From the NCBI RefSeq assembly GCF_030013595.1, contig NZ_CP122768.1: a stretch of 64,000 bases of DNA. The stretch is one strand, 5' to 3'. This DNA is from Escherichia coli. GTDB taxonomy: Bacteria; Pseudomonadota; Gammaproteobacteria; Enterobacterales; Enterobacteriaceae. A program made the translations under genes and the position numbers. The notes under the pieces are model-generated. The model ran no database searches. It worked only from the letters and a program-made list of their open reading frames with translations, and was not told the origin of the DNA. Shown here piece after piece: positions 1 through 64,000 of this stretch. The number at the start of each line of letters is the position of its first letter. Within the stretch, counting starts at the first letter, position 1.

Positions 1-618
1 GAGAAATTCTTTTCCGCGGGCTGGGATTTAAAAGCGGCAGCAGAAGGCGAAGCACCGGATGCTGACTTTGGCCCGGGAGGTTTTGCGGGATTAACCGAAA
101 TTTTCAATCTCGACAAACCGGTTATCGCCGCTGTGAACGGCTATGCCTTTGGCGGCGGCTTTGAACTGGCGCTGGCGGCAGATTTTATTGTTTGTGCCGA
201 TAACGCCAGCTTCGCCCTACCGGAAGCCAAACTGGGCATCGTTCCTGACAGCGGCGGCGTGCTGCGTCTGCCGAAGATCCTGCCGCCTGCCATCGTCAAT
301 GAAATGGTGATGACCGGCAGACGAATGGGCGCAGAAGAGGCGCTGCGTTGGGGGGTAGTCAACCGCGTGGTTAGCCAGGCGGAACTGATGGATAACGCCC
401 GCGAACTGGCGCAGCAGCTGGTTAACAGCGCTCCGCTGGCGATTGCGGCGCTGAAAGAGATCTACCGCACCACCAGCGAAATGCCGGTAGAAGAAGCGTA
501 TCGCTATATTCGCAGCGGCGTGTTGAAACACTATCCGTCGGTTCTGCATTCGGAAGATGCCATTGAAGGGCCGCTGGCGTTTGCCGAGAAGCGCGATCCG
601 GTGTGGAAAGGACGTTAA
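1..618 (+). CDS. caiD: Carnitinyl-CoA dehydratase CaiD, 5' end truncated by window edge
   Basis: Frame 1 is open from base 1; crotonase-fold translation ([19 protein letters not shown]...) ends VWKGR as in CaiD; followed by caiE. Confidence 0.9.
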
Positions 619-623
619 CAACC

Positions 624-1214
624 GTGAGCTATTACGCCTTTGAGGGGTTAATTCCGGTGGTTCACCCGACGGCGTTTGTCCATCCCAGTGCCGTCTTGAT
701 TGGCGATGTGATTGTGGGAGCCGGTGTCTACATCGGCCCACTCGCCTCACTGCGTGGTGACTACGGGCGGTTGATCGTGCAAGCGGGAGCCAATATTCAG
801 GATGGCTGCATTATGCATGGCTACTGCGACACTGACACCATCGTTGGGGAAAACGGCCATATCGGGCACGGAGCGATCCTGCATGGTTGTGTGATTGGTC
901 GCGATGCACTGGTCGGGATGAACAGCGTGATTATGGATGGCGCGGTCATTGGCGAAGAGAGCATTGTTGCCGCTATGAGCTTTGTCAAAGCGGGCTTTCG
1001 CGGCGAGAAACGCCAGTTGTTGATGGGTACGCCAGCCCGCGCTGTACGCAGCGTGAGTGACGACGAGTTACACTGGAAACGGTTGAATACCAAAGAGTAT
1101 CAGGATCTTGTCGGGCGCTGTCATGCATCATTACATGAAACGCAGCCACTGAGGAAAATGGAGGAAAATCGCCCCCGTTTGCAGGGGACGACGGATGTGA
1201 CGCCGAAACGGTGA
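624..1214 (+). CDS. caiE: Carnitine operon protein CaiE (hexapeptide-repeat acyltransferase-like)
   Basis: Translation matches CaiE from [17 protein letters not shown] at 624 gives 196 aa. The ORF track's ATG at 603 would overlap the caiD stop. Confidence 0.85.
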
Positions 1215-1219
1215 TCTTT

Positions 1220-1302
1220 CCGGATGCGGCGTAAACGCCTTATCCGACCTGGCTGGAAAGGAACCGTAGGCCGTATAAGATGCGCCAGCATCGCATCCGG
1301 CG
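1220..1302. repeat. REP (repetitive extragenic palindrome) cluster in caiE-caiF intergenic region
   Basis: Two copies of the GCCGGATGCGGCGTAAACGCCTTATCCG-type palindromic unit in opposite orientation. Confidence 0.6.
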
Positions 1303-1332
1303 ACCAGGTCGCACGGTATCAACGAAACGACA

Positions 1333-1728
1333 TTAACGACGCATACTCTTTGACAACATCATCTGCCACTTCTGCTCGCGGTTAAGTTCCGTGAGCGGAA
1401 CGGCAGGAATACGCGGCGTCTTTCTTACGCCGACTAATTTTTCCCGACTGTTATTGCGCAGGCGCGCGTAAATTTGCTCATCGATATCGACCACTTTACC
1501 CAGTCGCTGACACTGGCATCCCCGCCCTTCCAGCTTATTAGGGATCATCTTAACTTCGCAGCTTATTTCTGTGACTTCCGACAGAATATAAGTCAGGGTA
1601 TTAACCGCCTTGCTGTGTTCAATATCGAAATGAATAGAGATCTCTCTTGCTATCACCCACCGATTTTCAGCCATCATCCATTCGGCGATTAACAAGTAGA
1701 GTGGTTTTTCAACATATCCTTCACACAT
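1333..1728 (-). CDS. caiF: Transcriptional activator CaiF
   Basis: Translation from internal ATG (MCEGYVEKPLYLLIAEW...) gives 131 aa matching CaiF; divergent from the cai operon. Confidence 0.85.
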   Translation of the reverse strand: MCEGYVEKPLYLLIAEWMMAENRWVIAREISIHFDIEHSKAVNTLTYILSEVTEISCEVKMIPNKLEGRGCQCQRLGKVVDIDEQIYARLRNNSREKLVGVRKTPRIPAVPLTELNREQKWQMMLSKSMRR

Positions 1729-1988
1729 ACGAACTCCAGTTTCACAAATTAAAAGTCTGGCTATGACTCGTTTTGAAGCAATTAAACAAGGCCATATTAA
1801 AATTGTGGATATATCGATAGTATGCAACTTCACCGTCGATAAGTGTGAGCTAAATCCTGCTTATGTCATCAAAAATATCGATTCCCCAAAAGATTTACTT
1901 AATGGGCAAAAAAAACGGTCCTCATCAGAGAACCGTATTAGTTATTCGATCAAATTAGCGGATGAAAAATATCCGCCATGACACGCTA

Positions 1989-5207
<3,219 letters not shown>

Positions 5208-5224
5208 GGCTCTTTTACTCCTGA

Positions 5225-6373
5225 TTACTTAGCGGTTTTACGGTACTGCTCAATTAACTCGATAAAGTGGTCGAACAACGGCGCTGCGTCGTGTGGCCCA
5301 GGGCTGGCTTCCGGGTGACCCTGGAAGCTGAACGCCGGTTTATCGGTGCGATGAATGCCCTGTAACGTACCGTCGAACAGGGATTTATGCGTGACACGCA
5401 GGTTTGCAGGTAATGTTGCTTCATCCACCGCAAAACCGTGGTTCTGGGCGGTGATCATCACCACGTTTTTCTCCACATCTTTAACCGGATGGTTGCCGCC
5501 GTGGTGACCAAATTTCATTTTGACAGTCTTCGCACCGCTCGCCAGCGCCAGCAGCTGATGACCGAGACAGATGCCGAAGACCGGAATATCGGTTTCGAGG
5601 AATTTCTGGATGGCGGTAATGGCGTAATCGCACGGGGCCGGGTCGCCAGGACCGTTGGAGAGGAAGATGCCGTCTGGATTCATTTTCAACACATCTTCCG
5701 CAGAAGTTTGCGCCGGAACGATGGTCAGACGGCAGCCTCTATCCACCAACATGCGCAGGATGTTGCGCTTGGCACCAAAATCATAAGCCACAACATGGAA
5801 CGGCAGCTCGTCTTCTTTCTTCGCTTCTGGCAGGCCGCCGGTCAGCGTCCAGCTCCCTTGTGTCCAGCTATACGTTTCTGCGGTGGTCACTTCTTTTGCC
5901 AGATCCATGCCGTTCAGACCTGGGAACGCGCGGGCTTTTTCTAATGCCAGCGCCGCATCCGGGTTATCGCCTGCGATAATGCAGCCATTCTGTGCGCCTT
6001 TCTCGCGCAGTAAACGCGTCAGCTTACGGGTATCGATATCAGCAATCGCCACGATGTTATGGCGCTTCAGATAAGAAGAGAGGTCTTCGGTATTACGGAA
6101 GTTGCTGGCAATCAGCGGCAGGTCGCGAATCACCAGACCTTGTGCATGTACCTGAGAAGATTCTTCATCGGCGTCATTAGTGCCGACATTGCCAATATGG
6201 GGATAAGTAAGAGTAACGATTTGACGAGAATAGGAAGGATCAGTGAGGATTTCTTGATAACCGGTCATTGAAGTATTGAAAACGACTTCCCCAACCGCCG
6301 AACCTGTTGCCCCTATGGCCCGACCGTGAAACTGGGTTCCGTCTTCCAGAACCAATAGCGCTGACTTAATCAA
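5225..6373 (-). CDS. carA: Carbamoyl-phosphate synthase small subunit (glutamine amidotransferase)
   Basis: Translation matches CarA from [11 protein letters not shown]; start placed at the TTG codon (minus strand, plus-strand CAA at 6371-6373), the known non-ATG start of carA; 382 aa. Confidence 0.9.
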
Positions 6374-6387
6374 AACACCCTCCAGAG

Positions 6388-6425
6388 AATATTCACTCAC
6401 TTTATTTGCATATTAATTCACAATG
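6388..6425 (-). promoter_or_regulatory. Tandem ARG boxes (ArgR operator) at carAB promoter P2
   Basis: Minus-strand reads TGTGAATTAATATGCAAATAAAGTGAGTGAATATTC immediately upstream of the carA start, matching the ARG-box consensus. Confidence 0.65.
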
Positions 6426-6741
6426 ATGACGTAAATCAATGCAAATCTGCTTACCGACGAATTTCTGGCAAACGGCGGCATTCTGGAGATATGGGCGCTA
6501 AAAGTCAACTTAATGGCGGGATTTTTTATATTATTTTGTGGCTCATGCATGTTTTACAGGCATTAAGCGACAAAAAGATCATATAACATGTTCTGGAAAA
6601 CGCTTGCGCAGCAAGAAGATTGCATGAAATAAAAATGAGCAGAAAAAAGTGGACCAGATGGTCAAAATTTACATTAAAACAACAAAAACAGAAGACAAAA
6701 CATGTAATTTTCAGCACTTGCATTAAATTTAAAAGCATAAC

Positions 6742-6778
6742 ACCAAAAATAAAAGGGCCAAAAATTAAAGCCCTTTAT
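6742..6778 (-). terminator. Rho-independent terminator downstream of dapB
   Basis: Hairpin AAAGGGC-loop-GCCCTTT followed by a T-run on the minus strand, about 50 bp after the dapB stop. Confidence 0.5.
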
Positions 6779-6828
6779 ATTCAATGCATTAAATGTGTTA
6801 TTTTTGCATCACTATAAATATTTTGTGG

Positions 6829-7665
<837 letters not shown>

Positions 7666-7816
7666 TTAATTTGCATAGACCGTTTTCAGAGTAACCAGCG
7701 CATCGCTACGCCGCCAGCCAAAAACGCTGATAATTAGAAATTAATGATAAACAGGGAGGGATATCAGTGAAAGGCATGAGTCGATGAATGACTGCATGCC
7801 GATAACATGTGACAGG

Positions 7817-8731
7817 TTACGGCACCAGAGCCAGCACCTCAGCTACCCACTGCTGGAAGCCTTTTACATTCAGATCCAATGCCACCTGTACATTGGCTGG
7901 TTTGCCCAGGCAACCGTCGATATCAACCACCGTCGTGCCTGAGGTAAATTCGCCTTGAGTTTCTACCGCGACAAAACACGGCTTGAGAGTGAACAGGTCC
8001 GGGCGCACCAGCCAGGCGATGGCGCAGAGATCGTGCATTCGCAGACCGCTTTGCATACTGCCGCTACGGTAGTGGCTAAACAGGGCGTGGAGCATTTTTC
8101 CGGTGCGATTCAACTCCGGCAAAGTAACGAGATAGTCAGGGGTTAATATTGCCTGATTGGTGACATCCAGACCGCACATGACAATTTCGATGCCGCTACG
8201 GAAGACACAGGCTGCCGCTTCTGGATCGGCAGCGATATTAAACTCGGCGTTTGGTGTGCAGTTGCCGCGACCAGCAGAACCGCCCATGATCACCAGACGG
8301 CGAATATACGGCTTACATTCCGGGCATTGTGAAAGTAACAGCGCAATATTGGTTAACGGGCCGATGGCCACCAGGGTAACGGGCTCTGGCGCACGCATCA
8401 GGGCATCACGAATTGCCAGAAACGCCGGTATACCCAGTGGCTTACGGTTGTGTTCAACAAAGTCATAGCCAGCCATTCCCGATTCACCGTGTACAGATGC
8501 CGCATCGCGCGGCGCACGAACCAGTGGTACGGCAGCGCCCTGGGCAAGCGGAATATCCACATTCCAGAAATGCAGCAGTTGCAGGGCGTTGCGGGTGGTT
8601 TTCTCAACCGAGACATTACCCGCGACGGTGGTCATCAGTTGCAGGTCGAGTTCGGGGGCAAAAATCGCGGCAGCAATGGCGACGGCATCGTCAATGCCGG
8701 GGTCTGTATCGAGGAAGATAGGTAAACGCAT
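7817..8731 (-). CDS. rihC: Non-specific ribonucleoside hydrolase RihC
   Basis: 304-aa ORF with nucleoside hydrolase N-terminal motif [12 protein letters not shown]. Confidence 0.9.
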
Positions 8732-8796
8732 GTTTTCTCCATAAAAAATGCCGGTAACAAGACCGGCATTTTCGCATAACTTAGGCTGCTACTGAC

Positions 8797-9747
8797 TTAA
8801 TCGACTTCACGAATATCGACACGCAGCTCTTTCGGCACTTCGAAAACAATATTTTCTTCACGGCCTTCCAGCGGAATGGCTTCACCACCGCCCAGCTGTT
8901 GCAAACGTGCCACCACATTCTGCACCAGAATATCCGGAGCCGATGCGCCCGCAGTCACGCCGACGCATTTAACCTCTTTCACCCACTCTTCCTGGATATC
9001 TTTCGCATCGTCAATCAAAAACGCGCGTTTGCCCATACGCTGGGCCAGCTCAGCCAGACGGTTGGAGTTGGAGGAGTTTTTCGAACCGACCACCAGCACC
9101 ACTTCCGCCTGTTCTGCCAGGGCGCGTACTGCTTCCTGACGGTTAGTCGTGGCGTAGCAGATGTCATCTTTGCGCGGACCGACAATTTTCGGGAAGCGTT
9201 TACGCAGCGCGTCGATCACATCAGACGTGTCATCCACCGACAGCGTGGTTTGGGTCATAAAGGAGAGTTTCTCTTCGTTTTTAACCGTCAGTTTCCACAC
9301 ATCGTCTGGCGATTCGACCAGATACATTCCCCCTTCCGGGTTGCTGTACTGACCCATCGTCCCTTCCACTTCCGGGTGCCCGGCGTGACCGATGAGAATA
9401 GATTCTTCGCCACGGCGGCTGGCGCGGGCGACTTCCATATGCACTTTGGTCACCAGCGGACAGGTTGCATCAAACACCGTCAAATCGCGGCTTTTTGCTT
9501 CGTTACGTACCGCCTGAGAAACACCGTGTGCGGAGAAAATCAGGATCGCGCCGTCCGGTACTTCGCTAATCTGCTCAATAAAGATAGCCCCACGCTCGCG
9601 CAGGCTATCGACCACGTAGCGGTTATGCACCACTTCGTGACGGACATATATCGGTGCGCCGTAAATGGCCAGCGCGTTTTCAACAATGCTGATAGCGCGG
9701 TCTACCCCGGCACAAAAACCACGCGGGTTGGCCAACAGGATCTGCAT
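8797..9747 (-). CDS. ispH: 4-hydroxy-3-methylbut-2-enyl diphosphate reductase
   Basis: Translation from internal ATG ([19 protein letters not shown]...) gives 316 aa matching IspH. Confidence 0.95.
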
Positions 9748-9748
9748 G

Positions 9749-10198
9749 TTACGCCTCCAGTGCCGGATCGATTTCCAGCACTTCAATATCAAAATGAACG
9801 GTCTGCCCGGCCAGCGGATGGTTGAAATCAACGGTAATGGAGTCGCCGTTAATTTCGCGGATCACGCCAGGCATCTCACTGCCATCCATTGCGGTAAAAA
9901 GCATGATTGCGCCAATTTCTGGCTCGCCTGCATCCATAAATTCACGGCGGGAGAAGTACTGAATCAGGTCCGGTGACGGCACGCCAAACGCCGCATCGGG
10001 CTCCAGCGTGAAAGTGGTTTTATCGCCCACTTTCAGCCCCAGCAGGTGTTGCTCCAGCCCTTCAGAAAGAGAAGCATCGCCCAGGCGGAATAGCGCCGGT
10101 TTACCGTTGTTGCGGGTAGACTCGGCGGTGGTGCCATCGTCGAGTTTTAGCGTGAAATGCACCAGGACGGCGCTATTGCTCTGTACAGATTCAGACAT
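9749..10198 (-). CDS. fkpB: FKBP-type peptidyl-prolyl cis-trans isomerase FkpB (SlpA)
   Basis: 149-aa [26 protein letters not shown]...; position between lspA and ispH. Confidence 0.9.
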
Positions 10199-10229
10199 GC
10201 AGGTTTGCTCTTATATTTTGAGGATTTTT

Positions 10230-10277
10230 GCCGGATGCGGTCTACGATTTCGCAGCAATCTGTAGGCCGCATCCGGC
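10230..10277. repeat. REP-like palindrome in lspA-fkpB intergenic region
   Basis: Near-perfect inverted repeat GCCGGATGCGGTCTAC ... GTAGGCCGCATCCGGC. Confidence 0.5.
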
Positions 10278-10285
10278 AGGGTTTA

Positions 10286-10780
10286 TTATTGTTTTTTCGC
10301 TTTAGAAGGTAAAAAACCTTCCAGCACAATCAGTGCCGCACCGACACAGATGGCAGTATCGGCAAGGTTGAAGGTGGCGAAGTGCCAGTCGCCGACGTAG
10401 AAGTCGATCATATCGACAACGAAGCCGTGCCACAGGCGGTCGAACAGGTTGCCCAGTGCGCCGCCAATAATCAGCGCGTAAGCGATATTGTTTAGCTTCT
10501 GCGTGGCCTTCGAGCGATACATCATCACTGCCAGGATCACGCTAATACCAATCGCAATACCGGCAAAGAACCAACGCTGCCAGCCGCCGCTATCGGCAAG
10601 GAAACTAAACGCCGCGCCATAGTTACGCGCATAATGCAGATTAAGCGACGGGAACAGCGGGACCGTATCCCCCAGAGCAAAGTTCTGGAGGATCAGGTAT
10701 TTGCTGCCCAGATCGATAATCAGCACGACTACCACCAGCCACAGCCAGCGTAGCCCTGTTGAACAGATCGATTGACTCAT
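10286..10780 (-). CDS. lspA: Lipoprotein signal peptidase (signal peptidase II)
   Basis: 164-aa membrane protein; start overlaps the ileS stop as in the ileS-lspA operon. Confidence 0.95.
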
Positions 10781-13596
10781 CAGGCAAACTTACGTTTTTC
10801 ACCGTCACCGGCGACGTTGCTGACACAGCGGCCGCAGATTTCTGCGTGTTCCGCTACCTTGCCGACATCCTGGGTGTAGTGCCAGCAACGTGGGCACTTC
10901 TCACCTTCGGCTTTACTCAACGCGACTTTCAGCCCTTTGAGTACTTCGCTCTGCTGGGCATCAGCAGGTGCGTCGTTATAGTCTGCAACGGTAGCGCCGG
11001 AGGTCAACAGGACAAATCGTAATTCATCGCCCAGCGCGGTCAGTTTCGCCGCCAGTTCCGGTTCTGCATACAAGGTTACTGCCGCTTCCAGCGAGCCACC
11101 CACTTTCTTGTCGGCACGCGCTTGCTCAATAACTTTGTTCACTTCGCCACGCACTTTCAACAGCTCGTCCCAGAACGCATCGTTCATCGCTTCACTGTCT
11201 GCCAGACCAAACAGGCCTTCGTACCACTCACCGGTGAAGACGTATTTTTCACGTTCACCCGGCAGGTAGCCCCACACTTCATCAGCGGTGAAGGAGAGGA
11301 TTGGTGCCATCCAGCGCACCAGCGCTTCCGCGATGTGATACAGCGCTGTCTGGCAGCTACGACGCGCCACACTGTCCGCTTTGGCGGTGTACTGACGGTC
11401 TTTGATGATGTCGAGGTAGAAGGAACCCATCTCAACGGAGCAGAAGCGCATCAGACGCTGTACCACTTCGTGGAAATCGTATGCTTCGTACGCCTTGAGG
11501 ATGTCTTCCTGTGCCGCTTTCGCACAACCTACGGCCCAGCGATCCAGTACCACCATCTCTTCCGGTTTCACCATATCTTTTGCCGGATCAAAACCGTTCA
11601 GGTTTGCCAGCAGGAAGCGCGCGGTGTTACGGATACGACGATAGCTGTCGGCAGCACGTTTCAGGATCTCGTCAGAAACGGCCATTTCACCGGTGTAGTC
11701 AGTTGATGCCACCCACAGACGCAGAATATCCGCGCCCAGTTTGTTCATCACATCCTGCGGCGAAACGGTGTTGCCGATGGATTTAGACATCTTGCGGCCC
11801 TGACCATCCACGGTAAAGCCGTGGGTCAGTACCTGACGATACGGTGCTTTGCCCTTCATCGCGGTAGAGATCATCAGAGAGGACATGAACCAGCCACGGT
11901 GCTGGTCTGAACCTTCCAGATACATGTCCGCAGCGTGACCGGCAAATTCCGGACGCACGTCAACAACGGAAGAGTGGGTAGATCCGGAGTCAAACCATAC
12001 GTCGAGAGTATCCGGCACTTTCACGTACTGATCAGCTTCATCGCCGAGGATCTCTTTCGCATCGAGATCCCACCACGCCTGGATGCCGTCAACTTCAACG
12101 CGTTTAGCCACTTCTTCCATCAGTTCGAGGGTACGCGGATGCAGCTCTTCCGTGTCTTTATGCACGAACAGTGACATCGGTACGCCCCAGGTGCGCTGAC
12201 GGGAGATACACCAGTCAGGACGGTTAGCAACCATCGACTCGATACGCGCCTGGCCCCAGTCCGGGATCCACTGCACGCCTTTGATCTCTTTCAGTGACTG
12301 CGCACGCAGACCTTTCTGATCCATGCTGACGAACCACTGCGGCGTCGCGCGGAAGATGATCGGCGTTTTGTGACGCCAGCAGCACGGATAGCTGTGCTGC
12401 ATTTTCTCAACGTGCAACAGCGCGCCTTTTTCCTGCAGCAGCGCAACAACGATGTCGTTCGCTTTGAAAACGTTCACGCCATCCAGCGTCGGGTAAGTAC
12501 CCGGCAGATAAGTGCCGTCCGGGCCAACCGGGTTAGCGGTTTCCAGGCCGTATTTCTGACCGATCACATAGTCGTCCGGGCCGTGGCCAGGCGCGGTGTG
12601 AACGGCACCGGTACCGGCATCCAGGGTAACGTGATCGCCGAGGATTGCCGGAACGTCGAAGCCCATAAACGGATGGGTAAAGCGCAGCAGCTCAAGCTCC
12701 GCACCTTTTACCGTGCCGAGAATGGTGTAATCGGTCACGCCGATACGCTGCATTACGCTTTCAACCAGATCTTTCGCCAGAATCACGGCCTGACCGTCGA
12801 TCTGCACCAGCGCATAGTCGAAATCAGGTGCAATAGAGATTGCGCGGTTGGCAGGCAGAGTCCACGGCGTAGTGGTCCAGATCACCAGCGAGATTGGGCC
12901 GTTAACGTTGCTTACGGCAAATTTTGCTTTCAGTGCATCCTGATCGACCGCCTGGAAAGCAACGTCAATGGACGGAGAAGTTTTGTCGTAATACTCAACT
13001 TCCGCTTCCGCCAGCGCAGAACGGCAGTCAACGCACCAGTGTACCGGCTTCGCGCCTTTGTGCAGGTGACCGTTGCCGATGATTTTGCCCAGCGCGCGGA
13101 TGATATTAGCTTCAGTTTTGAAATCCATGGTCAGGTACGGGTGGGACCAGTCGCCCAGCACGCCCAGACGGATAAAGTCTTTGCGCTGACCGTCAACCTG
13201 GGTCGCCGCGTATTCGCGGCACTTGGCGCGGAACTCAGCGGCGGTGAATTTCTCACCCGGCTTACCGTATTCTTGTTCTACTTTCAGCTCGATCGGCAGA
13301 CCGTGGCAGTCCCAGCCAGGCACATACGGCGAGTCATAACCGGAAAGCCCTTTGGACTTCACGATAATGTCTTTCAGAATCTTGTTAACCGAGTGACCAA
13401 TATGAATGCTGCCATTCGCATAAGGAGGGCCATCATGCAGAATGAAGGTTTTTTTGCCTTTTTTAGCCGCACGGATGATGCCGTACAGATCATCATCAGT
13501 CCAACGCGCCAGCATTCCCGGTTCGCGCTTGGCGAGATCGCCACGCATCGGGAACCCTGTTTCCGGCAAATTCAGGGTTGATTTATAGTCACTCAT
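10780..13596 (-). CDS. ileS: Isoleucine--tRNA ligase
   Basis: 938-aa ORF with class I HIGH motif ([11 protein letters not shown]) and KMSKS; C-terminal zinc-binding Cys. Confidence 0.95.
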
Positions 13597-13638
13597 CAGA
13601 TTCTCGGTTCCGTATTTCGGTTTGATTACATAACAGGC

Positions 13639-14580
13639 TTAAGCCGGTTTTGTTAGCCCAAAAAATTCGCGGGCGGTTAATTCATCACGCGCAATCTGCG
13701 CTTTCAGTTCGTCCAGCGACGCAAATCGCTGCTCATTGCGTATTTTTTTACGCAGCACTACTTGTATATGGCGACCGTAAAGGTCCATTGCAACATCTAA
13801 CAAATGCACTTCCAGCTGCTGGCGAATACCGGCAACCGTTGGGCGTGTTCCGATGTTTGCCACGCCGGGTAACGGCTTTTCACCGAGGCCCAGCACTTCT
13901 ACCGCATAAACCCCTTTCACCGGGGAAACCTGACGGCGCAGCGGTACATTCGCCGTCGGGAAACCTATAGTGCGCCCTAATTCATCACCGTGGACTACAC
14001 GCCCGGAGATGGCAAACGGGTGCCCCAGTAAACTTTCTGCCAGAGCCAGATTGTCATCCGCAAGGGCCTGACGCACGGCGGTGCTGCTGATACGCACGCC
14101 ACCTTCGCAAAAAGTTTGCGTACTGGTGATATCGAAGCCGTATTCCATGCCAGCTTTCTGTAATAACAAGAAATCGCCTTCACGACCAGCGCCAAAGCGG
14201 AAATCATCCCCTACAGCAAGAAATTTTACGCGCAAATGCTTCACCAGAAGATCGCTGATGAAATTTTGCGCGGTTAACGCCGCGAAACGCCTGTCGAAAC
14301 GTACGCACAGCACGTAATCAACGCCACACTCTGCAAGGTAACGTAGTTTTTCCCGCAGCCGGGTCAGTCGTGCCGGGGCTTTATCGGTTGCAAACAGTTC
14401 CAGTGGTTGAGGTTCAAAAAGCATCACCATCACCGGTAAGTTGCGCTTGCGCCCTTCTTCCTGCAAGCCCTGTAACAGCGCGCGATGACCGCGATGCACG
14501 CCGTCGAAATTACCAATAGTCAGCACACACCCTTCTTGCGGGGCCTGGCTGAGATTATGTATGCCGCGTATCAGCTTCAT
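13639..14580 (-). CDS. ribF: Bifunctional riboflavin kinase / FMN adenylyltransferase
   Basis: 313-aa ORF MKLIRGIHNL...NFDGVHRGH... Confidence 0.95.
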   Translation of the reverse strand: MKLIRGIHNLSQAPQEGCVLTIGNFDGVHRGHRALLQGLQEEGRKRNLPVMVMLFEPQPLELFATDKAPARLTRLREKLRYLAECGVDYVLCVRFDRRFAALTAQNFISDLLVKHLRVKFLAVGDDFRFGAGREGDFLLLQKAGMEYGFDITSTQTFCEGGVRISSTAVRQALADDNLALAESLLGHPFAISGRVVHGDELGRTIGFPTANVPLRRQVSPVKGVYAVEVLGLGEKPLPGVANIGTRPTVAGIRQQLEVHLLDVAMDLYGRHIQVVLRKKIRNEQRFASLDELKAQIARDELTAREFFGLTKPA

Positions 14581-14587
14581 GTCTGGC

Positions 14588-14806
14588 TCAAAACAGTGAA
14601 AATCGTCCGAGTATACCTTGTACAGCGGTCAAGGTTAACCGGCGATTGAGTACCGAAATCAGAAAGAAGTGGCTTTTCATTGCCATGGCGCAAATCACGG
14701 GAAGAAACTGACCGCCTGCTGCAATTTTTATCGCGGAAAAGCTGTATTCACACCCCGCAAGCTGGTAGAATCCTGCGCCATCACTACGTAACGAGTGCCG
14801 GCACAT
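14588..14806 (-). CDS. yaaY: Small uncharacterised protein YaaY
   Basis: 72-aa ORF between ribF and rpsT, same size and position as K-12 yaaY; coding status uncertain. Confidence 0.45.
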   Translation of the reverse strand: MCRHSLRSDGAGFYQLAGCEYSFSAIKIAAGGQFLPVICAMAMKSHFFLISVLNRRLTLTAVQGILGRFSLF

Positions 14807-14887
14807 TAACGGCGCTTATTTGCACAAATCCATTGACAAAAGAAGGCTAAAAGGGCATATTCCTCGGCCTTTGAATTGTCCATATAG

Positions 14888-15172
<285 letters not shown>

Positions 15173-15196
15173 TCGCCAATTTGCTGAAGCTTTGTG

Positions 15197-15227
15197 AAAA
15201 AGCCCGCGCAAGCGGGTTTTTTTATGC
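15197..15227 (+). terminator. Rho-independent terminator of rpsT
   Basis: AAAAAGCCCGCGCAAGCGGGTTTTTTT hairpin plus T-run immediately after rpsT. Confidence 0.65.
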
Positions 15228-15655
15228 CTGCTGCTTTGTGATGTGTGAGAAAACACACTGCCGGTTGCCAGATAGTCAAAAGATGCTGGTTCTTGCAGAT
15301 ATGCAGTTACACTCTCTGGACTCTTCGTGGCTTAAGAATCGTAGAATCATCGGTTGATACATTCTGAATAAGAATATCTACTCAATCTTCAGACTCCCCC
15401 TACACAGAATGTGGAGATTGTGATACACATTGAGGTATTAAACTTAAGACCACTCTATTTTTGAATTAAATTCCTATACACTTTAACGATTCATAAATAT
15501 CTCCTTATTAGACCTTGTAAATTATTAACAGCAATCAACACAGGTTAACTACCTATTTATATTGTACTTCTTAAAATTAATGAGCGATTTTTGATAGTCC
15601 TCACATTCACTCATAAATTAAATTAAAAAAAATTCATCAACTTCAAGGACTGATA

Positions 15656-25874: not shown

Positions 25875-27368
25875 TTAGCCCCAGGTTACCGCTTCCGGTT
25901 TATCACCTCTGGCTTTCATTAATGAATCATTATCAATATCGGCTTTATACTTTAAGAACTTACCATACATTTGTTTTTCAATGTCTGGATTTTTACCTAT
26001 CTGATTAATGGTCTCAAAACGATCGGTTTTGAGGTTGTATAGATACTTTGGCTTATTGTTACGATCGATGATCATTTTCCAGTCACCATCACGTATCGCC
26101 CATTCGTCGGTTGGATCATCCTGGAATGGCATGTCAATTCCGAAGATTAATGGCTTTTCACGTTTTAGCGCCTTGTTCTCAAGGACAGGAACCAACGATT
26201 CGCCATCAAAAGTCCGGTCCGTCGGTAATTTGAAGTTCATCATTTTCGCCAGCGTAGGCATCCAGTCCAGACCATAAACAGGCGTATCTGAAACCATTCC
26301 CTTTGGAAGATGCTTTCCGTATTTAATAATCGCCGGAACACGGATGCCGCCTTCCCAGAGATTATCCTTGCGACCACGTAATCCATCAGTTTCCCCTGCC
26401 AAATTCAGTTCATAAACTTTACGTGCTTCACGGGTTACTGGGCCGTTATCACTGGTAAAAATAACGATGGTGTTATCTTCTTCACCCATCGCTTTGATTT
26501 TATCCAGTACTTTTCCAACCTGAGCATCCAGATAACTGATGTTGGCATAATATTCTCCTGGACCACGCCAGGGTTTATCCGCCCAGTCGCCATAAAATAA
26601 ATCAGGATGCTGCTTCTGATATTCGCTCATATATTGTGAGTACATGTCGAGGTATTTTTTGGGCGAAGCCAGGGGACTGTGCACTTCGGTAAAAGCGACA
26701 TAAAGGAAGAAAGGCTTACTGTCCTTTTTGTTATCCAACCAGTTGACGACTTCCGAACTGACATACTCACCACTCATTTTATCGGCACGAGGTGTGGGTT
26801 GCCCGTTACGCAACCAGCCCGTTGGATAGACCATGCCAAAACGGGGACGCTCCTTCGCATTATCCAGAGTAGCGTCGGTAACAAAACCCGCCGTATTAAC
26901 CAGTGAGTAATCAAAGCCCATATCTTTTGCCTGCGGCTGATCGGTGCGATCGCCGCCTGCATTCAGATGCAGCTTACCCATCATGGCCGTGTCGTACCCT
27001 TGCGCTTTGAGTAGATTAGCAATCGTGAGTTCATTACGCCCTAATGCCACATCTTTTCCCGTTGGGATCCATGAGCGTATGCCGGTACGAAATGGCATCC
27101 GCCCCGTTAATAACCCCGCCCGCGAAGGAGAACTTAAGGGAGCTGGTGCATAGTAGTCAGTAAATTTGACGCCCTCCTGGGCAAGCCTGTCAATATTGGG
27201 GGTTTTAACGATCTGATGTCCATATGTTGCTAAATCACCATAGCCTAAATCATCCGCCATAATGATGACTAAATTGGGTTGTTTAGTCTCGGCAGCTACG
27301 ACTGGATTAAAAGCATTCCCTGTGCAAACTGCAAGGCCGATCAAACTGGCCATTAATGTTTTCTGCAT
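25875..27368 (-). CDS. Periplasmic sulfatase, Ser-type (alkaline-phosphatase superfamily)
   Basis: Start placed at MQKTLMASLIGLAVCTGNA (signal peptide); sulfatase motifs LVIIMADDLGYGDL and S-S-P-S-R-AGLLTGR (27120-27134) with Ser at the formylglycine position. Confidence 0.8.
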   Translation of the reverse strand: MQKTLMASLIGLAVCTGNAFNPVVAAETKQPNLVIIMADDLGYGDLATYGHQIVKTPNIDRLAQEGVKFTDYYAPAPLSSPSRAGLLTGRMPFRTGIRSWIPTGKDVALGRNELTIANLLKAQGYDTAMMGKLHLNAGGDRTDQPQAKDMGFDYSLVNTAGFVTDATLDNAKERPRFGMVYPTGWLRNGQPTPRADKMSGEYVSSEVVNWLDNKKDSKPFFLYVAFTEVHSPLASPKKYLDMYSQYMSEYQKQHPDLFYGDWADKPWRGPGEYYANISYLDAQVGKVLDKIKAMGEEDNTIVIFTSDNGPVTREARKVYELNLAGETDGLRGRKDNLWEGGIRVPAIIKYGKHLPKGMVSDTPVYGLDWMPTLAKMMNFKLPTDRTFDGESLVPVLENKALKREKPLIFGIDMPFQDDPTDEWAIRDGDWKMIIDRNNKPKYLYNLKTDRFETINQIGKNPDIEKQMYGKFLKYKADIDNDSLMKARGDKPEAVTWG

Positions 27369-27387
27369 AATTATTCCCTGATGAAAA

Positions 27388-28149
27388 TTAGAAATCATAA
27401 CCAAGCATATAAATCATTTGATCGCCAAAACCATCGTAGCCCAACTTATTATCGAAATAACGCCACGTCACACTGGCTTTCCAGCGAGGATAGAACTTCC
27501 AGGCCACTGTTAAACCGCCATTTAGCCCATTCCGACCAAATTGTTGTTCCGCATAGGCATCATTTCTGTCCAGTTCTATTTCATTCCAGTTAGATAAAAC
27601 AAATTTTTCGTCAAATAACGTAAAAGGTAATACTGCTGTCCAGCCAACAACATAACCATTCCAGCCATTTGTTTGTCCATATTTGGCTGAGACGTAGTCT
27701 CCAGATTGATTATGTAATCCAATATACGGTTTAAAAAACCCCCATGAACCATTCCTGCCGAGGTAGCCCAAACCATAAAACATATCAAGATCGTCACCCC
27801 ATGAGTTATCCCATTGACCATAGATCTTGCCAAAGAAAGTCATATTGGAGTCAAAGAGTCTGACATGTGTCATAGCAGAAACGGTATGATTACGCCCCGC
27901 TACGGCATGGTTAAGCACATTGCTTTCATAAAATGAGTAAAACTCGGCTTCTTTAAAATTCACACCAAAGTCCGCAGTCACTTTCCATACTTCACCACGA
28001 TGAGTGTTAACGAAGCCACTATTCCAGTCAGCATAACCTGCATTTATTGAGCCAAAGGAACCTTTATATTCTAATGAAGAATATGCAGGAAGGTGATAGA
28101 AAATCGTTGTCAGGGCACACGCAATAAGAAGCCGTCTTTTGGCAGACAT
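27388..28149 (-). CDS. Outer-membrane channel, Tsx/OmpK-like family
   Basis: 253 aa, signal peptide, Trp/Tyr/Gly-rich beta-barrel composition, C-terminal ...MLGYDF resembling the Tsx terminus ...VGYNF; immediately upstream of the sulfatase. Confidence 0.6.
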   Translation of the reverse strand: MSAKRRLLIACALTTIFYHLPAYSSLEYKGSFGSINAGYADWNSGFVNTHRGEVWKVTADFGVNFKEAEFYSFYESNVLNHAVAGRNHTVSAMTHVRLFDSNMTFFGKIYGQWDNSWGDDLDMFYGLGYLGRNGSWGFFKPYIGLHNQSGDYVSAKYGQTNGWNGYVVGWTAVLPFTLFDEKFVLSNWNEIELDRNDAYAEQQFGRNGLNGGLTVAWKFYPRWKASVTWRYFDNKLGYDGFGDQMIYMLGYDF

Positions 28150-28665
28150 ATAATATGAATATGCTCTCCATTCATTGTTTTTATGGTTCCATAGAAATCA
28201 ATACATCAGATAATTCATTTTGATTAAGAACGACTCAGAAAGTATATTTAAAGGTGAATGGCAAAGCGTGATGGAGATCGCAGATTACTTTTACCCCCGG
28301 GTGTGGAGGTATCGTGTTTCAAAAAGTGTGTCTATTTTAAATATCACTCATTGATTTATAGACATTTTTTCCTTATAAAAAAACACTAAATTCTGTACAA
28401 GAATTATTTTGTATCTTCTACTACTTTCTCCAGTAATAACTCACCTTTCAGGCATAACTTAAATCTGCTTGTTCATAATCTCAATTTTTGTAAATGAAAA
28501 GGCACATAAGAGTTAAAATAAACAATGATCTAAAGATTAATTACGCAAAAATGCGAGGCGTCTTCAGGATTAGAATCGATAAAACAGAATGGGTTAAAGA
28601 GAGCGATATAATAGCGGCGGGTGCTTGAGGCTGTCTGTCTCAGGCATTAGCTGAACGGCAGATAG

Positions 28666-28720
28666 AGAAAAGCCCCGAGTGATATTTTACTATCAACCCG
28701 AGGCCCCCTATATGCAGAAC
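28666..28720 (-). ncRNA. sokC: sokC antisense RNA (type I antitoxin)
   Basis: Placed by positional correspondence to K-12 sokC overlapping the mokC start; not independently verified by structure. Confidence 0.4.
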
Positions 28721-28921
28721 ACATGTAGAGTGCCTCTTACTGACCGTAAGGTCAAGGAGAAGAGAGCAATGAAGCAGCATAAGGCGATGATTGTCGCCCT
28801 GATCGTCATCTGTATCACCGCCGTAGTGGCGGCGCTGGTAACGAGAAAAGACCTCTGTGAGGTTCACATCCGAACTGGCCAGACGGAGGTTGCTGTTTTC
28901 ACGGCTTACGAATCCGAGTAA
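28712..28921 (+). CDS. mokC: mokC, overlapping regulatory reading frame of hokC
   Basis: 69-aa frame MQNTCRVPLTDRKVKEKRA... ending at the hokC stop. Confidence 0.7.
   Translation: MQNTCRVPLTDRKVKEKRAMKQHKAMIVALIVICITAVVAALVTRKDLCEVHIRTGQTEVAVFTAYESE
28769..28921 (+). CDS. hokC: Hok-family membrane toxin HokC (Gef)
   Basis: 50-aa MKQHKAMIVALIVICITAVVAALVTRKDLCEVHIRTGQTEVAVFTAYESE, a Hok-family sequence. Confidence 0.85.
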   Translation: MKQHKAMIVALIVICITAVVAALVTRKDLCEVHIRTGQTEVAVFTAYESE

Positions 28922-28931
28922 GAGCAACGGC

Positions 28932-30293
28932 GGGGAGTGATCCCATAAGCGCTAACTTAAGGGTTGAACCATCTGAAGAATGCGACGCCTCGGTGCCTCG
29001 TTAAGACGATGCCTCGCGTTCTTCAATTGCGTTTTGTAGGCTGTCAGGGATACTGTCCCACGAATGGCCACCTGTAAGCTCCAGATGACCATTTTTGTTA
29101 TTCTCCACAACGAGTTAGTTCTTCTTTTCGGATCCGGCACTTCTGGGGGGAAATCCAGCGATGGCTGGATTATGTCGTCAATTAAAAATGCGGCGAGTAG
29201 ATTAGCAAATATCCACGCTTTCGCGAGTTCAGGTTCCTTTGCACGCAAAGCATCCAGGTGCAGCAAACTTTTGAGCCGCTTAAAAGCCAGTTCAATTTGC
29301 CATCGCAGACGGTAACAATCAGCCACTTGCTCTGCTGAATATTCATCTTCCGGTAATGATGTTAGCAATAGCACATGGCCCGCTGCTTCCAGCGTTTCCG
29401 CCTGAACTACTCGTCCTTTTCGACGATTCTCGCTGAGCAGTCGGGTTTTACTGATTAATGCTTTTTCGGGAGGAAGTGATACGGCAATGAGACGTGCCGG
29501 AAAGGGAGCTCCGGCTTTTTTATTACCTGAATTGCCTATCATTACAGTGGTTTCACCGTTCTTACCGCAATCCAGCCCGCGCAGAAAACCCATCATGTCA
29601 AAGCGCATTCCTTCTGCAGTTAACCAGCGCAATCCTCGCCAGTGAACCCGGACGATATAATCAGCTTCTCCAAAAGCAAGTGAGCGGATACATTCGGGAC
29701 GCGAACCGAATCCCCGGTCAGCAATGCGTATCTCGTCTGCCGTTTGCGCAAATCGGTCCAGCCGTTCAGCGTCTCTGCTGTCGGTTAGCTCAAAATCAGT
29801 GAACTGACAGGTATGAGGATCATATCCCATATGTAGTCGCCATTCAGCGCTGCCGCCCCCGGGCGCACTGATTGCTGTTCCATCGACAAGACGCAATCTC
29901 TTTCCGCTTGTACAACCCGTAACTGCGGCGCGTACAGCAAGTGTTTGTGCGGCAAGTATGCCAAACCAGTCGGCGGCATTCCGCAGCCGCTTCAGGAGAG
30001 CCACGTCAGATAATGTTGCAACGTCATGGAGCTGAGCCCATGCAGTGACTTCACGTAATGACATCCCCCCGGGGCCGTAAGCCAGCCCCAGACGTAGCAG
30101 AGTTGCAGCATCACGAATTTCGCGGCGGCGGGTTAGAGCCCCGGCATTACGTGCCGAAGTATCCAGTTCTTCGGGCTTACCAATATGGGCCAGAATTGCT
30201 GACCAGTTATCGTGAGAGTAATTCATCGGCACGTTAAATCATATCAGGCGTAATACCACAACCCTTAAGTTAGCGCTTATGGGAGTGATCCCC
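28932..30293. mobile_element. IS186 (IS4 family) insertion sequence, boundaries approximate (about +/-10 bp)
   Basis: Terminal inverted repeats GGGGAGTGATCCCATAAGCGCTAACTTAAGGGTTG (28932-28966) and reverse complement (30259-30293) flank one transposase ORF; about 10 bp after the hokC stop. Confidence 0.85.
28952..30226 (-). CDS. insL: IS186 transposase (IS4 family DDE), C-terminus variant relative to K-12 InsL
   Basis: MNYSHDNWSAILAHIGKPEELD...; Y-x2-R-x3-E-x6-K motif (YRLRWQIELAFKRLK) present; ORF runs 63 aa past DFPP. Confidence 0.75.
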   Translation of the reverse strand: MNYSHDNWSAILAHIGKPEELDTSARNAGALTRRREIRDAATLLRLGLAYGPGGMSLREVTAWAQLHDVATLSDVALLKRLRNAADWFGILAAQTLAVRAAVTGCTSGKRLRLVDGTAISAPGGGSAEWRLHMGYDPHTCQFTDFELTDSRDAERLDRFAQTADEIRIADRGFGSRPECIRSLAFGEADYIVRVHWRGLRWLTAEGMRFDMMGFLRGLDCGKNGETTVMIGNSGNKKAGAPFPARLIAVSLPPEKALISKTRLLSENRRKGRVVQAETLEAAGHVLLLTSLPEDEYSAEQVADCYRLRWQIELAFKRLKSLLHLDALRAKEPELAKAWIFANLLAAFLIDDIIQPSLDFPPEVPDPKRRTNSLWRITKMVIWSLQVAIRGTVSLTAYKTQLKNARHRLNEAPRRRILQMVQPLS

Positions 30294-30372
30294 GCCACTT
30301 TACAGGTGCTCGCATATCTTCAACGCACCCTATTTTTACCCAGGCCTGCCCACGGGCAGGCTTTTGGGGAGG

Positions 30373-31503
30373 TTAGCGGGTCAGGTCGTCAAAAAACTTC
30401 TTCACACCATCAAAGAAGCTCTTTGAGCGCGGGCTGTTGTGCTCGCCGGTTGGGCCACCGAAGCTTTCTTGCAGCTCTTGCAGCAGCTGTTTCTGCTTCT
30501 CGTTCAGGCCTACCGGTGTTTCGACGACAACGCGGCACAGCAAATCACCCTGTGCGCCACCGCGGACAGACTTGACGCCTTTACCGCGCATACGGAACAG
30601 CTTACCGGTCTGGGTTTCGCCAGGCACTTTCAGTTTGACGCGACCATCAAGGGTCGGTACTTCGATTTCGCCACCCAGCGCCGCCATAGCGAAGTTGATC
30701 GGGACTTCGCAATAGAGGTTGTTGCCTTCACGCTCGAAAATCGGGTGCTGTTTAACCTGAACCTGAACGTACAGATCGCCTGCCGGTGCGCCATGCTCGC
30801 CCGCTTCACCTTCGCCCGCAAGACGGATGCGGTCTCCAGTGTCCACCCCTGCCGGGATTTTAACGGACAGCGTTTTGCTGCGCTCAACACGACCATGACC
30901 ATGACATTTGTTGCACGGATCTTTGATCAGCGTACCCCGGCCCTGACAGTGTGGACAGGTCTGCTGCACGGCAAAGAAACCCTGGCGCATCTGCACCTGA
31001 CCAGAACCATGACAGGTCGGACAGGTCTGCGGCTGTGTACCTGGTTTTGCACCGCTACCGTGGCAAACGTCACACTCCTCCAGAGTCGGAATGCGGATCT
31101 CTTTGGTCACGCCACGTACAGCTTCTTCGAGGGTGAGCTCCATGTTATAGCGTAAATCAGCACCGCGCGCCGCACGTTGACGACCACGTCCGCCGCCAAA
31201 AATATCGCCGAAAACGTCACCAAAAATATCGCTGAAGTCTGCGCCGCCGCCGAAACCGCCGCCGCCCATGCCACCTTGCTCAAACGCAGCATGACCATAC
31301 TGATCGTATGCCGCACGTTTTTGCGAGTCGGTCAGAACTTCATAAGCTTCCTTGATCTCTTTAAATTTCGCCTCGGCCTCTTTATCACCCTGGTTACGGT
31401 CCGGGTGGTATTTCATGGCCAGGCGTTTGTAGGCCTTTTTGATTTCACGCTCTTCCGCTGTTTTGGAAACGCCTAAAATCTCGTAATAATCTTGCTTAGC
31501 CAT
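30373..31503 (-). CDS. dnaJ: Chaperone protein DnaJ
   Basis: [12 protein letters not shown]... J-domain, Gly/Phe-rich region, four CxxCxGxG zinc-finger repeats; 376 aa. Confidence 0.95.
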
Positions 31504-31591
31504 CTTTTTTAAATTGCCCCTAGATGAATGCACGGGCGGAGAGGAAATTCCCCTTCGCCCGTGTCAGTATAATTACCCGTTTATAGGGCGA

Positions 31592-33508
31592 TTATTTTTT
31601 GTCTTTGACTTCTTCAAATTCAGCGTCGACAACATCGTCATCTTTCGCGTTGTTTGCAGAAGCATCAGCACCGGCAGTCTGCTGCTGGGCATGTTGCTGC
31701 TGGGCGATTTCCATCAGTTTCTGGGAAACCTGTGCCAGTTCCTGCATTTTCGCTTCGATAGCGGCTTTGTCTTCACCTTTCAGAGCAGTTTCCAGTGCAG
31801 TCAGCGCAGACTCGATAGCAGTTTTGTCGTCAGCCGGCAGTTTGTCGCCTGCTTCTTCAACCTGCTTACGGGTGCTGTGCAGCAGATGGTCACCCTGGTT
31901 GCGAGTCTGTACCAGCTCTTCAAACTTACGGTCAGCTTCGGCGTTAGCTTCTGCGTCGCGTACCATTTTCTGGATTTCATCTTCGTTCAGACCAGAAGAA
32001 GCCTTGATGGTGATCTTCTGCTCTTTACCGCTGTTTTTATCTTTCGCGGAAACGTGCAGGATACCGTCAGCATCGATATCGAAGGTAACTTCGATCTGCG
32101 GCATACCGCGCGGTGCCGGGTTGATACCATCCAGGTTGAACTGACCCAGAGATTTGTTATCAGCCGCACGTTTACGTTCACCCTGCAGCACGTGGATGGT
32201 TACCGCAGACTGGTTGTCTTCAGCGGTAGAGAACACCTGGCTGTGCTTGGTCGGGATAGTGGTGTTTTTCGCGATCAGCGTCGTCATCACACCGCCCATG
32301 GTTTCGATACCCAGTGACAGCGGGGTAACGTCCAGCAGCAGTACGTCTTTTACGTCACCAGTCAGAACACCACCCTGAACAGCAGCACCGATTGCTACAG
32401 CTTCGTCCGGGTTAACGTCTTTACGCGGCTCTTTACCAAAGAACTCAGCAACTTTCTTCTGAACCATTGGCATACGAGTCTGACCACCAACGAGGATAAC
32501 GTCGTCGATATCAGATACGGACAGGCCAGCGTCCTGCAGTGCAACTTTCAGCGGCTCAATGGAACGGTTTACCAGATCTTCAACCAGGCTTTCCAGTTTC
32601 GCACGAGTCACTTTGATGTTCATGTGTTTCGGACCGGTCGCGTCTGCAGTGATGTACGGCAGGTTAACGTCGGTCTGCTGAGCGGAAGACAGCTCGATTT
32701 TCGCTTTTTCTGCCGCTTCTTTCAGGCGCTGCATTGCCAGCGGATCGTTGCGCAGGTCAATGCCCTGATCTTTCTTGAATTCTTCAACCAGGTAGTTGAT
32801 CAGACGGCTGTCGAAGTCTTCACCACCCAGGTGGGTATCACCGTTGGTTGCCAGAACTTCGAAGGTTTTTTCGCCGTCAACTTCGTCGATTTCGATAATA
32901 GAAATATCGAAAGTACCACCACCCAGGTCATAAACCGCGATAGTACGGTTGCCAGTACCTTTGTCCAGACCGTAAGCCAGCGCAGCTGCGGTCGGTTCGT
33001 TGATGATACGTTTTACTTCCAGACCAGCGATACGGCCTGCGTCTTTGGTTGCCTGACGCTGAGCATCGTTAAAGTATGCCGGTACGGTGATAACAGCTTC
33101 AGTTACCGGTTCACCCAGGTAATCTTCAGCGGTTTTCTTCATTTTTTTCAGCACTTCAGCAGAAATCTGCGGCGGTGCCATTTTCTGGCCTTTAACTTCG
33201 ACCCATGCGTCGCCGTTATCAGCAGCAATAATTTTGAACGGCATGATGGAAACATCACGCTGTACTTCTTCGTCCTGGAAGCGGCGGCCAATCAGGCGTT
33301 TAATCGCAAACAGGGTGTTTTGCGGGTTCGTCACTGCCTGACGTTTAGCCGGCTGACCAACCAGAGTTTCACCATCCTGGGTATAGGCAATGATAGAAGG
33401 CGTGGTGCGATCGCCTTCGGCGTTCTCCAGTACACGAGGAGTGGTGCCATCCATAATCGCTACACAAGAGTTGGTAGTACCCAGGTCGATACCAATTATT
33501 TTACCCAT
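31592..33508 (-). CDS. dnaK: Chaperone protein DnaK (Hsp70)
   Basis: 638-aa [21 protein letters not shown]...EEVKDKK. Confidence 0.95.
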
Positions 33509-33556
33509 CTAAACGTCTCCACTATATATTCGGTCATCATGTGGTTGTGAGTCTGT

Positions 33557-33658
33557 AATAGGGGCGAAACGTCTGGTTTCAACTGCCCAATTTCATTTTT
33601 TTGCAGACTCACTCACTGCGGTTGACTACTAAATGGGGTCGTAACCCACGTCATCAAG
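33557..33658 (-). promoter_or_regulatory. Sigma-32 heat-shock promoters of dnaK (two candidates)
   Basis: Minus-strand TTGAAAC...CCCCTATT (33557-33582) and CTTGATG-13 bp-CCCCATTT (33631-33658) match the sigma-32 consensus CTTGAAA / CCCCATNT. Confidence 0.55.
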
Positions 33659-33883
33659 GGGGAGATGCAAAAATTTTTTGTGCTTTTGCGCAGAAATTTC
33701 GCGATATGCCAGAACAAGACACGAAACTGACAGCAATTTTATTCATATAAAGAATGAATGACAGCCAAGACATTCATAGAAAAATTGTAATAAAAAGAAA
33801 ATATTACGTACCTGAATCTTCTCTTTATCAGCAGTAAACTAGTGGGTATTCATCCCCTACCTCTCCCCACTAAGAGAATCCTT

Positions 33884-34288
33884 ATGAAATCCGTTTTTAC
33901 GCTTTCCGCCAGCCTGGCGATTAGCCTGCTGCTGTGCTGCACGGCGCAGGCAAACAACCATAAAATCCTCGGCGTCATTGCGATGCCGCGTAACGAAACC
34001 AACGATCTGGCGCTGAAACTTCCTGTTTGTCGCATTGTTAAACGTATTCAACTCACTGCCGACCATGGCGATTTACAGTTAAGCGGTGCATCGGTTTATT
34101 TCAAAGCCGCCCGTAGCGCCAGTCAGAGCCTGAATATTCCTTCAGAAATAAAAGAAGGGCAAACCACTGACTGGATCAACATTAACAGCGATAACGACAA
34201 TAAACGCTGCGTCTCAAAAATCACCTTTTCCGGCCATACGGTGAACTCATCGGATATGGCCACGCTGAAAATTATCGGCGACGACTAA
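33884..34288 (+). CDS. yaaI: UPF0412 family protein YaaI (DUF2541)
   Basis: 134-aa secreted protein from [23 protein letters not shown]; divergent from dnaK. Confidence 0.8.
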
Positions 34289-34313
34289 CGCCAGAATATA
34301 GAAGCCACAAAAA

Positions 34314-35027
34314 ATGAATGTTAATTACCTGAATGATTCAGATTTGGATTTTCTCCAGCATTGTAGTGAGGAACAATTGGCAAATTTCGCCCGGCTGCTC
34401 ACTCATAATGAAAAAGGCAAAACTCGCCTCTCCAGCGTACTGATGCGCAACGAACTGTTTAAATCGATGGAAGGACATCCCGAGCAACACCGCCGAAACT
34501 GGCAGCTGATTGCCGGAGAATTACAACATTTTGGTGGCGATAGTATCGCCAACAAATTGCGCGGACACGGTAAATTGTATCGGGCCATTTTGCTCGATGT
34601 TTCAAAACGATTGAAGCTGAAAGCCGACAAAGAGATGTCTACGTTTGAAATTGAGCAACAGTTACTGGAACAATTTCTGCGTAATACCTGGAAGAAAATG
34701 GACGAGGAACATAAGCAGGAGTTTCTGCACGCGGTCGATGCCAGGGTGAATGAGCTGGAAGAGCTGCTGCCGCTGCTGATGAAAGACAAATTATTGGCAA
34801 AAGGCGTGTCGCATTTGCTTTCCAGCCAATTGACCCGCATTTTGCGCACCCACGCAGCAATGAGCGTACTTGGGCATGGTTTGCTGCGCGGCGCGGGGCT
34901 GGGAGGCCCTGTAGGCGCGGCACTAAATGGGGTTAAAGCGGTCAGCGGCAGCGCCTATCGAGTGACGATTCCAGCCGTACTGCAAATCGCCTGCCTGCGC
35001 CGGATGGTTAGTGCCACTCAGGTCTGA
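34314..35027 (+). CDS. yaaW: UPF0174 family protein YaaW
   Basis: 237-aa ORF in conserved position. Confidence 0.8.
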   Translation: MNVNYLNDSDLDFLQHCSEEQLANFARLLTHNEKGKTRLSSVLMRNELFKSMEGHPEQHRRNWQLIAGELQHFGGDSIANKLRGHGKLYRAILLDVSKRLKLKADKEMSTFEIEQQLLEQFLRNTWKKMDEEHKQEFLHAVDARVNELEELLPLLMKDKLLAKGVSHLLSSQLTRILRTHAAMSVLGHGLLRGAGLGGPVGAALNGVKAVSGSAYRVTIPAVLQIACLRRMVSATQV

Positions 35028-35175
35028 TACCGGAAACCGGGGAAAATTTTCATTTTCCCTTCAAAAGATCGTAGACACTGCCCCACTGGCTGATTATTAT
35101 GCCGCGCCCTGAAAACACTACAGTTATTCAGGGAAATTATTTCACCATTCATTCGATGATGATTTTTGAGGAATT

Positions 35176-35742
35176 ATGGGCAACACTAAGTTGGCTAATC
35201 CGGCACCGCTGGGCCTGATGGGCTTCGGCATGACCACCATTCTGCTTAACCTGCACAACGTGGGTTATTTCGCTCTGGACGGTATTATTCTTGCCATGGG
35301 CATTTTCTACGGCGGCATCGCGCAAATTTTTGCTGGTCTGCTGGAGTACAAAAAAGGCAACACTTTCGGTTTAACCGCATTCACCTCTTACGGTTCTTTC
35401 TGGCTGACGCTGGTTGCGATTCTGCTGATGCCGAAACTGGGTCTGACCGATGCGCCAAATGCACAGTTCCTTGGTGTCTACCTGGGTCTGTGGGGCGTAT
35501 TTACGCTGTTTATGTTCTTCGGCACGCTGAAAGGCGCACGCGTTCTGCAATTCGTTTTCTTTAGCCTGACCGTGCTGTTTGCCCTGCTGGCGATCGGTAA
35601 CATTGTCGGTAATGCCGCGATCATCCACTTTGCCGGCTGGATTGGTCTGATCTGCGGTGCCAGCGCAATCTATCTGGCGATGGGTGAAGTACTGAACGAG
35701 CAGTTTGGTCGCACCGTTCTGCCGATTGGTGAATCGCACTAA
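35176..35742 (+). CDS. satP: Succinate-acetate/proton symporter SatP (YaaH)
   Basis: 188-aa six-TM protein MGNTKLANPAPLGLMGFGMTTILLNLHN... Confidence 0.9.
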   Translation: MGNTKLANPAPLGLMGFGMTTILLNLHNVGYFALDGIILAMGIFYGGIAQIFAGLLEYKKGNTFGLTAFTSYGSFWLTLVAILLMPKLGLTDAPNAQFLGVYLGLWGVFTLFMFFGTLKGARVLQFVFFSLTVLFALLAIGNIVGNAAIIHFAGWIGLICGASAIYLAMGEVLNEQFGRTVLPIGESH

Positions 35743-35752
35743 TTGTTTTGAG

Positions 35753-35779
35753 ATCCCCCCGCTCGGGGGGATTTTTTTA
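35753..35779. terminator. Bidirectional rho-independent terminator between satP and mog
   Basis: GATCCCCCCGCTCGGGGGGAT palindrome flanked by T-run (plus) and A-run, between convergent genes. Confidence 0.6.
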
Positions 35780-36364
35780 TTCGCTAACTTCGCGTCTTGC
35801 ACTCTTCGGTCTGAATGCAGCAACCACTTCCGGTGCCGTTTCAACGTATGGCCCTTCCAGCAACTGAATGCAGTACGGTACGCTGGCAAAAATACCGTGC
35901 ACCATAACGTTACCCTCAGCGTCCTTTACACCTTCCAGCGTCTCTTTAATAGACTTCGGCTGACCGGGTAAGTTAAGGATCAGCGCCTGTTTGCGAATCA
36001 CACCCACCTGACGCGAAAGGATCGCAGTTGGTACAAAATGCAGGCTGATCTGGCGCATCTGTTCACCAAAGCCAGGCATCTCGCGGTCCGCTACTGCCAG
36101 CGTCGCATCGGGCGTTACGTCACGACGCGCCGGGCCAGTTCCGCCCGTGGTGAGCACCAGATGGCAACTCATTTCATCCACCAGCTCACACAACGTTTGC
36201 TCGATGATCGCCTGCTCATCGGGGATTAAGCGGGTTTCCAGTTCAAACGGCGTGGTTAGCGCCGATGTCAGCCATTCTTCCAGCGCAGGGATGCCTTTAT
36301 CCTGATAAACGCCGCTGGATGCGCGATCAGAGATGGAAACTAAGCCAATACGTAAAGTATTCAT
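35777..36364 (-). CDS. mog: Molybdopterin adenylyltransferase Mog
   Basis: 195-aa MNTLRIGLVSISDRASSGVY... Confidence 0.9.
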   Translation of the reverse strand: MNTLRIGLVSISDRASSGVYQDKGIPALEEWLTSALTTPFELETRLIPDEQAIIEQTLCELVDEMSCHLVLTTGGTGPARRDVTPDATLAVADREMPGFGEQMRQISLHFVPTAILSRQVGVIRKQALILNLPGQPKSIKETLEGVKDAEGNVMVHGIFASVPYCIQLLEGPYVETAPEVVAAFRPKSARREVSE

Positions 36365-36478
36365 CAAGATTTTTCCGTTTAAACAGTCTCGTTAAACAGA
36401 ATGATACACTGCGAAGGGAGTGACAGACAGGCTTCAGAAGAGGTAGCGTGACCGACTTCCCGGTCACGCTAAGAATGA

Positions 36479-37432
36479 TTACAGCAGATCGCCGATCATT
36501 TTTTCCAGTTTTTCTTGGTCAACAGCAAACTTACGGATACCTTCCGCCAGTTTATCTACTGCCATTGGATCCTGGTTGTGCTGCCACAGGAACTCGGACT
36601 CAGTGATACGCGCCGGACGCGCTTTCACTTCGCCGGTGTAAGACAGTTTACGTTCGATAGCCCCTTCGCTCTCAGCCAGCTCTTTCAGCAGTGCCGGTGC
36701 GATGGTCAGACGGTCGCAACCTGCCAGTTCCAGAATTTCGCCGATGTTACGGAAGCTTGCGCCCATAACCACGGTTTCATAACCGTGCTCTTTGTAGTAC
36801 TGGTAGATTTCAGATACAGAAACCACGCCCGGATCTTCTGCCGGAGCGTACTCTTTCTTGTCGGTATTCGCTTTGTACCAGTCAAGAATACGGCCAACAA
36901 ACGGCGAGATCAGGAACACGCCCGCTTCCGCACAAGCACGAGCCTGAGCGAAGGAGAACAGCAGTGTCAGGTTACAGTTAATACCTTCTTTTTCCAGCTG
37001 TTCTGCAGCACGGATACCCTGCCAGGTAGAAGCCAGTTTGATCAGAATACGATCGTTGCTAATCCCTGCATCGTTGTAGAGTTTGATCAGGCGTTTTGCT
37101 TTCGCAATTGACGCTTCGGTGTCATAGGAAAGACGCGCATCAACTTCAGTTGAGATACGGCCCGGAACCAGTTTCAGGATTTCCAGACCAATATTTACTG
37201 CCAGTTTGTCGGTCGCGTCCACGATCTGCTGCGCGCGATCGTTGCTCTGCTGTTTCGCCCAGGCGACAGCATCATCAATCAACTTACGGTATTCCGGAAT
37301 CTGCGCTGCGTTAAGAATGAGAGAAGGGTTGGTTGTGGCATCCTGCGGTTGATACAGCTTCATTGCCGCGATGTCCCCAGTGTCGGCCACTACGGTGGTG
37401 TACTGACGAAGGGAGGTCAATTTGTCCGTCAT
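36479..37432 (-). CDS. talB: Transaldolase B
   Basis: 317-aa from [38 protein letters not shown]... Confidence 0.95.
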
Positions 37433-37710
37433 GATAGTATTTCTCTTTAAACAGCTTGTTAGGGGGATGTAACCGGTCTGCCCTGATGATATCACGACGC
37501 AACGTCAGCGCAACCGCCGACAAGACGGTTATCGCCAGGCGAGACTGTTTCGGATTTCTGACACTGCGTTGATATCGCCCGCCATTTTTATACAAAACCT
37601 CATGTATGCTACGCAGAAGTTATCAAGTACCTCGTAGCGTATATACTTCTTAAACAATTGGTAACGTTTACACAGGAAAGTCATCGCGACCGGCAATAAG
37701 AGGGATATGC

Positions 37711-39141
37711 ATGCCAGATTTTTTCTCCTTTATTAACAGCGTCCTTTGGGGATCGGTAATGATTTACCTGCTCTTCGGCGCAGGTTGTTGGTTCACTTTT
37801 CGCACCGGATTTGTGCAGTTTCGCTACATCCGCCAGTTTGGCAAAAGTCTTAAAAATAGCATTCATCCACAGCCAGGCGGTTTAACCTCATTTCAATCAT
37901 TGTGTACCAGTCTTGCGGCGCGCGTGGGTAGCGGCAACCTGGCTGGCGTTGCGCTGGCTATTACCGCCGGTGGACCAGGTGCCGTCTTCTGGATGTGGGT
38001 TGCCGCGTTTATCGGCATGGCGACCTCGTTTGCCGAATGTTCCCTTGCACAACTTTATAAAGAACGTGACGTTAATGGGCAGTTTCGTGGCGGACCGGCA
38101 TGGTATATGGCGCGCGGGCTGGGGATGCGCTGGATGGGCGTTCTGTTCGCCCTCTTTTTGCTCATCGCCTACGGCATAATTTTCAGCGGAGTTCAGGCGA
38201 ACGCCGTTGCCCGAGCCCTGAGTTTTTCTTTTGATTTTCCCCCGCTGGTGACAGGCATTATTCTTGCTGTCTTTGCTCTGCTGGCAATCACTCGCGGTCT
38301 TCATGGCGTCGCCCGGCTCATGCAAGGGTTTGTCCCGTTGATGGCGATAATCTGGGTACTGACCAGCCTGGTAATTTGCGTAATGAATATCGGGCAACTT
38401 CCCCACGTCATTTGGTCTATTTTTGAGAGTGCTTTTGGCTGGCAGGAAGCGGCAGGCGGCGCGGCGGGATATACCTTAAGCCAGGCGATTACTAACGGTT
38501 TTCAGCGCAGTATGTTTTCCAATGAGGCGGGAATGGGGTCGACGCCAAACGCGGCAGCGGCGGCTGCGTCCTGGCCTCCGCATCCCGCAGCGCAAGGAAT
38601 TGTCCAGATGATTGGCATTTTTATCGACACCCTGGTCATCTGTACGGCAAGCGCCATGCTGATATTACTGGCGGGTAACGGCACAACCTACATGCCGCTG
38701 GAAGGTATTCAGCTTATCCAGAAGGCGATGCGGGTGTTAATGGGTTCCTGGGGTGCGGAGTTTGTTACCCTCGTGGTTATTCTGTTTGCCTTCAGCTCCA
38801 TCGTTGCCAATTACATTTATGCCGAAAACAATCTCTTCTTCTTACGCCTGAACAACCCTAAAGCGATCTGGTGTCTGCGAATCTGCACCTTCGCAACGGT
38901 CATCGGCGGCACCTTGCTAAGTCTTCCGCTGATGTGGCAACTGGCAGATATCATTATGGCCTGCATGGCTATTACCAATTTGACCGCCATATTACTGCTC
39001 TCGCCTGTGGTTCATACCATTGCCAGTGATTATCTACGCCAGCGTAAACTCGGCGTGCGCCCGGTGTTTGATCCGTTGCGTTATCCGGATATCGGTCGCC
39101 AGCTTTCTCCGGACGCGTGGGATGATGTTTCGCAGGAGTAA
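37711..39141 (+). CDS. yaaJ: Alanine/glycine:cation symporter family transporter YaaJ
   Basis: 476-aa polytopic membrane protein of the AGCS family. Confidence 0.9.
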   Translation: MPDFFSFINSVLWGSVMIYLLFGAGCWFTFRTGFVQFRYIRQFGKSLKNSIHPQPGGLTSFQSLCTSLAARVGSGNLAGVALAITAGGPGAVFWMWVAAFIGMATSFAECSLAQLYKERDVNGQFRGGPAWYMARGLGMRWMGVLFALFLLIAYGIIFSGVQANAVARALSFSFDFPPLVTGIILAVFALLAITRGLHGVARLMQGFVPLMAIIWVLTSLVICVMNIGQLPHVIWSIFESAFGWQEAAGGAAGYTLSQAITNGFQRSMFSNEAGMGSTPNAAAAAASWPPHPAAQGIVQMIGIFIDTLVICTASAMLILLAGNGTTYMPLEGIQLIQKAMRVLMGSWGAEFVTLVVILFAFSSIVANYIYAENNLFFLRLNNPKAIWCLRICTFATVIGGTLLSLPLMWQLADIIMACMAITNLTAILLLSPVVHTIASDYLRQRKLGVRPVFDPLRYPDIGRQLSPDAWDDVSQE

Positions 39142-39210
39142 TCACAACTATCGATCAACTCATTCTCTTTTTTTGCTAAAGTCGGCATAAATTTCCTGCA
39201 AGGACTGGAT

Positions 39211-39987
39211 ATGCTGATTCTTATTTCACCTGCGAAAACGCTCGATTACCAAAGCCCGTTGCCCACCACGCGCTATACGCTGCCGGAGCTGTTAGACAAT
39301 TCCCAGCAGTTGATCCATGAAGCGCGGAAACTGACGCCTCCGCAGATTAGCACGCTGATGCGCATCAGCGACAAACTGGCGGGTATCAACGCCGCTCGCT
39401 TTCATGACTGGCAGCCAGATTTCACGCCGGAGAATGCCCGCCAGGCGATTCTGGCGTTTAAAGGTGATGTCTACACCGGCTTGCAGGCCGAAACCTTCAG
39501 CGAAGACGATTTCGATTTTGCCCAACAGCATTTGCGAATGCTTTCCGGCTTGTATGGCGTACTGCGCCCGCTCGATTTAATGCAGCCTTATCGTCTGGAA
39601 ATGGGGATCCGTCTTGAGAATGCCCGAGGGAAAGATCTGTATCAATTCTGGGGAGATATCATCACCAACAAGCTGAACGAGGCGCTCGCAGCACAAGGCG
39701 ATAATGTGGTGATTAATCTGGCGTCAGATGAGTATTTTAAATCGGTGAAGCCGAAGAAATTGAATGCCGAGATTATCAAGCCGGTGTTCCTCGATGAGAA
39801 GAACGGCAAATTTAAGATCATCAGCTTCTACGCTAAGAAAGCACGCGGTCTGATGAGTCGTTTCATTATTGAAAATCGGCTGACCAAACCAGAGCAACTG
39901 ACTGGTTTTAATAGCGAAGGTTACTTCTTTGATGAAGCTTCCTCCAGCAATGGTGAACTGGTGTTTAAACGCTACGAGCAGCGTTAA
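39211..39987 (+). CDS. yaaA: Peroxide stress resistance protein YaaA (UPF0246)
   Basis: 258-aa [16 protein letters not shown]... Confidence 0.9.
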
Positions 39988-40026
39988 GTTTGTAGTCAAT
40001 GCCGGATGGCAATCCGGCATTGATAT

Positions 40027-40323
40027 TTAGCGATGATGTTTGTCAGGCCCCGGACGATGATCGCCACGATGATCATTGTGCTTGTTATGGCGCGGCGATG
40101 GCGGCGGTCCATATGGGTGCCAGCGATTGCCTCGCCATTCATAATGTTGTTTCCACCAGCCGTGGTCGCGCCAGTGACCGCCATCCCAGTAATAGCCACG
40201 ATTATCACGATCGCCTATCTGTAATTTTACTGACGGGACTAACGTAATTTCCGCAGCCTGCGCTGCCATGGGAGCGACCAGAACCAGGGAAAGTGCGAGT
40301 ACGATAGATTGCATCTTTTTCAC
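40027..40323 (-). CDS. yaaX: Small secreted His/Arg/Trp-rich protein YaaX (DUF2502)
   Basis: 98-aa ORF with signal peptide [23 protein letters not shown]. Confidence 0.8.
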
Positions 40324-40536
40324 AGGTTACTCCTTTTATCATTGCCCGTTATGGGTCGATATCCGGAGATTACGCGATGAGAACGGCGGTTGTTATTCTC
40401 CGCAATCCTAATCTCTAAGTTACCGCATTTATTGAGAATTTCTCCTTTTTCCCTGTCGTTTCTCTCCATATTTTCTTCACAAAAAAGCCGGGCTGCATAA
40501 AAGCAAACTCGGCCTGATTGAGATAATGAATAGATA

Positions 40537-41823
40537 TTACTGATGATTCATCATCAATTTACGCAACGCAGCAAAATCGGCGGGCAGATTATGCGAAAGC
40601 AAGGGTAAATCGGCACGTTCTGCCAGCTCTTTTGGCAGATCCAACGTTTCACCGAGAATCGCTTCCACGCTCTCTTTAAATTTCGCCGGATGCGCGGTGC
40701 CGAGGAACAAGCCATATTCGCCTGGATTCAACTGGTCACGCAGCGCACGATAAGCTACGGCAGCGTGCGGCTCCGAGGTGTAGCCCAGTTCTTTTAACTC
40801 ACGCATTGTCTGTTGCGTGGTTTCATCATCCACGGCTGCATAACCCAGCTCTTTCAGTTGCCAGATTTTGCGGCGGAACAACTCTTCCACACGCGGCCAG
40901 TTGTTCGGCTGACTCACGTCCATCGCGTTGGATAACGTCGCCTGAGTCGCTTTGGGGGACCACTGACCGTCGTGCAGGAAACGTGGCACGGTATCGTTCA
41001 CGTTGGTCGCAGCAATAAAACGTTTCACCGGCAGACCGAGTGACTTCGCCAGCAGACCCGCCGTCAAATCGCCGAAGTTACCGCTCGGCACCGAGACAAC
41101 CAGCTGGTTGCGCGCTTCCTGCGGCAACTGCGCCACGGCTTCAAAGTAGTAGCAAATCTGCGCCAGCAAACGGCTGATGTTAATGGAGTTAGCAGAGTTT
41201 AACCCCAGCGCCACTTTCAGTTCTTCATCATCAAACGCCTGCTTCACCAGCGCCTGACAGGCATCGAAATCGCCGTCGATGGCAACAGTTTCAATATTGC
41301 CGCCCAATGTACAGAACAGTTTTTCTTGCAGTGGACTGATTTTGCCTCGTGGATAGAGGATAACCACTTTCACATTCGGCAAACCGTAGAAAGCATGAGC
41401 CACTGCCGCTCCGGTATCACCGGAGGTCGCGGTCAGAATGGTCACTGGCTTATCGCCCGCAATATGGGTCAGCATTTGTGCCATAAAGCGACCGCCGAAA
41501 TCTTTAAATGCCAGCGTTGGCCCGTGGAACAACTCCAGACAACCGACATCGCTTTCAACATTGGCGACCGGAGCCGGGAAGGCAAACGCCGCGCGTACGC
41601 GCTCTTCCAGGATTTCCTGCGGGATTTCATCACCAATAAACGCCGAGAGGATCTTCGCACTGCGGGTGACAAAATCCAGCTTCAGCATCTCATCAATTTC
41701 AGTCAGGCTGAATTCCGGCAGGTCGTGCGGGAAAAACAGCCCCTGATTTTTGCCCAACCCCTGGGTTACGGCTTGCGCAAAGCTGACCTGCTCATTGTGA
41801 TCTTTAAGATTGTAGAGTTTCAT
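40537..41823 (-). CDS. thrC: Threonine synthase
   Basis: 428-aa MKLYNLKDHNEQVSFAQAVTQGLGKNQGLFFP... Confidence 0.95.
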   Translation of the reverse strand: MKLYNLKDHNEQVSFAQAVTQGLGKNQGLFFPHDLPEFSLTEIDEMLKLDFVTRSAKILSAFIGDEIPQEILEERVRAAFAFPAPVANVESDVGCLELFHGPTLAFKDFGGRFMAQMLTHIAGDKPVTILTATSGDTGAAVAHAFYGLPNVKVVILYPRGKISPLQEKLFCTLGGNIETVAIDGDFDACQALVKQAFDDEELKVALGLNSANSINISRLLAQICYYFEAVAQLPQEARNQLVVSVPSGNFGDLTAGLLAKSLGLPVKRFIAATNVNDTVPRFLHDGQWSPKATQATLSNAMDVSQPNNWPRVEELFRRKIWQLKELGYAAVDDETTQQTMRELKELGYTSEPHAAVAYRALRDQLNPGEYGLFLGTAHPAKFKESVEAILGETLDLPKELAERADLPLLSHNLPADFAALRKLMMNHQ

Positions 41824-42756
41824 TTAGTTTTCCAGTACTCGTGCGCCCGCCGTATCCAGCCGGCAAATATGAACAAAACCTTCCTGATTTTGCAGGTAGT
41901 TCTTACCCAACCAGTCGGCAACGCGCTGGGCGGTATCCGGCTTGTCACACAGAGCGAACAAAGTCGGGCCGGAGCCGGAGATACCGCTCGCTACCGCGCC
42001 GATTTCCGCGACCGCCTGCCGCGCCTGCCGGAAGCCTGGCAGTAACCGTTCACGGTAGGGTTCAGCGATAACATCTTTCATCAGCTTCGCGGCAAGCTCA
42101 GGCTGACGGGAATAGCAGGCGTGAATAAAGCCTGCCAGATGTCGCCCGTGCGCAATGCAATCCTGGCGGCGATACTGCGCCGGTAAAATAGCCCTGGCTT
42201 CTGCCGTCGAGACTTTAATCCCCGGATACGCCAGCACCCACAGCCACTCATCAAACCCTGGCACTTGCTGGCTGATGATGTCGTTTTCTTCGATCATCAA
42301 CTGCATACCACCAAGAAAACACGGTGCCACGTTGTCGTAATGAATGCTGCCGGAGATACGCCCTTCCAGCTCGCCCATCAAAGCCAGCAAACGGGTGCCA
42401 TTAAGCGGCTTGCCGCAGTGTTCATTCATCGCCATCAGCGCCGCGACCACTGAGCAGGCGCTGGAGCCTAAGCCCGAGCCGATCGGCATATTCTTTTCCA
42501 GGGTCATCGCCACTGGAATTTGCTTACCCAGCTCCTGGCAAAAACGCTCCCAACACTGATAAACGATATTTTCCCGAGGTTCTGACGGCAGCTTATCGGC
42601 AAAGCGTCCGAGGTTATTGAGACTGAATGTCTCTGCCGCCTCAACCGTGACTACATCTCCGAGCAATGCACCATCAACGGGTGTCACCGCCGCCCCGAGC
42701 ACATCAAACCCGACGCTCATATTGGCACTGGAAGCCGGGGCATAAACTTTAACCAT
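41824..42756 (-). CDS. thrB: Homoserine kinase
   Basis: 310-aa [24 protein letters not shown]... Confidence 0.95.
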
Positions 42757-42757
42757 G

Positions 42758-45220
42758 TCAGACTCCTAACTTCCATGAGAGGGTACGTAGTAGATCGGCA
42801 AAAACACCGGCAGCTGTAACGTCATTGCCCGCACCATATCCGCGCAGCACCAACGGCAGCGGCTGATAATAGTGGCTATAGAAGGCCAGGGCGTTTTCGC
42901 CATTTTTCACTTTGAACAGCGGATCATTACCATCCACTTCGGCAATCTTCACGCGACAGACGCCATCTTCATCAATATTGCCAACATAGCGTAAAACTTT
43001 TCCTTCATCACGGGCCTTCGCCACGCGCGCGGCAAAGAGATCGTCGAGCTGTGACAGATTCGCCATAAAAGCGGTAACATCACCCTCGGCGTTAAACTCA
43101 GCAGGCAGCACAGGTTCAATTTCAATATCCGCCAGCTCCAGTTCACGTCCCGTTTCACGAGCGAGAATCAAAAGTTTACGCGCCACATCCATACCAGAAA
43201 GATCATCTCGCGGATCCGGTTCGGTATAACCCATTTCCCGCGCCAGCGTGGTCGCCTCGGAGAAACTCATGCCTTCGTCTAACTTGCCGAAGATATAAGA
43301 AAGCGAACCAGAAAGAATGCCGGAGAACTTCATCAATTCATCACCTGCATTGAGCAGATTTTGCAGGTTCTCAATAACCGGTAATCCAGCCCCAACGTTG
43401 GTGTCATAGAGGAATTTACGCCGCGATTTTTCCGCCGCATGACGCAACAGATGGTAGTAATCCATCGACGAGGTGTTAGCCTTTTTGTTCGGCGTAACAA
43501 CGTGGAAACCTTCGCGCAGGAAGTCGGCATATTGATCCGCCACTGCCTGGCTGGAGGTGCAGTCAACAATGACCGGGTTTAGCAGATGATATTCTTTCAC
43601 GAGGCGAATTAAGCGCCCGAGATTAAACGGCTCTTTGGCTTGCGCCAGTTCTTCCTGCCAGTTTTCCAGATTAAGGCCATGTACATTGGTGAGCAGAGCC
43701 TTCGAGTTGGCAACACCGCAGACACGTAAGTCGATATGTTTATTCTTCAGCCAGCTTTGCTGACGCTTCAGTTGCTCCAGCAGCGCACCGCCAACGCCAC
43801 CGACGCCAATCACAAACACTTCGATAACCTGATCGGTATTGAACAGCATCTGATGAGTAACGCGCACGCCAGTGGTCGCATCATCGTTATTTACCACGAC
43901 AGAGATTGAGCGTTCAGAAGATCCCTGAGCAATGGCGACAATGTTGATATTGGCGCGGGCCAGCGCGGCAAAGAATTTCGCCGAGATCCCACGCAAGGTG
44001 CGCATACCATCACCTACCACCGAGATAATGGCCAGCCGTTCCGTCACTGCCAGCGGCTCCAGTAAGCCTTCTTTCAGTTCCAGGTAGAACTCTTCCTGCA
44101 TTGCCCGTTCAGCTCGCACACAGTCGCTTTGTGGAACGCAGAAACTGATACTGTATTCAGAAGATGATTGCGTAATCAGCACCACGGAAATACGGGCGCG
44201 TGACATCGCTGCAAAGACGCGCGCCGCCATGCCGACCATCCCTTTCATCCCCGGACCAGAAACGCTGAACATTGCCATGTTATTCAGATTGGAAATGCCC
44301 TTGACCGGTAATTCGTCTTCATCACGGCTGGCACCAATGAGCGTACCTGGTGCTTGAGGATTTCCGGTATTTTTAATCAGGCAAGGGATCTGGAACTGGG
44401 CGATGGGGGTAATGGTGCGGGGGTGAAGAACTTTAGCGCCGAAGTAGGAAAGCTCCATCGCTTCCTGGTAGGACATCGACTTCAACAACCTCGCATCGGG
44501 CACCTGACGCGGGTCGCAGGTATAGACCCCGTCAACGTCTGTCCAAATCTCGCAACAATCGGCGCGTAAACAGGCAGCCAGCACCGCCGCGGAGTAGTCG
44601 GAACCGTTGCGTCCAAGCACCACCAGTTCGCCTTTTTCATTACCGGCGGTGAAACCTGCCATCAGCACCATGTGATCAGCCGGAATACGACTTGCCGCAA
44701 TACGGCGGGTGGACTCAGCAATATCGACGGTAGATTCGAGGTAATGCCCCACTGCCAGCAGTTTTTCGACCGGATCGATAACGGTAACGTTGTGACCGCG
44801 CGCTTCTAATACGCCGGCCATAATGGCGATCGACATTTTCTCGCCACGGCAAATCAGCGCAGCGTTGATGCTATCCGGGCACTGCCCCAACAAACTAATG
44901 CCATGCAGGACATGTTTTATTTGGGCAAATTCCTGATCGACGAAAGTTTTCAATTGCGCCAGCGGGAACCCCGGCTGGGCGGCGGCGAGTCCCGTCAAAA
45001 GTTCGGCAAAAATACGTTCGGCATCGCTGATATTGGGTAAAGCATCCTGGCCGCTAATGGTTTTTTCAATCATCGCCACCAGGTGGTTGGTGATTTTGGC
45101 GGGGGCAGAGAGGACGGTGGCCACCTGCCCCTGCCTGGCATTGCTTTCCAGAATATCGGCAACCCGCAGAAAACGTTCTGCATTTGCCACTGATGTACCG
45201 CCGAACTTCAACACTCGCAT
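42758..45220 (-). CDS. thrA: Bifunctional aspartokinase I / homoserine dehydrogenase I
   Basis: 820 aa from [26 protein letters not shown]... Confidence 0.95.
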
Positions 45221-45242
45221 GGTTGTTACCTCGTTACCTTTG

Positions 45243-45285
45243 GTCGAAAAAAAAGCCCGCACTGTCAGGTGCGGGCTTTTTTCTG
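45243..45285 (-). terminator. thr operon attenuator (leader terminator)
   Basis: AAGCCCGCAC-loop-GTGCGGGCTT hairpin followed by a U-run on the minus strand, between thrL and thrA. Confidence 0.8.
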
Positions 45286-45300
45286 TGTTTCCTGTACGCG

Positions 45301-45369
<69 letters not shown>

Positions 45370-45579
45370 TGTTGTGTACTCTGTAATTTTTAACTGTCTG
45401 TGCGCTATGCCTATATTGGTTAAAGTATTTAGTGACCTAAGTCAATAAAATTTTAATTTACTCACGGCAGGTAACCAGTTCAGAAGCTGCTATCAGACAC
45501 TCTTTTTTTAATCCACACAGAGACATATTGCCCGTTGCAGTCAGAATGAAAAGCTGAAAAATACTTACTAAGGCGTTTT

Positions 45580-46266
45580 TTATTTGGTGATATTTTTTTC
45601 AATATCATGCAGCAAACGGTGCAACATTGCCGTGTCTCGTTGCTCTAAAAGCCCCAGACGTTGTTGTAACCAGTCGACCAGTTTTGTGTCATCTGCCACT
45701 GCCAGAGTCGTCAGCAATGCCATGGCTCGTTCGCGTAAAGCTTGCAGTTGATGTTGGTCTGCCATTGTGTCACTTTTCGCCGGTTGTTGTATTAATGTTG
45801 CTAATTGATAGCAATAGACCATCACCGCCTGCCCCAGATTGAGCGAAGGATAATCCGCCACCATCGGCACACCAGTAAGAACGTCAGCCAACGCTAACTC
45901 TTCGTTAGTCAACCCGGAATCTTCGCGACCAAACACCAGCGCGGCATGGCTCATCCATGAAGATTTTTCCTCTAACAGCGGCACCAGTTCTACTGGCGTA
46001 GCGTAGTAATGATATTTCGCCCGACTGCGCGCAGTGGTGGCGACAGTGAAATCGACATCGTGTAACGATTCAGCCAGTGTCGGGAAAACTTTAATATTAT
46101 CAATAATATCACCAGATCCATGTGCGACCCAGCGGGTGGCTGGCTCCAGGTGTGCCTGACTATCGACAATCCGCAGCTCGCTAAACCCCATCGTTTTCAT
46201 TGCCCGCGCCGCTGCCCCAATATTTTCTGCTCTGGCGGGTGCAACCAGAATAATCGTTATACGCAT
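45580..46266 (-). CDS. lasT: Putative tRNA/rRNA methyltransferase LasT (YjtD), SpoU family
   Basis: 228 aa from MRITIILVAPARAENIGAAARAMKTMGF... Confidence 0.85.
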   Translation of the reverse strand: MRITIILVAPARAENIGAAARAMKTMGFSELRIVDSQAHLEPATRWVAHGSGDIIDNIKVFPTLAESLHDVDFTVATTARSRAKYHYYATPVELVPLLEEKSSWMSHAALVFGREDSGLTNEELALADVLTGVPMVADYPSLNLGQAVMVYCYQLATLIQQPAKSDTMADQHQLQALRERAMALLTTLAVADDTKLVDWLQQRLGLLEQRDTAMLHRLLHDIEKNITK

Positions 46267-46665
46267 ATTGCCACTCTTCTTGATCAAATAACCGCGAACC
46301 GAATGATCACTGTCAACTTATTACGCGGTGCGAATTTACAAATTCTTAACGTAAGTCGCAGAAAAAGCCCTTTACTTAGCTTAAAAAAGGCTAAACTATT
46401 TCCTGACTGTACTAACGGTTGAATTGTTAAAAAATGCTACATATCCTTCTGTTTACTTAGGATAATTTTATAAAAAATAAATCTCGACAATTGGATTCAC
46501 CACGTTTATTAGTTGTATGATGCAACTAGTTGGATTATTAAAATAATGTGACGAAAGCTAGCATTTAGATACGATGATTTCATCAAACTGTTAACGTGCT
46601 ACAATTGAACTTGATATATGTCAACGAAGCGTAGTTTTATTGGGTGTCCGGCCCCTCTTAGCCTG

Positions 46666-46806
46666 TTATGTTGCTGTTAAAATGGTTAGGATGACAGCCG
46701 TTTTTGACACTGTCGGGTCCTGAGGGAAAGTACCCACGACCAAGCTAATGATGTTGTTGACGTTGATGGAAAGTGCATCAAGAACGCAATTACGTACTTT
46801 AGTCAT
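46666..46806 (-). CDS. yjjY: Small uncharacterised protein YjjY
   Basis: 46-aa ORF translated by hand (MTKVRNCVLDALSINVNNIISLVVGTFPQDPTVSKTAVILTILTAT) at the position of yjjY upstream of arcA; coding status uncertain. Confidence 0.5.
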   Translation of the reverse strand: MTKVRNCVLDALSINVNNIISLVVGTFPQDPTVSKTAVILTILTAT

Positions 46807-46901
46807 GTTACGCCGATCATGTTAATTTGCAGCATGCATCAGGCAGGTCAGGGACTTTTGTACTTCCTGTTTCGATTTAGTTGGCAATTTAGGTAGCAAA
46901 C

Positions 46902-47618
46902 ATGCAGACCCCGCACATTCTTATCGTTGAAGACGAGTTGGTAACACGCAACACGTTGAAAAGTATTTTCGAAGCGGAAGGCTATGATGTTTTCGAAGCG
47001 ACAGATGGCGCGGAAATGCATCAGATCCTCTCTGAATATGACATCAACCTGGTGATCATGGATATCAATCTGCCGGGTAAGAACGGTCTTCTGTTAGCGC
47101 GTGAACTGCGCGAGCAGGCGAATGTTGCGTTGATGTTCCTGACTGGCCGTGACAACGAAGTCGATAAAATTCTCGGCCTCGAAATCGGTGCAGATGACTA
47201 CATCACCAAACCGTTCAACCCGCGTGAACTGACGATTCGTGCACGCAACCTGCTGTCCCGTACCATGAATCTGGGTACTGTCAGCGAAGAACGTCGTAGC
47301 GTTGAAAGCTACAAGTTCAATGGTTGGGAACTGGACATCAACAGCCGTTCGTTGATCGGCCCTGATGGCGAGCAGTACAAGCTGCCGCGCAGTGAGTTCC
47401 GCGCCATGCTTCACTTCTGTGAAAACCCAGGCAAAATTCAGTCCCGTGCTGAACTGCTGAAGAAAATGACCGGCCGTGAGCTGAAACCGCACGACCGTAC
47501 TGTAGACGTGACGATCCGCCGTATTCGTAAACATTTCGAATCTACGCCGGATACGCCGGAAATCATCGCCACCATTCACGGTGAAGGTTATCGCTTCTGC
47601 GGTGATCTGGAAGATTAA
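46902..47618 (+). CDS. arcA: Aerobic respiration control response regulator ArcA
   Basis: 238-aa [30 protein letters not shown]... Confidence 0.95.
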
Positions 47619-47640
47619 TCGGCTTTACCACCGTCAAAAA

Positions 47641-47672
47641 AACGGCGCTTTTTAGCGCCGTTTTTATTTTTC
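47641..47672. terminator. Bidirectional terminator between arcA and creD
   Basis: AAACGGCGCTTTTTAGCGCCGTTT hairpin with flanking T/A runs between convergent genes. Confidence 0.6.
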
Positions 47673-47676
47673 AACC

Positions 47677-49029
47677 TTATTTCCAGATACGTAATTCATC
47701 GTCCGTTGTAACTTCTTTACTGGCTTTCATTTTCGGCAGTGAAAACGCATACCAGTCGATATTACGGGTCACAAACATCATGCCGGCCAGCGCCACCACC
47801 AGCACACTGGTTCCCAACAACAGCGCGCTATCGGCAGAGTTGAGCAGTCCCCACATCACACCATCCAGCAACAACAGCGCGAGGGTAAACAACATGCTGT
47901 TGCACCAACCTTTCAATACCGCCTGCAAATAAATACCGTTCATTATCGCCCCAATCAGACTGGCGATTATCCATGCCACGGTAAAACCGGTATGTTCAGA
48001 AAGCGCCAGCAAGAGCAAATAAAACATCACCAATGAAAGCCCCACCAGCAAATATTGCATTGGGTGTAAACGTTGCGCGGTGAGCGTTTCAAAAACAAAG
48101 AACGCCATAAAAGTCAGTGCAATCAGCAGAATGGCGTACTTAGTCGCCCGGTCAGTTAATTGGTATTGATCGGCTGGCGTCGTTACTGCGACGCTAAACG
48201 CCGGGAAGTTTTCCCAGCCGGTATCATTGCCTGAAGCAAAACGCTCACCGAGATTATTAGCAAACCAGCTGCTTTGCCAGTGCGCCTGAAAACCTGACTC
48301 GCTAACTTCCCGTTTGGCTGGTAGAAAATCACCTAAAAAACTGGGATGCGGCCAGTTGCTGGTTAAGGTCATTTCGCTATTACGCCCGCCAGGCACCACA
48401 GAAAGATCGCCGGTACCGCTTAAATTCAGGGCCATATTCAGCTTCAGGTTCTGCTTCCGCCAGTCCCCTTCAGGTAAAGGGATATGCACGCCCTGCCCGC
48501 CTTGCTCTAACCCGGTGCCGGGTTCAATGGTCAGCGCCGTTCCGTTAACTTCAGGCGCTTTCACCACACCAATACCACGCGCATCCCCGACGCTAATCAC
48601 AATAAATGGCTTGCCTAAGGTGATATTTGGCGCGTTGAGTTCGCTAAGACGCGAAACATCGAAATCGGCTTTTAGCGTTAAATCACTGTGCCAGACCTGA
48701 CCGGTATAAATCCCTATCTTGCGTTCTTCCACGTTCTGATTGCCATCAACCATCAATGACTCAGGTAACCAAAAATGGATAAAACTTCGTTTCCGCTCCA
48801 CGGTTTTATCCTCTTCCTGCACCGTATAAAGCTCGGTCACAGGAATAGCGATGAGCGGCCCAACGAGTTTTTGCGGCCCGCTGGTACTTTGGCGAATCGC
48901 ATCTTCCACATCGCTACGGTAATCAGCACGTTCGACAATCACCTGCCGAATCAGCATTATCGGAATCAACAACAGCAATACTGCACCAAACAGGGTGGTC
49001 ATTTTCCAGAACAGGGGGGATTTCAACAT
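47677..49029 (-). CDS. creD: Inner membrane protein CreD
   Basis: 450-aa membrane protein downstream of creC. Confidence 0.9.
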   Translation of the reverse strand: MLKSPLFWKMTTLFGAVLLLLIPIMLIRQVIVERADYRSDVEDAIRQSTSGPQKLVGPLIAIPVTELYTVQEEDKTVERKRSFIHFWLPESLMVDGNQNVEERKIGIYTGQVWHSDLTLKADFDVSRLSELNAPNITLGKPFIVISVGDARGIGVVKAPEVNGTALTIEPGTGLEQGGQGVHIPLPEGDWRKQNLKLNMALNLSGTGDLSVVPGGRNSEMTLTSNWPHPSFLGDFLPAKREVSESGFQAHWQSSWFANNLGERFASGNDTGWENFPAFSVAVTTPADQYQLTDRATKYAILLIALTFMAFFVFETLTAQRLHPMQYLLVGLSLVMFYLLLLALSEHTGFTVAWIIASLIGAIMNGIYLQAVLKGWCNSMLFTLALLLLDGVMWGLLNSADSALLLGTSVLVVALAGMMFVTRNIDWYAFSLPKMKASKEVTTDDELRIWK

Positions 49030-49086
49030 AGTCTTCTCCTTTGCAATGGCAGCAGGATACGAAGGCTATGTGGGAAGAATTTGAAG

Positions 49087-50511
49087 CTATGTGAAGTGAC
49101 GGTGAAGTCGAAGCGAAGCCAGCACGCCACCTTCCTGCACGTTGCGCAGCGTGACTTCGCCGTTAAACAAACGGGCGACCTCACTGACGAACGCCAACCC
49201 CAGACCGCTGCTTTTTTGCCCATTTGCACGCGGCAAAGAGTAAAAGCGTTCAAAAATACGTGAAAGCGCGTAGTCAGGAATACCACTACCGGTATCCAGC
49301 ACCTTAAGCGTGACGTGTTCCTGATCCACTTCGGCGCTTAGCGTGATGCAACCGCTCTCGGGGGTAAAATCGATGGCGTTATCCAGTAAATTCCCCAGCG
49401 CCTGATCCAGTAACGCCGGTTCAGCAGCAACATTAACCTCGGTGGGCATAACATGCAAAGTGATGTTTTTTTCTGCCAACTGCACGGTACGCGCTTCGCT
49501 GACGCGGCGAAATAATGCCGCCACATCAACAGCAGTCAGAACGACTTCCTGACGATTCTCCAGTCTTGCCTGGCATAGTAACGTTTCCACCAGCGCCTGC
49601 ATTCGCGCATTTTGCGTCAGAATGTTGTCAGTAAAACGAGCCACCACTTCCGGCGGCGGACCTTCGCGTAAAATTTCCGCCGCTCCACGAATCGCCGCCA
49701 GTGGGCTTTTTAGCTCATGAGTTAATGCGTAAACATACTGCTCAATATAGTTTTTCCCTTCCAGCTTCACGCGCATACTTTCCAGCGCCTGCGCGAGTTT
49801 ACGCAGCTCGCTACTACCGAGATCGGGGAGAGGAACGGGCTTATTGTCAGTGACGGAATCAGCATAGCGAGTGAGCCGGGCAATGGAGCGGTTGATCCAC
49901 CAAACCATGCCTGCGCCAATCACCAGTGCAATCCCCAACAAAATGGCGCTGGCCCATAAAATTCGCCGCTCGCTGCGCTTAATGACCGGAGCCATCGCCG
50001 CGTTCGGTTTGCCTACGCTCAAAACGCCAATAAGCCGCGAGCCGTCCATAATCGGCGCGGCAACATACATCACCGAACTTTCGGGATCGGCAGGATTTTG
50101 CAACGTGCTGCGCGCACCATACTGACCACGCAACGTTAGCCAGACGTCATTCCAGCGCGAATAATCCTGTCCAACGGCTTTATTTGCCGAATCGAACAAT
50201 ACTTTGCCCTGCGCATCGGTCATATAGACATGATATTCATTGCGCACTTTGTTAATGCCACCGATATTGGCGCGAAACGGGCGATGTTGTAGCTGATTAA
50301 ACGCCTGCGCCAGTTGCCCATGCGTTGTGTCCCCAGAGAGCAAATCGGGACGCGCCAGCTCCGCCAGCAACGTTGCGGTGTCGATCAACGTCCCCTCCGT
50401 TGCTCTTCGCACGCCCGGTTTAACTTCTTTGACAAAAATAGCCAGTACGAACCAGGCCGCCACCGCCACCAGTAAAAAATAGCCCAGCAGCAACCGCATG
50501 CCGATACGCAT
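49087..50511 (-). CDS. creC: Sensor histidine kinase CreC
   Basis: 474 aa; H-box (LTHELKSPLAAIRGAAEIL) and ATPase motifs. Confidence 0.9.
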   Translation of the reverse strand: MRIGMRLLLGYFLLVAVAAWFVLAIFVKEVKPGVRRATEGTLIDTATLLAELARPDLLSGDTTHGQLAQAFNQLQHRPFRANIGGINKVRNEYHVYMTDAQGKVLFDSANKAVGQDYSRWNDVWLTLRGQYGARSTLQNPADPESSVMYVAAPIMDGSRLIGVLSVGKPNAAMAPVIKRSERRILWASAILLGIALVIGAGMVWWINRSIARLTRYADSVTDNKPVPLPDLGSSELRKLAQALESMRVKLEGKNYIEQYVYALTHELKSPLAAIRGAAEILREGPPPEVVARFTDNILTQNARMQALVETLLCQARLENRQEVVLTAVDVAALFRRVSEARTVQLAEKNITLHVMPTEVNVAAEPALLDQALGNLLDNAIDFTPESGCITLSAEVDQEHVTLKVLDTGSGIPDYALSRIFERFYSLPRANGQKSSGLGLAFVSEVARLFNGEVTLRNVQEGGVLASLRLHRHFT

Positions 50512-51200
50512 TACAGGCCCCTCAGGCTATATCCCATGCCGCGATGAGTATTAATCGGTGAAAGATCGGGGTTGATGGCGCGCAGCTTGGCACGCAGCGT
50601 TTTAATGTGGGTATCGACGGTGCGATCGTAGGTGTCCTGCGCATCTTCCCACACGCTATCCATCAGTTGCTGGCGGGACCAGACGCGGCCCGGTGACTTG
50701 AGTAACGTCTTCAACAATAAAAACTCATACCGAGTCAGCGCTAATGGCGTGTCAAACCAGCTGATCTGCGCCGCGGGTTCATTCAATTCAAAATGTCCAA
50801 TACGGATGACGGGAGACGGCGTCGAGAACTTCTTCACCCGACGCAGTAAGGTGCGCACCCTGGCGCACACTTCGCGGGGTGAAAACGGTTTAGCCACATA
50901 GTCGTCAGCGCCAATTTCCAGCCCAAGCAGGCGATCGACCTCTTCACTTCGGGCCGTCAGGAACAGTACAGGTAACGCCGGATGGAGCGCCAGTAACTGG
51001 CGGCACAATTCAAAGCCGCTAATATCCGGCAGACCAACATCGAGAATCATGACGTCGGGTACCTGCTGGCGAGCTTTATCCAGCACCGGCAAGCCTCGCT
51101 CAAAGACCTCGACGGCAAAACCTTCCTGCTGCAACATGTAGACCAGCGTGTCGGCTATCCCTTGCTCATCTTCCACTAACCAGACCGTTTCCCGTTGCAT
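50511..51200 (-). CDS. creB: Response regulator CreB
   Basis: 229-aa OmpR-family regulator; stop overlaps the creC start. Confidence 0.9.
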   Translation of the reverse strand: MQRETVWLVEDEQGIADTLVYMLQQEGFAVEVFERGLPVLDKARQQVPDVMILDVGLPDISGFELCRQLLALHPALPVLFLTARSEEVDRLLGLEIGADDYVAKPFSPREVCARVRTLLRRVKKFSTPSPVIRIGHFELNEPAAQISWFDTPLALTRYEFLLLKTLLKSPGRVWSRQQLMDSVWEDAQDTYDRTVDTHIKTLRAKLRAINPDLSPINTHRGMGYSLRGL

Positions 51201-51212
51201 AAATCGCCTCTG

Positions 51213-51686
51213 TTATTGCCGCCACGGCATGACAGGAACCGCGCTAATCGCGTTTTTCGGCGAACCTTCTACAACTTTGTCGGAGTAAGCCAGATAAGCG
51301 AGCGCGTTGCGTTTGGCATCATAAAAGCGCACGACCTGTAACGACTTAAAGACCAGGGACGTGCGTTTTTTGAATACTACCTCGCCCTGAGCTTTGCCGT
51401 TTTTAATACGATCCGACAGTTCAATCGGCCCGACTTGCTGACAAGAAATGGCCGCATCGGAGGTATCTTCTGCCAGGCCCAATCCCCCTTTAATACCACC
51501 GGTTTTCGCCCGGCTCACATAACAGGTGACATTTTTCACATCGGGATCGTCAAAGGCTTCCACAACAATTTTGTGATCCGGGCCGATCATTTTAAATACG
51601 GTGTCGACCGAACCAATCTCTTCTGCATGAGCCAATGGCCCCAGCATTATCAGGCTTAAAGACAGGATCAAATGCTTGTATTTCAT
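51213..51686 (-). CDS. creA: Periplasmic protein CreA
   Basis: 157 aa with signal peptide; first gene of creABCD. Confidence 0.85.
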
Positions 51687-51896
51687 ATTGTTACCATTTT
51701 TATCTATTACACGAGCAATTAGTTCGTCACGGTAAATAACATATTGATTAAGAACAAAATCTCAATACTTTTATTTCCGTCAAGTCCTAAAACATACTCT
51801 ACTAAGAAAAAAACACTGAATGCTAAAACAGCAAAAAATGCTATTATCCAATTACCTGATGTCAGGTGCTCGTTGTTGAAAGGATGAGGATATTTT

Positions 51897-52766
51897 ATGG
51901 ATCAGGCCGGCATTATTCGCGACCTTTTAATCTGGCTGGAAGGTCATCTGGATCAGCCCCTGTCGCTCGACAATGTAGCGGCGAAAGCAGGTTATTCCAA
52001 GTGGCACTTACAGAGAATGTTTAAAGATGTCACTGGCCATGCTATTGGCGCGTATATTCGTGCTCGTCGTTTGTCGAAATCGGCGGTCGCACTACGCCTG
52101 ACTGCGCGTCCGATTCTGGACATCGCGCTGCAATACCGCTTCGACTCTCAACAGACATTTACCCGCGCATTCAAGAAGCAGTTTGCCCAGACTCCTGCAC
52201 TTTACCGCCGTTCTCCTGAATGGAGCGCCTTTGGTATTCGCCCGCCGCTACGCCTGGGTGAATTCACTATGCCAGAGCACAAATTTGTCACCCTGGAAGA
52301 TACGCCGCTGATTGGTGTTACCCAGAGCTACTCCTGTTCGCTGGAGCAAATCTCTGATTTCCGCCATGAAATGCGTTATCAGTTCTGGCACGATTTTCTC
52401 GGCAACGCGCCGACCATTCCGCCGGTGCTCTACGGCCTGAATGAAACGCGTCCGAGTCAGGATAAAGACGACGAACAAGAAGTATTCTATACCACCGCGT
52501 TAGCCCAGGATCAGGCAGATGGCTATGTACTGACGGGGCATCCGGTGATGCTGCAGGGCGGCGAATATGTGATGTTTACCTATGAAGGTCTGGGAACCGG
52601 CGTGCAGGAGTTTATCCTGACGGTATACGGAACGTGTATGCCAATGCTCAACCTGACGCGCCGTAAAGGTCAGGATATTGAGCGATACTACCCGGCAGAA
52701 GATGCCAAAGCGGGAGATCGCCCAATTAATCTGCGCTGTGAACTGCTGATTCCGATCCGTCGTTAA
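51897..52766 (+). CDS. rob: AraC-family transcriptional regulator Rob (right origin-binding protein)
   Basis: 289-aa MDQAGIIRDLLIWLEGHLDQPLSLDNVAAKAGYSKWHLQRMFKD... Confidence 0.9.
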   Translation: MDQAGIIRDLLIWLEGHLDQPLSLDNVAAKAGYSKWHLQRMFKDVTGHAIGAYIRARRLSKSAVALRLTARPILDIALQYRFDSQQTFTRAFKKQFAQTPALYRRSPEWSAFGIRPPLRLGEFTMPEHKFVTLEDTPLIGVTQSYSCSLEQISDFRHEMRYQFWHDFLGNAPTIPPVLYGLNETRPSQDKDDEQEVFYTTALAQDQADGYVLTGHPVMLQGGEYVMFTYEGLGTGVQEFILTVYGTCMPMLNLTRRKGQDIERYYPAEDAKAGDRPINLRCELLIPIRR

Positions 52767-53410
52767 CGCTGCAGCTCATCTAATGCAGGGGCGTCCAGAT
52801 GCGAGATGTCCCCTGCGGTTTCAACGACCCAACCAGACGCCAGCCACAGGCTTTCCTGATAATCCACGCGCGAAATAGAACAGTTACGCAGACGTAAGCG
52901 ACGCTCTGCCCATGCTGGTAATCCGAGAATCGTACTCACCAGGCATCCCAGTGCAATACCGTGGCTCACCAGCAGCGGTCGGCTTCCCTGCGGTAAGTCC
53001 CGGCAAGATTCCAGTGCCGCATTGACGCGATCGCTGAGCTCCTGCATTGACTCGCCTTCAGGAATACGCCCGTCAACGGTGCCATTGACCAGCTGCCGAC
53101 GCCAGTTCTCTTCTTCTTCGGTCAGAGAATCGATATGTCTTTTTTCCAGCACACCCATGTTTAATTCACGCAGGCGAGAATCAAAGATGATGTCACAGCC
53201 GCAGGCCTGGGCGATGATTTCCGCCGTACGCCGGGTGCGTCCTAAATCGCTACTGATGATATGCGTAATGCCAAGCTCTTTGGCACGGGTTGCCACCTGC
53301 ATCGCCTGTTGCTCACCTTTGGCGGTCAGCGGGCTGTCAGACTGGCCCTGAATACGTCGCTCGGCGTTCCACTGCGTTTCACCGTGGCGGACTAGGTATA
53401 CCTGTAACAT
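52763..53410 (-). CDS. gpmB: Probable phosphoglycerate mutase GpmB
   Basis: 215-aa MLQVYLVRHGETQWNAERRIQGQSDSPL... Confidence 0.9.
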   Translation of the reverse strand: MLQVYLVRHGETQWNAERRIQGQSDSPLTAKGEQQAMQVATRAKELGITHIISSDLGRTRRTAEIIAQACGCDIIFDSRLRELNMGVLEKRHIDSLTEEEENWRRQLVNGTVDGRIPEGESMQELSDRVNAALESCRDLPQGSRPLLVSHGIALGCLVSTILGLPAWAERRLRLRNCSISRVDYQESLWLASGWVVETAGDISHLDAPALDELQR

Positions 53411-53449
53411 GCTTTTTTTCCGTATACTGCTGTAACGTTAATTTTCTGA

Positions 53450-54312
<863 letters not shown>

Positions 54313-54386
54313 TTAGCGGGGGAAGCAAAATGCCTCCCCCGGTTGTACTCGCTAAAGAGTACGATAGCATATCATAAACGTGCGGA

Positions 54387-56324
54387 TCAGTAACGACGTC
54401 CCCATTCCGTGGCGCTCATCAATGTCGGTTTATCCCCCATGAAATAGCGGTAGTAAGCGTCATAAGCCAGCACGTTCTTCACATAACCGCGCGTCTCGGA
54501 AAACGGAATACTCTCGACGAATGCCACTGCGTCGATACGCCCGGCGCTGTTGCCAAGCCAGGTTCGCACCCGCCCTGGTCCGGCGTTATAAGCTGCTGAG
54601 GAGAAAATACGGTTATTACCAAACTGCTGATAAACATATTGCAGGTAACTGGTGCCAATGTTGATATTCGTTTCCGGATCCAGCAATTGCCCAGGGCTGC
54701 TATAACCAGGAATAGAGAACATCTTCACCGTATGGGTCGCCGTGCCCGGCATAATCTGCATCAGGCCGCTGGCCCCTACCGGTGATTTCACTTTCGGATT
54801 CCAGGCGCTCTCCTGACGGGCAATCGCCATCGCATAGCTTTGCGGGATCTCCTTCCCACTGGTGTAACGTTTGAAAAGATCGTTGTAAGCCAGCGGGAAT
54901 CGCTCTTCCAGATGATCCCAAAGCTTCCCGGCGATCGTTGCCTGAACGCTAAGATCCCACCATTGGTTGTTGAAAGCATACCGCGCCAGTTGAGCTTGCT
55001 CTGTTTTTGACTTGCTCTTCACCAGATTGGCCCACTCGCTACGCGCGGTGTTATCGAGATTCCAGTACATCAACTCGCGCACGCGCGCCATCTCCGGCCC
55101 CTGAGTCAGCGTGCTGTCAACATTCTGCGGCGCTTTATCAATCTTCAGCTCATACTCTTCTCCGATGCGTTGTGCTGCAACCATCGGGTAGAAACCACGC
55201 TGTTGCATGAGTTGATGCAAAATCTCTTTTGCTTCAGCTTCACGTCCGCGTTCCAGCAGTAAATCCGCCTGCCAGTAACGCCATTCATCTTTCTCTTTCG
55301 CCTCCATCGGCAAACGCGCCAGCCAGGTATTCAGGCCGCGACGATCGCCGGTGCCAAGCGCCATTCGCACGCGCCGTTCAATAAGCGAAGTAGATTGCGA
55401 ACGCATAATGGCGTCATCGCGCCATTTCGCCTGCTCATCGGTGACATCATTGCCCATCAAACGCCAGGCGACGATATCGCGCAGCTCCTGAATCTGATCT
55501 TCATTAAGCTGCTGCGCCTGGGCAAGCGACGGGATCATCAGCCGTGCATTTTCAGCATCCTGCCGCGCCACACTGGCAAACGCCACCGCCGCCATTTGAC
55601 GGGTAAAATCGGTCGCTCCGGTTGTACGCGCGAAGGTCAGTACCGTATTAGGGTTGTTCGCCAGTGAAATGATTGCCGAGGCGATAGTCTGGTAATCGGC
55701 AGGCATCTGCCCTGCCAGCACTGTTACCAGGCCAGTGTTACCCGCTTTCATCGCCAGACGGATACGCTCTAAATACGCCAGCGGATCTTGTTTACCTGAC
55801 GCACGCCAGACGCTAAATAACTTGTCACAGGCGTTAGGCTGGCTCTTGCCGGTTAGCCACAGCTCTTTCGCCCCTTGCCAGGCTTCTTCACTCTGCCCGG
55901 TGTTCCATTTCGCATAGTAGTAATTACATTGTGCTTCGGTAGTTCCGGGCTTTTCCGGGCTAAAGGCTAACAAGCCACGCCAGTCTTCACGCCGCGCCAG
56001 TTCATTGACGAAACGAGATTGCAGCGTGCGAGCGGGAGGAAGCGTGGGGTTAGCGCGAACAAAGTTAGTGACCGTCACCGCCGGTTGATTCATCAGGTCA
56101 TCGGTGATCTGGCGGTATTCCAGGTAGGGATAAAGCGGATAATCCTTCAGTCCAGGCATCATTTGTTCGACCACATCCATTTGTCGATTATCCCAGGCCT
56201 GCTTGATTTGGGCGTAGCGGCTACGCTGCTCATCCAGTGAGTCGGCTCGCGCCACGCTGCTGACCGTCAGCAGACAGACACCGGCAGCCAACAGCCGCCA
56301 GGTAACTTGTTTGGCTTTTTCCAC
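54387..56324 (-). CDS. slt: Soluble lytic murein transglycosylase Slt70
   Basis: 645 aa from GTG start (minus strand) ...EKAKQVTWRLLAAGVCLLTVSSVARA signal peptide; C-terminal lysozyme-like domain. Confidence 0.85.
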   Translation of the reverse strand: MEKAKQVTWRLLAAGVCLLTVSSVARADSLDEQRSRYAQIKQAWDNRQMDVVEQMMPGLKDYPLYPYLEYRQITDDLMNQPAVTVTNFVRANPTLPPARTLQSRFVNELARREDWRGLLAFSPEKPGTTEAQCNYYYAKWNTGQSEEAWQGAKELWLTGKSQPNACDKLFSVWRASGKQDPLAYLERIRLAMKAGNTGLVTVLAGQMPADYQTIASAIISLANNPNTVLTFARTTGATDFTRQMAAVAFASVARQDAENARLMIPSLAQAQQLNEDQIQELRDIVAWRLMGNDVTDEQAKWRDDAIMRSQSTSLIERRVRMALGTGDRRGLNTWLARLPMEAKEKDEWRYWQADLLLERGREAEAKEILHQLMQQRGFYPMVAAQRIGEEYELKIDKAPQNVDSTLTQGPEMARVRELMYWNLDNTARSEWANLVKSKSKTEQAQLARYAFNNQWWDLSVQATIAGKLWDHLEERFPLAYNDLFKRYTSGKEIPQSYAMAIARQESAWNPKVKSPVGASGLMQIMPGTATHTVKMFSIPGYSSPGQLLDPETNINIGTSYLQYVYQQFGNNRIFSSAAYNAGPGRVRTWLGNSAGRIDAVAFVESIPFSETRGYVKNVLAYDAYYRYFMGDKPTLMSATEWGRRY

Positions 56325-56534
56325 AAGCGCATCCTCTAAGTGTAAATACATCAATGCAGCGTCATGCCGCGTAATAGATTTATGCTAACCAGTCATTGCC
56401 GTTTACGCCACGTTACGGACACTTTTTTACTTTTACTGCGAGGGTGATCGACCGGCTGGGATTAGGCGGGGAAAAAGGCTACACTTCGCCTTTGAAAACT
56501 CATCATCACGATAAACATAGAGGCGAAGTCCAAC

Positions 56535-58202
56535 GTGGCTCAATTCGTTTATACCATGCATCGTGTCGGCAAAGTTGTTCCGCCGAAACGTCATATTTTG
56601 AAAAACATCTCTCTGAGTTTCTTCCCTGGGGCAAAAATTGGTGTCCTGGGTCTGAACGGCGCGGGTAAGTCCACCCTGCTGCGCATTATGGCGGGCATTG
56701 ATAAAGACATCGAAGGCGAAGCGCGTCCGCAACCGGATATCAAGATTGGTTATCTGCCGCAGGAACCGCAGCTGAACCCGGAACACACCGTGCGTGAGTC
56801 CATTGAAGAAGCGGTTTCTGAAGTGGTTAACGCCCTGAAACGCCTGGATGAAGTGTATGCGCTGTACGCCGATCCGGATGCCGATTTTGACAAGCTGGCC
56901 GCTGAACAAGGCCGTCTGGAAGAGATCATTCAGGCTCACGACGGTCACAACCTGAACGTTCAGCTGGAGCGTGCGGCGGATGCGCTGCGTCTGCCGGACT
57001 GGGACGCGAAAATCGCTAACCTCTCCGGTGGTGAGCGTCGTCGCGTGGCGTTGTGCCGCCTGCTGCTGGAAAAACCAGACATGCTGCTGCTCGACGAACC
57101 GACGAACCACCTGGATGCCGAATCCGTGGCGTGGCTGGAACGCTTCCTGCACGACTTCGAAGGCACTGTTGTGGCGATTACCCACGACCGTTACTTCCTC
57201 GATAACGTGGCGGGCTGGATCCTCGAACTGGACCGTGGTGAAGGTATTCCGTGGGAAGGTAACTACTCCTCCTGGCTGGAGCAGAAAGATCAACGTCTGG
57301 CGCAGGAAGCTTCACAAGAAGCTGCGCGTCGTAAGTCGATTGAGAAAGAGCTGGAGTGGGTACGTCAGGGGACTAAAGGCCGTCAGTCGAAAGGTAAAGC
57401 ACGTCTGGCGCGTTTTGAAGAGCTGAACAGCACCGAATATCAGAAACGTAACGAAACCAACGAACTGTTTATTCCACCGGGACCGCGTCTTGGCGATAAA
57501 GTGCTGGAAGTCAACAACCTGCGTAAATCCTATGGCGATCGTCTGCTGATTGATGACCTGAGCTTCTCGATCCCGAAAGGAGCGATCGTCGGGATCATCG
57601 GTCCGAACGGTGCGGGTAAATCGACGCTGTTCCGTATGATCTCTGGTCAGGAACAGCCGGACAGCGGCGCCATCACTTTGGGTGAAACGGTGAAACTGGC
57701 ATCGGTTGATCAGTTCCGTGACTCAATGGATAACAGCAAAACCGTTTGGGAAGAAGTTTCCGGCGGGCTGGATATCATGAAGATCGGCAACACCGAGATG
57801 CCAAGCCGTGCCTACGTTGGCCGCTTTAACTTTAAAGGGGTTGATCAGGGTAAACGCGTTGGCGAACTCTCCGGCGGTGAGCGCGGTCGTCTGCATCTGG
57901 CGAAGCTGCTGCAAGTTGGCGGCAACATGCTGCTGCTCGACGAACCGACCAACGACCTGGATATCGAAACCCTGCGTGCGCTGGAAAACGCCCTGCTGGA
58001 GTTCCCGGGCTGCGCGATGGTTATCTCGCACGACCGTTGGTTCCTCGACCGTATCGCCACGCACATCCTGGACTACCAGGATGAAGGTAAAGTTGAGTTC
58101 TTCGAAGGTAACTTTACCGAGTACGAAGAGTACAAGAAACGCACGCTGGGCGCAGACGCGCTGGAGCCGAAGCGTATCAAGTACAAGCGTATTGCGAAGT
58201 AA
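56535..58202 (+). CDS. ettA: Energy-dependent translational throttle protein EttA (ABC-F ATPase)
   Basis: 555 aa with two ABC cassettes (Walker A GLNGAGKST / GPNGAGKST; signature LSGGERRR / LSGGERGR). Confidence 0.95.
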   Translation: MAQFVYTMHRVGKVVPPKRHILKNISLSFFPGAKIGVLGLNGAGKSTLLRIMAGIDKDIEGEARPQPDIKIGYLPQEPQLNPEHTVRESIEEAVSEVVNALKRLDEVYALYADPDADFDKLAAEQGRLEEIIQAHDGHNLNVQLERAADALRLPDWDAKIANLSGGERRRVALCRLLLEKPDMLLLDEPTNHLDAESVAWLERFLHDFEGTVVAITHDRYFLDNVAGWILELDRGEGIPWEGNYSSWLEQKDQRLAQEASQEAARRKSIEKELEWVRQGTKGRQSKGKARLARFEELNSTEYQKRNETNELFIPPGPRLGDKVLEVNNLRKSYGDRLLIDDLSFSIPKGAIVGIIGPNGAGKSTLFRMISGQEQPDSGAITLGETVKLASVDQFRDSMDNSKTVWEEVSGGLDIMKIGNTEMPSRAYVGRFNFKGVDQGKRVGELSGGERGRLHLAKLLQVGGNMLLLDEPTNDLDIETLRALENALLEFPGCAMVISHDRWFLDRIATHILDYQDEGKVEFFEGNFTEYEEYKKRTLGADALEPKRIKYKRIAK

Positions 58203-58211
58203 TGCGTAAAA

Positions 58212-58362
58212 TGCCGGATGCGGCGTGAACGCCTTATCCGGCCTACAAACCAAGAAATTTCAATACGTTGTGAATCTCCAGGCCTGATAAGACGCGGTAA
58301 GCGTCGCATCAGGCATTGAGCACCGAATGCCGGATACGGCGTGAACGCCTTTTCCGGCCTAC
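58212..58362. repeat. BIME / REP cluster (three palindromic units) in ettA-nadR intergenic region
   Basis: GCCGGATGCGGCGTGAACGCCTTATCCGGCCTAC, an inverted central unit, and GCCGGATACGGCGTGAACGCCTTTTCCGGCCTAC. Confidence 0.65.
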
Positions 58363-58499
58363 AACAGCCTTAGCATCTGCAATTTCGTAGCGGGTCACCC
58401 GTGCAGGTTCTTTCTAATCTCAACAGCCTCTTCCAGAGAGTTTTTCAACTCATCAAAAAAACTCAATTTATACCTCGCCTTTGAACCGTTTCATCACGG

Positions 58500-59732
58500 T
58501 TATCTCTGCTCCCCCATCATCTCCCGCACAAGTTCCACGCAGCGCAGGAAACGGCTGTCATAATCGTCCTCTTCAACACGCACGAATTCGATATTGTTCT
58601 CTTCCAGCATCTCCACCAGCAAGTTCTGGAACTCTTTGCGATCCACCGAACTGCCGAGGCTGCGTAAACCATCCGCCACCCACGGCGTGTTGTTCTCCAG
58701 CAAGATAACCAGATCAAAACGGTATTCATCGATCAGCGCCTGCACGAACGGATGCTCCCGCCCTTCGTACTTTTTGCAGAACGCCTGGGTAGTGACAAAA
58801 TCAGTGTCGATAAACGCCACTTTATTGGCATATTTCACTGCAAAATCAATGTATTGAGCGTGTCCCAGCGCGATTTTATCGTAGTCGGAATACTGCAATG
58901 CGATCTCATCACCGCCAAGGTGTGAAAAGACATAATCGCGACCATATTCCCATGCACTGGTAGTGTTGAAGATATTAGCAAGTTTGTTTACCAGGGTGGA
59001 TTTACCGCTCGACTCGCCGCCAAGGATCGCCACGGTACGCACAAAGAACGGCTTCACTTCGGTGGGAATATATTCCCAATAGCGGAACGGGTTTTCGCGG
59101 ATCTGCGCACCGCTGATACTCATAAAGGTACGCTTCGGATCGACCAGCACCGTCTCGATCCCCAGATGTTCCATATACTGTGGCGCATCGGCTTCTTCCG
59201 AGGTGTAGATCAGGTCCGGCTGGATCCCCTTTTCAGCCATAAACTTTTTGATGCCATTGCTCCACACATCCCAGCCGTGCGGATACGGCTCCATGCCCTC
59301 TTCGTTGAAAGCATGAATACGGATATTTTTCTGATATTTAAAGGTTTGCAATAACCAGCGCAGACGATCCGGCACCGTGGGCTGCTGCGACATGGCGCTG
59401 TCTTCAAACAACGCGCGGTCGCGGGTATCGTCAAAACCCATAATGATATGCAACTCGTCAACCTGGCTACAGGCGCGCTGGATAAGGTAGATATGTCCGG
59501 TATGCAACGGGTAGAACTTACCGAATACCACGCCAATGGTTTTCTTTTGGCGGGGAAACTCAAGCCCCAAAAAACGGTGCAATGCCTCCAGTTTTTGCGC
59601 GCTGGGGCTTTTAATTTTGGCATTCAGTAACTGGCTTAAATACCCTTTGGTCATACCGCTGGCATCAGCTACCTGCTGTAGCGTGCAGCCCTGTTGCTTA
59701 ATGGCAGTTTTCAGGTAATCAAATGACGACAT
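58500..59732 (-). CDS. nadR: Trifunctional NAD biosynthesis/regulator protein NadR
   Basis: 410 aa from MSSFDYLKTAIKQQGCTLQQVADASGMTKGYLSQLL (HTH) with NMN adenylyltransferase and ribosylnicotinamide kinase regions. Confidence 0.9.
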   Translation of the reverse strand: MSSFDYLKTAIKQQGCTLQQVADASGMTKGYLSQLLNAKIKSPSAQKLEALHRFLGLEFPRQKKTIGVVFGKFYPLHTGHIYLIQRACSQVDELHIIMGFDDTRDRALFEDSAMSQQPTVPDRLRWLLQTFKYQKNIRIHAFNEEGMEPYPHGWDVWSNGIKKFMAEKGIQPDLIYTSEEADAPQYMEHLGIETVLVDPKRTFMSISGAQIRENPFRYWEYIPTEVKPFFVRTVAILGGESSGKSTLVNKLANIFNTTSAWEYGRDYVFSHLGGDEIALQYSDYDKIALGHAQYIDFAVKYANKVAFIDTDFVTTQAFCKKYEGREHPFVQALIDEYRFDLVILLENNTPWVADGLRSLGSSVDRKEFQNLLVEMLEENNIEFVRVEEDDYDSRFLRCVELVREMMGEQR

Positions 59733-59752
59733 ATCTCCCTCCGTATCTCTCA

Positions 59753-64000: not shown

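Follow-up and report, generated by a model that had tools for sequence, protein, structure and literature searches.

The carAB control region has been under study since 1984. In the original carA sequence published in that year, Piette et al. reportedly left open whether translation starts at UUG or at AUU, and Weyens et al. (1985, Eur J Biochem) are said to have shown experimentally that the CarA N terminus comes from UUG. A 2018 review of carAB regulation (PMC6245113) gives TTG as the carA initiation codon and places the start of promoter P2 67 nt downstream of that of promoter P1, with the P1 transcripts reading through the operator; in the literature, the P1 start lies 100 nt upstream of the carA TTG. 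According to the same review, one hexameric ArgR binds two 18-bp ARG boxes, 3 bp apart, that form the operator of P2 (PMC6245113). Repression of P2 by ArgR is approximately 50-fold and is documented by footprints and operator mutants for the K-12 sequence (PMC6245113), which is identical to that of the window, the 64-kb stretch of Escherichia coli DNA analyzed here.

The window almost certainly carries this textbook E. coli carAB control region, with its UUG start, its tandem promoters, and an ArgR operator on P2. The feature is real and correctly interpreted, and it is already known. We computed the anatomy of the sequence, its identity to K-12, its match to annotation, the uniqueness of the operator, and the conservation of the TTG and Shine-Dalgarno (SD) sequence as opposed to that of the upstream codon; for the binding of ArgR and the repression that it exerts, for the start points of the promoters, and for the role of TTG as the initiator, we relied on the literature. 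The carA gene occupies positions 5225 to 6373 on the minus strand, with its TAA stop codon at 5227 to 5225, and encodes the 382-residue small subunit of the glutamine-hydrolyzing carbamoyl-phosphate synthase (CPSase). The gene for the large subunit, carB (1989 to 5207, minus strand), begins with ATG preceded by its own AGGAG motif, 17 nt 3' of the carA stop. The CarA protein of the window aligned with chain B of PDB entries 1CS0, 1BXR, and 1JDB over residues 1 to 382 (E = 9e-261 for 1CS0_B), and the CPSase small-subunit chains in the PDB are 382 residues long and begin with MIKSALL. A single substitution, A167T, distinguishes the protein from that of K-12. The assignment as CarA thus follows from full-length identity to the structurally characterized E. 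coli small subunit together with the presence of carB immediately downstream.

An earlier note on this DNA had read the plus-strand CAA at 6371 to 6373 as a minus-strand TTG that initiates carA, and both the sequence and the translation agree with this reading, as the TTG is followed by ATT AAG TCA GCG, encoding the CarA N terminus. The same note had stated that no ATG is present at the conserved N terminus. Indeed, the carA frame is closed upstream by an in-frame TAA (6415 to 6413, minus strand), its first ATG stands at codon 36 (Met36; 6268 to 6266, minus strand), and inspection of the frame between these two positions revealed no in-frame ATG. A GGAGG SD sequence is located at 6383 to 6379 on the minus strand and is separated from the TTG by the 5-nt spacer GTGTT, a functional spacing. 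On the minus strand, the order of the elements is TTGATTTACGTCATCAT-TGTGAATTAATATGCAAA-TAA-AGTGAGTGAATATTCTCT-GGAGG-GTGTT-TTG-ATT-AAG-TCA-GCG. The UUG therefore stands in frame at the boundary of N-terminal conservation with no intervening in-frame AUG, as is characteristic of a gene that initiates at UUG. The earlier note had called this unusual start known, and TTG is indeed the start in RefSeq/PGAP, the K-12 record, and the 2018 review (PMC6245113). Comparison with curated annotation, one of the checks that had been proposed, mapped the carA starts of PGAP (strain PCN033) and of K-12 b0032 exactly to window position 6373, indicating that curated annotation already uses the TTG. By exact-sequence look-up, the CarA protein is found in the databases at 382 residues on at least 1,000 public contigs. 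No carA entry or peptide was present in the TRAINSPOTTER N-terminomics supplements. For its experimental side, the assignment of the TTG at 6373 to 6371 as the carA initiator draws on the statements of the review and on what Weyens et al. reportedly showed; it is supported by three converging lines of evidence, namely the SD signal, the transcript structure, and the comparative data, from which we conclude that TTG is the carA start.

We compared the region upstream of this start with the ARG-box consensus WNTGAATWWWWATTCANW, an 18-bp imperfect palindrome. ARG box 1 (6405 to 6422; minus-strand sequence TGTGAATTAATATGCAAA) has 1 mismatch to the consensus, would lie over the -10 region and the start point of P2, and is the top single ARG-box match in the 64-kb window. 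ARG box 2 (AGTGAGTGAATATTCTCT on the minus strand; 6384 to 6401) has 3 mismatches and is the promoter-distal box, and its end directly adjoins the SD sequence. The spacer between them is 3 bp (TAA, 6404 to 6402), a separation that places the boxes on the same face of the helix. The carA pair thus consists of two 18-bp palindromes that match the consensus at a spacing of approximately 3 bp, as is typical of an ArgR operator. Two boxes had been described in the earlier note and both are real, but the distance of 15 to 50 bp given there does not hold, as they occupy the interval from 11 to 49 nt upstream of the first base of the TTG. A tandem pair with no more than 4 mismatches in total occurred once in the 64-kb window and in none of 300 dinucleotide-preserving shuffles. 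Single boxes with up to 3 mismatches numbered 21 against an expected 8.8 in this AT-patchy window, an enrichment of only approximately 2.4-fold. Among the best 80 of approximately 600 loci in the species comparison described below, the tandem 18+3+18 geometry was retained in 77 of 78 species, and the box 1 core TGAATTAATATGCA was nearly invariant in the Enterobacterales. Operator, SD sequence, and UUG form a compact conserved block of approximately 52 bp.

The pyrimidine-controlled promoter P1 was identified by a promoter scan as TTGACT-17-CAGAAT at 6473 to 6508 on the minus strand; it is conserved, and its start is the G at 6473 (GTTTGCC). The position obtained from the published 100-nt distance, 6473, agrees with the promoter found by the scan and with the 5' end of the short RNA ES003 (K-12 position 29551). 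A simple sigma-70 consensus scan of the region called P1 and did not call the arginine-repressed promoter P2 (6406 to 6439, minus strand), whose position was accordingly derived solely from the published distances. Arithmetic from those distances puts the P2 start at approximately 6406, inside ARG box 1, with an AT-rich -10 region also inside this box. A conserved -35-like hexamer, TTGATT, is present at 6439 to 6434; this near-invariant motif is likely the -35 element of P2. The review attributes the overlap of the ARG boxes with P2 to the -35 element (PMC6245113), whereas the published distances put box 1 over the -10 region and the start point.

ES003 (Rfam RF02750; 6421 to 6473, minus strand; 87.4 bits versus a gathering score of 37) was the sole known RNA family that Rfam placed over the carA leader. 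It corresponds to the 5'-terminal 53 nt of the transcript from P1 (K-12 29551 to 29603) and stops 1 nt short of ARG box 1. In the study of Rau et al. (2015), ES003 was 133-fold down in stationary phase and had no terminator. An ArgR roadblock, a polymerase roadblock at P2, or RNA processing could each give rise to its 3' end. Folding of the full P1 leader was no better than that of its shuffles (z = -1.5), and RNAalifold returned no consensus structure for 63 distinct P2-leader sequences; conserved RNA structure has no part around the SD sequence and UUG. A local E. coli hairpin formed by GAAUAUUCU and AGGGUGUUU was rejected, as it lacks conservation and is a weak structure with many G-U pairs. 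The riboswitch-candidate motif described for Betaproteobacteria carA is unrelated to this leader.

These features suggest the following working of the region. Transcription would start at two tandem promoters, from approximately 6473 at P1, giving a 100-nt leader, and from approximately 6406 at P2, giving a leader of approximately 33 nt. Arginine-bound hexameric ArgR would occupy both boxes, from 6384 to 6422. As the boxes would cover P2 from its -10 region through its start point to about the twentieth transcribed base, RNA polymerase would be excluded from P2, and transcripts from P1 would run through the operator. On both mRNAs, the strong GGAGG would position the 30S subunit, and the UUG 5 nt further on would yield the 382-residue CarA beginning fMet-Ile-Lys-Ser. 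The in-frame GTG at 6400 would be merely a part of ARG box 2 and not an initiator. We infer that the weak start codon and the strong SD sequence are selectively maintained together. No data at odds with this explanation of the carA control region were found.

The conservation of the start was analyzed in a set holding one genome per species, from which the best 80 of approximately 600 loci were taken; 78 of these kept the N terminus. The 78 species belong to many genera of the Enterobacterales and to Vibrio, Photobacterium, Aliivibrio, Grimontia, and Enterovibrio, and their proteins are 82 to 96% identical to that of the window. Within these best 80 of approximately 600 loci, the homologous codon was TTG in all 78 other species, GGAGG lay exactly 5 nt before it in 77 of the 78, and four of the five SD positions were invariant. 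The three bases of the TTG and the A that follows were likewise invariant in this set, whereas nearby wobble positions differed in 20 to 35% of species. Codon 2 was ATT, ATA, AGT, AGC, AAT, AAA, or ACT across the 78 species, and the invariant A at +4 is thus explained by a second codon that always begins with A, which is simpler than coupling through an overlapping TTGA. Such coupling to an upstream open reading frame was rejected, as the frame concerned holds only ATG-CAA-ATA-AAG-TGA and a GTG-started 8-codon open reading frame, both without an SD sequence. The start codon of carA is therefore conserved in orthologues and the alternative starts are not, the pattern that marks a genuine UUG gene.

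Within E. coli, we used megablast with a 30-mer that comprises the SD sequence, the TTG, and codons 2 to 5, and this 30-mer was matched in 5,409 of 5,426 complete genomes, a match being at least 28 consecutive identical bases, any such 28-base run spanning both the SD sequence and the TTG. In contrast, the 30-mers substituted with ATG or GTG matched none of the 5,426 complete genomes. Sixteen E. coli genomes with carA differ somewhere inside the SD-TTG 30-mer. The carA control region also matched three records labelled as plasmid in the E. coli genome collection.

We also scanned 241 million metagenome records for the conserved N-terminal coding pattern with the first base restricted to A, C, or G, a design in which TTG-type loci are not counted. 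The scan returned four non-TTG loci, three starting with ATG and one with GTG, all from distant lineages with 46 to 72% identity over the first 149 residues, and no non-TTG start was found among close relatives in the 241 million records. The use of ATG or GTG in distant lineages indicates that CarA as such has no need for TTG, and that it is the enterobacterial and vibrio lineage that retains this codon. Separately, metagenome contig Ga0127508_1162586 (L084, positions 2043 to 2080, minus strand) carries a very AT-rich carA locus with approximately 68% N-terminal identity, in which GGAGGAT..TTTTG is retained, the frame is shifted by 2 nt, and a GTG just downstream is the start. This was the only case of close architecture seen with a non-TTG start.

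We tentatively propose that strict purifying selection holds the weak TTG and the invariant GGAGG-N5 beside the ArgR operator across the Enterobacterales and Vibrionaceae, a reading that we regard as possible rather than probable. The depth of TTG conservation, in counts that are uncorrected for phylogeny, would be compatible with selection for a weak start without proving it. If the proposal is correct, a low or tunable rate of carA initiation would be functional and not a historical accident; the weak start might limit the free glutaminase subunit relative to CarB, and CPSase synthesis might become sensitive to the fidelity state of the initiation factors. The quantified invariance of the TTG across two bacterial orders, which could motivate a start-codon swap, is the only mildly new point in a control region that otherwise offers nothing new biologically.

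The other start codons in the region were weighed against the TTG. A GTG in the carA frame, located 27 nt before the TTG (6398 to 6400, minus strand), lies inside ARG box 2 and begins the longest open reading frame, of 391 codons; we judged it not to be the real start. The earlier note had taken this codon for an upstream ATG, which is incorrect, as the minus-strand codon at 6400 to 6398 is GTG (CAC on the plus strand). The only nearby ATG (6409 to 6411, minus strand) lies out of frame inside ARG box 1, where it opens a 4-codon open reading frame (ATG CAA ATA AAG TGA), and it was probably this ATG that was mistaken for an upstream start.

The GTG could in principle be used in addition to the TTG, such that the P1 mRNA gives a minor 391-residue isoform and the P2 mRNA gives the 382-residue protein only. 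The GTG has a 73-nt leader on the P1 mRNA and on that mRNA alone, and the A-rich sequence in front of it could permit weak SD-independent initiation. However, it lacks an SD sequence, the 391-residue extension is not conserved and is broken by stop codons in relatives, and in the reviews examined we found no mention of a second CarA isoform; dual initiation is accordingly improbable.

Initiation at the GTG as the only start, which would produce a 391-residue CarA with its first nine codons within ARG box 2, is very unlikely. No start codon stands between the in-frame stop and this GTG, and GTG as a rule initiates better than TTG; furthermore, exact-sequence look-up showed that GenBank and IMG entries of the identical CarA protein, such as ACB19208.1 from E. 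coli SMS-3-5, have been deposited at 391 residues and begin at this codon. Against this, the only sequence upstream of the GTG is AAUAUGCAAAUAAA, which contains nothing SD-like, and the codon is approximately 6 nt from the inferred 5' end of the P2 mRNA, which leaves no room for a ribosome-binding site. Among the best 80 of approximately 600 loci, only 44 of 78 species had a start codon at the homologous -27 position; this codon lay behind an in-frame stop in 11 and was a non-start codon in 23 (34 of 78 together), with GCG, CTG, TCG, or CCG found there in close Enterobacteriaceae relatives, and 20 of the 78 species had no upstream in-frame start whatever. The -27 segment is conserved as an ARG-box palindrome and not as codons, and the curated annotation, the PDB sequences, and the literature all use the TTG instead. 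The concern in the earlier note that annotation software might shift the start into the operator was nevertheless well founded, since a program that lists the longest open reading frame picks 6400, inside ARG box 2, and the 391-residue entries, with GTG as their first codon, are its public counterparts.

The codon directly after the UUG, AUU (6370 to 6368, minus strand), is also highly improbable as the start. AUU can initiate translation in E. coli, as in infC, and its 8-nt spacing from the GGAGG would still be workable. In 25 of 78 species among the best 80 of approximately 600 loci, however, codon 2 is ATA, AGT, AGC, AAT, AAA, or ACT, whereas the TTG is invariant, which excludes AUU as the conserved initiator, and TTG is the codon given in every annotation and in the subsequent literature. 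Initiation at the codon 36 ATG (6266 to 6268, minus strand) has next to no likelihood, since the 347-residue protein that it would give, although deposited in KDW76733.1, KEM55838.1, and CBK87648.1, begins at a codon without an SD sequence and lacks residues 2 to 35, which belong to the solved structure and are strongly conserved in the protein of all 78 relatives among the best 80 of approximately 600 loci.

With the TTG as the start, carA provides a clean test case for start-codon calling. A longest-ORF rule lands inside a repressor binding site, and rules that admit only ATG cut away 35 conserved CarA residues. The latter misannotation, opposite in direction to the 391-residue entries and exemplified by KDW76733.1, was absent from the earlier note; both types of error are present in public databases for the identical protein.

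Several other features of the window were observed. Just upstream of the carAB control region, in the 3' untranslated region of dapB, positions 6745 to 6822 (minus strand) weakly resemble the Salmonella 3'-UTR small RNA DapZ, at 29 bits and below the gathering score of 56, and include a terminator-like GGGC...GCCC hairpin and a run of T residues. In E. coli PCN033 (L001), the dapB-carA interval is 455 bp of intergenic DNA without RefSeq features, across which the locus tags pass from RS00160 to RS00175; two earlier gene calls have apparently been withdrawn there. A low-GC island (GC of 0.34 to 0.43) extends from approximately 14000 to 22000 and contains chaperone-usher fimbrial genes at 17379 to 20469 on the plus strand (Fimbrial, PapD, and usher). 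The usher open reading frame has only 603 codons, and its match to the Pfam Usher profile extends over 419 of the 549 profile positions; the gene may therefore be disrupted. Next to nhaA and nhaR (23083 to 24249 and 22118 to 23041), a sulfatase-family gene (509 residues) overlaps a gene for a Tsx-like channel (253 residues) at 25875 to 28149 on the minus strand. For a 426-residue open reading frame near nhaA and nhaR (24501 to 25781), no Pfam match was found at 1e-5. Known RNA elements in the window include the sok antitoxin of hokC/sokC (28619 to 28771, plus strand), tpke11 (31504 to 31581, minus strand), the threonine operon leader (45246 to 45365, minus strand), and naRNA4 (58281 to 58359, minus strand). 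The position of the thr leader implies that the carA-thrL interval is approximately 9.5 kb longer than in K-12.

Comparison with described systems places the locus closest to E. coli K-12 MG1655. Window positions 6508 to 6340, from the P1 -35 element to carA codon 11, are identical to K-12 29516 to 29684, and the annotated start and ARG-box geometry of K-12 carA (b0032; 29651 to 30799) are the same. The two differ in three single-nucleotide polymorphisms further upstream (6636, 6588, and 6583) and in the A167T substitution of CarA, and the control region itself is without differences. A 451-nt query over the region matched many E. coli chromosomes at 100% identity and was present in 5,425 of 5,426 complete genomes. 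The carAB operon of Salmonella Typhimurium has the same architecture, with tandem promoters and ArgR repression of P2 at two adjacent ARG boxes, a likeness taken from the description in the review (PMC6245113), as the 80-locus set holds no Salmonella locus. The loci of Citrobacter, Enterobacter, Kluyvera, and other enterobacteria have near-identical ARG boxes, SD sequences, and TTG codons. By analogy, the AUU start of infC may be regarded as a similar case, being a rare initiator that is widely conserved together with defined initiation signals; unlike for infC, we know of no autoregulatory or IF3-dependent mechanism for carA. The other ArgR operators of E. coli (argCBH/argE, argF, argI, argR, artJ, and others) are likewise paired 18-bp imperfect palindromes, approximately 3 bp apart, that lie over a promoter. 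In contrast to these arginine-regulon operators, the carAB operator governs just one of two tandem promoters, the downstream one, adjoins the SD sequence, and is read through from P1 (PMC6245113).

Follow-up and report, generated by a model that had tools for sequence, protein, structure and literature searches.

The chromosomal hokC/mokC/sokC locus of Escherichia coli K-12 carries a copy of the insertion element IS186, IS186A, and at lon, another hot spot of this element, IS186 reportedly inserts in both orientations. The paradigm for such loci is hok/sok of plasmid R1, with tac/fbi end-pairing of the mRNA, 3' processing and Sok-triggered decay by RNase III (PMC9841398). On the K-12 chromosome hokA, hokC and hokE have been 'suggested to be inactivated' by insertion elements (PMC12214031, PMC3562002), a view also put forward by an earlier sequence-only reading of the present DNA. 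The K-12 gef/hokC gene, which carries the same insertion as described below, is reported to be transcribed, its mRNA terminating within the element and being controlled by the antisense RNA (PMC3562002). Insertions of IS186 at lon are reported to be unstable and to excise precisely (PMC3861542).

The window (the 64,000-nt stretch of E. coli DNA analysed here) contains a hokC locus with IS186 in its 3' region, a layout already known since it is the same as that published for K-12. The hokC (gef)/mokC/sokC::IS186A locus of K-12 MG1655 (b4412, b0018, b4413) has the same hokC ORF, insertion point, target duplication and orientation, and there too the insertion has moved fbi and terminator away from the gene. 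The window differs by three SNPs in the sokC/mokC overlap, by one G fewer in a homopolymer of IS186 and by a three-gene island upstream, where K-12 has nhaA directly, and its closest relatives are without the IS. With R1 hok/sok the locus shares a Hok-family toxin, an upstream mok frame, a cis-antisense RNA and, in the IS-free allele, a tac element complementary to fbi. Unlike in R1, fbi lies 1348 bp further from hokC and mokC is in the frame of hokC, and chromosomal hokC is not known to mediate post-segregational killing. As at lon, insertions recur at one G-run/C-run target and duplicate ~10 bp, but lon::IS186 knocks down a promoter with a strong phenotype (mucoidy, Lon deficiency), whereas hokC::IS186 cuts a 3' UTR with no known phenotype. 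We consider it very probable that the window holds a non-K-12 chromosomal hokC locus in which IS186 has entered its preferred hairpin target and cut the mRNA from fbi and terminator, as a recurrent polymorphism.

Anatomy of the locus

The features of the hokC transcript and of the insertion are as follows.

28607-28612, plus strand: putative -10 hexamer of the hokC promoter (TATAAT), read from the sequence; the inferred mRNA start lies 7 nt downstream
28619-28630, plus strand: tac element at the 5' end of the hokC mRNA, GGGUGCUUGAGG; the RF01794 match begins here; predicted partner of fbi in the allele without the IS
28619-28771, plus strand: hokC mRNA leader; Rfam 'sok' RF01794, 118.8 bits against a gathering threshold of 59, E=1.9e-26, full model 1-157
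28720 to 28662, minus strand: sokC antisense RNA (antitoxin), coordinates mapped from K-12 b4413
28712-28921, plus strand: mokC frame, 69 aa, an N-terminal extension of hokC with the same frame and stop (ORF list, K-12 b0018)
28769-28921, plus strand: hokC toxin gene, 50 aa, intact; Pfam HOK_GEF PF01848, E=1.8e-24, 85.5 bits against a cut-off of 22
28907-28909, plus strand: UAC codon for Tyr, part of a UACG motif and from its position the presumptive A-to-I editing site
28930-28943, plus strand: left half of the post-stop hairpin with copy 1 of the target duplication, from the sequence
28944-30281, minus strand: IS186, 1338 bp, transposase toward hokC; Pfam DDE_Tnp_1, E=2.4e-26, and identity to K-12 IS186A
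30282-30297, plus strand: copy 2 of the duplication (30282-30291) with the right half of the hokC hairpin, from the sequence
30318-30330, plus strand: fbi element, CUUCAACGCACCC; predicted to pair with nt 1-12 in the IS-free fold; conserved in plasmid homologues
30342-30365, plus strand: intrinsic terminator of the hokC mRNA, GC stem followed by UUUU; 9-bp stem in the minimum-free-energy fold

The hokC sequence is 100% identical to that of K-12 and to that of an IS-free strain. Loci of the hok/sok type couple hok translation to an upstream mok frame, and their Sok RNA is complementary to the region where mok translation starts. The overlapping mokC frame lies upstream, matching the K-12 annotation, and starts with MQNTC where K-12 has MLNTC. 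The antisense RNA is recognised by its homology to K-12 sokC, by the RF01794 match and by a predicted fold (-23.6 kcal/mol, z=-4.7) with a free 5' tail of 9 nt, a terminator hairpin and a U-tail. The promoters of hokC and sokC are placed solely by homology and the Rfam boundary; a consensus promoter scan called none for hokC, whose -35 hexamer is poor, and detected none for sokC.

The inserted element has the length (~1.34 kb), terminal repeats, catalytic motif, target duplication and near-identity to IS186A expected of IS186. Its inverted repeats are perfect over 23 bp (28944-28966 and 30259-30281; 0 such matches expected by chance), and over 1338 bp it differs from K-12 IS186A at a single point, one G missing at 29145-29150. 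The IS4-family DDE motif Y-(2)-R-(3)-E-(6)-K appears in the transposase as YRLRWQIELAFKRLK and is invariant in our alignment of such proteins (A2). The element is flanked by a 10-bp duplication, GGAGTGATCC, which is part of the target GGGGAGTGATCCCC and has copies at 28934-28943 and 30282-30291. Rejoined, the flanks form a hairpin, GGCGGGGA-GUGA-UCCCCGCC, with the pattern G4-N6-C4, 8-27 nt past the hokC stop. IS186 reportedly prefers targets of at least four G, N3-6 and at least four C. Support for this consensus here comes only from the hokC and hokE targets and from motif uniqueness, the hokC hairpin being the sole G4N3-6C4 occurrence in the reconstructed window; at K-12 hokE, IS186B occupies the homologous hairpin in the other orientation with the duplication GGAGTAATCC.

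The sequence-only reading had described an intact 50-aa Hok frame with an overlapping mok frame, and the Pfam match, the ORF list and the K-12 identity bear it out on both. It had also named IS186 correctly while placing it about 10 bp past the hokC stop; the IS starts 22 nt and the duplicated target 12 nt from that stop. Its span for the locus, 28666-30293, proves too narrow at both ends: the hokC transcript begins at about 28619, 47 nt earlier, and the displaced 3' part reaches about 30365.

Distribution of hokC::IS186 in E. coli

Site states were counted among 5426 complete E. coli genomes with dnaJ-anchored junction queries of 300 nt. The hokC hairpin carries IS186 in 1604 of the 5426 genomes (~30%), 680 of them with the element oriented as in the window and 924 with the opposite orientation, and is empty in 3815 (~70%); the three states sum to 5419. 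Junction queries of 200 nt had been discarded, as their counts (3815 + 819 + 939) exceeded 5426 and the paralogous hokE::IS186 junction also matched at ~90%.

From the shared configuration the sequence-only reading had concluded that the window belongs to a K-12-like lineage, which would make hokC::IS186 an inheritance from a K-12-like ancestor. Position, duplication, orientation and IS sequence are indeed those of K-12 MG1655, but the surroundings are not. Between nhaA and hokC lies an island of three genes (24501-28149; an OmpK-like porin, a sulfatase and a 426-aa gene) without a K-12 counterpart, so that the K-12 gene order (dnaJ, IS186A, hokC and directly nhaA) is broken, and homology to K-12 begins only at ~28539. 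The best matches to the flanks, at 99.9% over 22.6 kb, are the pig isolates HCP5S3_I2 and LCP30S3_I5, both IS-free at hokC, and a near-isogenic natural strain (flanks 99.8-99.9% identical) carries exactly the reconstructed empty site. Among the matches listed, the orientation of the window recurs in genomes as diverse as O25b:H4-ST131, O6:K2:H1 and isolates from river water, chicken and pig; 924 genomes have the opposite orientation, and IS186 is reported to excise precisely at the lon hot spot (PMC3861542). Descent from a K-12-like ancestor is accordingly hardly credible, and the lineage claim falls. hokC::IS186 is a recurrent hot-spot polymorphism and not a lineage marker, and by analogy with IS186 at lon the insertion is probably reversible.

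The hokC mRNA with and without the insertion

IS186 places fbi and the terminator, which stops 8 nt short of the end of dnaJ on the opposite strand, 1348 bp further from the hokC stop. For the IS-free hokC mRNA of the near-isogenic strain, 400 nt long, a fold of -169.9 kcal/mol (z=-7.8) is predicted. In it nt 1-12 pair with nt 352-364 (P at least 0.95), and the post-stop hairpin is intact in the minimum-free-energy structure. For the IS allele, folds computed with three assumed 3' ends instead pair nt 1-8 locally with nt 52-58, and the tac/fbi end-pairing predicted for the IS-free allele is absent. The sequence-only reading had expected the IS to disrupt the 3' fold-back and not the coding frame, and this is upheld: IS186 lies between the hokC stop and fbi with the frame intact, and comparison with the IS-free locus shows fbi displaced and its predicted pairing with the 5' end lost. 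Plasmid hok loci of ~74% identity retain tac, the hairpin and fbi; in two plasmid homologues tac is identical and the hairpin is kept with one compensatory pair, and their similarity stops just past fbi.

Locus anatomy, population frequencies and predicted folds are direct results of the analysis, and from them we infer how IS186 may affect hokC expression. The element has transposed into the G4-N6-C4 hairpin. It leaves the reading frames of toxin and mok intact, as well as the SokC gene, and parts the body of the mRNA from fbi and terminator, so that tac and fbi would no longer pair end to end. In hok-type systems this pairing locks the full-length mRNA in a stable, untranslatable and antisense-resistant state. 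The hokC transcript would instead read into IS186 with its 5' end paired locally, and the locus would lose the delayed-activation programme of hok while still encoding toxin and antitoxin. The silenced toxin proposed by the sequence-only reading is unproven. 'Silent' is too strong a word, since the hokC mRNA of K-12 is abundant enough for A-to-I editing, which recodes Tyr to Cys in HokC, to be measured at 9% (PMC12214031).

The insertion could also be functionally neutral, IS186 simply landing in a sequence hot spot of a gene that was already no working killing module. According to a preprint (bioRxiv 10.1101/2025.08.07.668861, citing Pedersen & Gerdes 1999), the IS-free hokC of ECOR24 gives neither post-segregational nor rifampicin-induced killing, which speaks against the notion that IS-free hokC mediates post-segregational killing; the IS may therefore remove a programme already not operating. 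Neither orientation is rare and the site is empty in 70% of genomes, as expected of a drifting polymorphism, and the site, unique in the window, fits the IS186 consensus. Against neutrality stand the strong conservation of tac, hairpin and fbi between chromosomal hokC and the plasmid loci and the z of -7.8 of the IS-free fold, which together suggest that the IS-free architecture is under selection and that its disruption is unlikely to be without effect; on balance we regard a neutral insertion as unlikely, though deserving of weight. Less probable still is that IS186 rewires hokC, the mRNA adopting the 'activated' fold at once to give a constitutively SokC-titrated or leaky toxin, with convergent transcription of the transposase, which in this orientation would leave the IS toward hokC, adding further antisense RNA over the gene. 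The local pairing predicted for the 5' end once fbi is absent would suit such a rewiring, as would the K-12 gef mRNA, which is transcribed, ends in the IS and is antisense-regulated (PMC3562002). The transposase ORF, moreover, ends 8 nt from the IS end and no terminator is predicted before hokC, a terminator-like site on the minus strand lying inside the gene (28863-28851). The rewiring argument is, however, conjectural throughout, and K-12, with an identical layout, has no known HokC phenotype. Separation of the mRNA from fbi and terminator, with loss of the delayed-activation programme, is the reading we prefer.

The transposase frame of IS186

The single difference from IS186A falls within the transposase, in which three features are relevant.

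28952-30226, minus strand: IS186 transposase ORF, 424 aa against the canonical 370 aa, ending 8 nt from the IS end
29145-29150, minus strand: homopolymer run, G6 on the plus strand and C6 in the transposase sense, where K-12 has 7 (alignment to K-12, column 645)
29153-29170, minus strand: transposase mRNA hairpin, AUCCAGC-CAUC-GCUGGAU, abutting the U/C run on its 5' side (pairing analysis)

With C6 instead of C7, a conserved C-terminal domain of 63 aa is fused to the transposase. The G6 run may be a homopolymer sequencing error in the window, and a re-sequenced MG1655 assembly has C6 in the same IS186 copy; against an error, 130 contigs elsewhere encode precisely this protein of 424 aa. The C6 allele occurs in 145 of 2720 IS186-bearing records.

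An open tail of 61-63 codons in the +1 frame is present in IS186 and in all seven short-form relatives sampled, and is homologous to the in-frame C-termini of relatives of 425-442 aa; the domain is conserved in relatives across Alpha- and Gammaproteobacteria. Between the tails of IS186 and one relative (L012) there are 11, 5 and 22 nucleotide differences at codon positions 1, 2 and 3, a pattern of purifying selection on the second-frame domain. This trans-frame conservation does not depend on the C6 allele. At the frame junction all elements have a slippery U(n)C(5-7) run, which is followed by UGA in six of the seven relatives, whereas IS186 has AGA there and L012 GGA, so that the shift site reads CCC_UGA in relatives and CCC_AGA in IS186; in one of the six (L009) UGA stands at a CCCC run ~15 nt further on. 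In a set of only 11 sequences, the hairpin that precedes the run shows pairing in 86.7% of cells, where slid controls give 18-43%, and includes two compensatory pairs; hairpins are also found in two unshifted long-form relatives.

A hairpin and a U/C run ahead of a C-terminal domain in the +1 frame suggest programmed recoding, and the sequence fits either transcriptional slippage or +1 ribosomal frameshifting. Tentatively, and with somewhat less than even confidence, we take the annotated InsL of 370 aa to be the 0-frame product only, the 424-aa form requiring loss of one C from the transcript or a +1 shift of the ribosome, and the C6 of the window to be a hard-wired fusion. A parallel is offered by an IS630-family element of Roseiflexus for which Penno et al. 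2015, according to PMC5009743, describes transcriptional slippage at T5C5 that depends on a nascent-RNA hairpin and yields transcripts minus one C. The IS186 clade likewise has a hairpin immediately 5' of U(n)C(5-7) and a domain in the frame that loss of one C would open. It differs in belonging to the IS4 family, and its motif, CCC_UGA in six of the seven relatives, is equally compatible with a +1 shift of the ribosome. Among the papers searched, none connects IS186 with frameshifting, slippage or recoding; GeneTack clusters of +1 DDE_Tnp_1 genes exist.

By itself hokC::IS186 restates a published feature of K-12 and matters little. As a species-wide polymorphism, IS186 at hokC should not serve as a lineage marker, and the natural near-isogenic pairs with and without the IS could directly test the effect of losing fbi at a chromosomal hok locus, an inference since 1999. 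If the recoding is true, the IS4 family, of which absence of a frameshift is a stated hallmark (PMC2266710), would contain a clade with programmed frameshifting. The activity of IS186 at its hokC and lon hot spots would then be set by slippage efficiency together with mutation between C7 and C6, which would change the view of IS186 transposase expression and of the frequent lon::IS186 events in laboratory evolution.

The hokC locus and its IS186 insertion

The region corresponds to dnaJ-hokC-nhaA of the E. coli chromosome, in reverse orientation to the K-12 map.

Features of the hokC locus and further Rfam matches (window coordinates)
6421-6473, -, ES003 sRNA (Rfam gathering score)
28619-28771, +, hokC mRNA leader (Rfam 'sok' RF01794, 118.8 bits)
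28720->28662, -, sokC, mapped from the K-12 annotation; predicted fold a free 5' tail plus hairpin
28712 (start), +, mokC, 69-aa extension in the same frame as hokC
28769-28921, +, hokC, 50 aa (Pfam HOK_GEF, E=1.8e-24), identical to K-12 hokC
28944-30281, IS186, 1338 bp, inverted repeats of 23 bp without mismatch (chance expectation 0)
30318-30330, fbi element, beyond IS186 on the far side from hokC
30342-30365, hokC mRNA terminator, likewise beyond IS186
31504-31581, -, tpke11, upstream of dnaJ (Rfam gathering score)
45246-45365, -, Thr operon leader (Rfam gathering score)
58281-58359, -, naRNA4 (Rfam gathering score)

By the start of the RF01794 match, the hokC mRNA begins at GGGUGCUUGAGG, with a TATAAT hexamer 7 nt upstream. 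This family, named 'sok antitoxin' (157 positions), covers the + strand between the mRNA 5' end and the start codon of hokC, and thus models the sense hok leader, not the 59-nt SokC RNA of the other strand. The tpke11, Thr operon leader, ES003 and naRNA4 matches are unremarkable in this chromosomal region of E. coli.

An intact hokC with an overlapping mokC and IS186 downstream, the arrangement proposed by the sequence-only reading, is confirmed with minor changes to its coordinates: the element does adjoin hokC, but it starts 22 nt past the stop codon and its duplicated target 12 nt past it, rather than about 10 bp. A 10-bp duplication, GGAGTGATCC, flanks IS186 on each side, and removal of the element with one duplication copy restores GGCGGGGA-GTGA-TCCCCGCC, a perfect hairpin. 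IS186 sits within the post-stop hairpin, splitting the hokC coding body from fbi (the 3' fold-back element) and the terminator.

The genomes nearest to window positions 20000-44000 are two pig isolates with 99.9% identity; their coverage of the query is just 94%, owing to the absence of IS186. In one of these, HCP5S3_I2, the junction is exactly the reconstructed empty site and the hokC leader carries the window-specific SNPs. Its 400-nt hokC mRNA has a predicted fold of -169.9 kcal/mol (z=-7.8) that contains the post-stop hairpin, the terminator and a long-range pairing of nt 1-12 with CUUCAACGCACCC (nt 352-364; P of at least 0.95, partition function). For IS-allele transcripts with three assumed 3' ends, the 5' end is instead predicted to pair locally with nt 52-58. 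Comparison with the IS-free allele thus upholds the proposed displacement of fbi; an IS186 clear of every hok mRNA 3' element, which would have spoken against that reading, is not what is seen. Two plasmid hok loci (~74% identity) have an identical tac (the mRNA 5' end) and retain fbi and the hairpin, in which one pair is compensatory; their similarity to hokC ends just past fbi.

Consequences for hokC expression

By the hok paradigm and the predicted folds, the hokC transcript with IS186 would have no closed, stable and untranslatable full-length state. It would run into IS186 with its 5' end paired locally, as is typical in the activated state, and would be open immediately to SokC and decay, keeping a latent reservoir of toxin mRNA from building up. 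The structural reading, an IS186 that parts hokC from fbi, is known and supported, and in this form the finding is not new. K-12 gef/hokC carries a 1338-bp IS186 downstream, as the window does beside an identical hokC; the proposed effect of the element is a disruption of fbi and of the normal mRNA processing, and the gene is still transcribed and antisense-regulated, its mRNA ending within the IS (PMC3562002). PMC9841398 gives a summary of the tac/fbi model, and hokA, hokC and hokE have been proposed to be inactive owing to insertion elements (PMC12214031). The silenced toxin of the sequence-only reading is inferential and unproven. In a passage of a preprint that cites Pedersen & Gerdes 1999, IS-free ECOR24 hokC is described as giving no post-segregational killing and no rifampicin response (bioRxiv 10.1101/2025.08.07.668861); the programme removed by IS186 may thus not have been demonstrably active.

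A UACG (Tyr codon UAC then G, a TadA-type motif) lies in the penultimate region of hokC at 28907-28909 (+), 35 nt upstream of the IS186 junction. A-to-I editing of 9% of K-12 hokC mRNA, Tyr to Cys, is reported (PMC12214031), by position probably at this codon, and IS+ and IS- alleles might differ in local structure and, through it, in editing.

Distribution of IS186 at the hokC site

The claim that the insertion implies a K-12-like lineage fails on three counts: an island absent from K-12, IS-free nearest genomes, and two insertion orientations that are both common. In K-12 nhaA directly adjoins sokC, whereas three more genes intervene in the window (24501-28149, -), and homology to K-12-type genomes resumes only at ~28539.

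Genes of the nhaA-hokC interval absent from K-12
24501-25781, -, 426-aa protein, no Pfam match (RefSeq: IS1/IS1595 N-terminal zinc-binding domain)
25875-27404, -, sulfatase
27388-28149, -, Tsx/OmpK-like porin

A survey of 5426 complete genomes with 300-nt dnaJ-anchored queries, excluding the hokE paralogue, assigned 5419 to three states: 680 carry IS186 in the orientation shared by the window and K-12, 924 carry it reversed at the same junction, and 3815 have an empty site. The window orientation occurs in laboratory strains of K-12 and B and also, among others, in O25b:H4-ST131, O6:K2:H1, river-water, chicken and pig isolates. At K-12 hokE (NC_000913.3 606500-610000), IS186B lies in the post-stop hairpin homologous to that of hokC (GCGGGGAGTAATCCCCGC) and has duplicated 10 bp, GGAGTAATCC (junctions at 1496-1512 and 2840-2862 of that region); relative to hok it points the other way from the hokC copy. 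Within the reconstructed 62.6-kb window, the IS186 target consensus G4N3-6C4 occurs once, at the hokC hairpin, and precise IS186 excision is reported at the lon hot spot (PMC3861542). Together, the island, site-state counts, carrier diversity, hokE copy, unique target and lon excision indicate that hokC IS186 is a recurrent hot-spot polymorphism, probably a reversible one.

The hairpins of the two plasmid loci (pCFS3292-3 and pRHB03-C12_2), GGGGAGAGATCCTC and GAGGGAGAAATCCCTC, lack the G4...C4 motif, and IS186 is therefore not expected to be attracted there; tac, hairpin and fbi are all retained in their alignment. The one flank seen of a Pseudaminobacter IS186 relative (L007 1892-1910, right flank GGGGACCATCCCCC) is G4-N6-C4, and the target preference may be common to the whole clade.

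An out-of-frame tail in the IS186 transposase

At 29145-29150 the window has G6 where K-12 has G7 (C6 and C7 in the transposase sense). Because of the C6 run, the transposase ORF (28952-30226, -) extends to 424 aa, ending 8 nt from the IS end, compared with the canonical 370 aa. IS4-family relatives of 425-442 aa have in-frame C-termini that align with these additional 63 aa, with S372, W374, R375, A387, I388, E410 and R415 invariant. All seven short-form relatives (L005, L007, L009-L013; 60-89% identity, annotated at ~360-370 aa) have the same tail in the +1 frame, open for 61-63 codons and entering the inverted repeat. The two frames meet at a U(n)C(5-7) run, after which six relatives have UGA, IS186 has AGA and L012 has GGA. 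Unshifted L016 reads TTT CCC CCT GAA and shifted L010 TTT CCC CCC TGA A, consistent with one extra, retained C. Tail differences between IS186 and its 89% relative fall 11/5/22 nt at codon positions 1/2/3, the pattern expected of a translated frame. Directly 5' of the U/C run is a putative hairpin (86.7% paired versus 18-43% in slid controls, 11 elements), which has two compensatory pairs, the encoded amino acids differing; hairpins occur in two unshifted relatives too. An out-of-frame tail behind a hairpin and U(n)C(n) suggests programmed slippage or +1 frameshifting.

A similar arrangement is found in a Roseiflexus IS630-family element, with hairpin-dependent transcriptional slippage at T5C5; CCC_UGA is a known +1 shift-prone site, although according to this review no IS element with +1 ribosomal frameshifting had been identified (PMC5009743). 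Absence of a frameshift is listed as a hallmark of the IS4 family (PMC2266710), and our literature search found no paper tying IS186 to recoding. C6 is the minority allele: in the ecoli_genomes collection, 145 of 2720 IS186-bearing records have an exact C6 copy and 2593 an exact C7 copy. A re-sequenced K-12 MG1655 assembly has C6 in the hokC-adjacent copy (NZ_CP032667.1 3864962-3865041). The C-run is either hypermutable or liable to homopolymer sequencing error, and the C6 of the window could be such an error. To the finding already known, what is added is the population-level picture of hokC as an IS186 hot spot and the lead towards recoding in IS186.

Follow-up and report, generated by a model that had tools for sequence, protein, structure and literature searches.

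The IS186 copy in the window, the 64-kb stretch of Escherichia coli DNA analyzed here, carries a run of six C residues (C6) where reference IS186 carries seven (C7), and this single base fuses the catalytic core of the transposase in frame with a 63-aa C-terminal domain. From a comparison of this junction across related elements, we consider it probable that C6 joins the core to a conserved domain that standard IS186 and its relatives would reach by hairpin-driven slippage of RNA polymerase. A broader claim, which we judge to be evenly poised, is that IS186 and a phylum-spanning clade of the IS4 family would make full-length transposase only by hairpin-stimulated slippage; the 370-aa InsL would then be a truncated by-product, possibly a regulator, and the alleles annotated as 'frameshifted' would be constitutively active.

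A single base separates the window copy of IS186 from the K-12 copies

The element lies between hokC/sok and dnaJ, at the site and in the orientation of K-12 IS186A (Table 1). Its 23-bp inverted repeat, CATAAGCGCTAACTTAAGGGTTG, occurs exactly twice in the 64-kb window, and it is flanked by a direct repeat (D2) of 11-12 bp whose copies are 100% identical; the element ends, CAT...AA..TAA, agree with the IS231-subgroup consensus quoted in PMC2266710. In the E. coli genome collection, the best matches to the flanks (99.3-99.7% identical) lacked IS186 between mokC and dnaJ, and E. coli records with at least 80% query coverage numbered 2693.

When the window copy was aligned with the three copies of NC_000913.3 (MG1655 IS186A/B/C), the sole difference over 1338 bp was one C. 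The coding strand at the run reads GAT TTC CCC CCA GAA GTG in the window, i.e., C6, whereas all three K-12 copies have C7 and a 370-aa open reading frame (ORF) ending DFPPRSAGSEKKN. The original prediction, which had proposed a 1-nt homopolymer indel relative to K-12 IS186, was therefore borne out; the C terminus that it had given for the 370-aa InsL proved correct, and the K-12 references do not share the six-base run.

The window ORF extends from an ATG at 30226 to a TAG at 28954-28952 and encodes 424 aa, or 426 aa if read from an upstream GTG. After ...SLDFPP, the protein continues as EVPDPKRRTNSLWR... for 63 aa to a stop inside the terminal inverted repeat at 28944-28966, and the alternative frame past the run reads P-RSAGSEKKN-stop, the very ending that a one-base shift had been predicted to restore. 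The junction peptide between core and extension in the predicted full-length (trans-frame) product is ...SLDFPPEVPDPK.... The window transposase matched Pfam DDE_Tnp_1 with an E value of 2.4e-26 and scored 132.7 bits against the NCBIfam IS4 model NF033592 (cut-off, 115). The IS4 signature Y-(2)-R-(3)-E-(6)-K is present, with Y305, R308, and K319 invariant and E312 nearly so among 30 sequences.

Table 1. Features of the IS186 element and its transposase gene, in window coordinates
Feature	Position	Strand	Remark
IS186 element, 1338 bp	28944..30281	-	Ends drawn at the 23-bp inverted repeats
Terminal inverted repeat, transposase-gene 3' end	28944..28966	+	Includes the stop codon of the long ORF
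Terminal inverted repeat, transposase-gene 5' end	30259..30281	-	
Target-site duplication, left copy, GGGAGTGATCC(C)	28933..28943	.	Inverted-repeat boundary ambiguous by 1 nt
Target-site duplication, right copy	30282..30292	.	Direct repeat D2
Single fused transposase ORF	28952..30226	-	424 codons plus TAG
Codons 1-361, N-terminal region and DDE/YREK catalytic core	29144..30226	-	Common to the 370-aa K-12 InsL
Codons 362-424, conserved C-terminal domain	28955..29143	-	SLWR ... AIxG ... LxEPPRxR; +1 frame in reference IS186
Pyrimidine tract T3C6, proposed slippage site	29145..29153	-	T3C7 in reference IS186; G6 at 29145-29150
TAA terminating the 370-aa zero-frame product under C7	29115..29117	-	Out of frame in the window copy
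RNA hairpin AAUCCAGC-CAUC-GCUGGAUU	29152..29171	-	Directly 5' of the run

The extension past the C run is conserved among IS186 relatives

In a homology search, close relatives of the transposase (60-71% identity, about 364 aa) ended at the same ...PP position, and distant relatives (40-43% identity, 425-442 aa), which are uninterrupted, aligned with the 424-aa query through to its C terminus. When the DNA of the short relatives was inspected, the domain was found in the +1 frame, straight after ...TCT CCC CCC TGA. An origin of the extension as a chance open frame, for which we estimate a probability of about 5% over 63 codons, was rejected because the extension is homologous to the C termini of the distant relatives. 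Among 30 conceptual full-length proteins (33-68% identity), residues W374, R375, R413, and R415 of the extension are invariant, and the extension is predicted to form two helices, at residues 373-389 and 394-408. Pfam holds no family for it, a sub-threshold match to E2F_TDP being the only one, and a profile search of solved structures by sequence returned nothing useful. Judged by this homology, the 63-aa extension is a conserved, ancestral C-terminal domain of an IS186-like clade of the IS4 family. In this respect the original prediction, which had treated the long form as a departure from a normal 370-aa protein, has to be reversed, the C7 element being the one that requires a frame change.

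The frame of the domain relative to the core was scored with hidden Markov models (HMMs) of both on a set of 86 loci, of which 79 came from a scan of one genome per species and 7 were fetched via protein look-ups; the 79 scan loci span Proteobacteria, Bacillota, Chloroflexota, Verrucomicrobiota, Planctomycetota, Acidobacteriota, and others. The first C-terminal HMM was under-detecting, with 19 loci left without the domain, and a rebuilt HMM run without filters, together with frames assigned by eye, reassigned several of them. The C-terminal domain was +1 relative to the core at 58 of the 86 loci (51 unique junctions), in frame with it at 13 (12 unique junctions), and +2 at 1 (1 unique junction); it also lies in +2 in a Rhizobium/Ensifer subgroup of seven species. 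BLOSUM62 scores past the run, K-12 against its relatives, were 53-141 for +1/+1 frame pairs and 14-69 for all other pairings. Among the best 150 matches to the domain in a library of 1.8 billion proteins, 129 were stand-alone ORFs of at most 160 aa, as gene callers split off a domain that lies in another frame.

These data bear on the view that no recoding takes place, under which the 370-aa protein would already be a complete and working transposase and the domain downstream a vestige or a separate translation product. In databases and in the PGAP annotation pipeline, it is the long form that counts as frameshifted and the 370-aa form that counts as intact, and the NCBIfam IS4 model stops near residue 350. 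However, the +1 domain has invariant residues across phyla and is open in 58 loci, it is fused to the core in the uninterrupted homologues, and no conserved start codon precedes the invariant WR, the first ATG of the E. coli extension falling after it. We consider this view very improbable.

A T/C tract and an RNA hairpin mark the frame junction

T(n)C(4-8) tracts occupy the junction of the +1 loci, where the alignment places DFPP of IS186. The tract is T3C7 in E. coli, T4C6 in E. albertii, and T1C6, T2C5, or T5C5 elsewhere, with exact T5C5 in nine relatives; the pyrimidine tract measures 9-11 nt in 40 of 48 unique +1 loci, and its homopolymer part in most relatives is only C4-C6, set within the mixed T/C tract. 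In all +1 loci the run ends on a zero-frame CCC and the next base is T or A (T in 47 of the 48 unique loci, A in E. coli). The zero-frame codon after the run is TGA in 14/48 and AGA in 1/48 unique loci, AGA being the codon of E. coli and E. albertii, and the rest have TGG, TGT/TGC, TAC/TAT, or TCN. Old lineages in which the domain is in frame (Pseudovibrio, an Acetobacteraceae group, and Anaerolineae) are without the run.

Two subgroups have junctions of their own. In Rhizobium/Ensifer a 10-bp hairpin precedes the junction, GAC TCT CTC CCC CTG, and the frames can be joined only if 2 nt are lost or 1 nt is gained. Another fifth or so of the +1 loci form an SPWGY subgroup (loci L037, L043, L048, L060, L071, L079, and L082-L090), in which T(3-7)C(3-5)TGGGG is the conserved sequence and the upstream hairpin is weak or absent.

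Directly upstream of the tract, the E. coli RNA is predicted to fold into a hairpin with a minimum free energy of -10.8 kcal/mol and a z score of -4.3, and none of 200 shuffled sequences was as stable. The 3' end of the hairpin is located 7-11 nt ahead of the last C in 42 of 49 loci, and hairpins at this position are more stable than other windows of the same ORFs, with 17 of 48 in the top decile (KS p=1.7e-4). The stem sequence varies between subfamilies while pairing is kept. RNAalifold predicted no structure from a 26-sequence alignment, which mixed hairpin registers, and pairs were therefore counted on the 19 sequences sharing the E. coli register. In all 19 the inner 5 bp are paired, and compensatory changes are found in 6 of 8 pairs; the observed covariation was reached in 0 of 500 shuffles, and pairing amounted to 79.6%, compared to 27-51% in slid controls.

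A candidate mechanism for the frame change

Given a tract of this kind behind a conserved hairpin, standard IS186 most likely makes full-length transposase via a 1-nt deletion in its mRNA, and the IS186-like family as a whole probably needs programmed polymerase slippage for its full transposase. In the mechanism that we propose, the nascent hairpin of a standard C7 element would push RNA polymerase to slip forward on the tract, such that a fraction of the mRNAs would be minus one C and encode the full 424-aa transposase. Unslipped mRNA would be translated into the truncated 370-aa protein, without the helices expected to serve synapsis or dimerization, and the active transposase would thus stay scarce. 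The 370-aa form may be inactive or regulatory. K-12 strains in which every copy is C7 do transpose IS186 (PMC3045373), which fits low-level recoding.

The frame change could instead be supplied by the ribosome. In this alternative, standard elements would undergo a programmed +1 ribosomal frameshift as in prfB: with a slow codon (UGA, or AGA, which is rare in E. coli) in the A site, peptidyl-tRNA-Pro would slip from CCC to CCN. In its favor, the run always ends on a zero-frame CCC; the codon that follows is TGA in 14 of the 48 unique loci, and E. coli and E. albertii have AGA there. Both CCC_UGA and CCC_AGA are credible +1 shift sites, at which the ribosome may contribute; +1 shifting at CCC_UGA amounts to 15% in E. 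coli pheL, and Listeria phages also employ this site (PMC5009743). At most loci, however, TGG, TGT/TGC, TAC, or TCN, all ordinary sense codons, stands after the run, and we regard ribosomal frameshifting as unlikely. RNA polymerase is favored over the ribosome because the stimulator that is conserved, a hairpin immediately 5' of the site, has terminator-like geometry, because a stop follows the run in only 14/48 loci, because the Rhizobium/Ensifer subgroup requires an opposite or 2-nt shift, varying shift direction within a transposase family being a criterion for transcriptional realignment (PMC3711429), and because no IS element with +1 ribosomal frameshifting is known (PMC5009743). On these grounds, we infer that the frame change would come from RNA polymerase.

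Comparison with known systems

A signal of the same kind is known from a Roseiflexus element of the IS630 family. As reported in PMC5009743, a stem-loop directly 5' of T5C5, followed by T, was shown experimentally to be the slippage signal of this element; according to PMC5009743 and PMC6211511, E. coli and yeast RNA polymerases yield transcripts minus one C on this signal, and slippage is required for the transposase. Like IS186, the Roseiflexus element has a stable hairpin directly 5' of an approximately 10-nt T(n)C(n) tract, roughly as long as the RNA-DNA hybrid and usually with T next, and its downstream frame requires a 1-nt deletion in the mRNA, the deletion that the window copy has in its DNA. 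The two differ in what is joined, since the shift links a helix-turn-helix (HTH) region to the catalytic domain in the Roseiflexus element, but the catalytic core to a C-terminal domain in IS186. They also differ in the tract, T3C7 followed by A in E. coli IS186 versus T5C5 followed by T in Roseiflexus, and slippage in IS186 is predicted from sequence.

The exact 26-nt Roseiflexus signal was found in >120 metagenomic copies, with T after the tract in 100/120; these encode IS630-type HTH and DDE proteins without similarity to IS186. A relationship between such hairpin elements and IS186 was considered and rejected, as they are IS630-like and the HMMs of the IS186 core and C-terminal domain had no match on 80 IS630-type loci. 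Since the IS630 elements are unrelated to IS186, the IS186 clade would represent an independent family with the same kind of signal.

Parallels to ribosomal systems are partial. As in prfB, the Listeria phage tsh gene, and pheL, some members of the IS186 clade have CCC in the P site followed by UGA or AGA, and the product is a +1 product. Unlike the prfB and CCC_UGA systems, the clade is without a conserved slow A-site codon or stop, and its stimulator is a 5' hairpin. The OrfA/OrfAB arrangement of IS1, IS3, IS5, and IS630 resembles our proposal in that the active transposase is a scarce trans-frame fusion and the zero-frame product is shorter. In those families, OrfA, which binds DNA, is joined to a catalytic OrfB, the shift being mostly -1 and at A-rich sites, whereas in IS186 the catalytic core comes first and gains no more than a 63-aa tail.

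The Tn5 transposase comes from a single ORF, it is under the control of an inhibitor truncated at the N terminus, and its C terminus forms a dimerization helix. Identity between this transposase (IS50, IS4 family; PDB 1mm8) and that of IS186 is 12%. By analogy with Tn5, the C-terminal helices of IS186 may play the role of the dimerization helix, and this analogy, together with the conservation of the domain, suggests that the helices would be needed for activity.

The absence of frameshifting is a stated hallmark of the IS4 family (PMC2266710). The window C6 copy is one ORF, as this hallmark would have it, whereas reference IS186 and the 58 related loci have the C-terminal domain in +1. A 2016 review of recoding names the IS1, IS3, IS5, and IS630 families only (PMC5009743), and in a full-text literature search no recoding was found to be described for IS186 or the IS4 family, although an earlier mention is possible. 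If polymerase slippage is indeed used, the textbook 370-aa K-12 InsL would not be the active transposase, and the IS4 family would lose its no-frameshift hallmark with a first recoding event of its own. A second, independent, and widespread family would join the single Roseiflexus element from which stem-loop-driven slippage is known, and in this family the mechanism would be directly testable in E. coli with the organism's own RNA polymerase.

C6 alleles in E. coli and fused alleles in other lineages

With its hairpin and tract intact, the C6 allele is, by comparison of the two sequences, the DNA counterpart of the slipped transcript predicted for C7 elements, and the full-length protein would therefore be made constitutively. 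We further infer that C6 copies would be hyperactive, which may bear on how unstable production strains are, since IS186 often inserts in them.

The frequency of such alleles was determined by BLAST with 81-83-nt probes centered on the run in 5426 complete E. coli genomes. Of the 2720 records with IS186, C7 occurred in one or more copies in 2593, C6 in 145, and C8 in 41; C6 is thus a sporadic minority allele. Clonality of C6 within lineages was considered and rejected, as different copies are affected in related assemblies: among K-12 derivatives, it is IS186A in CP032667 and DTU-1 and IS186C in ER1709, and of two assemblies from the O104:H4 outbreak, 2011C-3493 has C6 in the entD-hokE copy and FDAARGOS_349 in a tetR-merR copy. 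The exact 424-aa ORF was present on 130 contigs, which range from megabase-scale to very short, and twice in some genomes; the 370-aa form was present on at least 1000 contigs.

The same pattern bears on how the window copy itself came to read C6, and it may fit either a homopolymer miscall or a recent replication-slippage mutation. Of the options named in the original prediction, a slippage variant, an alternative-frame form, and a sequencing error, each may apply to this base call. A sequencing or assembly miscall of an ordinary C7 copy, which would be compatible with our conclusion about recoding in the family, is a serious contender that we place just short of even. It would account for the rarity of C6 and C8 in the census and for the way in which C6 moves from copy to copy between assemblies of one clone or lineage, many C6 genomes are megabase-scale long-read assemblies, and the rate of homopolymer errors climbs steeply with run length (PMC3045373). 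What speaks for genuine alleles is that the exact 424-aa ORF also occurs in 95 index blocks whose longest contig is <2 kb and at two loci in some genomes, that a C7 run is a plausible site of true replication slippage, and that other genera have comparable fused alleles, which propagate there.

Fused alleles that retain hairpin and tract were indeed found in other lineages. P0067 corresponds to its own +1 relative minus one C, and a copy in a Bacillota metagenome-assembled genome to its own +1 relative minus one T. The element of Paracoccus aminovorans equals a +1 relative minus the T after the run; it is multicopy, and fused alleles can therefore propagate.

Together with the C6/C7/C8 polymorphism among E. 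coli copies, the occurrence of fused alleles in several lineages would also be expected of a phase-variation switch at the DNA level, in which C7 is OFF and C6 is ON and transposition proceeds via rare replication slippage with no event at the RNA level. We hold such a switch to be quite improbable: in most relatives C4-C6 in a mixed tract is too short for frequent slippage of DNA, a hairpin conserved through compensatory changes would have no role, and C7 predominates almost without exception, including in genomes where many copies have transposed recently.

Annotation is affected as well: pipelines label fused alleles as pseudogenes and the truncated ORF as intact, and the C-terminal domain appears as hundreds of orphan mini-ORFs. 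PGAP labels the C6 copies of E. coli as 'frameshifted' pseudogenes and names the products of K-12 insL1-3 'IS4-like element IS421 family transposase'.

Junction sequences in IS186-like relatives and in IS630-like elements

Among the IS186-like relatives, T(3-7)C(3-5)TGGGG(A/C/G)T(A/T)C is conserved at the nucleotide level in a subgroup of loci (L037, L043, L048, L060, L071, L079, and L082-L090), where this motif encodes SPWGY/F in frame 0, the frame of the core, and PPG(D/A/G)(T/S) in frame +1; several members of this subgroup have a weak upstream hairpin or none. In L079, L082, L083, L086, L087, and L089, the frame-0 stop codon (GCG TGA) shares bases with the +1-frame codons of the invariant Trp-Arg pair (TGG CGT GA), and therefore the short product terminates precisely at the start of the conserved portion of the C-terminal domain.

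A different arrangement was found in a Rhizobium/Ensifer subgroup of seven species (L053, L059, L061, L062, L066, L077, and L081), in which the C-terminal domain lies in the +2 frame. The junction between core and domain reads GAC TCT CTC CCC CTG (near position 2557 of L053), with the strong bulged hairpin CCGGCCCTCG-ATCC-CGAGGcGCCGG upstream. Joining the two frames here would require either the loss of two nucleotides on the CU repeat or the gain of one nucleotide.

The pyrimidine tract of IS186 itself is T4C6 in E. albertii (L012, 2539-2589) versus T3C7 in E. coli (L001, 5104-5154), a C-to-T change that preserves both the 10-nt length and the frame arrangement.

Metagenome contigs carrying the exact 26-nt Roseiflexus-type signal, GCGGGCGCAAGCCCGCTTTTTCCCCC, number over 120 (L091-L210); many are of soil origin, and the signal sits in IS630-like elements. 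The IS630-like family carrying this signal is spread far beyond a single Roseiflexus genome.

Annotation of C6 copies in E. coli

In the E. coli RefSeq records compared (L004 and L213-L216), PGAP treats the 370-aa C7 form as intact and calls every C6, single-ORF IS186 a "frameshifted" pseudogene. Should the recoding model hold, in which polymerase slippage joins the core to the +1-frame domain, these labels would be reversed as regards coding capacity. Both forms occur in O104:H4 strain 2011C-3493 (L215, NC_018658.1, 3814764-3820101), whose two IS186 copies, one C6 and the other intact C7, lie approximately 700 bp apart, each adjoining a hokE gene.

Insertion site and neighboring genes

The window IS186 and K-12 IS186A are identical in site and orientation. 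When the two genomes nearest to the window by flank (L211 and L212, 99.3-99.7% identity) were compared with window positions 28933-30292, no IS186 was found in their mokC-dnaJ interval. Its presence in the window and absence from the closest flank relatives reflect either recurrent insertion at a hot spot or an old polymorphism.

Separately, the nhaA-hokC interval of the window holds three genes absent from K-12 at the same place, and this segment is covered in approximately 1,270 of 5,426 E. coli genomes.

Window features beside the IS186 insertion
Feature	Window position	Location or comparison	Rfam match (bits)
IS1/IS1595-type zinc-binding-domain protein	within 24501-28149	extra relative to K-12	
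Sulfatase-family protein	within 24501-28149	extra relative to K-12	
OmpK-like outer-membrane protein	within 24501-28149	extra relative to K-12	
sok antitoxin RNA	28619-28771	adjoins hokC	118.8
tpke11 sRNA	31504-31581	dnaJ-dnaK intergenic	69.6

Follow-up and report, generated by a model that had tools for sequence, protein, structure and literature searches.

The convergent genes yaaA and yaaX in the window (the whole 64,000-nucleotide stretch of DNA that was analysed) are separated by a spacer that is very probably the BIME-free allele of a polymorphic REP site, whose lone hairpin would serve the 3' ends of both genes and whose short form would go back to replication slippage. The difference in length from K-12 is a REP/BIME presence–absence polymorphism of a textbook, already known kind, an ordinary difference between strains. 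Such polymorphism in the intergenic regions of Escherichia coli has been reported by Bachellier et al. (1997, Genetics; as cited under reference 39 in PMC3333891) and by Ton-Hoang et al. (2012; PMC3333891). As in the polymorphic BIMEs known from that work (PMC3333891), the site lies at a gene 3' end and is filled in some strains, the number and form of the elements vary, and the filled allele receives REP-specific insertion sequences (IS); nothing essential is different at yaaA–yaaX. We found no description, for this locus, of the 10-bp repeat at the junction, of the 10-mer present in one to four copies, or of the linkage to particular yaaX tails.

The short spacer and its hairpin

The features of the region are collected in Table 1. 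The yaaA stop codon ends at 39987 and that of yaaX (TTA on the + strand) starts at 40027, so that the limits of the open reading frames and the output of a repeat finder bear out the initial annotation of two convergent genes exactly 39 bp apart with one hairpin between them. The junction reads ...cagcgTTAA gtttgtag TCAATGCCGGAT ggca ATCCGGCATTGA tat TTAgcg..., and the arms TCAATGCCGGAT and ATCCGGCATTGA (39996–40007 and 40012–40023), which are 100% complementary and 4 nt apart, form the sole inverted repeat that the repeat finder reported in the spacer. Its core is the 24-mer AATGCCGGAT-GGCA-ATCCGGCATT at 39998–40021. The structure had been called a perfect palindrome; the inverted repeat is perfect, but it is not palindromic to its centre, which is occupied by the non-palindromic 4-nt loop GGCA. 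Compared with shuffled sequences, the hairpin folds strongly as RNA of the + strand (−27.8 kcal/mol, z −7.1), as RNA of the − strand (−19.1 kcal/mol, z −5.3) and as DNA (z −5.7).

Table 1. Features of the yaaA–yaaX region in the window.
Feature	Position	Strand	Basis or remark
yaaA (peroxide stress protein YaaA, 258 aa)	39211..39987	+	ORF; label from 100% match in CFSAN061763
yaaX (DUF2502 protein, 98 aa)	40027..40323	-	ORF; PF10697 on all homologues
Convergent intergenic spacer, 39 bp, very probably the BIME-free allele	39988..40026	.	Same spacer in IAI39 and SMS-3-5
Single stem-loop, 12-nt arms, loop GGCA	39996..40023	.	8 nt past yaaA stop, 3 nt before yaaX stop
One copy of the 10-mer AATGCCGGAT, y-type REP foot with AAT prefix	39998..40007	+	5' arm of the hairpin
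Divergent haplotype block: hairpin and last ~100 nt of yaaX (codons of the C-terminal ~33 aa)	39998..40125		Linked to BIME absence

Both arms of the hairpin correspond to the foot of a y-type REP, (T)GCCGGAT...ATCCGGC(A), with an AAT prefix. The 10-mer AATGCCGGAT occurs four times in the window, where 0.24 occurrences are expected, and the other two, at 58210 and 58326, begin true y REPs. A REP is defined as an imperfect palindrome of 30–40 nt with a mismatch or a bulge in its stem (PMC3333891); the hairpin of the window measures 24–28 nt, its arms are fully complementary and it is bulge-free. The conserved GTAG/CTAC of the REP foot is likewise missing from it: the flanks read gtagTCA...TGAtatt, the GTAG at 39992–39995 sits just beyond the TCA extension of the stem, off the position of the REP foot, and no CTAC follows ATCCGGC. 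A scan of the window with the y-REP consensus, allowing up to three mismatches, matched only at 58213 and 58329 and not at the hairpin. With its one short hairpin, the spacer also holds no BIME, which consists of two REPs in alternating orientation and a linker. A known RNA family as the identity of the hairpin was rejected: the search against Rfam 15 returned no family at the gathering score for the region, the one match, at chance level (21 bits against a gathering score of 60), lying inside yaaA.

The K-12 allele is a BIME-1

In K-12 (NC_000913.3) yaaX ends at 5530 and yaaA occupies 5683–6459, leaving a spacer of 152 bp. The K-12 length of about 150 bp given in the initial annotation was thus right, the difference of roughly 113 bp deduced from it is exact (152 versus 39 bp), and K-12 does not have the 39-bp spacer that had been named as contradicting the proposal. 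Comparison of the two intergenic regions resolves the 113 bp into a 112-bp block bracketed by a 10-bp direct repeat and a 1-bp indel in the region of the terminal hairpin, both on the background of a divergent yaaX tail; the length difference was placed by eye and then checked, a global MAFFT alignment of the window and K-12 having shifted the gap to the end and masked it. Written in the orientation of the window, the K-12 spacer starts with TAA gtttgcagtc followed by AATGCCGGAT gcggcgtgaacgccttatcctgcctac, continues with aaaagcatgcagattcaatatattgcagaattaac and then gtaggcctgataagacgcgccagcgtcgcatcaggc gctg, and closes with AATGCCGGAT tgtta CCCGGCATT tgtcat TTA. The block is accordingly flanked by two copies of the 10-bp AATGCCGGAT, of which the window holds one.

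The guess that the extra K-12 DNA might be a REP-type element proved correct. The 112-bp block consists, in a single copy, of a y REP, a 35-nt L linker and a z1 REP in inverted orientation. Measured against the reference sequences of the two types (PMC11208160), the y REP departs from TGCCGGATGCGGCGTAAACGCCTTATCCGGCCTAC by 2 mismatches and the z1 REP is, over 37/37 positions, the exact reverse complement of GCCTGATGCGACGCTGGCGCGTCTTATCAGGCCTACG. Since a BIME-1 is made of a y REP and a z1 REP inversely oriented around a long L linker (PMC3333891), the K-12 allele, which has both the two REPs and this arrangement, is a BIME-1. The window is without all of it except the 24–28-nt hairpin built from the y-REP foot. 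BIME-1 elements also go by the names RIP and RIB, and we take the K-12 element at yaaA–yaaX to be the one annotated as REP1. The 35-nt linker is conserved in the K-12, Sakai, IAI1, L018 and marmotae types of the locus and carries a near-consensus motif that is a putative IHF site, its ATTCAATATATTG agreeing with the IHF consensus WATCAANNNNTTR at 8 of the 9 positions that the consensus specifies; IHF sites are frequent in the L linkers of BIME-1 elements.

Folded as a single strand, whether of DNA or of RNA, the BIME forms a single long hairpin whose base contains the left 10-bp repeat; the right repeat comes directly after this hairpin. K-12 in addition retains a terminal hairpin beside the yaaX stop codon (AATGCCGG-attgttac-CCGGCATT), a diverged version of the hairpin in the window. 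Like K-12, about 72% of E. coli genomes have such a diverged version, with the BIME-1 placed between it and yaaA, and the short allele therefore amounts to the long allele minus the BIME block.

A REP cluster is also present elsewhere in the window, at 58203–58365, following the stop codon of a + strand open reading frame that ends at 58202. It comprises a y REP of exact consensus sequence, then a linker and a z1-like REP whose GTAG is degenerate, and, 116 bp after the first y REP, another one. Both y REPs have the AAT prefix, and the layout 'AATGCCGGAT ... AATGCCGGAT' is like that of the K-12 BIME between yaaA and yaaX.

Distribution of the alleles among E. coli genomes

The locus is present in 5,424 of 5,426 complete E. 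coli genomes. The 39-bp junction was found in 1,200 of them (22.1%; 72-nt junction query covered to at least 80%) and the right junction of the BIME form of K-12 in 3,932 (72.5%; 61-nt query), while 194 (3.6%) carry two to four tandem copies of AATGCCGGAT in spacers of 49–69 bp; about 100 of the 5,426 match none of the three junction queries. The tandem alleles are exemplified by A24 with two copies (49 bp; L022, 60–150), CFT073 with three (59 bp; L012, 1745–1815) and ABU 83972 with four (69 bp; L021, 60–170). They represent a small copy-number repeat made from one arm of the hairpin, and in the predicted fold of the CFT073 spacer the 3' arm is able to pair with any of the 10-mer copies. We take the short forms to belong to phylogroups B2 (SE15, CFT073, 536, ABU 83972) and F (IAI39, SMS-3-5), and the BIME forms to phylogroups A (K-12), B1 (IAI1), E (Sakai) and D (042).

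Short-read assemblies often break or collapse at REPs, and one contig of our set (L018) does end inside the y REP; an assembly collapse of the repeat in a single genome is nevertheless refuted as the source of the 39-bp spacer, and its chance is practically nil, the identical junction being found in about 1,200 complete genomes, those of SE15, IAI39 and SMS-3-5 among them.

The filled allele is itself a target. IS621, at the yaaA–yaaX BIME of 649 genomes (12.0%), and IS1397, in the loop of the y REP of up to 3 genomes, were both found within the 3,932 genomes with the K-12 junction. The former is an IS110-family bridge-RNA recombinase with the natural target ATCAGGCCTAC (PMC11208160), and the two are known REP-targeting elements (PMC1525189). 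At this locus the z1 REP is interrupted by IS621 at GTAG|GCCTGAT, where the sequence is the IS621 target in reverse complement (UTAK-14, L002, 1100–2500; also L023), and IS1397, of the IS3 family, is found, for example, in strain 042 (L017, 1130–2600). A first junction query for IS621 gave 822 genomes, too many because the sequence past the z1 REP starts with a y-REP foot that is common elsewhere; the count of 649 was obtained with a query reaching into yaaX. Genomes in which more than ~850 bp separate the two halves of the locus number 660, which roughly equals the two IS counts. With 649 of 5,426 genomes carrying IS621 in its z1 REP, this single BIME is very often occupied. In BIME-bearing alleles the z1 REP can thus be occupied by IS621 and the loop of the y REP by IS1397, whereas the allele of the window offers neither target; ATCAGGCCTAC is absent from both strands of the whole 64-kb window, which is not unusual, as shuffled sequences contain it ~0.01 times.

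The short spacer lies on a divergent yaaX-tail haplotype

As judged by alignment, the length difference from K-12 is located on a divergent haplotype and hence is no clean indel. Between 39998 and 40125 the window and K-12 are identical at 99/122 positions (81%), against 238/240 between 40126 and 40365, and yaaA, yaaJ and thrC are 98–99% identical (yaaA 99.1% at the nucleotide level). The haplotype boundary inside yaaX is sharp, identity to K-12 being 81% within the block and ~99% on either side. Over 39998–40125 the window is nearest to L004 (118/128) and K-12 is nearest to L018 (120/133), two lineages described below, and the C-terminal tail of YaaX in the window differs from the K-12-type tail (P0006), ...HHKKAPHDHHGGHGPGKHHR. 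The divergence of the segment and the difference between the YaaX tails indicate that two old 'yaaX tail plus spacer' alleles segregate in E. coli. The block has the appearance of an old mosaic produced by recombination, or else of a trans-species polymorphism affecting the His/Pro-rich tail of the DUF2502 protein.

In the comparison of 39211–41823 with CFSAN061763 (L003), a 701-nt query from the window is 100% identical to that strain, but yaaJ and thrC are only ~99.0–99.1% identical, so that the window belongs to a relative of CFSAN061763 and not to CFSAN061763 itself. The yaaA of the window is nearer to K-12-type strains (99.1–99.6%) than to CFT073 (97.6%); the spacer and yaaX are nonetheless of the CFT073 type. 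The YaaX protein WP_000738734.1 is, by annotation, common to CFSAN061763, CFT073 and ABU 83972.

The site in other lineages

A degenerate DNA pattern for the C-terminus of YaaA, applied to one genome per species, recovered L004 as its sole locus, other Escherichia differing in the last codons. The outgroups were taken from YaaX homologues and their contigs, a set that leaves out named E. albertii and E. fergusonii, and L004, L018 and L020 were placed by gene identity rather than by genome phylogeny. L004 is labelled E. coli, yet its thrC shares only 91.8% identity with that of the window, and the complete E. coli genome that matches it best does so at 95.6%; on these values it is probably a cryptic Escherichia clade. 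It carries the 39-bp form with the loop GGTA. L018, with a thrC identity of 88%, has the BIME and the right junction of K-12.

In E. marmotae (L005–L008) and the marmotae-like contig L020 the spacers measure 164 and 163 bp and hold y-L-z2; relative to K-12, the BIME of E. marmotae has an extra ~25 nt besides z2 in place of z1. E. marmotae (L005), L020 and K-12 share the exact start position of the y REP, 10 nt past the yaaA stop codon. The terminal hairpin of the marmotae type reads AAATGCCGGA-ggtca-TCCGGCATTT, and the hairpin of the window (AATGCCGGAT GGCA ATCCGGCATT) is nearer to it (AATGCCGGA GGTCA TCCGGCATT) than to the terminal hairpin of K-12.

Outside Escherichia, two Citrobacter-like loci (L009, 38 bp; L019, 36 bp) and one labelled Salmonella (L024, 41 bp) have a single hairpin each, unrelated in sequence. 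Three such lineages point to the hairpin itself as the conserved feature of the site, the REP-type sequence found there being, from these comparisons, Escherichia-specific. The locus labelled Salmonella enterica (CP191473.1; L024, 1795–1835) has a yaaX homologue and a 41-bp spacer in which an A-tract, a hairpin and a T-tract give the textbook shape of a bidirectional terminator; S. Typhimurium LT2 is, as we assume, without yaaX.

A possible role of the hairpin

REPs act as partial terminators and as stabilisers, their presence between two convergent genes is correlated with a higher expression of these genes, and their location varies among strains (bioRxiv 10.64898/2026.03.23.713779). The window resembles the hairpins and REPs of that study in having one palindromic structure for two convergent 3' ends, but differs from them in that a U-tract is missing on the yaaX side and weak on the yaaA side. 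The hairpin is most likely a 3'-end structure shared by both convergent mRNAs, acting as a weak terminator and an exonuclease block. On the yaaA transcript, with the tail UAUUUA, it would work as a weak intrinsic terminator at best, and on that of yaaX mainly as a barrier to 3' exonucleases, because no U-tract follows on that strand. The stem is GC-rich; the RNA that follows it is UAUUUAGC on the yaaA strand (4 U in 8) and CUACAAAC on the yaaX strand, and the corresponding DNA tails are TATTTAGC on the + strand (4 T in 8) and CTACAAAC on the − strand (1 T). A simple terminator scan, which requires a minimum of 5 T among the 8 nt that follow the stem, called the hairpin in neither direction. 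A canonical bidirectional terminator was considered and rejected, since the flanks of the hairpin do not support it: an A-tract upstream with a T-tract downstream is not found, and the upstream flank GTTTGTAG is not A-rich.

The hairpin might also be an ordinary terminator unrelated to REPs, its identity with the y-REP foot a coincidence and the direct repeat of K-12 a by-product. Its stem is GC-rich and closely framed by the two stop codons, hairpins of unrelated sequence occupy the same place in other genera, and the hairpin of the window has neither GTAG/CTAC nor a mismatch in the stem. We regard this as improbable: beside the missing U-tract on the yaaX side and the empty result of the terminator scan, the 10-mer is strongly over-represented in the window, its other two copies being the feet of true y REPs, and in K-12 the same 10-mer starts a y REP 112 bp upstream.

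As REPs are linked to the expression of convergent genes, yaaA and yaaX might be set to different levels by the two alleles, and by this analogy the short and long alleles may differ quantitatively in the expression of both.

Origin of the short form

On balance we lean towards a slippage deletion between direct repeats as the source of the short form. Replication slippage between the two 10-bp repeats at the base of the BIME quasi-palindrome would have deleted the block from an old haplotype with a yaaX tail like that of E. marmotae, and the allele would then have spread by descent and recombination. A BIME with the same left junction is found in marmotae-type and coli-type loci, and at the thrC identity of 88% seen in L018, which implies that occupancy of the site by the BIME predates E. 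coli and thereby favours deletion. Deletion is also favoured by the perfect 10-bp direct repeat that brackets the block at the base of a long quasi-palindrome, by the 10-mer being itself slippage-prone (one to four copies), and by the properties of the Y1 transposase, which is not expected to make 10-bp duplications and whose TnpA-REP cleavage motifs the block boundaries miss.

A direct repeat at the base of a long quasi-palindrome is a classical substrate of slippage deletion, and slippage between short direct repeats flanking a palindrome underlies, for example, the precise excision of Tn10 and Tn5. The yaaA–yaaX site resembles the latter in that a 10-bp repeat brackets a quasi-palindrome, that one copy is retained and that the tandem copy number changes; it differs in that the event here is a reconstruction, the alleles being old and their flanking sequences different. 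Because the difference between the alleles extends over a whole haplotype block (81% identity), the sequence of the window is not the product of a simple deletion, in one step, from that of K-12. Excision mediated by RAYT, considered as another origin, is unsupported: the block boundaries lie 5–14 nt from the published TnpA-REP cleavage sites TGCC|TGAT and CC|TAC (PMC3333891).

A less likely history, which we nevertheless take seriously, is that the 39-bp form is the ancestral empty site and that the BIME-1 was inserted later, in the line that led to phylogroups A, B1, D and E, with a separate or an earlier insertion in E. marmotae; RAYT/TnpA-REP, or recombination using the REP-like hairpin arm as a patch of homology, could have inserted it. 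The Citrobacter-like and Salmonella-labelled loci do have short spacers with a single hairpin, and L004, which among the non-coli lineages sampled is the closest, carries the short form, as do the reference strains of B2 and F, which we take to be early-branching groups; an ancestral empty site accounts for these observations as well as a deletion does. The BIMEs are, moreover, not identical, E. marmotae having y-L-z2 with ~25 additional nt where K-12 has y-L-z1. Independent insertions are, however, unlikely to have started the y REP at an identical nucleotide in the marmotae and K-12 types, and the hairpins outside Escherichia are non-homologous in sequence and say little about the Escherichia ancestor. 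The boundaries of the block are also off the reported cleavage sites (PMC3333891), which speaks against insertion as it does against excision. Nor is Y1/HUH transposition (IS200/IS605) known to produce target duplications of 10 bp.

The junction repeat of AATGCCGGAT, the 10-mer in one to four copies in B2 and the ancient yaaX-tail haplotypes across Escherichia species would also be compatible with a more far-reaching proposal, which we put forward as a speculative one, namely that the site is a rare natural filled/empty pair displaying the loss or gain of a BIME through microhomology at the REP foot.

Implications

The 113-bp difference from K-12 is accounted for by the absent BIME-1 and has otherwise little significance. 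In this strain the 3' ends of yaaA and yaaX are without the REP hairpins, the IHF-like site in the linker and the IS621 and IS1397 targets of the K-12 allele. Spacer length (39, 49, 59, 69 and 152 bp, and ~1,430 bp with IS621) offers a convenient, PCR-sized lineage marker. The local details, that is, the junction repeat, the copy number of the 10-mer, the linked yaaX tails and the heavy occupancy by IS621, are of modest value as a possible natural example of BIME loss. We know of no direct observation of REP/BIME turnover in E. coli; if the short allele were a recurrent product of slippage, or if the haplotypes were selected through the expression of yaaA and yaaX, the locus could become a simple assay of that turnover.
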